A stretch of 24,798 nt of DNA, taken from the IMG/VR virus record IMGVR_UViG_3300044580_000147, positions 1 through 24,798 of that record; one strand, written 5' to 3'. The notes beneath the pieces are model-generated. The model worked only from the letters and a program-made list of their open reading frames with translations. It was not told the DNA's origin and searched no databases. Below are positions 1 through 24,798 of the stretch, piece after piece. The first letter of the stretch is position 1; the number at the start of each line of letters is the position of its first letter. Source of the stretch: a virus. The position numbers were made by a program, and so were the translations under genes.

Positions 1-2
1 TG

Positions 3-53
3 GGAACCGCCATCATAGCCCTCGTAGTTGCCATAATCTCAATACTAAGATAA
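3..53 (+). CDS. 3' end of an upstream gene ending in a hydrophobic, TM-like helix (partial)
   Basis: Frame 3 reads GTAIIALVVAIISILR* (TAA at 51-53); the start lies outside the window. Confidence 0.4.
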   Translation, partial: GTAIIALVVAIISILR

Positions 54-187
54 AATAAAGAGTTTTTCACCATGAAACCCCCTGGCTACACGGTAGGATA
101 CCACGACACACCACCAACACACCCCACAGACTACGAGGTAATGAGTGACTACCAATTATGGAAAAAACACAACCGGAGACGAAGACA

Positions 188-1432
188 ATGGCAGGCGGAA
201 GACCCAGCAAACCTGATGAAACGGGATGGATAGCAACCAAAGACCTAAAACCACACCCACAAAATCCAAGGACACATGATGAGGATCAGATAAAAAAGAT
301 AGCCCGGTCTATTGAAGAATTAGGATGGGGAAGACCGATCATTATCAGTCAAGATAATTATATTCTCGCAGGACATGGAGCATACCTAGCAGCCACCACC
401 CATTTAAATTTGATGAGTGTTCCGTTTAAACGAATGACCCACAAACATGACAGTCCAGAAGCCCTTGCGTATATGGTAGCAGATAATAAATTAACAGATA
501 GTAGTGATTGGAATTATGCTGATTTGGAATTAGTGTTTGATGATTTAAAACTTGAAGGGTTTGAAGTAGAATTGACAGGGTTTAATGTTAATGAACAGTT
601 AGAAGTCGAATCTAAAGTAGAAGGTAAAAAAGAAGTTGTTGAGGACGACTTCGATCCGGATGATGTTACAGAAAGCATCGTACAATTAGGACAAATATGG
701 CAATTGGGGAATCATAGGTTAATGTGTGGAGATTCAACTAAAAAAGAAGATGTTGAATTATTAATGGATGGCAACAAAGCAGATATGGTATTCACAGACC
801 CCCCATATTCTGTTAATTATGAAAAGAAAGTAAAAGAAATATTTGGAAATAACGATTACAACAAAATATCCAATGATGAATTATCCGTTGATGAAATATC
901 AGAATCTGTTTGGAAACCATCATTCAGAAACATGCACCAAGCCGCCAGCGATCACTGCTCATTCTACATGACCGCCCCCCAAGGGGGAGATCAGATGATG
1001 ATGATGATGATGATGAAAGAAAACTGGCAAATGAAACACGAACTCATCTGGATAAAAAACAATCCAGTTTTCTCAATGGGAAGACTCGATTATGACTATC
1101 AACACGAACCCATACTTTACGGTTGGAACAAAACCCATAAATTTTATGGAAATGGAGAATTTACAAAATCAATATGGCATATTGATAGAACTAAAAAGAA
1201 TAAGTTACATCCAACCATGAAACCAATCGAATTGATTTCCAATGCTATTCTTAACTCTTCTTTAAATAATGATGTTGTTTTGGATTTGTTTGGGGGTAGT
1301 GGTAGTACATTAATTGCTTGTGAACAATTACAACGCCAATGCTACATGATGGAATTAGACCCCCACTACTGCGATGTTATAATACAAAGATGGGAAACAT
1401 TCACAGACCAAAAAGCCCGACTGATAACATGA
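188..1432 (+). CDS. ParB/Srx-like N-terminal domain fused to a beta-class amino (N6-A/N4-C) DNA methyltransferase
   Basis: N-term LKPHPQNPRTH..QIKKIARSIEELGWGRPIII....ILAGHG..A (ParB-like); catalytic DPPY precedes the SAM-binding DLFGGSGST (beta order); HPTMKPIELI. ATG 188 preferred over 158 because GGAGA lies at 175-179. Confidence 0.9.
   Translation: MAGGRPSKPDETGWIATKDLKPHPQNPRTHDEDQIKKIARSIEELGWGRPIIISQDNYILAGHGAYLAATTHLNLMSVPFKRMTHKHDSPEALAYMVADNKLTDSSDWNYADLELVFDDLKLEGFEVELTGFNVNEQLEVESKVEGKKEVVEDDFDPDDVTESIVQLGQIWQLGNHRLMCGDSTKKEDVELLMDGNKADMVFTDPPYSVNYEKKVKEIFGNNDYNKISNDELSVDEISESVWKPSFRNMHQAASDHCSFYMTAPQGGDQMMMMMMMKENWQMKHELIWIKNNPVFSMGRLDYDYQHEPILYGWNKTHKFYGNGEFTKSIWHIDRTKKNKLHPTMKPIELISNAILNSSLNNDVVLDLFGGSGSTLIACEQLQRQCYMMELDPHYCDVIIQRWETFTDQKARLIT
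995..1015 (+). repeat. (ATG)7 trinucleotide repeat encoding Met7 within the methyltransferase
   Basis: ATG at 995, 998, 1001, 1004, 1007, 1010 and 1013, in frame (QMMMMMMMKE). Confidence 0.95.
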
Positions 1433-1845
1433 CTAAATTCAATAATGAAACCTGCCACAAAATCATCCAAGCACTCGAAGCAGGCAACTACCGCAAAACA
1501 GCCGCAGCACTCGCAGGAGTAAGCGAATCAACATTCTACTCATGGATAGACAAAGCCAAACAACATAAAACTGGTAAGTATGTGGAGTTTCTGGAGTCTG
1601 TAAAAAAGGCTGAAGAAAAAGCAAAGGCATATCATCTTCAACAGATTAGGAAGGCTTCTGAGAATGGTTCTTGGCAAGCATCGGCTTGGTATCTTGAAAG
1701 GAAACACCCTAATGAATGGGGGCGTAAACAACAAGTGGATATGAAGGCTGAGGTTAAATCTGAAGTTAAGGCCCGTATTAGTTTTAGTAATAAGACTCAG
1801 ATTAGTATTTTAGAGGAAGAGGGTTATGATGGGAGTGAAACTTGA
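1429..1845 (+). CDS. terS: Terminase small subunit (HTH type), 138 aa
   Basis: ATG 1429 overlaps the MTase TGA (ATGA). HTH-like NYRKTAAALAGVSESTFYSW and WQASAWYLERKHPNEWG; lies directly upstream of terL. The ORF-track start at 1339 is unlikely. Confidence 0.8.
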   Translation: MTKFNNETCHKIIQALEAGNYRKTAAALAGVSESTFYSWIDKAKQHKTGKYVEFLESVKKAEEKAKAYHLQQIRKASENGSWQASAWYLERKHPNEWGRKQQVDMKAEVKSEVKARISFSNKTQISILEEEGYDGSET

Positions 1846-3226
1846 TGATTTGGATCCTCGTTTCTTGAATGATTTATATTTATTCTATCGTTTATTCATT
1901 ATCAGTAAGTTTAGTAGCAAAGGATTACGGGCAAGGCATATTAAAAGGTTATCACGCCACCTTATGGCCTTAACCCTTGGCAAACTGGACAAGCACTTGG
2001 CAGTGTCCATGCCACCTCGGCATAGTAAGTCGTCCATGGTGACGATTGCCTACCCCTTATGGCTTATTTTCCAGAACCCTAACCTTAACATTCTTATTAT
2101 TAACAATACCAGTACATTATCTGAGAAGTTCGGTATTGCCCTCCGTGATTGTATCGCTGAGTATGGAGAACTCTTTAACGTTTACCTTTCTGATGTTAAA
2201 CATTCATCCAGTCACCTAATGTTCTGTGATAAGGATGGGAAACTCTATAATGGGAGTATAAGATTAACCGGGGCCAGTGGGAGTATTACTGGCCAGGATG
2301 CAGACTACATAATAATAGACGACCCATACAAGGGTGAAGAAGACGAGTTCACACCCACCGCCCTACAAAAGAAGATAGACTGGTTTAACCGTATCGTGGA
2401 ACAGCGTATCGAACCACACACCAGGTTAATAATACTTCACACTCGGTGGCATAGCAACGACCTAATCGGATACCTCCAAAGGGAGCAATCCGAGGATTAC
2501 CTATTCATCACCTTCCCCGCCATCACCGAGGATAATAAACCATTATGGCCTGAACGTTACACCCTACAAGAATTGTTAAGTAAACTTAAAAAAGTAGGGG
2601 AACGCCTCTTTAGTAGTATCTGGCAACAAAAACCATTAGATGAAACCAGTGACTTCTTCGATATTGATAAACTCCAATACACCTCTTTACTTCCTAATGA
2701 GGAAATAGTTGAAACTGTACGATCATGGGATGTTTCCAAAGGAGCAACTATCCATGCAGATTACACAGTAGGGGCCTTGATGGTCCGAACTAATTACGGT
2801 AGAATCGGAGTAACTGAAATTGTTAGAGGACAATATGATGACCAGACTAAACAGAAAATATTAGATACTGCTAAGCGTGATGGTTACAATGTTAAGATAT
2901 TAATTGAAACCGGAGTTGCAGCTGCAGGTGAACTATTATTTGATGAATGGAAATTACAATTAAAAGGTTTCAGAGTTTACAGATCCAAAGCAATCAACAG
3001 TAAATCAGACAGAGCAACACCTTTAAAGAATGGTATATTAGATAGTGTTTTCTTTTTGAATTTGAATGATCCAGGAATTATCCAAGCCGTTAATAGTGAG
3101 TTCTTATCATTCCCTGAAGGTACAAATGATGATATTGTTGATGCAGTTGCTTATGGATACATTTATTTACATATAAAAATGGAAGAAGAAGAGAAATCCA
3201 TGGACTTAGAAGTAATACAACTATGA
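1826..3226 (+). CDS. terL: Terminase large subunit
   Basis: Walker A-like MPPRHSKSS, Walker B IIIDDP, coupling region ILHTRW, RNase H-like SWD and C-terminal DDIVDA. Confidence 0.95.
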   Translation: MMGVKLDDLDPRFLNDLYLFYRLFIISKFSSKGLRARHIKRLSRHLMALTLGKLDKHLAVSMPPRHSKSSMVTIAYPLWLIFQNPNLNILIINNTSTLSEKFGIALRDCIAEYGELFNVYLSDVKHSSSHLMFCDKDGKLYNGSIRLTGASGSITGQDADYIIIDDPYKGEEDEFTPTALQKKIDWFNRIVEQRIEPHTRLIILHTRWHSNDLIGYLQREQSEDYLFITFPAITEDNKPLWPERYTLQELLSKLKKVGERLFSSIWQQKPLDETSDFFDIDKLQYTSLLPNEEIVETVRSWDVSKGATIHADYTVGALMVRTNYGRIGVTEIVRGQYDDQTKQKILDTAKRDGYNVKILIETGVAAAGELLFDEWKLQLKGFRVYRSKAINSKSDRATPLKNGILDSVFFLNLNDPGIIQAVNSEFLSFPEGTNDDIVDAVAYGYIYLHIKMEEEEKSMDLEVIQL

Positions 3227-3239
3227 GGATTTAGAAACT

Positions 3240-4580
3240 ATGTCAGTATTCAGCACCATTAAAAAAGCCTTACCCTTCAGCATAGTAAGGAATCCAGAAC
3301 CCAAACCACAAAGGGAAGGCTCAGGACCCCTAGGATGGCTAAACCCATTCATCCGCTACGGACAAGGCGACCGCAGCAAACAGGCAAAACCAACCTGGAC
3401 CACCTACTACCAGGCCATGGACAATGAATGGATAAGTGCCTGTATAGATGCCTACGTGATTGACACGTTAGCAGCGGGTTTTGATGTGTACAGTGATGAG
3501 AAAGAGAAGGATGATCCGGATGTGGTGGCTTATATTAAGGATTTGTTTAACCGTCCGGATGGTCCTGATGGCATAGACACTTTCACAAAGTTTATTATGC
3601 GTGGAGTCTCCAGCCAGTTGGGGCCGGGTGATTGGTTTGCTGAATGCGTCCACGACGACACACTCCGGGGCTTACCGGTTGGTTTCTACTTCATACAGCC
3701 GCATCGGTTGTTTTATTATTATGATACGGATCAGTGGGGATTGGTTGGTAGTGGGGTTCGGTATGAGAATGATGAGTTGATTCATATCATGAACCCGGAC
3801 CCCTGGAATGAATTGTATGGAAAGAGTCCGATCGATAAGGCCGCTAAAAGTATAACCCTTGACATATTGTCCATGGATTTCAATAAAGGCTGGTTCGACA
3901 GCGGCATGAGTCCTAAGAACTTCATGATATTCGATGCTGACATAGATGACAGTGTTTATACTGATAATATTAAGCGGGTTAAGCAACAGGCCATGGAGAA
4001 CCCGCAGGGTACCTATTTCCTCCGTGGTGGAACATTCCAAGAAGCAGGCTTATCCAATAGGGATATGCAGTTCACAGACTTACAGGACCGCATCCGTGAC
4101 CGTATCGTCGCTAGCTATGGGGTGCCTCCTCAGAATGTAGGCATCTACACCGCCGGATCGCTTGGTAATGAGCGGGATAACACGGCAGATAAGAAGTTCA
4201 AGAAGCGACTAGTTGGTAAGGTTTTACGACCAGTGGAGGATGAGTTTAACCGGGTTATGGGTAAATCCTTTGACCTATGGGGTTTTGAAGAAAGATTCCA
4301 CTTTGGGGATATTGACCTTGAAGATAAGCAAATGAGAGCCAACATCGAAAATATGCAGCTCAGAAACGGTACCAAGGTAGTGAATGAAATCCGAACCGGT
4401 TACGGTCTAGAACCGTTAAGTTATGGGGATGAGCCTATGAGTTACGCTATGGGATCTACTGGTTACGGGTCCATGGTCCAGAATGCAATCAGACCAACGG
4501 AACCACAAAAGACGATTAAAAGAAGTGTAGCCAGTTTGGATAAGATTCTACAACAGAAAGGACTTGTAGAGGTGTATTAA
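3240..4580 (+). CDS. Portal protein (HK97-family-like)
   Basis: Follows terL, 446 aa; motifs LIHIMNPDPWNELYGKSPI, IVASYGVPP, VNEIRTGYGLEPL. Confidence 0.9.
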   Translation: MSVFSTIKKALPFSIVRNPEPKPQREGSGPLGWLNPFIRYGQGDRSKQAKPTWTTYYQAMDNEWISACIDAYVIDTLAAGFDVYSDEKEKDDPDVVAYIKDLFNRPDGPDGIDTFTKFIMRGVSSQLGPGDWFAECVHDDTLRGLPVGFYFIQPHRLFYYYDTDQWGLVGSGVRYENDELIHIMNPDPWNELYGKSPIDKAAKSITLDILSMDFNKGWFDSGMSPKNFMIFDADIDDSVYTDNIKRVKQQAMENPQGTYFLRGGTFQEAGLSNRDMQFTDLQDRIRDRIVASYGVPPQNVGIYTAGSLGNERDNTADKKFKKRLVGKVLRPVEDEFNRVMGKSFDLWGFEERFHFGDIDLEDKQMRANIENMQLRNGTKVVNEIRTGYGLEPLSYGDEPMSYAMGSTGYGSMVQNAIRPTEPQKTIKRSVASLDKILQQKGLVEVY

Positions 4581-4581
4581 G

Positions 4582-5100
4582 ATGTGTGATGTCTGCAACA
4601 ACCTCAAGGGTAAAGCCGTGGTGGATAAAGACCTCTACTACAACCTCCTGGATGAAGTCATCCTTACCAAAGCAAACACCAATGAACCCGATTTCAAAGT
4701 AGATGCAAATATGGGTGAGGGTAAAGCTGGGAAGGATGAACTCAAATACCGGCAAGAACTACAGGACCTCCTGGAATCACTATGGAAAGACGTTAAAACT
4801 GCAGACGATGAAGACATACCCGAACTAATCAACACCTTCATAGAAGAAGGCCAGACCATAGCTGAAGAATACATTAACAAAATCTATGATAAAAATGTGG
4901 AAATAGCCCTGGATAAACTGGAAGAAATAGGTATCAAAACCAAAGCACCTAAAACCTCCAAGCCTAAGGATGCATTATTAGCCTGGCAACTCTTTGCAGT
5001 TGAACGGATAGGGAGACAATTAGAGCTAGATATAAAGCATGAAAGGTTAGCTAAAAGGTATTTCGAGGCAGCATATGGTTCTAAGAAGAAAGCTAACTGA
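4582..5100 (+). CDS. Hypothetical helical acidic protein, possibly the N-terminal part of a split head morphogenesis protein
   Basis: 172 aa ORF starting 1 nt after the portal stop; begins MCDVC; product assigned by position only. Confidence 0.55.
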   Translation: MCDVCNNLKGKAVVDKDLYYNLLDEVILTKANTNEPDFKVDANMGEGKAGKDELKYRQELQDLLESLWKDVKTADDEDIPELINTFIEEGQTIAEEYINKIYDKNVEIALDKLEEIGIKTKAPKTSKPKDALLAWQLFAVERIGRQLELDIKHERLAKRYFEAAYGSKKKAN

Positions 5101-5755
5101 TGCTGAATTAGAGGATGAAGAATTTGAAGAGGAATATGAATCTCTTTTCAACAAAGCCTCTAATGAATCAGACAACTCCTTACTATTCCTAGGTGGACTC
5201 ATTGGTCTTACAGGTTTAACCAGTGTCATAGGCAACCTAACAGGTGAACAATTAGAAGCCCTTGAAGCTGAAACCGGAACAGTTGCCGGTGAAAGTGTAT
5301 CATTTGAGATACCTGGGATAAGTGAAGTTACTGAATTTGTCCCCGGTGCTGAAGATGCAATCCGGGAAATACAACACGCTGAAAACCTGGCACCGGAAGA
5401 GTTATCACATCTTACCCAAATGATGGAGGATGCCAAACAGTATGGCCGTATGAGTGACCCTAAAACAGCGGAAAACATCACCTTTAACAATCAATCCATT
5501 ATAGCTGAAAAGATGGGGATGTTCGGAGGGGTTGAAGCTGATAAACAGGGGAGAATCCAATGTTATATTGGGTTGCCAGTCCTGATTCCATGGGAAGATG
5601 CAGGTGATGAGAATGTTTGTGAGGACTGCCAGGAACTAGCAGCACGTGGACCTTATAGGCCGGAAGATTATCCTGAAGCTCCACATTACGGTTGCAGGTG
5701 TGGTCCTGGAGATCCGATCTGGGATTTATCTAGTGCTGAATTGCCAGACATTTAA
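5075..5755 (+). CDS. Head morphogenesis / minor capsid protein (SPP1 gp7 / Mu gpF-like)
   Basis: C-terminal W.DAGDENVCEDCQEL...PY......PHYGCRC is the typical Cys/His motif of this family; GAGG at 5065-5068. Confidence 0.8.
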   Translation: MVLRRKLTDAELEDEEFEEEYESLFNKASNESDNSLLFLGGLIGLTGLTSVIGNLTGEQLEALEAETGTVAGESVSFEIPGISEVTEFVPGAEDAIREIQHAENLAPEELSHLTQMMEDAKQYGRMSDPKTAENITFNNQSIIAEKMGMFGGVEADKQGRIQCYIGLPVLIPWEDAGDENVCEDCQELAARGPYRPEDYPEAPHYGCRCGPGDPIWDLSSAELPDI

Positions 5756-5771
5756 ACCTGAAGGTGATGAC

Positions 5772-5945
5772 TTGACTAAAGAAAAATTAGAGAAAGATAT
5801 TTTAAAACACTCAGAAAACCAGAACTTGGAAAAGGCTAATGAACTGTTAGAAAAATACACTAACAGGGAAGATACTACTGATAAAGAAATAGAAGAAGTG
5901 GTTAAGAAGGCATTGATTAAAGCTCAGAATCCAGATACTCCTTAA
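5772..5945 (+). CDS. Small charged hypothetical protein (57 aa, TTG start)
   Basis: GGTGA at 5763-5767 precedes TTG 5772; MTKEKLEKDIL...NPDTP. The upstream part of the 99-aa track ORF overlaps the F-like gene and is unlikely to be translated. Confidence 0.55.
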   Translation: MTKEKLEKDILKHSENQNLEKANELLEKYTNREDTTDKEIEEVVKKALIKAQNPDTP

Positions 5946-5946
5946 C

Positions 5947-5975
5947 TTATTTTTTATAATTTGTTCAATTCACTT
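5947..5975 (+). terminator. Oligo-T (archaeal-type) terminator candidate
   Basis: T-rich tract including T6 at 5950-5955 right after the stop, with no GC hairpin. Confidence 0.45.
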
Positions 5976-6107
5976 TTCTTAATTTTTACCATTTTAATTT
6001 AAATTCATTGTTTATAATTTTTTATATTAGTTTAAACATTTTTCATTATTTTATTTTAAATCAAACAATCCACACAAATTGAAATCCATTTTTAGATGTA
6101 TATTGTT

Positions 6108-6148
6108 ACTTCGTTATATTTCGCTATGACGAAGTTCGTTTTATAATT
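6108..6148 (+). promoter_or_regulatory. Inverted repeat immediately upstream of a TATA-like box ahead of the protease/capsid genes
   Basis: ACTTCGTTATA-tttcgc-TATGACGAAGT (6108-6135), TTTTATAA at 6139-6146, GGAG at 6157-6160, ATG 6171. Confidence 0.55.
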
Positions 6149-6170
6149 GTTTTAAAGGAGCTGTTAGCCA

Positions 6171-7532
6171 ATGCCAGAACCACCAAACTTTAGTTTGAAA
6201 GATAAGAAGTTTAAATTCAACCTCCCTTTAAGAAAAGCACAAGTGGAAGACGACGGCTTTCTATACCTCGAATTTGCCTTAGCCACTACCGATGTAGACC
6301 TTGAAGGTGAACAATTAACACAAAGATGCTTAGATGACATGGCAAAACAAGCCCTAGGTATCAACATGTACCTAGATCACAAATACGACCTCGACCACAC
6401 AATAGGCCCAGTAATAGAAGCAAAGGTGGAAGGAAATGAGTTATGGGTTAAAGGTCGTGTTCGGAACGAACTACGAAAGACCATCCAAGACATATTGGAC
6501 TCGGAGACTAAGATGGGTGGAAGTTTTGGCGGTGTGTGTGAAGAGGACTTTATGGATGAAAGGGTGAGGATGTTGGATAAGGTTAATTTACTTGATGCCA
6601 CTTTCACACCAATGCCAGTGAATACGGCTACTAGTGGTACTGGTAGGGAGTCTGTTAAGGGTTGTACTGTTTGTAATCAGATTTTCAAGAGTATTAAGAA
6701 TAAATATGGATTGAAGAATGAGAACTTGGAGGTTAAAAATGTGAAATCAGAAGATGAATCTTACGATGCCATAATGAGTGCCATCAGTGCTGCAATAAAC
6801 TCTAAGTACCGTGGCCCAGATGGCTACAGTCCAGTATGGCTAAAGCTCACCTTCCCGGACAGCTGCATTATCGAAAATTGGGAAGAAGACAAGCTCTACG
6901 AACTACCGTACAGCATCGATGAAGAGGGAAATGTCACCCTCGGAGAACCTGTCGAAGTACAGGAACAGTACGTTGAAAAGAAGCTGGAAGTATTCAAAAC
7001 CAAAGCATACGAGCACGAAGAACCAGCCGATTACAAAAAAAAGAATGTTAAAGGAAGTGAAAGTATGGACGAAACTAAAGTTCAAGAAATGATAGACAAC
7101 TCAGTGAAGAAAAGCAATGACGAATTATTTGACAAAATCAAGGGCTTAGTACAGCCCGATGAAGACCCTAAAGACCCCAACCCCTCAGAAGTAAAAGCAA
7201 TTGACGAAGACCTATTAACTGACAAAGTGACTAAAGGTGTGCTCAAAGCCCTCGGAATCGAAGAAGAAGAAGAAACCCCTCAGGACAATGGTAAACTGGT
7301 AATCATGGATGCCAAAACATTCGAGGACAACCAGTCCGAGCTAGTGAAAAAGACTATCCTCGGTATCGTGGAAGCACGTGAAGGTACCCGTAAATCCAAA
7401 TCACTAGGCGGATCCAAATTTGAAACCCCATCAGAAAAAGAAGAAAAAGTGGAAAAGACAGCCACTGGTAAAATGAGCACCAAAGACGCAGCCAAAGCCA
7501 TCGCAGAAAGAAAAGGACTACCCGTCGCTTAA
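6171..7532 (+). CDS. Prohead maturation protease (HK97-like) fused to a scaffold-like C-terminal region
   Basis: N-term LYLEFALATTDVDLEGE...MYLDHKY...IG...LWVKGRV...MGGSFGG...LLDATFTPMPVN (His and Ser motifs); C-term ~270 aa acidic/charged; lies directly before the capsid gene. Confidence 0.85.
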   Translation: MPEPPNFSLKDKKFKFNLPLRKAQVEDDGFLYLEFALATTDVDLEGEQLTQRCLDDMAKQALGINMYLDHKYDLDHTIGPVIEAKVEGNELWVKGRVRNELRKTIQDILDSETKMGGSFGGVCEEDFMDERVRMLDKVNLLDATFTPMPVNTATSGTGRESVKGCTVCNQIFKSIKNKYGLKNENLEVKNVKSEDESYDAIMSAISAAINSKYRGPDGYSPVWLKLTFPDSCIIENWEEDKLYELPYSIDEEGNVTLGEPVEVQEQYVEKKLEVFKTKAYEHEEPADYKKKNVKGSESMDETKVQEMIDNSVKKSNDELFDKIKGLVQPDEDPKDPNPSEVKAIDEDLLTDKVTKGVLKALGIEEEEETPQDNGKLVIMDAKTFEDNQSELVKKTILGIVEAREGTRKSKSLGGSKFETPSEKEEKVEKTATGKMSTKDAAKAIAERKGLPVA

Positions 7533-7562
7533 ATAAAAATGATTAATTGGAGGAATAAGAAT

Positions 7563-8525
7563 ATGACCAACATTAATGATATAAAAGGACACTTCGCAAC
7601 CAAAGCCGAACTACTCGAACTCACAAAAGCATTAAACACCGCCTCAAACAGTGCCGGCGACATAATCCAACCAGAACTCGATTCCAGACTACAAAACATG
7701 GTAGTCAAGAAGTACCCATTTTACACTTGGTTAGATGGTATGGGTATGATCCAGGATACCAGTTCAAACAAACCATCATACCTTAAAAAGGTTAGTGGAG
7801 GAGCTGGAAGTTTCATAGCCGAAGCCGGAACCATACCTGATGTAACTGACAGTGTCTACGACCTAGTTACCGGGACCATGACCACCCACGTCTTCCCACT
7901 TGAAATATCCGATCAGCTAATCGCTGGTGGATCAAACGATGTGGTTGATGTACTACAACAGGAAATACAGGACGGCCTAGAATACAACGTGCAAGCCATT
8001 AACAATGAAATGTTAAACGGTACTGGTGCCAACAACGGATTCAACGGACTGATCGACCTCATAGACACCAATGACAAAGACATGAACGATGCAGAAATAA
8101 CCAGTCAATTTGAACTTGACACCCTCTGTCACGCCATGATGGACGCTGGAGGTGTGCCTTCCGCTGTGGTTACCAGTGCTAACGTTAAATCACAACTCAT
8201 AGATGTATTATATCCTAACGTGAATGTTCCACTGATTCCACAGGCAGAACTTGCATTTGGTTACCAGGTTGATGCTTATGACAGCCCAGCAGGCCGTATC
8301 CCTATCATAGTTGACCCTGCAATGCCAACCACTGATGACGCCCAAGAACTATTAATCGTGGATTACTCCACCCTGATGCTCAAATACTTGATGAGACCAA
8401 CCGTCATAGACCTGGCTAAAACCAAGTTAACCCAGTCTAGTGTGCTTGCATCATTCCAATCCTTCATGTGCCGTGCTGAATCATTCAACGCTCGCATGTA
8501 CGATATAGGAACTAAAGACGCTTAA
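7563..8525 (+). CDS. Major capsid protein (HK97 fold), 320 aa
   Basis: GGAGG at 7549-7553 favours ATG 7563. ELTKALNTASNSAGDIIQPELD N-arm, FIAEAG, EMLNGTG...FNGL, SPAGRIPIIVDP, C-terminal FMCRAE; size and position fit. Confidence 0.9.
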   Translation: MTNINDIKGHFATKAELLELTKALNTASNSAGDIIQPELDSRLQNMVVKKYPFYTWLDGMGMIQDTSSNKPSYLKKVSGGAGSFIAEAGTIPDVTDSVYDLVTGTMTTHVFPLEISDQLIAGGSNDVVDVLQQEIQDGLEYNVQAINNEMLNGTGANNGFNGLIDLIDTNDKDMNDAEITSQFELDTLCHAMMDAGGVPSAVVTSANVKSQLIDVLYPNVNVPLIPQAELAFGYQVDAYDSPAGRIPIIVDPAMPTTDDAQELLIVDYSTLMLKYLMRPTVIDLAKTKLTQSSVLASFQSFMCRAESFNARMYDIGTKDA

Positions 8526-8552
8526 ACATAGATAGGGAGAAAATATTTATCC

Positions 8553-8566
8553 TTATTTATTTTTTT
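8553..8566 (+). terminator. Oligo-T terminator candidate after the capsid gene
   Basis: TTATTTATTTTTTT with T7 at 8560-8566. Confidence 0.4.
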
Positions 8567-8583
8567 AAAAGAGGTGGAATGAC

Positions 8584-9516
8584 ATGGCAATATCAGACAA
8601 ACATGAAAAAATATTAAATAGAATCATTCCAATCGCAGGAATTAAACTTGGAACTGTAATCAAAGAATTACAATTAGGCATAGTTGCCTCTACCGGTGTT
8701 GACACCGACGTAATAGTCAGGTCAGGTAGTGGTGAGGTGTTAATCGGTCAGGGTGCGGGTTCGGATGTGGATTGGAAAGCGATCAGTGGAGATGCAACTC
8801 TCTCAAACACTGGGGCCGTTGCCCTTGTGGGTAATGATCACAGCACCCCTGGGATTGGTAAACTACCTAAACTTGCAATCGGGGAATATGACACCGCTGA
8901 TGCAGTGGAAGCTGTTGCAGCATCAGCCACTGACATAAACGCCGACACCGACGTAGTAACAGTAACCGCTCACGGCTTCAGTACCGGGGATTGTGTCAAT
9001 GTAGCAACCAGCGACACCCTACCAACCGGCATCAGTGCTAATACAGCGTATTATGTCCGTAAAGGCACTGATAACACGTTTACACTCTATGATACCCGGG
9101 CTCATGCCGTTGCAGGTGGAGCTACCGGTTTAGTGAACATTGCCGCTGTGGGTACTGGTGATCAGACTTTTACCAGTGTCACTGCAATAGGACAACACTA
9201 TTTAGGTGTTACCCTACCTGATAACGCTCTTGTTATCGGTGGGGGTGTGGAGGTATTAACAACTTTCACAGACGGTGTAGATGACAGCGTCACCCTGGCT
9301 TTGAGTATAAAAGGGGCTAATGCCCTTGTACCCGCAACCGCCGTCAGTGCTGATGGGAATATTTGGGATGCTGGAAACCATGACATAGTACCTGATAACA
9401 CCGGTTCAACTGCTATTAAGCTAACCGCTGCCAGTGAACTCTTAGTTACCATTGGTGATGATCAGCTATCCGCTGGTAAGATGAGAGTATGGCTTCAGTA
9501 TATTGAAGGAATCTAA
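8584..9516 (+). CDS. Capsid decoration / head spike-base-like protein with an inserted beta-rich module
   Basis: Follows the capsid gene. C-term LGVTLPDNALV..GVEVLTTF...TLALSI...ELLVTI...AGKMRVWLQY resembles head cement/spike-base proteins; internal AHGFSTGD.V...LPTGI...YYV....FTL module. RBS GAGGTGG. Confidence 0.6.
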   Translation: MAISDKHEKILNRIIPIAGIKLGTVIKELQLGIVASTGVDTDVIVRSGSGEVLIGQGAGSDVDWKAISGDATLSNTGAVALVGNDHSTPGIGKLPKLAIGEYDTADAVEAVAASATDINADTDVVTVTAHGFSTGDCVNVATSDTLPTGISANTAYYVRKGTDNTFTLYDTRAHAVAGGATGLVNIAAVGTGDQTFTSVTAIGQHYLGVTLPDNALVIGGGVEVLTTFTDGVDDSVTLALSIKGANALVPATAVSADGNIWDAGNHDIVPDNTGSTAIKLTAASELLVTIGDDQLSAGKMRVWLQYIEGI

Positions 9517-9533
9517 AACCCTTTAAACTTCCA

Positions 9534-9553
9534 CCCCCCCCCCCTTTTTTTTT
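9534..9553 (+). terminator. C11-T9 homopolymer tract, terminator candidate
   Basis: C at 9534-9544 then T at 9545-9553, 17 nt after the stop codon. Confidence 0.55.
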
Positions 9554-9582
9554 AAATCCCTACATAATGGAGGACTCAATAT

Positions 9583-9774
9583 ATGAAAACATTATACTTC
9601 AAAAACAAAGAAGCCAACCACTCAGTGAACGTTAAAGGAAAAAACATACGCTTCATCAATGGTAAGGCCGAGATTGAAGATGACAAAGAGGCTGAGAAAC
9701 TGGCAAAGAAGGATGAGTACAGTTTAAGACCTTTCACAGTCTCAAAGAAAAAGAAGAATGCTAAAAAGAAATAA
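9583..9774 (+). CDS. Small basic protein (63 aa), head region
   Basis: GGAGG upstream; FINGKAEIED motif and Lys-rich tail; position after the head genes. Confidence 0.7.
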   Translation: MKTLYFKNKEANHSVNVKGKNIRFINGKAEIEDDKEAEKLAKKDEYSLRPFTVSKKKKNAKKK

Positions 9775-9795
9775 TGAGGATAGGATGGTGTTATT

Positions 9796-10275
9796 ATGAG
9801 TCTAGTGACAGCGGATGAAGTTAAAGAAGCCGCACGCAACTACAAAGTAGGAATACTATTACAGAATGATACCACCCTTGAATCCATGATCACACTATGT
9901 CAAACAGACCTGGAACGTCGAACCGGGCGCATCTTTGAAGAGCGGGAAGTAGTGGAGAAGAAGATACGGCTTAACACCAAATTGATACAACTTGACCACT
10001 ATCCAGTCAAGACAATAGACACACTTCTACTTAACGGTTCATTATATACCTTGGACGATGAAGAATTAGAGGAAGCCACCGGGACAATCCTATTATCACA
10101 ACGACCAGTCAATGATTACACTGCAACCATCACTTACACTACAGCCACCCCCACTAATGCGGTAATCGCTAAGGATGTTCTATGCCGCATGGTACTTGAC
10201 CGAGTGAAAAATAGGGACAGTACTGTAGAACAAGAAATCAAATCATTACAAACAAACCTCATAGGAGCCATCTAA
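9796..10275 (+). CDS. Head-tail connector/adaptor (HK97 gp6 / SPP1 gp15-like)
   Basis: MSLVTADEVK start, LESMI..CQTDLERRTGR.F, LDHYPV..I; canonical position. Confidence 0.75.
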   Translation: MSLVTADEVKEAARNYKVGILLQNDTTLESMITLCQTDLERRTGRIFEEREVVEKKIRLNTKLIQLDHYPVKTIDTLLLNGSLYTLDDEELEEATGTILLSQRPVNDYTATITYTTATPTNAVIAKDVLCRMVLDRVKNRDSTVEQEIKSLQTNLIGAI

Positions 10276-10277
10276 CC

Positions 10278-10892
10278 ATGTCAACTTATCCTGGAGACAC
10301 AATAACACTACCAATCACCTACCGAGTAGACGGCACACTAACCAACCCAGATAATGTAACAATAACAGTCATTGACCCCCTTGGTGAAGCCCTCGAAACC
10401 AACGACACCACAACCAACGACAGCACGGGCAGATACCACTACGATTACACCTTTGAAGACGATGCCATAACCGGTGACTATACATTCACCTGGAACATCA
10501 CCGTTGATGCGGTTATATATACTCATTCTCAACTTATAACCCTCGATGTAAGCCCAGTAAGCAATTACTACGCAGACGAAGCCACAATACGAGCCACAAT
10601 GAAACAACACACTAAGGACTTCACCGACAGCCTAATAATCCACAATGCAATAATGGCCGCCGAACGTGCCGTGAATGGTAAACTTGGAATCATAGAATCA
10701 TTAACCGAAGCAGACTTCACCGACGACACCCCCTCTTTAATGGCTGCTAAACTGGACATACTCACTCAAGCCGCAAACCTACGAGCCATGGCCTACATTA
10801 TGGACTCACTATACACTACAAAGGATAAGAGAAGCCCCTCCGCTGATTCCTATGAAAAACAATCGGACCTAGTCCTATCACCATTCCTCTAA
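10278..10892 (+). CDS. Ig-like domain fused to a second connector-like (Mu gp36-like) helical domain
   Basis: N-term YPGDTITLPITY..DG.LTNP..VTITVIDP...STGRYHYDY......GDYTFTW (Ig-like); C-term YYADEATIRA...AIMAAERAVNGKL...AANLRAMAYI. Confidence 0.55.
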   Translation: MSTYPGDTITLPITYRVDGTLTNPDNVTITVIDPLGEALETNDTTTNDSTGRYHYDYTFEDDAITGDYTFTWNITVDAVIYTHSQLITLDVSPVSNYYADEATIRATMKQHTKDFTDSLIIHNAIMAAERAVNGKLGIIESLTEADFTDDTPSLMAAKLDILTQAANLRAMAYIMDSLYTTKDKRSPSADSYEKQSDLVLSPFL

Positions 10893-10911
10893 AAAACAGG
10901 TAGTGATAGTT

Positions 10912-11334
10912 ATGGGTTCGATTACAATAATCGTCTTAAAGGACGTAGTGGAAGAATTAAGGTCCACCATTGACGACCTACCCGACCAATTCCAAACCAT
11001 CATCATCGACCCTCTAAAAGAAGACTCTGCCTTTTTCCTATCTATTTACACTCCCTTTGATGAGGGTGATCTTGTATCGGAGAATATGGTGGTAGACGAT
11101 GGACAATTCTCTTTTTACACTGACAACCCCCTTGAATACTACCCTTATGTTGTATTAGGGACCAGGGCACACTGGATTGGCAGCCCTGTGAATATTAAAG
11201 GCTCATGGGTTTACATTGGAGAACATCCCGGAACAGCACCACAGGACTATCCCGGTATGGCCTTTGAAGACCTTGAACTTACTGTGGATAGTAGATTAGA
11301 TGAGATGGGATCATGGATTGTGGGAGATATTTAA
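10912..11334 (+). CDS. Tail completion protein (HK97 gp10-like)
   Basis: YPYVVLGTRAHWI.....HPGTAPQDY motif. Start is ATG 10912 or GTG 10903. Confidence 0.6.
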   Translation: MGSITIIVLKDVVEELRSTIDDLPDQFQTIIIDPLKEDSAFFLSIYTPFDEGDLVSENMVVDDGQFSFYTDNPLEYYPYVVLGTRAHWIGSPVNIKGSWVYIGEHPGTAPQDYPGMAFEDLELTVDSRLDEMGSWIVGDI

Positions 11335-11335
11335 G

Positions 11336-11833
11336 ATGACAGAAACGTATTTGGGTTATAATTGGGATTCGGTGTATGATGCCCTTAAAAGTGTGGTTGA
11401 AACTATTGAGGATTCTTCTGCGGTGCCTAAACGGGAGTTCGGGAATGTTGAAGCGGGGAAACCTGATAATATATCCCTTCACTCCGGCGACACTGTACTC
11501 ATAGCGTTGGGTAAGATTGAAAAGATAACCCCTGCCATGGGTGGAAGAGGCAAAGTAGCCCACATTAAAGGATATTTCCTTGTCTATGTGGATGGTGAGA
11601 ATGAAAATGCACAAAGACGAGCCTCATACTTATGGGACCGGTTGGCCGCTGCTATTGAAGCAAACAAAACCCTTGGACTTGGAGGCAAGTGTAAGTGTAA
11701 AGTTGATTATAACAGTCCGGGGGGTTTCCGGCAGAATGATAAGAATATGGGTACGAAGAATGTTCCTGATTATTGTGCTGGGGCTGTACTGGTTTTGAAT
11801 ATTGCTAAGGCACGTGAACAAATAACCATTTAA
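11336..11833 (+). CDS. Tail terminator-like protein
   Basis: ATG 1 nt after the previous stop; RASYLWDRLAAAIEANKTLG; position just before the tube gene. Confidence 0.55.
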   Translation: MTETYLGYNWDSVYDALKSVVETIEDSSAVPKREFGNVEAGKPDNISLHSGDTVLIALGKIEKITPAMGGRGKVAHIKGYFLVYVDGENENAQRRASYLWDRLAAAIEANKTLGLGGKCKCKVDYNSPGGFRQNDKNMGTKNVPDYCAGAVLVLNIAKAREQITI

Positions 11834-11850
11834 CTAGTTGGTGGTATTTT

Positions 11851-12036
11851 ATGACTGAGATGACGCTTAAGGAACTTGAACAGACGATTAAACATTATAT
11901 TGAATCAGAGGATTATCAGAGTGCAAGGAATTATATAGAATCTTATGCACCTAAATTTAATTCATTCAACAAAGAAGAAGCATTAAAAAAGGTTGAAAAG
12001 AGTGAACAGAAGATTAGAAAGGTAAAGGAGGAATAA
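11851..12036 (+). CDS. Small hypothetical protein (61 aa)
   Basis: GGTGG upstream; fills the gap between its neighbours. Confidence 0.6.
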   Translation: MTEMTLKELEQTIKHYIESEDYQSARNYIESYAPKFNSFNKEEALKKVEKSEQKIRKVKEE

Positions 12037-12040
12037 AACC

Positions 12041-12844
12041 ATGCCTATAAAGAATATTGATGAAATGGCCGCCGCAACATTAGACGGCTCACAAATGCTC
12101 CTAGTCCTAAAAGTACCAGTAACTGAACGGGTGCAATTAACCGGGACAATAAACGGAGTAAATAAAGAATTCACATTCCCAGCAACACACTACCCATTAG
12201 GGGCAAGTACATATAAACGTATAACTCCAACCGTAGACGATGTGGTTGTGGAGACTTTGAAAGGAACCACCTACACCGGAGTTACAGCAACCAGTATAAA
12301 AACATTAGTTGATCCAGACACCGGTTTCACCGTGAACGGGGTTGTTGAATTAACTGCTGCCCCTGACGCTGCCGGTGCTGATAGTGTTTGGGCTACCTGT
12401 ACAGTGGAGCATGATGTGTATGTTCAACAGAGTGTGAAGCCCAAACTGGACCAGGACACCAGGGATATTGAACGTATGGGAAGCCGAAGTGTGTATCAGT
12501 CGTTTGGTAAGATAAAAACCAGTTATGATGTTGAGGTAATCTTATCTGACCTTGAAGCCATTTTCCTTGGTAACTTTGACACACCCTCACAGACCGGAGT
12601 ACAGGACGGATACACCTTATATGAGCTAATGGATAAACCACTTTTGATGGATGGTTACGTACCCATATTCTCAGGGGATGAAACGGATGATCCAAAAGAC
12701 CGTGAGGTTATGGGTTATATTATGCTTCAAGGGGTTACTAAAGCTCCAGTGTTGCCTGAGGGTTCTGCGAATGATGACCTAACCGCAACATTAACCTTGG
12801 CTGTGGGTGAAAAGCCTTATATTCTGTTGAAGGATCAAGCCTAA
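12041..12844 (+). CDS. Major tail tube protein (with an extra beta-rich N-terminal domain)
   Basis: 267 aa, Thr/Val-rich, upstream of the chaperone and tape measure; strong RBS GGAGG; GTINGVNKEFTF segment. Confidence 0.65.
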   Translation: MPIKNIDEMAAATLDGSQMLLVLKVPVTERVQLTGTINGVNKEFTFPATHYPLGASTYKRITPTVDDVVVETLKGTTYTGVTATSIKTLVDPDTGFTVNGVVELTAAPDAAGADSVWATCTVEHDVYVQQSVKPKLDQDTRDIERMGSRSVYQSFGKIKTSYDVEVILSDLEAIFLGNFDTPSQTGVQDGYTLYELMDKPLLMDGYVPIFSGDETDDPKDREVMGYIMLQGVTKAPVLPEGSANDDLTATLTLAVGEKPYILLKDQA

Positions 12845-12850
12845 TAAATA

Positions 12851-12879
12851 TCCCCTTTTCTTTTATTATTATTTTTTTT
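12851..12879 (+). terminator. Pyrimidine/oligo-T terminator candidate
   Basis: TCCCCTTTTCTTTTATTATTATTTTTTTT with T8 at 12872-12879. Confidence 0.5.
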
Positions 12880-12944
12880 AATATACTGAATCATAGCTAG
12901 AGAAAGAGAGTGTTGAATACTTTTGTAAAAAGGGAGGAGTAATT

Positions 12945-13571
12945 GTGAAAGCACAAATCAAAATACCAAAACTGTACCCAACCGAAACTATTGAGATTGA
13001 GGGGAATAAGATTGAATTGAGGGGATATAAAGCCGCCGACAGACCATATGTAATATTGGTGGAAACTATCAGGAAAGACCTAACACCTCTCCTAAAAGAA
13101 CTTGGAGACATAGAACGGGAGTTAGAATCATTACGGGCAGATGATACAGGTAAAAAGTACAGTGATGAAGAATTAGAAGAAATGGGTGCTCTTGACAAAG
13201 TATTTGAACTCACTAATACTATTGTTGATCTTCAACTCAAAATGGACGAAATAGGATCAAAACTAATCTATGGGGAACCCAATCCAGAAGACGAAGACGA
13301 AATGAACGGACCTGGCTACATCCTAGCACAAAGAGGACTAAAACGATTCTACTACCCCAACACCCCCACCAGCGAATTAGACGAAATCGAAGACATAGAA
13401 ATAGCCCGGCAACACATCATGCTCATAGCTAACACGATGATAAGCTTATCTAATCCCCCACGAGGCTTACAAAAATCCATTGAGAACAAGATACGGGAAG
13501 ATAAGAAGGCGGTTGGTAAGGGAAAGTCACAAAGAGGAAAAAAAGCCTCACGGCAGAAGAAAAAATCATAG
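12945..13571 (+). CDS. Tail assembly chaperone (lambda gpG analogue)
   Basis: GTG start with GGAGG at 12933-12937; lies between the tube and tape measure genes; contains the slippery heptamer near its 3' end. Confidence 0.8.
   Translation: MKAQIKIPKLYPTETIEIEGNKIELRGYKAADRPYVILVETIRKDLTPLLKELGDIERELESLRADDTGKKYSDEELEEMGALDKVFELTNTIVDLQLKMDEIGSKLIYGEPNPEDEDEMNGPGYILAQRGLKRFYYPNTPTSELDEIEDIEIARQHIMLIANTMISLSNPPRGLQKSIENKIREDKKAVGKGKSQRGKKASRQKKKS
13520..13526 (+). other. -1 programmed ribosomal frameshift site G GGA AAG
   Basis: GGGAAAG is phased as G GGA AAG (Gly-Lys) in the chaperone frame, identical to the lambda G/GT heptamer. A second candidate, A AAA AAA, lies at 13538-13544. Confidence 0.8.
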
Positions 13572-13750
13572 AGTTCCGGAAGTTGATGAGTGGGATCTGT
13601 TTCGAGACTGGTTGGGGTGAAGAGTATGCTTATGAACGAGACATGATCGTAATCTATGATATTGTTTACCGTGAGCTTGAGTATTTCCCAGAGGGTCCGG
13701 TGGATATTAGGGAGGATTTTGAAACAAAACGCAAACTATTCAGAGGATGA
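13520..13750 (+). CDS. -1 frame extension of the tail chaperone (gpGT analogue, ~268 aa fusion); absent from the ORF track
   Basis: The -1 frame has TAA at 13517-13519, then is open from 13520 to TGA 13748-13750: ...SLTAEEKIIEFRKLMSGICFETGWGEEYAYERDMIVIYDIVYRELEYFPEGPVDIREDFETKRKLFRG*. Confidence 0.8.
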   Translation, partial: GKVTKRKKSLTAEEKIIEFRKLMSGICFETGWGEEYAYERDMIVIYDIVYRELEYFPEGPVDIREDFETKRKLFRG

Positions 13751-13825
13751 AAGGAGCAATGAATTTATTAATAATAAGAGGGCATATATTACATACCTAT
13801 AATATTATTGTGGGGGCGTAGTAAT

Positions 13826-14224
13826 ATGTTAGTTAAATGTAAAGAATGTGGGAAAGAATATGACCTAGGCTTTTTTGACAAACTCGACAAATACCAGTGC
13901 AGCGAATGTGGAGGCGAACTAAGATTACCAACATTCAAAGAAAACAGTGACATGGTTAAAAACAAACAGAAAACCAAGGACAAATCTAAAAAGTCTCATC
14001 TTGGATTTAAAATAATAGTCATAGGTGTTATTGGACTCATATCATTTGCATGGCTCTTTTTATTCTTCCCAATAGGCATAATAGGCTTTATATTCTTTTT
14101 TGGATTGTTATATGATGAGATGAGAACCAAAACCCGGAAAGATATTATGCCGTGTCCCGCTTGTAGTAGGGATGTTAGTAAGGATGCTGGTGTGTGTCCT
14201 CGGTGTGGGCATCCCCTAAATTAA
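13826..14224 (+). CDS. Double zinc-ribbon membrane protein (moron-like insert)
   Basis: CKEC..CSEC at the N-terminus, a hydrophobic stretch long enough for two TM helices, and CPAC..CPRC at the C-terminus. G-rich RBS at 13812-13817 favours ATG 13826; AT-rich flanks. Confidence 0.8.
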   Translation: MLVKCKECGKEYDLGFFDKLDKYQCSECGGELRLPTFKENSDMVKNKQKTKDKSKKSHLGFKIIVIGVIGLISFAWLFLFFPIGIIGFIFFFGLLYDEMRTKTRKDIMPCPACSRDVSKDAGVCPRCGHPLN

Positions 14225-14225
14225 T

Positions 14226-14250
14226 CCCCCCAATATATCCTTCTTTTTTA
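14226..14250 (+). terminator. Oligo-T terminator candidate after the moron
   Basis: CCCCCCAATATATCCTTCTTTTTTA with T6 at 14244-14249. Confidence 0.45.
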
Positions 14251-14270
14251 GTTCTATAATATCCATTGAA

Positions 14271-14337
14271 TCTTTAATGTTTTTTAAAACTCTTATTAGC
14301 GTACGCTATATCTTATTAACTTAATTAAACTCTTATT
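14271..14337. repeat. Phased direct repeats (TCTT/TCTTATT every 20 bp) with palindromic spacers
   Basis: TCTT at 14271, 14291, 14311 and 14331 (the last three are TCTTATT); TAGCGTACGCTA palindrome at 14297-14308; TTAATTAA at 14321-14328. Confidence 0.65.
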
Positions 14338-14395
14338 TTATTTTAAAACTATTCTAAAACATTCTTTTTATACTAATCTTTTGGAGCTAATTTTC

Positions 14396-17300
14396 ATGGC
14401 TTATAAAAACCTGGGCATAATCGTAAGTGGAGATATTAGTGATATATCTGGAAAACTTGACACCCTCGCCGCACAAATAGTATCCCTCGAAGACCGTGCA
14501 ATTGAAATAACGATAGAAGCCAACACTGCCGGGTTAGGGGAAGTATCATCAGCATCAGAAAACGCAGCAAACGAACTAGCATCTGTCAGTGAATCAGCGG
14601 AGAACATCTCCGGGGACATCAGCAATATAGATTCCTCATCCTTGAATGAAGCGGCATCCCACGCTAATGCAATGGGAGGTTCATTCAACCAAGCCCGAGA
14701 AAATGCTGATCAGATGGGTAAGGAAGTTAAAAGTGCATCCGATGAAGCATTAAACGGTTTACAAGCATTAGCTGGAGCCGCCGCAGCCATAGGTGGATAC
14801 CTTGTTCTTGATAATTTAACCAGTGCCGCCGGAACCTATGAAGACAGTTGGACCCGAATGACTGTGGCTCTTGGTGGGACTGTTGACTCCGTGGGAATGA
14901 TTAAGGATAGTTGGTCTGGTGCTATTGGTGAGATGAGTAGTGCCACTGGCCGTGGAGCTGGAACTATTCGGGAGTTCATTACTCAAATGAGTATTGCTGG
15001 TGTGGACTCCGAGGAAGTTATATCTTCTGCTTTTGAAGGAATCGCCGGGGCTGCTTATGTTACTGGTAATGATATTAACTCAATGACCTATGCCCTTCAA
15101 AGAGCTGTCCGAACCGGACTTTTAAATCAAAGGACACTTACAGCTCTTGGTATTTCTACTCAAGACATAATGAACATTACTGGGAAGTCAATAGAAGAAG
15201 TGAGTAAGGAATTTGAAGGTATGGATGCTACCTCCCGTGCTGCATTCCTGGGAATGTTATATAATGCTAAATATGGTACTGATGCTAATGAAGCATTTAA
15301 ACAGTCATGGCAGGGAGTAAGTGAAGCATTGGGCAGGGCAAAAGGTTATCTGAGCATTGTTATAGGACAACTCTTATTACCTCTCGTTGTTCCTGCAATG
15401 AAAAGCCTAACCGACTACCTCAAAGGATTAAGCCAAAGAATAACCTCCCTCGACCCCGTTACCCGGGGATTCCTTGGAGTAATGCTACTTTTAGGTGGGG
15501 CTTTCATAACAATTGGAGGGGTTATTGGGTCTTTAGTTGCCCTATATAAAGCCCTACAAATCAGGACTCTCTTAGTCACTGCCGCTAAGTGGTTAGAAAT
15601 TGATGCAACAAATAAATCTAGTCTAGCCTTGATTAAGGAGATTGCTGTAGAAACTGTAAGGCAGGCAAAGCAAACGGCTAGTATTCTTATAATGAATGCT
15701 GCGGTTTTTGCAAGACAGATTTATAATGCCGAACTCTGGAAAACCATCGCCGGCTATGTCCGTGAAGCTGTGGTTCAAGCAGCCTCTACGGCTAAATGGA
15801 TATTAGGCAGTGCAGCCATAGTCGCCGGAGTGGTAGCCCGGAAACTCTACAACGCAGAACTATGGACTACTATTGGGGCGTATGCTAAGGAACTTATCGC
15901 CATTACAGCTTATGTCGTGGCTACAACTGCTCAAAGAGCGGCAACACTAGCAGCCACGGCTGCTCAATGGTTACTTAACGCTGCCATGACAGCCAACCCG
16001 ATCGGATTAGTGGTGGTGGCTGTGGCTGCCCTCGTAGCTGGATTATACCTTTTATACCAGAATAATGAACAAGTAAGAGCTAGTTTTAACAACCTATGGA
16101 ACTCCCTAGTTGGTTTCGTGGGTTATATTCAGTCCGCCTTTGTGGACGCACTGGTTAATATGCAATCCCCTTTTATCCAGTTAGCGGATGAGATTATCGG
16201 ATTTGGCGAAGACCTTTATGATGCTGGTCGTGATTGGATAAGTAACCTTATAAAAGGTATGCAAGACTCGATCCCCACTATTGATTCTGTACTCCAAACC
16301 ATTGCTGATTACTTCCCACACAGCCCCGCAAAAACCGGGCCATTATCAGAGGTTACTCCTGAAAAGATGAACAGTTACGGTTACGAGTTAGGTACAGAAC
16401 TTGGTGAAGGGACTAAGGAAGGGGCTGAAGCATCAGTGAGTGATTCCGAGTTTTGGAATTTATTTTGGAATATTTTGAATGGTCGTCCTGCTGATACCGA
16501 CCTTTACCGCCGGCAACAAGAACAAACCCAACAAGACGAGTTGGTGGAAGCTGAACAGAAAAGGCAGGAAGCGGTTAAAAAGACATTTGATGAATTGGAC
16601 AACCTTGATAGTAAAACCAAGGCCACTTTTGCCAGTATGACTGATTCTTCAATGACGAATGCTGAAAAAATATCATACAACATGCAAGTGGCCGCCCACA
16701 ACATTGGAGCCAACTTTGAACTGGCAGCGGAACGGGCAGAAGCCGCTATGAGTCGTATGAGTAGTATGGCTAGTGCAATGGGTATAGATTTACCTAAAAC
16801 CACTTACTCTCCTGGAGAGTTGTTAAGTCAAAGAAACGAAACACTCCGAGCACTCCGAGCACAACGAAACGCCATCACACAAGCCGGCCCCAGTGCCTAC
16901 GGTTCCACACGTGAATATAAAAACGCATTAAAAGACATAGACAACCAGATAAAACAATACAGCTCCAATGCTTACCTACAAAGTATAATGAACAGTGGTA
17001 GTAGCATCGGACAATCCTGGACCGCTGGAATATCAAGTGGAATCACATCCAACACAGATGAAATCAACGCAGCAATAGCACAAGCATCCCAGGGATTAAT
17101 AGCCCACAGCCCCCCCGTAAGCGGACCATTACACGAAGTAGACCAATACGGTTTGAGTATTGGGGAAACCTTTGCCGATTATCTTTCCCGTGGCCTGAGC
17201 AGTGTTAAGGAATTATTTAATTTTGACATGAACGCTTCCAGTCTCCCAACCCCCCCCTCATCACAATTAAACCCCACAGCCATGGGGGGCTTTAATTTCT

Positions 17301-17446
17301 ACTTTGGAGATGTGAAAGTGGCTGAAGGAAGCGACCCCGTGAAGGTGGGTGAAGGATTAGCCGAAGGAGCATATAACTCATTCTCAGAACGCATAAGCAG
17401 ACAAGCAGCCCGAAGAGGCACCATAATCCCAAACATACTGAGGTAA
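14396..17446 (+). CDS. Tape measure protein (1016 aa)
   Basis: Longest ORF, Ala/Gly/Ser-rich and helical; NPIGLVVVAVAALVAGLYLLY signature; HSPAKTGPL; follows the chaperone. GGAG at 14383-14386 supports ATG 14396. Confidence 0.92.
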   Translation: MAYKNLGIIVSGDISDISGKLDTLAAQIVSLEDRAIEITIEANTAGLGEVSSASENAANELASVSESAENISGDISNIDSSSLNEAASHANAMGGSFNQARENADQMGKEVKSASDEALNGLQALAGAAAAIGGYLVLDNLTSAAGTYEDSWTRMTVALGGTVDSVGMIKDSWSGAIGEMSSATGRGAGTIREFITQMSIAGVDSEEVISSAFEGIAGAAYVTGNDINSMTYALQRAVRTGLLNQRTLTALGISTQDIMNITGKSIEEVSKEFEGMDATSRAAFLGMLYNAKYGTDANEAFKQSWQGVSEALGRAKGYLSIVIGQLLLPLVVPAMKSLTDYLKGLSQRITSLDPVTRGFLGVMLLLGGAFITIGGVIGSLVALYKALQIRTLLVTAAKWLEIDATNKSSLALIKEIAVETVRQAKQTASILIMNAAVFARQIYNAELWKTIAGYVREAVVQAASTAKWILGSAAIVAGVVARKLYNAELWTTIGAYAKELIAITAYVVATTAQRAATLAATAAQWLLNAAMTANPIGLVVVAVAALVAGLYLLYQNNEQVRASFNNLWNSLVGFVGYIQSAFVDALVNMQSPFIQLADEIIGFGEDLYDAGRDWISNLIKGMQDSIPTIDSVLQTIADYFPHSPAKTGPLSEVTPEKMNSYGYELGTELGEGTKEGAEASVSDSEFWNLFWNILNGRPADTDLYRRQQEQTQQDELVEAEQKRQEAVKKTFDELDNLDSKTKATFASMTDSSMTNAEKISYNMQVAAHNIGANFELAAERAEAAMSRMSSMASAMGIDLPKTTYSPGELLSQRNETLRALRAQRNAITQAGPSAYGSTREYKNALKDIDNQIKQYSSNAYLQSIMNSGSSIGQSWTAGISSGITSNTDEINAAIAQASQGLIAHSPPVSGPLHEVDQYGLSIGETFADYLSRGLSSVKELFNFDMNASSLPTPPSSQLNPTAMGGFNFYFGDVKVAEGSDPVKVGEGLAEGAYNSFSERISRQAARRGTIIPNILR

Positions 17447-17452
17447 AAGACT

Positions 17453-18286
17453 ATGGCATATAGGAAATGGACAATAGGCGGACTAACACCCTCATGGGTA
17501 GAACCAGACTTCATCGACGACCGGGAAAACAATACCCTCACCCTGAAATGCATGGCGGGGTATGATGAAACCGGTGCCGATCCCATGGTAGAAGTGGAAG
17601 CATTCGACGCATTAACCTCCGAGAAAATCAACAACGACTCCCTCCTAAATGGTGGAACCAAGTTACAGGTCAGGGGTCAGATTGTCACGGTCACGGCGAC
17701 TAATGAGGAAGGTACGGAAACAAAGACATGGGAACGGTGTGCGATCCGGAAAGTCAAAGTGAACCTGGACAGTTACTATAATGAAGACAATGTTGGGAGT
17801 ATAATCGAATACGAACTAGTAATCACGTATCAGACTCAAGGAGGCCCCGGGGGAACCGTTTACTACCCTAACTATGATGAGCATGATAATTTTGAATATT
17901 ACATGTGGACTGATAAAACCAACCCAGTCGGACAGCATGATGCTTATGGGAACGAGTTTGGATACATTAAAATCGTTGAACCACAAAACGTGGCCCGGGT
18001 TGAAATTCGAGGTAGTGGGGATTGTGGTGAAACAGGTACGGACTGTTGGGTGGAAGTCAACGGTGTTAGGAAGTTCTGGCATTACACTGATATAGGAGAT
18101 AAAAAACTCTTTGAAGGGAATAACCTTGCCGTTGGGGAGGAAACATTATCCTGGGACCTTGACACACCGACAACTGAGATTATAATCGAAACCAGCATCC
18201 ATACTGAAGATGCTGTTGCTCATCCCTGTGATGTGAATAAGGGATGTTGGGCACGGTGGATCCGTGTCTTCTATGCATCAGAATAA
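17453..18286 (+). CDS. Distal tail (Dit-like) protein with a C-terminal beta domain
   Basis: First gene after the tape measure; beta-strand pattern (TLTLKC, WERCAIRKVKV, IIEYELVITY). Assignment is mainly by synteny. Confidence 0.5.
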   Translation: MAYRKWTIGGLTPSWVEPDFIDDRENNTLTLKCMAGYDETGADPMVEVEAFDALTSEKINNDSLLNGGTKLQVRGQIVTVTATNEEGTETKTWERCAIRKVKVNLDSYYNEDNVGSIIEYELVITYQTQGGPGGTVYYPNYDEHDNFEYYMWTDKTNPVGQHDAYGNEFGYIKIVEPQNVARVEIRGSGDCGETGTDCWVEVNGVRKFWHYTDIGDKKLFEGNNLAVGEETLSWDLDTPTTEIIIETSIHTEDAVAHPCDVNKGCWARWIRVFYASE

Positions 18287-18325
18287 ATTACTTATTTTTT
18301 TCTTAAACAACGGAGGTTTTATTTT

Positions 18326-18724
18326 ATGGCAGGAAGTGCATCAGACTACCTAGAAAACCTATTACTAAATCAAGTGGTGGGTAAAAGCCCATCAGCAAGC
18401 AGATACATTGCATTATTAACCGCAGCCCCCGACGATTCAGACACTGGGAGTACAATAGTTGAACCCGTGGCAATGAACTACGCCCGGATAACCACCACCG
18501 CAGCCTCATGGAACACTGCCAGTGGAGGAAGTACAAGTAACGCTGCAATCCTCACAAGTAATGTTGCCAGTGGAGATTGGGGAGAAATAACCCATTGGGC
18601 TGTATGCACTGCTGCAACCGCAGGTGAGGTGTTGGTCTGGGGTGAAGTAACCGTCCCTAAAACAGTGTTGAATGGTGATAGTTTCAGTTTCGGAGCCGGG
18701 GCACTAATAATAATAATGGATTAA
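18326..18724 (+). CDS. Small tail fibre/tail-tip structural protein (132 aa)
   Basis: MAGSASDYLENLLL...YIALLTAAP.D......YAR......TSNAA.....WGEITHWAV..AATAG....G.....V..GDSFSF.AGAL.I..D is a widespread phage tail protein pattern; RBS GGAGGT. Confidence 0.75.
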   Translation: MAGSASDYLENLLLNQVVGKSPSASRYIALLTAAPDDSDTGSTIVEPVAMNYARITTTAASWNTASGGSTSNAAILTSNVASGDWGEITHWAVCTAATAGEVLVWGEVTVPKTVLNGDSFSFGAGALIIIMD

Positions 18725-18751
18725 ACACTTATTAAGGAGTATTAACCTAAA

Positions 18752-20356
18752 ATGACTGACCATGAAACCGGAGGCACCAGCACCATAACCCTCGCCCCAT
18801 TAACCATCGATGCGGGGATACGGCACGGGGGAAGTGGAACGTGTGAGATGCAAATCATTTGTAACGCTGCATTCATGGAAGGATTATCAACAATAACCAC
18901 TACCACCAGTGCCACCGCCTCCATTTTCCCCCCGGTTAATATTAAAAACAGTGACGGAGTGGGGATTGATGGAGTACAGTTTGAAAGCATTTACTCTGGT
19001 AATAAAACCAGTCCACAAATCATAACAGTGATAAACAACAATGATACCACACTTAATTTAACTTTAACCCCTAAAGAGGCATATAATCAGTTGGGGAGTG
19101 CAATAGACACGTACCAATCAACCTACCTCAGCCTAGATGGGAACAGTTACACACACTCACTATCCCTTGAAATACCGGCTAACGATTCACTCGACTTCTA
19201 CATGTATTATTCCCCCCCATCCACATCGAAAATAGGAGAAAAAGAATGGGAGGTAAGCCACCGAAGCGAAGAACTAGGAAATGCTTTATTACCTTCTAAC
19301 TATTTTTATGCAATGCCAATCATAATAACCGGTCACGATGTGGTTGAAGAAGATAAATATGTCCGTATAAAACTTGAATACACACCAACATTAATGTCCC
19401 CCGACTTCAAAGACATACATTTCATCATGAGTGATGGAACACTCCTAGAAGGGTTTAAAAACAGTATCATTGGGGATGTTGCCTATTATTCGATCAAACT
19501 CCCAGAAACACCCGGGGATGGGGAAACACTCACAATATACGCCCTCACAGGAAACAACTTAGCCCCACTATTCTACCAAGAATTTCAGGACAGCACCAAC
19601 ATGATAGAACTACCCCTACCTCCAGACCTGGATACATGGACTATGAACCCTGCCTTATTCTCAGAATGGATGAGTGCAATAGCCCCTACCACTGCCCGTA
19701 TAATGACAGAAGGAGAAGGGTATGGGATAGTAATACATGAAGGAGGGTTCTACAAAGGAGGAACAATCCTATCCACCGAACAATTCCAAATCCCTTTCAA
19801 AATGACCGGAACAATAGACTACCACGCCAGCGTAGGAGGCTTAATCTTTGGATACATCGACAATAACAATTACTACCATTTACGTCATGAAAACGGGAGT
19901 GGAATGACTAACCAACTCAAATTATACAAAAAAAAGAATGGGACATCAACCTTACTAACAACCGTACCAAGTGAAAACTGGGGAGGCCCTGGAGGCCCAT
20001 CATTCTACCGTTACCCCTTCACCCTTGAAGTAAACGAGTACAATATCCGGATGACCTATAATAATACCTTGCAAATTGATTATGACCATGAACTTGAATT
20101 TTTCGGGTCAGGTTTCGGAGCTTATGGGGTTGCATTTAATGAAGTTGGTTGGGCAGCCCACCATCGTTTAGGGAACGATTTAGAAGTGTTGTGTCCTGAT
20201 AGTGATTATTGTAGTGCTACGATTGAATTAGGAGATTGGTCATTCTATTTAATCCTAAACTGCCAAGCAGGGATACTCTACAAATCACAGGAAATAGAAG
20301 GAATAGAACCAGAAATACGCCACGGATGCAGAATAGGAGGCGTGTACTATGAATGA
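18752..20356 (+). CDS. Tail adhesin with a DUF2341-like domain and a ConA/LamG-like lectin region
   Basis: PDFKDIHFIMSDGTLL....IKLPE......TIYALTGN (DUF2341-like, ~19301-19500); GLIFGYIDNNNYY...NQLKLYKKKNG (ConA-like). Confidence 0.6.
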   Translation: MTDHETGGTSTITLAPLTIDAGIRHGGSGTCEMQIICNAAFMEGLSTITTTTSATASIFPPVNIKNSDGVGIDGVQFESIYSGNKTSPQIITVINNNDTTLNLTLTPKEAYNQLGSAIDTYQSTYLSLDGNSYTHSLSLEIPANDSLDFYMYYSPPSTSKIGEKEWEVSHRSEELGNALLPSNYFYAMPIIITGHDVVEEDKYVRIKLEYTPTLMSPDFKDIHFIMSDGTLLEGFKNSIIGDVAYYSIKLPETPGDGETLTIYALTGNNLAPLFYQEFQDSTNMIELPLPPDLDTWTMNPALFSEWMSAIAPTTARIMTEGEGYGIVIHEGGFYKGGTILSTEQFQIPFKMTGTIDYHASVGGLIFGYIDNNNYYHLRHENGSGMTNQLKLYKKKNGTSTLLTTVPSENWGGPGGPSFYRYPFTLEVNEYNIRMTYNNTLQIDYDHELEFFGSGFGAYGVAFNEVGWAAHHRLGNDLEVLCPDSDYCSATIELGDWSFYLILNCQAGILYKSQEIEGIEPEIRHGCRIGGVYYE

Positions 20357-21551
20357 CATCTACCGTGCACTGGCAAAGATAACAATACAACACCGCATCA
20401 ACGAAGCCTCAACCAGCTTTAACACACAATTCAACAACCCCCTAGACCCGGACGAATATGACACGGGAGAGTCATTCGAGTACACTATTATAGACAACAC
20501 ATTACCTGAGGGGCATTTAGTCATAGAAGGATTAATAGAAACCGTGGATGTGGATTTGAATGATAATAACAAGATATGGGGACTGAGTGGCCGGGATAAA
20601 GGCTTAGAACTCACCACAACCAAATATAAAGTTGATTCTACCGAAGAAGACCACACCGAACACACCGTCCGGGAATGGCTGGAACTAATCCTCACCGACA
20701 CCACTATCACAATAGGGAGGGGTCAAGCCGCCCTAAGTCAAGTAGTGAAGCTCACCACCGACGGACAAGCAACCAACAAGTTTGTGGGGAATTGGACAAC
20801 CAAAGAAGCCGCAATCAACCAACTATTCTCTCAATACATCCGATTCAGCGGAGCACAACAATTCAAATGGTACGTGGACTTTGCCGGCATGTTCCGATGG
20901 TTTGAAGTGAACAAACGCCTAGCAACACCCCTTCAATTCTTTAACAATGATGATCGGGTCCTGGGTTTCAAGGCAACCAAAAACGCCACCGGAGTATTAA
21001 ACGATTTCACCGGTTACTATGGGGCCGAAGAAGACCAAACATCCGTGCACCTGCAAAACACTGCTAGTATTGCTAAGTATGGTTTAAGGCCCGCCGATCC
21101 AATCACCAAAACCGATTACACCGTGGAAGAGATGACTAACTACTTACAACAACAACTCGACCAAAAATCGGAGGAAATCTACACCGGAACCCTCACCCTC
21201 ACTGGTATGCAAATGATCGAAACCGGAACACAACTACAATTCCCTGACAACCAGAAATATTCTGGTGTGGAATGGACAGTAGTAGACCAAACCTATAACA
21301 TCGAACCGGGCAAAATAACCACCACACTAGGGGTCTCCACCGACAACAGTGTCATAAGCTTACCTAATGATTATGATACCGTCTACGCCATAGCAAAAAA
21401 AGAGGTCGACGATAACAAGGCCGTGACCGCAATAGTCACTAACATCCCCACAGAAGGGGACAGGTGTGATGTGTGGATGGCCGGCCCAGAAGGCAGCGGT
21501 GTAGTGGTGAACATCCGCAACCCTGGCGGCAACTGGAGACACGAAGCATGA
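20349..21551 (+). CDS. Tail-tip hub protein (T4 gp27 / Mu gp44 / Tal-like)
   Basis: 400 aa; VIEGLIETV....WGLSGRDKG.EL, TVREWLELIL, EAAINQL, WYVDFAGMFRWF pattern; position after the Dit-like and fibre genes. Confidence 0.65.
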   Translation: MNDIYRALAKITIQHRINEASTSFNTQFNNPLDPDEYDTGESFEYTIIDNTLPEGHLVIEGLIETVDVDLNDNNKIWGLSGRDKGLELTTTKYKVDSTEEDHTEHTVREWLELILTDTTITIGRGQAALSQVVKLTTDGQATNKFVGNWTTKEAAINQLFSQYIRFSGAQQFKWYVDFAGMFRWFEVNKRLATPLQFFNNDDRVLGFKATKNATGVLNDFTGYYGAEEDQTSVHLQNTASIAKYGLRPADPITKTDYTVEEMTNYLQQQLDQKSEEIYTGTLTLTGMQMIETGTQLQFPDNQKYSGVEWTVVDQTYNIEPGKITTTLGVSTDNSVISLPNDYDTVYAIAKKEVDDNKAVTAIVTNIPTEGDRCDVWMAGPEGSGVVVNIRNPGGNWRHEA

Positions 21552-22384
21552 CTGAGTACGATGAAAGCCTATTCACCAACAACCCTGACGTGGTGGCGGG
21601 TGATCAGTGTATAATCTTCAATTCCCGTGATGGTGAAAAAATCGCCTTGCATAAAGGCTTTAATCTGGGTGTGGGTGACACGATTGTAGTTCACCATACT
21701 AGTGATGGGGATCTCGTGACGCATGGTAATAGCCGTATAGGTCTAGGGGATACTGTGGTGGTGGTTGCTTTGAAGGATGGTGACCTTGCAGCCCTTAATC
21801 CTGGGCTGAATCCTTACCGGGATTGTCCATTGATTGATAAGAGTACTCATGATTACAGTCAACAACACGACCCCGCAGATAACACATACCAATACCACGC
21901 TTACAGCATCCATCTCTCAGACCCTATCGGGTGGGGGGATTATGTTAATGCCCGCTTCGACTTTGAAATCGGATCAGAACAATTATTGGGGTTTCAACCT
22001 TGGTATCCTTATGGTGGTGTTTGGATTGGTCTTGGAGCAAGTAATACTGGGGGGGTAGTTGGCAAGGGGGATTGGTGGTGGCCCCAGGGGAACCCTTACA
22101 TGATTATCCGTGGCCAGCCTGCTGTGATATTAGGTCCACATGGAAACGCAACATTGGTTGGTGAATTGAAAAATGGTGGTAGCACTTGGGTTATTGAAGA
22201 TTTTGTAGGTCACATCTATCCCTATGGCAAGATACCATGGGATATTGAGTATATACATGTCCACATCAGTCAACAGTCGACTCTGTTCTGGTATAACTAT
22301 ACAGATACAAGGATGCCATATAGTCATTTCTGCAAAGGAACAGTACGGTATGGATGGGATGCTCAAATTAATAACTTTGAATAG
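21548..22384 (+). CDS. Tail spike/receptor-binding candidate with three N-terminal ~24-aa repeats (278 aa)
   Basis: ATG 21548 overlaps the hub TGA (ATGA); repeats x(A/V/L)GDxxxV/I....DG(E/D); Trp/Tyr/Gly-rich C-terminal domain. Confidence 0.6.
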   Translation: MTEYDESLFTNNPDVVAGDQCIIFNSRDGEKIALHKGFNLGVGDTIVVHHTSDGDLVTHGNSRIGLGDTVVVVALKDGDLAALNPGLNPYRDCPLIDKSTHDYSQQHDPADNTYQYHAYSIHLSDPIGWGDYVNARFDFEIGSEQLLGFQPWYPYGGVWIGLGASNTGGVVGKGDWWWPQGNPYMIIRGQPAVILGPHGNATLVGELKNGGSTWVIEDFVGHIYPYGKIPWDIEYIHVHISQQSTLFWYNYTDTRMPYSHFCKGTVRYGWDAQINNFE

Positions 22385-22390
22385 AATTTT

Positions 22391-22417
22391 TATCTTTTTT
22401 TGAAATATTTTTTTTTT
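22391..22417 (+). terminator. Oligo-T terminator candidate
   Basis: T7 at 22395-22401 and T10 at 22408-22417 right after the stop. Confidence 0.5.
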
Positions 22418-22449
22418 GATCAAACAAATGTAGTTGGAGGAGACATATA

Positions 22450-22869
22450 ATGGTAAGAACAATACAATACGAAGACCCGAACAAGAATGGAATAGGAAAA
22501 AAAGGTTTAAGAGAATTAAAAGGAGACGAAAACGGCCCCACAGTAGTACCCAGGAATGAGTCTGGTGTGGTACAGTCGGCGGGGACGGCGACAGACCCCA
22601 TGCACACTTTACAGATTGGTAAGGTGTGTATAGCTAGTATAACTGAAACAGACCTCACTGACAACGTTTACACAGTCACAGGAGACCCCGCAACACGGAT
22701 AGAATTAATCAATGATGGAGCAGGGGAATTAACTATAACCGTTTCTGATGGAGCTAACACTAGTTCTAAGGTTCTTAAACCTGACGATGTGTATGATCAG
22801 GACTTCACAGCAATAACCACCATAACCTTCAGTGCAGGTGCTGTTTTCAGAGCGGATATTTTGAGGTGA
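22450..22869 (+). CDS. Hypothetical virion-associated protein (139 aa)
   Basis: GGAGG RBS; Thr/Gly-rich beta-strand C-terminus. Confidence 0.7.
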   Translation: MVRTIQYEDPNKNGIGKKGLRELKGDENGPTVVPRNESGVVQSAGTATDPMHTLQIGKVCIASITETDLTDNVYTVTGDPATRIELINDGAGELTITVSDGANTSSKVLKPDDVYDQDFTAITTITFSAGAVFRADILR

Positions 22870-22875
22870 AAAACA

Positions 22876-23202
22876 ATGATTCCAACCATCAAACAGGATT
22901 TTGAAAACCTTTTAGCCGATAAAATATTCAAAGAAGCAGCCCTAGAACAGTTACAAAACCTTCAGGATTTTGATGACCGAACAGCTACCAGGGCCACTAA
23001 ACCACTAAATCCTGACGATCCTAATTCAGATTTTGAAACTGAGGAAATAGAAAACCCCCTACCTCTCCATAAACAGAAAGGATTTGAGGAATGGATGGAC
23101 GTAGTAAGACTCAATGCGCAGGCCAGGGAAGTAAAGGTCTCTGAACTCACAGAACAATATCCTCCTGAAGAAATAGAAGCCGCAGTGGTAGTGTTAACAT
23201 GA
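22876..23202 (+). CDS. Acidic hypothetical protein, possibly a fibre chaperone or adaptor (108 aa)
   Basis: GAGGTGA RBS; stop overlaps the ATG of the Mtd-like gene. Function inferred from position only. Confidence 0.65.
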   Translation: MIPTIKQDFENLLADKIFKEAALEQLQNLQDFDDRTATRATKPLNPDDPNSDFETEEIENPLPLHKQKGFEEWMDVVRLNAQAREVKVSELTEQYPPEEIEAAVVVLT

Positions 23203-24662
23203 TAGGTAAAGCTCCCCGAACTGATTATATAGAACTCGTTCCAGAAAGAGACAGGCGTTTAATCTACCCTCACGCCACAGATAAGGATAAATTAATCCTA
23301 AAAGGGGCCACCAACGGTCCATTCAAAATAAGAACCAATGAGGGTGTGGTTTGGCTTGATGAAGACATAACTGTGACCAGTGCCGACCTGGACACCGGGG
23401 CCATGGAAGCCGGGAAGGATTACAACCTGTACGCCTGTTATGATGATGGATTCCTGGACATAGCTTACAGCCTAGCATCCACATATCCGGCAGGTTACAC
23501 GGCTGATAACAGTGTCCGGGCTGGTGGATTCCATACTTTATGTGCTAATGTGGGAACAATCTCAGGACATCCCTTATCCGGATACCTGGCAGGGGAAATA
23601 TTACCGGCCAGTGTTTGGGACCTAAGACACCGGGCCCGGAACCTGGACAACAGGGGGATGGTCTATGATGACCTCCTACAACTTTGGATCCAAATATACC
23701 TTGCATCAGATGACGGCAATAACGGAGTACAATCAGTAAATGGTGCCACTATCCTGGACACTGTCGACTGGAACGCTTTTGTTGAAAGGGCCGGTAAAGT
23801 AGGACTGAGAATGCTCACAGATTGGGAATTCCAGATAGCAGCCCGGGGCACCAATGAGGAAACCAACATCGCCGGGTCTGCTGATCCTGTCACCACAGGG
23901 GGCCACATAGACACGGCCAGCCGACGGATGATCAGCAGCATTGGATTAGAAGACGCAACTGGAGTGATGCACCAGTGGCTCAGTGACCAGTCCTACCGGT
24001 TCGATATGGCCGCTGCAAACATTGGATTAACCGCTGCGGGGGCAACTGCGACAGTTTACCATGCCGCCAGTCCTGGGGGGAATCAAGTCTACCTTAAATT
24101 CAGTACAAGTGGAATCCCATACCTATGCAGCAATATGGCGACCGGTTCGGTGGATGTGTGGATCACCCTTGGAAGCAATCAAAAATTCATCATCAAACAC
24201 GATGCCACCGCAAACACTGGAATCCCTGTCTACATGAACAGGGCCGCAACAGAACCAAACAAATTATTAATAAACAACACAGTACACGGTAAAAACGTTT
24301 ACGTGGCAACCAATTACGATGGTGCGGTAGTTGTCCAACTAGTCCATGATGCCAGTGCAGCCACCAACGGTGTTGCTTTGTACTATGATGATGGAACAGA
24401 CAGCCGCTTGGAGGCCACGTTCAGTAACAGTGCAAATAACACATTTGACGGCGCTTATTTCAGTCCTTTATTCAATTATTACAACTTACCGGGGGCAGTT
24501 GGAAGCTTGTACAAACAAGGAGATTATGGGGATGTTAAGCTCCTTGCGGGCGGTCCTTGGCTTTTTGGCTCGCTTGCCGGGTCTCGCTGTCGGTATGCGT
24601 TTTATCTCCGGTCGATTACGAGTTCGTCTATCTCGGCGCGCTTCGCTTGTGAATCCCTATGA
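23199..24662 (+). CDS. Major-tropism-determinant (Mtd)-like receptor-binding protein with an FGE-type C-type lectin domain; putative DGR target
   Basis: AGKDYNLYAC, GGFHTLC, ILPASVWDLRHR, RGMVY, WIQIYLAS; CLec/FGE core LTDWEFQIAARG...G.EDATGVMHQW; C-terminal LLAGGPW....AGSRCR.........ISARFACE parallels the Bordetella BPP-1 Mtd terminus. Confidence 0.85.
   Translation: MIGKAPRTDYIELVPERDRRLIYPHATDKDKLILKGATNGPFKIRTNEGVVWLDEDITVTSADLDTGAMEAGKDYNLYACYDDGFLDIAYSLASTYPAGYTADNSVRAGGFHTLCANVGTISGHPLSGYLAGEILPASVWDLRHRARNLDNRGMVYDDLLQLWIQIYLASDDGNNGVQSVNGATILDTVDWNAFVERAGKVGLRMLTDWEFQIAARGTNEETNIAGSADPVTTGGHIDTASRRMISSIGLEDATGVMHQWLSDQSYRFDMAAANIGLTAAGATATVYHAASPGGNQVYLKFSTSGIPYLCSNMATGSVDVWITLGSNQKFIIKHDATANTGIPVYMNRAATEPNKLLINNTVHGKNVYVATNYDGAVVVQLVHDASAATNGVALYYDDGTDSRLEATFSNSANNTFDGAYFSPLFNYYNLPGAVGSLYKQGDYGDVKLLAGGPWLFGSLAGSRCRYAFYLRSITSSSISARFACESL
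24540..24662 (+). repeat. Putative DGR variable region (VR) with G/C element and IMH-like end; cognate template repeat not in the window
   Basis: No A in 24540-24594 and only 6 A in 24540-24650; ten NNT codons alternate with fixed GC-rich codons; TCGGCGCGCTTCGC followed by TTGTGAATCCCTATGA at the 3' end. Confidence 0.75.
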
Positions 24663-24708
24663 TCTCTTTAAAATAAGAATGAGGGAACAGGTTTTTGTTA
24701 AATTTTAA

Positions 24709-24764
24709 GTTGCAGAGTCGGAAAGTATTGCCTAATTATGTAGTACTCGAAAACCGATTCCAAC
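24709..24764 (+). ncRNA. Candidate structured RNA element downstream of the VR
   Basis: GTTG(24709-12)/CAAC(24761-64), GAGTCGG(24715-21)/CCGATTC(24754-60), AGTATTGC(24724-31)/GTAGTACT(24740-47), 8-nt loop; the three non-Watson-Crick pairs are all G-U on the + strand. Confidence 0.5.
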
Positions 24765-24798
24765 ACGGACAATAGAAAATTCTCTTTTTAAACTTTTT

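Follow-up and report, generated by a model that had tools for sequence, protein, structure and literature searches.

The gene for an Mtd-family tail protein at the 3' end of the window, the whole 24,798-nucleotide stretch of viral DNA analyzed here, clearly ends in a genuine DGR variable region (VR), and its carrier is, judged by its genes, a tailed virus of Methanobacterium. Since the cassette of template repeat (TR) and reverse transcriptase (RT) is absent from its canonical place, and since homology to L010, the sole relative sharing this VR subtype, ends at the first TR base, the VR is most likely orphaned; it is probably a frozen record of past diversification in a tip that is not rewritten now. 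The features discussed are collected in Table 1.

Table 1. Coordinates of the target gene, its variable region and the surrounding sequence in the window
Feature	Position	Strand	Basis
Mosaic distal-tail module, common to DGR-bearing Methanobacterium proviruses, absent from backbone relatives	22627..24725	+	blastn
Target gene P0001, 487-aa Mtd-family tail (receptor-binding) protein	23199..24662	+	ORF, Pfam, PHROG, PDB profile, Foldseek
Insertion of ~160 aa (aa 267-430) between the halves aligning to the Mtd C-type-lectin domain	23997..24488	+	profile alignment
VR	24539..24652	+	register with VR/TR repeats of relatives; adenine depletion; matches L002 VR 2052-2165
IMH-like VR end: GC-only run 24634-24641 and weakened hairpin	24634..24655	+	sequence, pairing by hand
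Spacer after the stop codon, equal to L010 save for a 7-nt indel	24663..24725	+	alignment, blastn
Hairpin across the junction	24709..24764	+	RNA fold -17.4 kcal/mol, z -3.1
Window-specific sequence in the place of the TR: hairpin 3' arm, TAG 24773-24775, two T5 tracts	24726..24798	+	alignment to TRs no better than shuffles

Adenine is absent from positions 24540-24594, and the 56-nt run 24539-24594 is the longest adenine-free run of the window, the runner-up measuring only 26 nt. Positions 24540-24650 hold 6 adenines in 111 nt, as compared with a mean of 36.4 (sd 7.1) over all 111-nt windows and with 17 in the next-lowest non-overlapping one, while adenine makes up 32.8% of the window and 29.2% of the target gene outside the VR segment. 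The depletion is thus far beyond chance and lies exactly where a first-pass annotation, made from the letters alone, had put it; the counts given there (none in 24540-24594, 6 in 111 nt) were all reproduced, and its reading frame with ten T-ending codons (CCT, CTT, TTT, CTT, TAT, TTT, TAT, ATT, AGT, TCT) holds as written. These ten codons are the ten top-entropy columns among 97 homologues (3.0-3.5 bits, 12-16 different residues each, in a comparison whose register is alignment-free), and the codons fixed between them, encoding G, W, GSR, R, A, R and R, are invariant or nearly so. The comparison of VRs among relatives that the annotation had proposed finds variation peaking at the predicted codons. 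At the VR end a hairpin can be drawn with arms at 24640-24645 and 24650-24655 and the loop CTTG. In L002 and L004 the stem at this site measures 6-7 bp, with CTTG again as the loop, and the TR copy is unable to form it; in the window and in L010 pairing by hand leaves just 4 Watson-Crick pairs and a wobble.

To which family does the protein carrying this segment belong? Pfam mtd_2nd (PF21916) matches P0001 at amino acids 50-141 (E 5e-20, 72.3 bits, cut-off 24.6), so that the second (beta-sandwich) domain of Mtd is present, PHROG 11262 ('tail protein') matches at 1e-59, and the top five Foldseek matches are all Mtd (4e-11 to 2e-10). In the PDB, Mtd (1yu4) was recovered at 1.8e-24 in two collinear stretches, profile positions 34-266 aligning with Mtd 61-310 (1e-20) and positions 430-490 with the VR-holding Mtd 321-377, the latter collinear but weak at 12.8 bits. 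It should be noted that this match was obtained via the profile only, because a PDB search with the single P0001 sequence gave nothing but noise. Most of the insertion (amino acids 275-425) is a confident beta-rich domain in the AlphaFold model with a pLDDT of about 90; at amino acids 425-479 pLDDT is below 50, so that the fold of the VR segment is of low confidence. The profile alignment pairs ...ARF.C... with ...IGARGVCDH, in agreement with the proposed equivalence of SARFACESL in P0001 and GARGVCDHL in Mtd. Mtd membership, together with the adenine-only relation to a template described below, bears out the placement of a DGR VR at the C-terminus of a tail receptor-binding protein.

Direct evidence for the origin of the VR comes from comparison with template repeats. 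Between window positions 24543-24605 and the partial TR of L010 there are 18 mismatches, and 18/18 fall at TR adenines, none elsewhere. The VR/TR pairs within relatives behave in the same way, all mismatches lying at template adenines in L002 (22/22, or 24/24 over 113 nt), in L004, L005, L006 and L009 (20/20) and in L007 (27/27), and the pairs of L094 and of bacterial family members are likewise devoid of non-adenine mismatches. These adenine-only mismatches and the cassettes of the relatives therefore indicate that the window VR was written by a DGR, in a Methanobacterium virus. Across 24092-24724 the window is near-identical to L010, with 43 differences, 17 of which are inside the 116-nt VR; all 17 lie at positions 1-2 of inferred adenine-bearing template codons. 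As the VR is adenine-poor like those of active relatives and differs from the L010 VR only at template-adenine sites, retrohoming acted after the two alleles split. The L010 cassette itself is a broken TR/VR hybrid with the RT absent, and for the 3' half of this VR subtype no matching TR turned up among the sequences searched. Of the template proposed by the first-pass annotation, the asparagine codons stand, the first seven being present in the L010 TR and the last three in the TRs of L002, L004, L007 and L094, and the scaffold does not, since at several of the supposedly fixed positions the clade's templates have codons for S, T, R, H and Q, which are G-substituted in every VR.

Where the cassette is present, its order is target-TR-RT-small ORF, the TR starting 61-98 nt past the target stop, and every cassette found in the family adjoins its target on the downstream side; family loci without an adjacent TR have no RT in the 6 kb to either side. 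The RT, present in L002, L004, L007, L094 and L092, is of the DGR class, matching the 328-aa RT of PDB 8ub7, which we take to be the BPP-1 RT, at 3e-57 vs 5e-14 for group II intron RTs, carrying an IGxxxSQ-type motif (IGNYTSQ) and matching PHROG 1423 at 7e-124. An avd gene between target and TR is absent in every relative examined, where the short spacer leaves no room for it, and Avd is not universal among DGRs (PMC5758913). Instead, a conserved ORF of 97-98 aa overlaps the RT stop in archaeal and bacterial members alike. Its product is modelled as a beta-barrel, with OB-fold matches at Z 5-7, and not as a helical bundle; its size and pI (11 kDa, pI 6.9-9.1) agree with no accessory class among the four described, and it has no match in Pfam or PHROGs and nothing below E 0.04 in a Foldseek search against the PDB. 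The relatives resemble architecture A1 of Wu et al. 2018, an avd-less DGR with TR-RT and no accessory gene (PMC5758913), in their core TR-RT beside the target and in having no avd, HRDC, MSL or CH1, and deviate from it by this conserved ORF.

The BPP-1 DGR (mtd-VR, avd, TR, brt) is one of the closest known systems. P0001 is a true homologue of its target, mtd_2nd and both lectin-domain halves aligning (the VR half weakly, as stated), the VR occupies the extreme 3' end with AAY-derived codons set among fixed G, W, GSR and R and a GC-rich end, and the RT of the relatives is closest to the 8ub7 chain. Unlike BPP-1, the window record contains neither TR nor RT, the relatives place the TR and RT directly after the target with no avd, P0001 bears its insertion within the lectin domain, the clade templates have extra adenines at scaffold codons, and the host is archaeal, with pseudomurein in its wall.

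What stands downstream of the target gene in the window? The 136 nt after the stop codon contain no TR, though they extend well over the distance at which it starts in relatives. In all 24,798 nt there is no site with 8 or fewer non-adenine mismatches to the VR, BLAST returns the self-match only, and tblastn with the L002 RT gives nothing below E 4. The 7-nt indel near the 3' end of the spacer is missing from the window (within 24720-24725) and present in L010, and homology breaks off at 24725/24726, where the L010 TR begins. The hairpin across this junction is strand-specific, 2/200 shuffles being as good on the plus strand, while the minus strand reaches -10 kcal/mol (z +0.3). The T5 tracts (24785-24789 and 24794-24798) reach the contig end, and the arrangement of stop codon and oligo-T resembles the operon ends of L004, L094, L007 and L093. 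The tail also shares a 14-nt exact match with sequence just past the small-ORF stop of L004, a weak likeness because it consists of 14 AT-rich bases at E 0.028. Two identities for the tail were rejected: a decayed TR, as local alignment scores against four TRs equal those of shuffles, and a remnant of the small ORF, as the last codons are unlike its conserved C-terminus and tblastn with the ORF as query finds nothing in the window. The suggestion that this virus may hypermutate its tip is not borne out, since the record holds no TR or RT and the canonical TR position is taken by unrelated sequence; the lack of any TR-like copy or RT, one half of what the annotation had named as pointing to a frozen relic or ordinary sequence, is what the 24.8-kb record displays, with 59% of the genome covered.

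The record is a linear piece whose completeness is put at 59%, so that 41% of the genome is unsequenced, and only 73 nt lie past the junction. Exact look-up of the P0001 sequence yielded no further contig, that of the neighboring 108-aa protein yielded L003 only, and that of the 303-aa neighbor no match; exact patterns from the spacer/junction and the tail occur in none of the viral or metagenome contigs searched, and a protein scan of metagenome contigs returned one L004-like relative only. L003 (in JGI 3300044606), 99.96% identical, is this virus assembled a second time and ends 44 nt short of the VR.

The host was assigned from the backbone genes and the closest relatives, because the Mtd family at about 50% identity is found mostly in bacterial genomes (Bacteroides, Geobacter, Desulfovibrionaceae, Bartonella), and for the same reason a host call from the Mtd family alone was rejected. 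The window TerL shares 76% identity with a protein on a 1.85-Mb M. paludis contig and 54% with Methanobacteriales virus vir080, the next phage match being at 30%, and the MCP matches vir080 only. HisF, ThrE and UbiB, encoded in the flanks of the L004 provirus, have Methanobacterium counterparts that are identical or no less than 90% identical, and L007 (provirus around 10001-13086), which has the tape-measure and two tail proteins in common with the window, lies in the genome of Methanobacterium spitsbergense (GCA_019931065.1), presumably a cultured species. The relatives carry lysins with a pseudomurein-binding repeat. Hallmark genes closest to Methanobacteriales viruses and proviruses, and relatives integrated in genomes of that order, narrow the earlier suggestion of a probably archaeal virus to Methanobacterium, as indicated by TerL, MCP and integrated relatives. 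The tail end of the genome appears mosaic: blastn identity of 76-77% to L002, L004, L005 and L006 is limited to 22627/22663-24653, and the backbone relatives G001 and G002 (98-99% complete), whose synteny with the window extends only up to the ORF at 21473-22384, contain neither Mtd nor RT.

The following course of events accounts best for the observations. A TR was transcribed and the transcript copied by a DGR-class RT with random misincorporation opposite adenines; the mutagenized cDNA replaced the VR (mutagenic retrohoming), turning ten AAY (Asn) codons into the present T-ending codons. The VR would encode the ligand-contacting tip of the receptor-binding tail protein, which may bind a surface component of Methanobacterium. 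The distal-tail module of three genes is shared, by way of recombination, with another Methanobacterium provirus lineage, in which it runs on into TR, RT and the 97-98-aa OB-fold-like ORF, with no avd; in the window the cassette was presumably lost or never co-transferred, and the hairpin, stop codon and oligo-T tracts after the junction resemble a late-operon end. An orphaned VR is backed by the condition of L010, the only carrier of the same subtype and itself a hybrid without RT, by L093 and the P0008 contig, in which the cassette is absent and lysis genes directly follow the target, and by the backbone relatives without RT and Mtd.

Several observations weaken this reading. One is the incompleteness of the record, because a TR-RT cassette may lie elsewhere in the genome. 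The DGR would then be intact and active, with TR and RT remote in the unsequenced part and the tip still rewritten, which we regard as unlikely. Remote targets of DGRs are known and are missed by cassette-based surveys (PMC8144416), the VR has very few adenines and differs from that of L010 solely at adenine-derived sites, so that the retrohoming after the allele split is also compatible with a still-active system, and the stop of L003 just short of the VR could reflect heterogeneity of the VR population. Against a remote cassette speak the position of all family cassettes directly downstream of the target, the lack of an RT within 6 kb of TR-less family loci, the RT-free backbone relatives at 98-99% completeness and the weakened hairpin at the VR end. 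Also conceivable, and quite unlikely as a whole, is that Methanobacterium viruses maintain a pool of Mtd-type receptor modules circulating with or without the retroelement, cassette-less genomes being perhaps rewritten in trans, and that the DGR of the clade is a distinct avd-less variant which uses the small OB-fold protein and whose templates need scaffold A-to-G changes in every viable product.

With so little sequence past the junction the contig end might be chimeric. The real genome would then continue into a canonical TR-RT as in L002 and L004, the last 73 nt being misjoined, and indeed the break falls on a repeat boundary, and the junction sequence occurs in no other assembly searched. 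Such an artefact is nevertheless very unlikely, as no exact stretch shared by VR and TR is long enough to fool a k-mer assembler (in L002 identical runs reach about 14 nt at most), the tail pairs with the genuine spacer in the strand-specific hairpin, its stop-plus-oligo-T arrangement is that of real operon ends in relatives, and arrangements without a cassette are seen independently in L010 and L093. Less probable still is diversification in trans, by the matching TR-RT of a related provirus co-resident in the Methanobacterium host. The Bordetella phage DGR reportedly acts in trans on a matching target in the laboratory, according to work of Guo and colleagues in 2008 and 2011, cassette-bearing and cassette-less relatives both occur in Methanobacterium, and the VR of cassette-less L093 fits the L094 TR with 0 non-adenine mismatches over its first 66 nt; this reading is opposed by the missing TR for the 3' half of the VR subtype, whose partial match in L010 is a broken hybrid, and again by the weakened target hairpin. 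That the segment is ordinary sequence, odd in composition by chance or codon bias, is refuted by a depletion that is the window extreme by a wide margin and that coincides with the VR segment in the Mtd profile alignment, the entropy peaks of the family and the adenine-only relation to the real TR of L010.

Another close system is ANMV-1, a putative archaeal virus whose DGR targets the tail-fiber-like protein AdtA (Paul et al. 2015, PMC4372165). Both concern a DGR diversifying an Mtd-like lectin-fold tail protein in a virus of methane-cycling archaea, and ANMV-1 too has a VR/TR pair, of about 114 bp, and beyond its VR a hairpin such as the one that is weakened in the window (PMC4372165). The ANMV-1 cassette is intact, with an Avd ORF in the figure legend (PMC4372165), whereas the window genome has none; and the ANME host was inferred indirectly (PMC4372165), whereas relatives of the window virus are integrated in Methanobacterium genomes, which makes the host link direct for these relatives. 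Two further systems, vir525 (BK063673.1, Caudoviricetes sp., Methanosarcinales) and the M. spitsbergense provirus, encode Mtd-like tail proteins of 56% and 55% identity, respectively, followed directly by a TR, the RT and an ORF of 95-97 aa, and keep the whole cassette that is missing from the window. Their genes bear no annotation beyond 'tail protein', 'reverse transcriptase' or hypothetical, and no description of either as a DGR was found in the literature searched.

In that literature the DGRs of archaeal viruses come down to essentially one uncultured case, ANMV-1, and the window leads to a clade of Mtd-type DGR modules in Methanobacterium proviruses. It also calls for caution, in that a perfect VR signature does not imply present-day hypermutation: the window lacks the engine where it is normally found, and orphaned targets of this kind would escape surveys that begin with the RT (PMC8144416). 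The apparently intact cassette in M. spitsbergense would open an archaeal DGR, and the recognition of receptors on a pseudomurein wall, to bench experiments.

The C-terminus of the tail protein P0001 carries a variable region (VR) that was almost certainly written by a diversity-generating retroelement (DGR). The first-pass annotation had described the last 40 codons as compositionally odd, and the counts bear this out: positions 24539-24594 form an adenine-free run of 56 nt, the next longest in the window being 26 nt, and 24540-24650 contains 6 adenines in 111 nt against a mean of 36.4 (sd 7.1) over all 111-nt windows, the next-lowest non-overlapping one holding 17. The ten T-ending codons with GC-rich fixed codons in between had also been read correctly. 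In 97 homologues sharing the register, out of a family of more than 1,200 members, these ten codons are the ten columns of 3.0-3.5 bits entropy, with 12-16 different residues each, and the intervening scaffold columns are invariant or nearly so. Together with the adenine-only relations of VR and template repeat (TR) described below for several relatives and for the locus L010, this family entropy upholds the proposed assignment of the segment as a DGR variable region.

P0001 is a member of the Mtd family, as four independent results indicate. It matches Pfam mtd_2nd (E 5e-20, well over threshold) and PHROG 11262 'tail protein' (1e-59), a 30-sequence P0001 profile matches Bordetella phage Mtd in each of its six crystal forms (best 1.8e-24), and in a Foldseek search with its AlphaFold model (mean pLDDT 72) five Mtd entries were the only significant matches (4e-11 to 2e-10). 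The profile match consists of two collinear stretches, profile 34-266 with Mtd 61-310 and profile 430-490 with Mtd 321-377, the latter being the segment that holds Mtd's own VR. The insertion between the two halves (see table) is conserved among the closest homologues and is predicted with confidence to form a beta-rich domain. The VR segment of P0001 is poorly modelled (pLDDT <50), and its putative fold is taken from the sequence alignment alone.

Positions of features (window coordinates unless a locus is named)
Feature	Position	Strand	Details
P0001 open reading frame	23199-24662	+	487 aa
Insertion between the two halves aligning to the Mtd lectin domain	23997-24488 (aa 267-430)	+	~160 aa
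Junction-spanning hairpin	24709-24764	+	RNA -17.4 kcal/mol, z -3.1 (minus strand z +0.3)
TR/VR hybrid	L010:2178-2296		first 63 nt adenine-rich template matching the VRs of L010 and the window
Small ORF after RT	L002:3535-3831		conserved (alignment A5)
Small ORF after RT	L004:12826-13122		conserved (alignment A5)
Small ORF after RT	L007:12793-13086		conserved (alignment A5)

Several loci encoding P0001 relatives carry a cassette. VR/TR mismatches fall at TR adenines in 22 of 22 cases in L002 (86% identity to P0001; 24 of 24 over 113 nt), in 20 of 20 in L004, L005, L006 and L009 (84%) and in 27 of 27 in L007 (55%), with the TR starting 98, 97 and 61 nt after the stop codon, respectively; the same holds for L094, vir525 (L092) and a number of bacterial members. 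In L002 a 352-aa reverse transcriptase (RT) is next after the TR. The relatives' RT, which matches the 328-aa reverse transcriptase of PDB 8ub7 at 3e-57 versus 5e-14 for group II intron RTs and has an IGxxxSQ-type motif, is by these sequence comparisons of the DGR class. In this clade, which lacks the accessory gene avd, a conserved ORF of 97-98 aa overlaps the stop codon of the RT gene in archaeal as well as bacterial members. The product of this ORF matched nothing in Pfam or PHROG; its AlphaFold model (pLDDT 88) shows a small barrel with SSB-type OB folds as best structural matches (Z 5-7). This likeness is suggestive only, and the product may be a nucleic-acid-binding accessory in place of Avd.

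A direct link to a template comes from L010, the nearest relative, a mosaic locus (73% identical overall) that is near-identical to 24092-24724 (43 differences in 633 nt). The post-stop spacers differ solely by a 7-nt indel, and a TR-like copy starts directly 3' of the shared spacer in L010. Over 63 nt, the window VR (24543-24605) differs from this TR at 18 positions, all 18 at TR adenines and none elsewhere. Between the two VRs there are 17 differences, all at positions 1-2 of inferred adenine-bearing template codons, and the scaffold bases are identical. Seven of the ten template codons predicted to encode Asn are thereby directly confirmed; for the remaining three, the TRs of L002, L004, L007 and L094 have Asn. 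After 63 nt the L010 TR becomes an adenine-poor, VR-type 3' end, in frame and with a stop codon, similar to the C-terminus seen in L093-type alleles. The L010 cassette is broken, and there is no RT after the hybrid; it looks as if a TR had recombined with the VR of a cassette-less virus, with loss of the RT.

The fate of template adenines depends on codon context, as counted over ten VR/TR pairs (L002, L004, L007, L094, L014, L092, L011, L023, L010 and window 24543-24605). Inside AAY codons the VR base is T 61, A 62, C 21 and G 16 times, outside them T 9, A 22, C 5 and G 69 times, so that G is found at 69 of 105 template adenines outside versus 16 of 160 inside. At positions where all VRs have the G and R scaffold residues, the template has codons for S, R, Q, H and T, and every observed VR contains 5-8 obligatory A-to-G changes, which may reflect either selection or RT context bias.

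Is the VR of the window still served by such a cassette? The TR-like copy and RT expected by the first-pass annotation exist in the relatives; throughout the 24.8-kb window neither a TR nor an RT nor the small ORF was found. The TR begins 61-98 nt after the stop in every cassette-bearing relative, and none of the 136 nt after the P0001 stop is TR-like. The Mtd module came to this virus by way of recombination, and the TR-RT engine is absent from its canonical site; as the probable reading we favour an orphaned and frozen VR. Cassettes are often absent or broken across related genomes; among family loci with flanks of 6 kb, about one in three shows neither TR nor RT, and in L093 and the P0008 contig lysis genes lie directly 3' of the target. 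Synteny of the window with its backbone relatives ends just before the Mtd module. These relatives, G001 and G002 (L106, L107), are 98-99% complete and contain neither Mtd nor RT; they keep synteny as far as the ORF at 21473-22384 and diverge beyond it, the last shared DNA being a 31-nt exact match at 22000-22030; relative to them the distal-tail module, 22627-24725, is mosaic.

Homology to L010 breaks off at the first base of its TR (24725/24726). The plus-strand-specific hairpin spanning this junction takes its 5' arm from the shared spacer and its 3' arm from the final 73 nt; after it come TAG and, at the contig end, two T5 tracts. An operon end of stop plus oligo-T is likewise present 3' of the small ORF in L004, L094 and L007 and 3' of the target gene in cassette-less L093. 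The window tail shares a 14-nt exact match with L004. The hairpin may be the late-operon terminator. Derivation of the last 73 nt from a TR was rejected, as alignment scores against four TRs were no better than shuffles. A further hairpin, at the VR end, has 6-7 bp in L002 and L004 and is weakened in the window and L010. A second assembly of the same virus (L003, JGI 3300044606; window 21717-24496, 99.96% identical) stops 44 nt upstream of the VR, perhaps owing to VR heterogeneity in its sample, perhaps by chance. The window is one entire linear IMG/VR record of 24,798 nt, estimated by CheckV to be 59% complete, and no sequence extending the contig was found in the assemblies searched. A cassette remote from the target, in genome beyond the record, is a distinctly less likely reading than the orphaned VR, an artefact of the contig end is still less probable, and diversification in trans by a co-resident provirus is very improbable. 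We infer this ranking.

Since the Mtd family is mostly bacterial at about 50% identity to P0001, membership alone does not settle the host, and assignment on that basis was rejected. The suggestion of a probably archaeal virus is supported by other evidence and can be sharpened to Methanobacterium. After the L004 provirus come genes for HisF, ThrE and UbiB, proteins with exact counterparts in Methanobacterium or counterparts of at least 90% identity. The L007 locus belongs to a 340-kb Methanobacterium spitsbergense contig and has the tape-measure protein and two more tail proteins in common with the window. The window TerL shares 76% identity with a protein encoded on a 1.85-Mb contig of M. 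paludis and 54% with Methanobacteriales virus vir080 (next phage match 30%), the capsid protein matches vir080 only, and relatives encode lysins with pseudomurein-binding repeats. Some TerL homologues (P0231, P0253) are 600-800 aa long with homing-endonuclease or intein-type domains (PF05204, PF14528), which suggests intein-bearing terminases in this virus group. The first window gene, 158-1432, encodes a ParB-like N-terminal domain fused to an N6/N4 DNA methyltransferase (PF01555, 7e-29).

The class was first exemplified by DGRs that diversify Mtd-like tail proteins, and a 2015 paper described one in an archaeal virus, ANMV-1 (PMC4372165). Large DGR surveys begin from the RT and by their own statement miss targets not adjoining one (PMC8144416). 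The literature searched contained no paper describing DGRs in Methanobacterium viruses, and the public records of vir525, a Methanosarcinales virus, and of M. spitsbergense hold the same module under generic annotation only. The L007 provirus (JAIOUQ010000009.1, 305204-326682, in GCA_019931065.1) has an apparently intact cassette of target, TR, RT and 97-aa ORF. As M. spitsbergense is, we presume, a cultured methanogen, L007 could be an experimentally tractable archaeal DGR.
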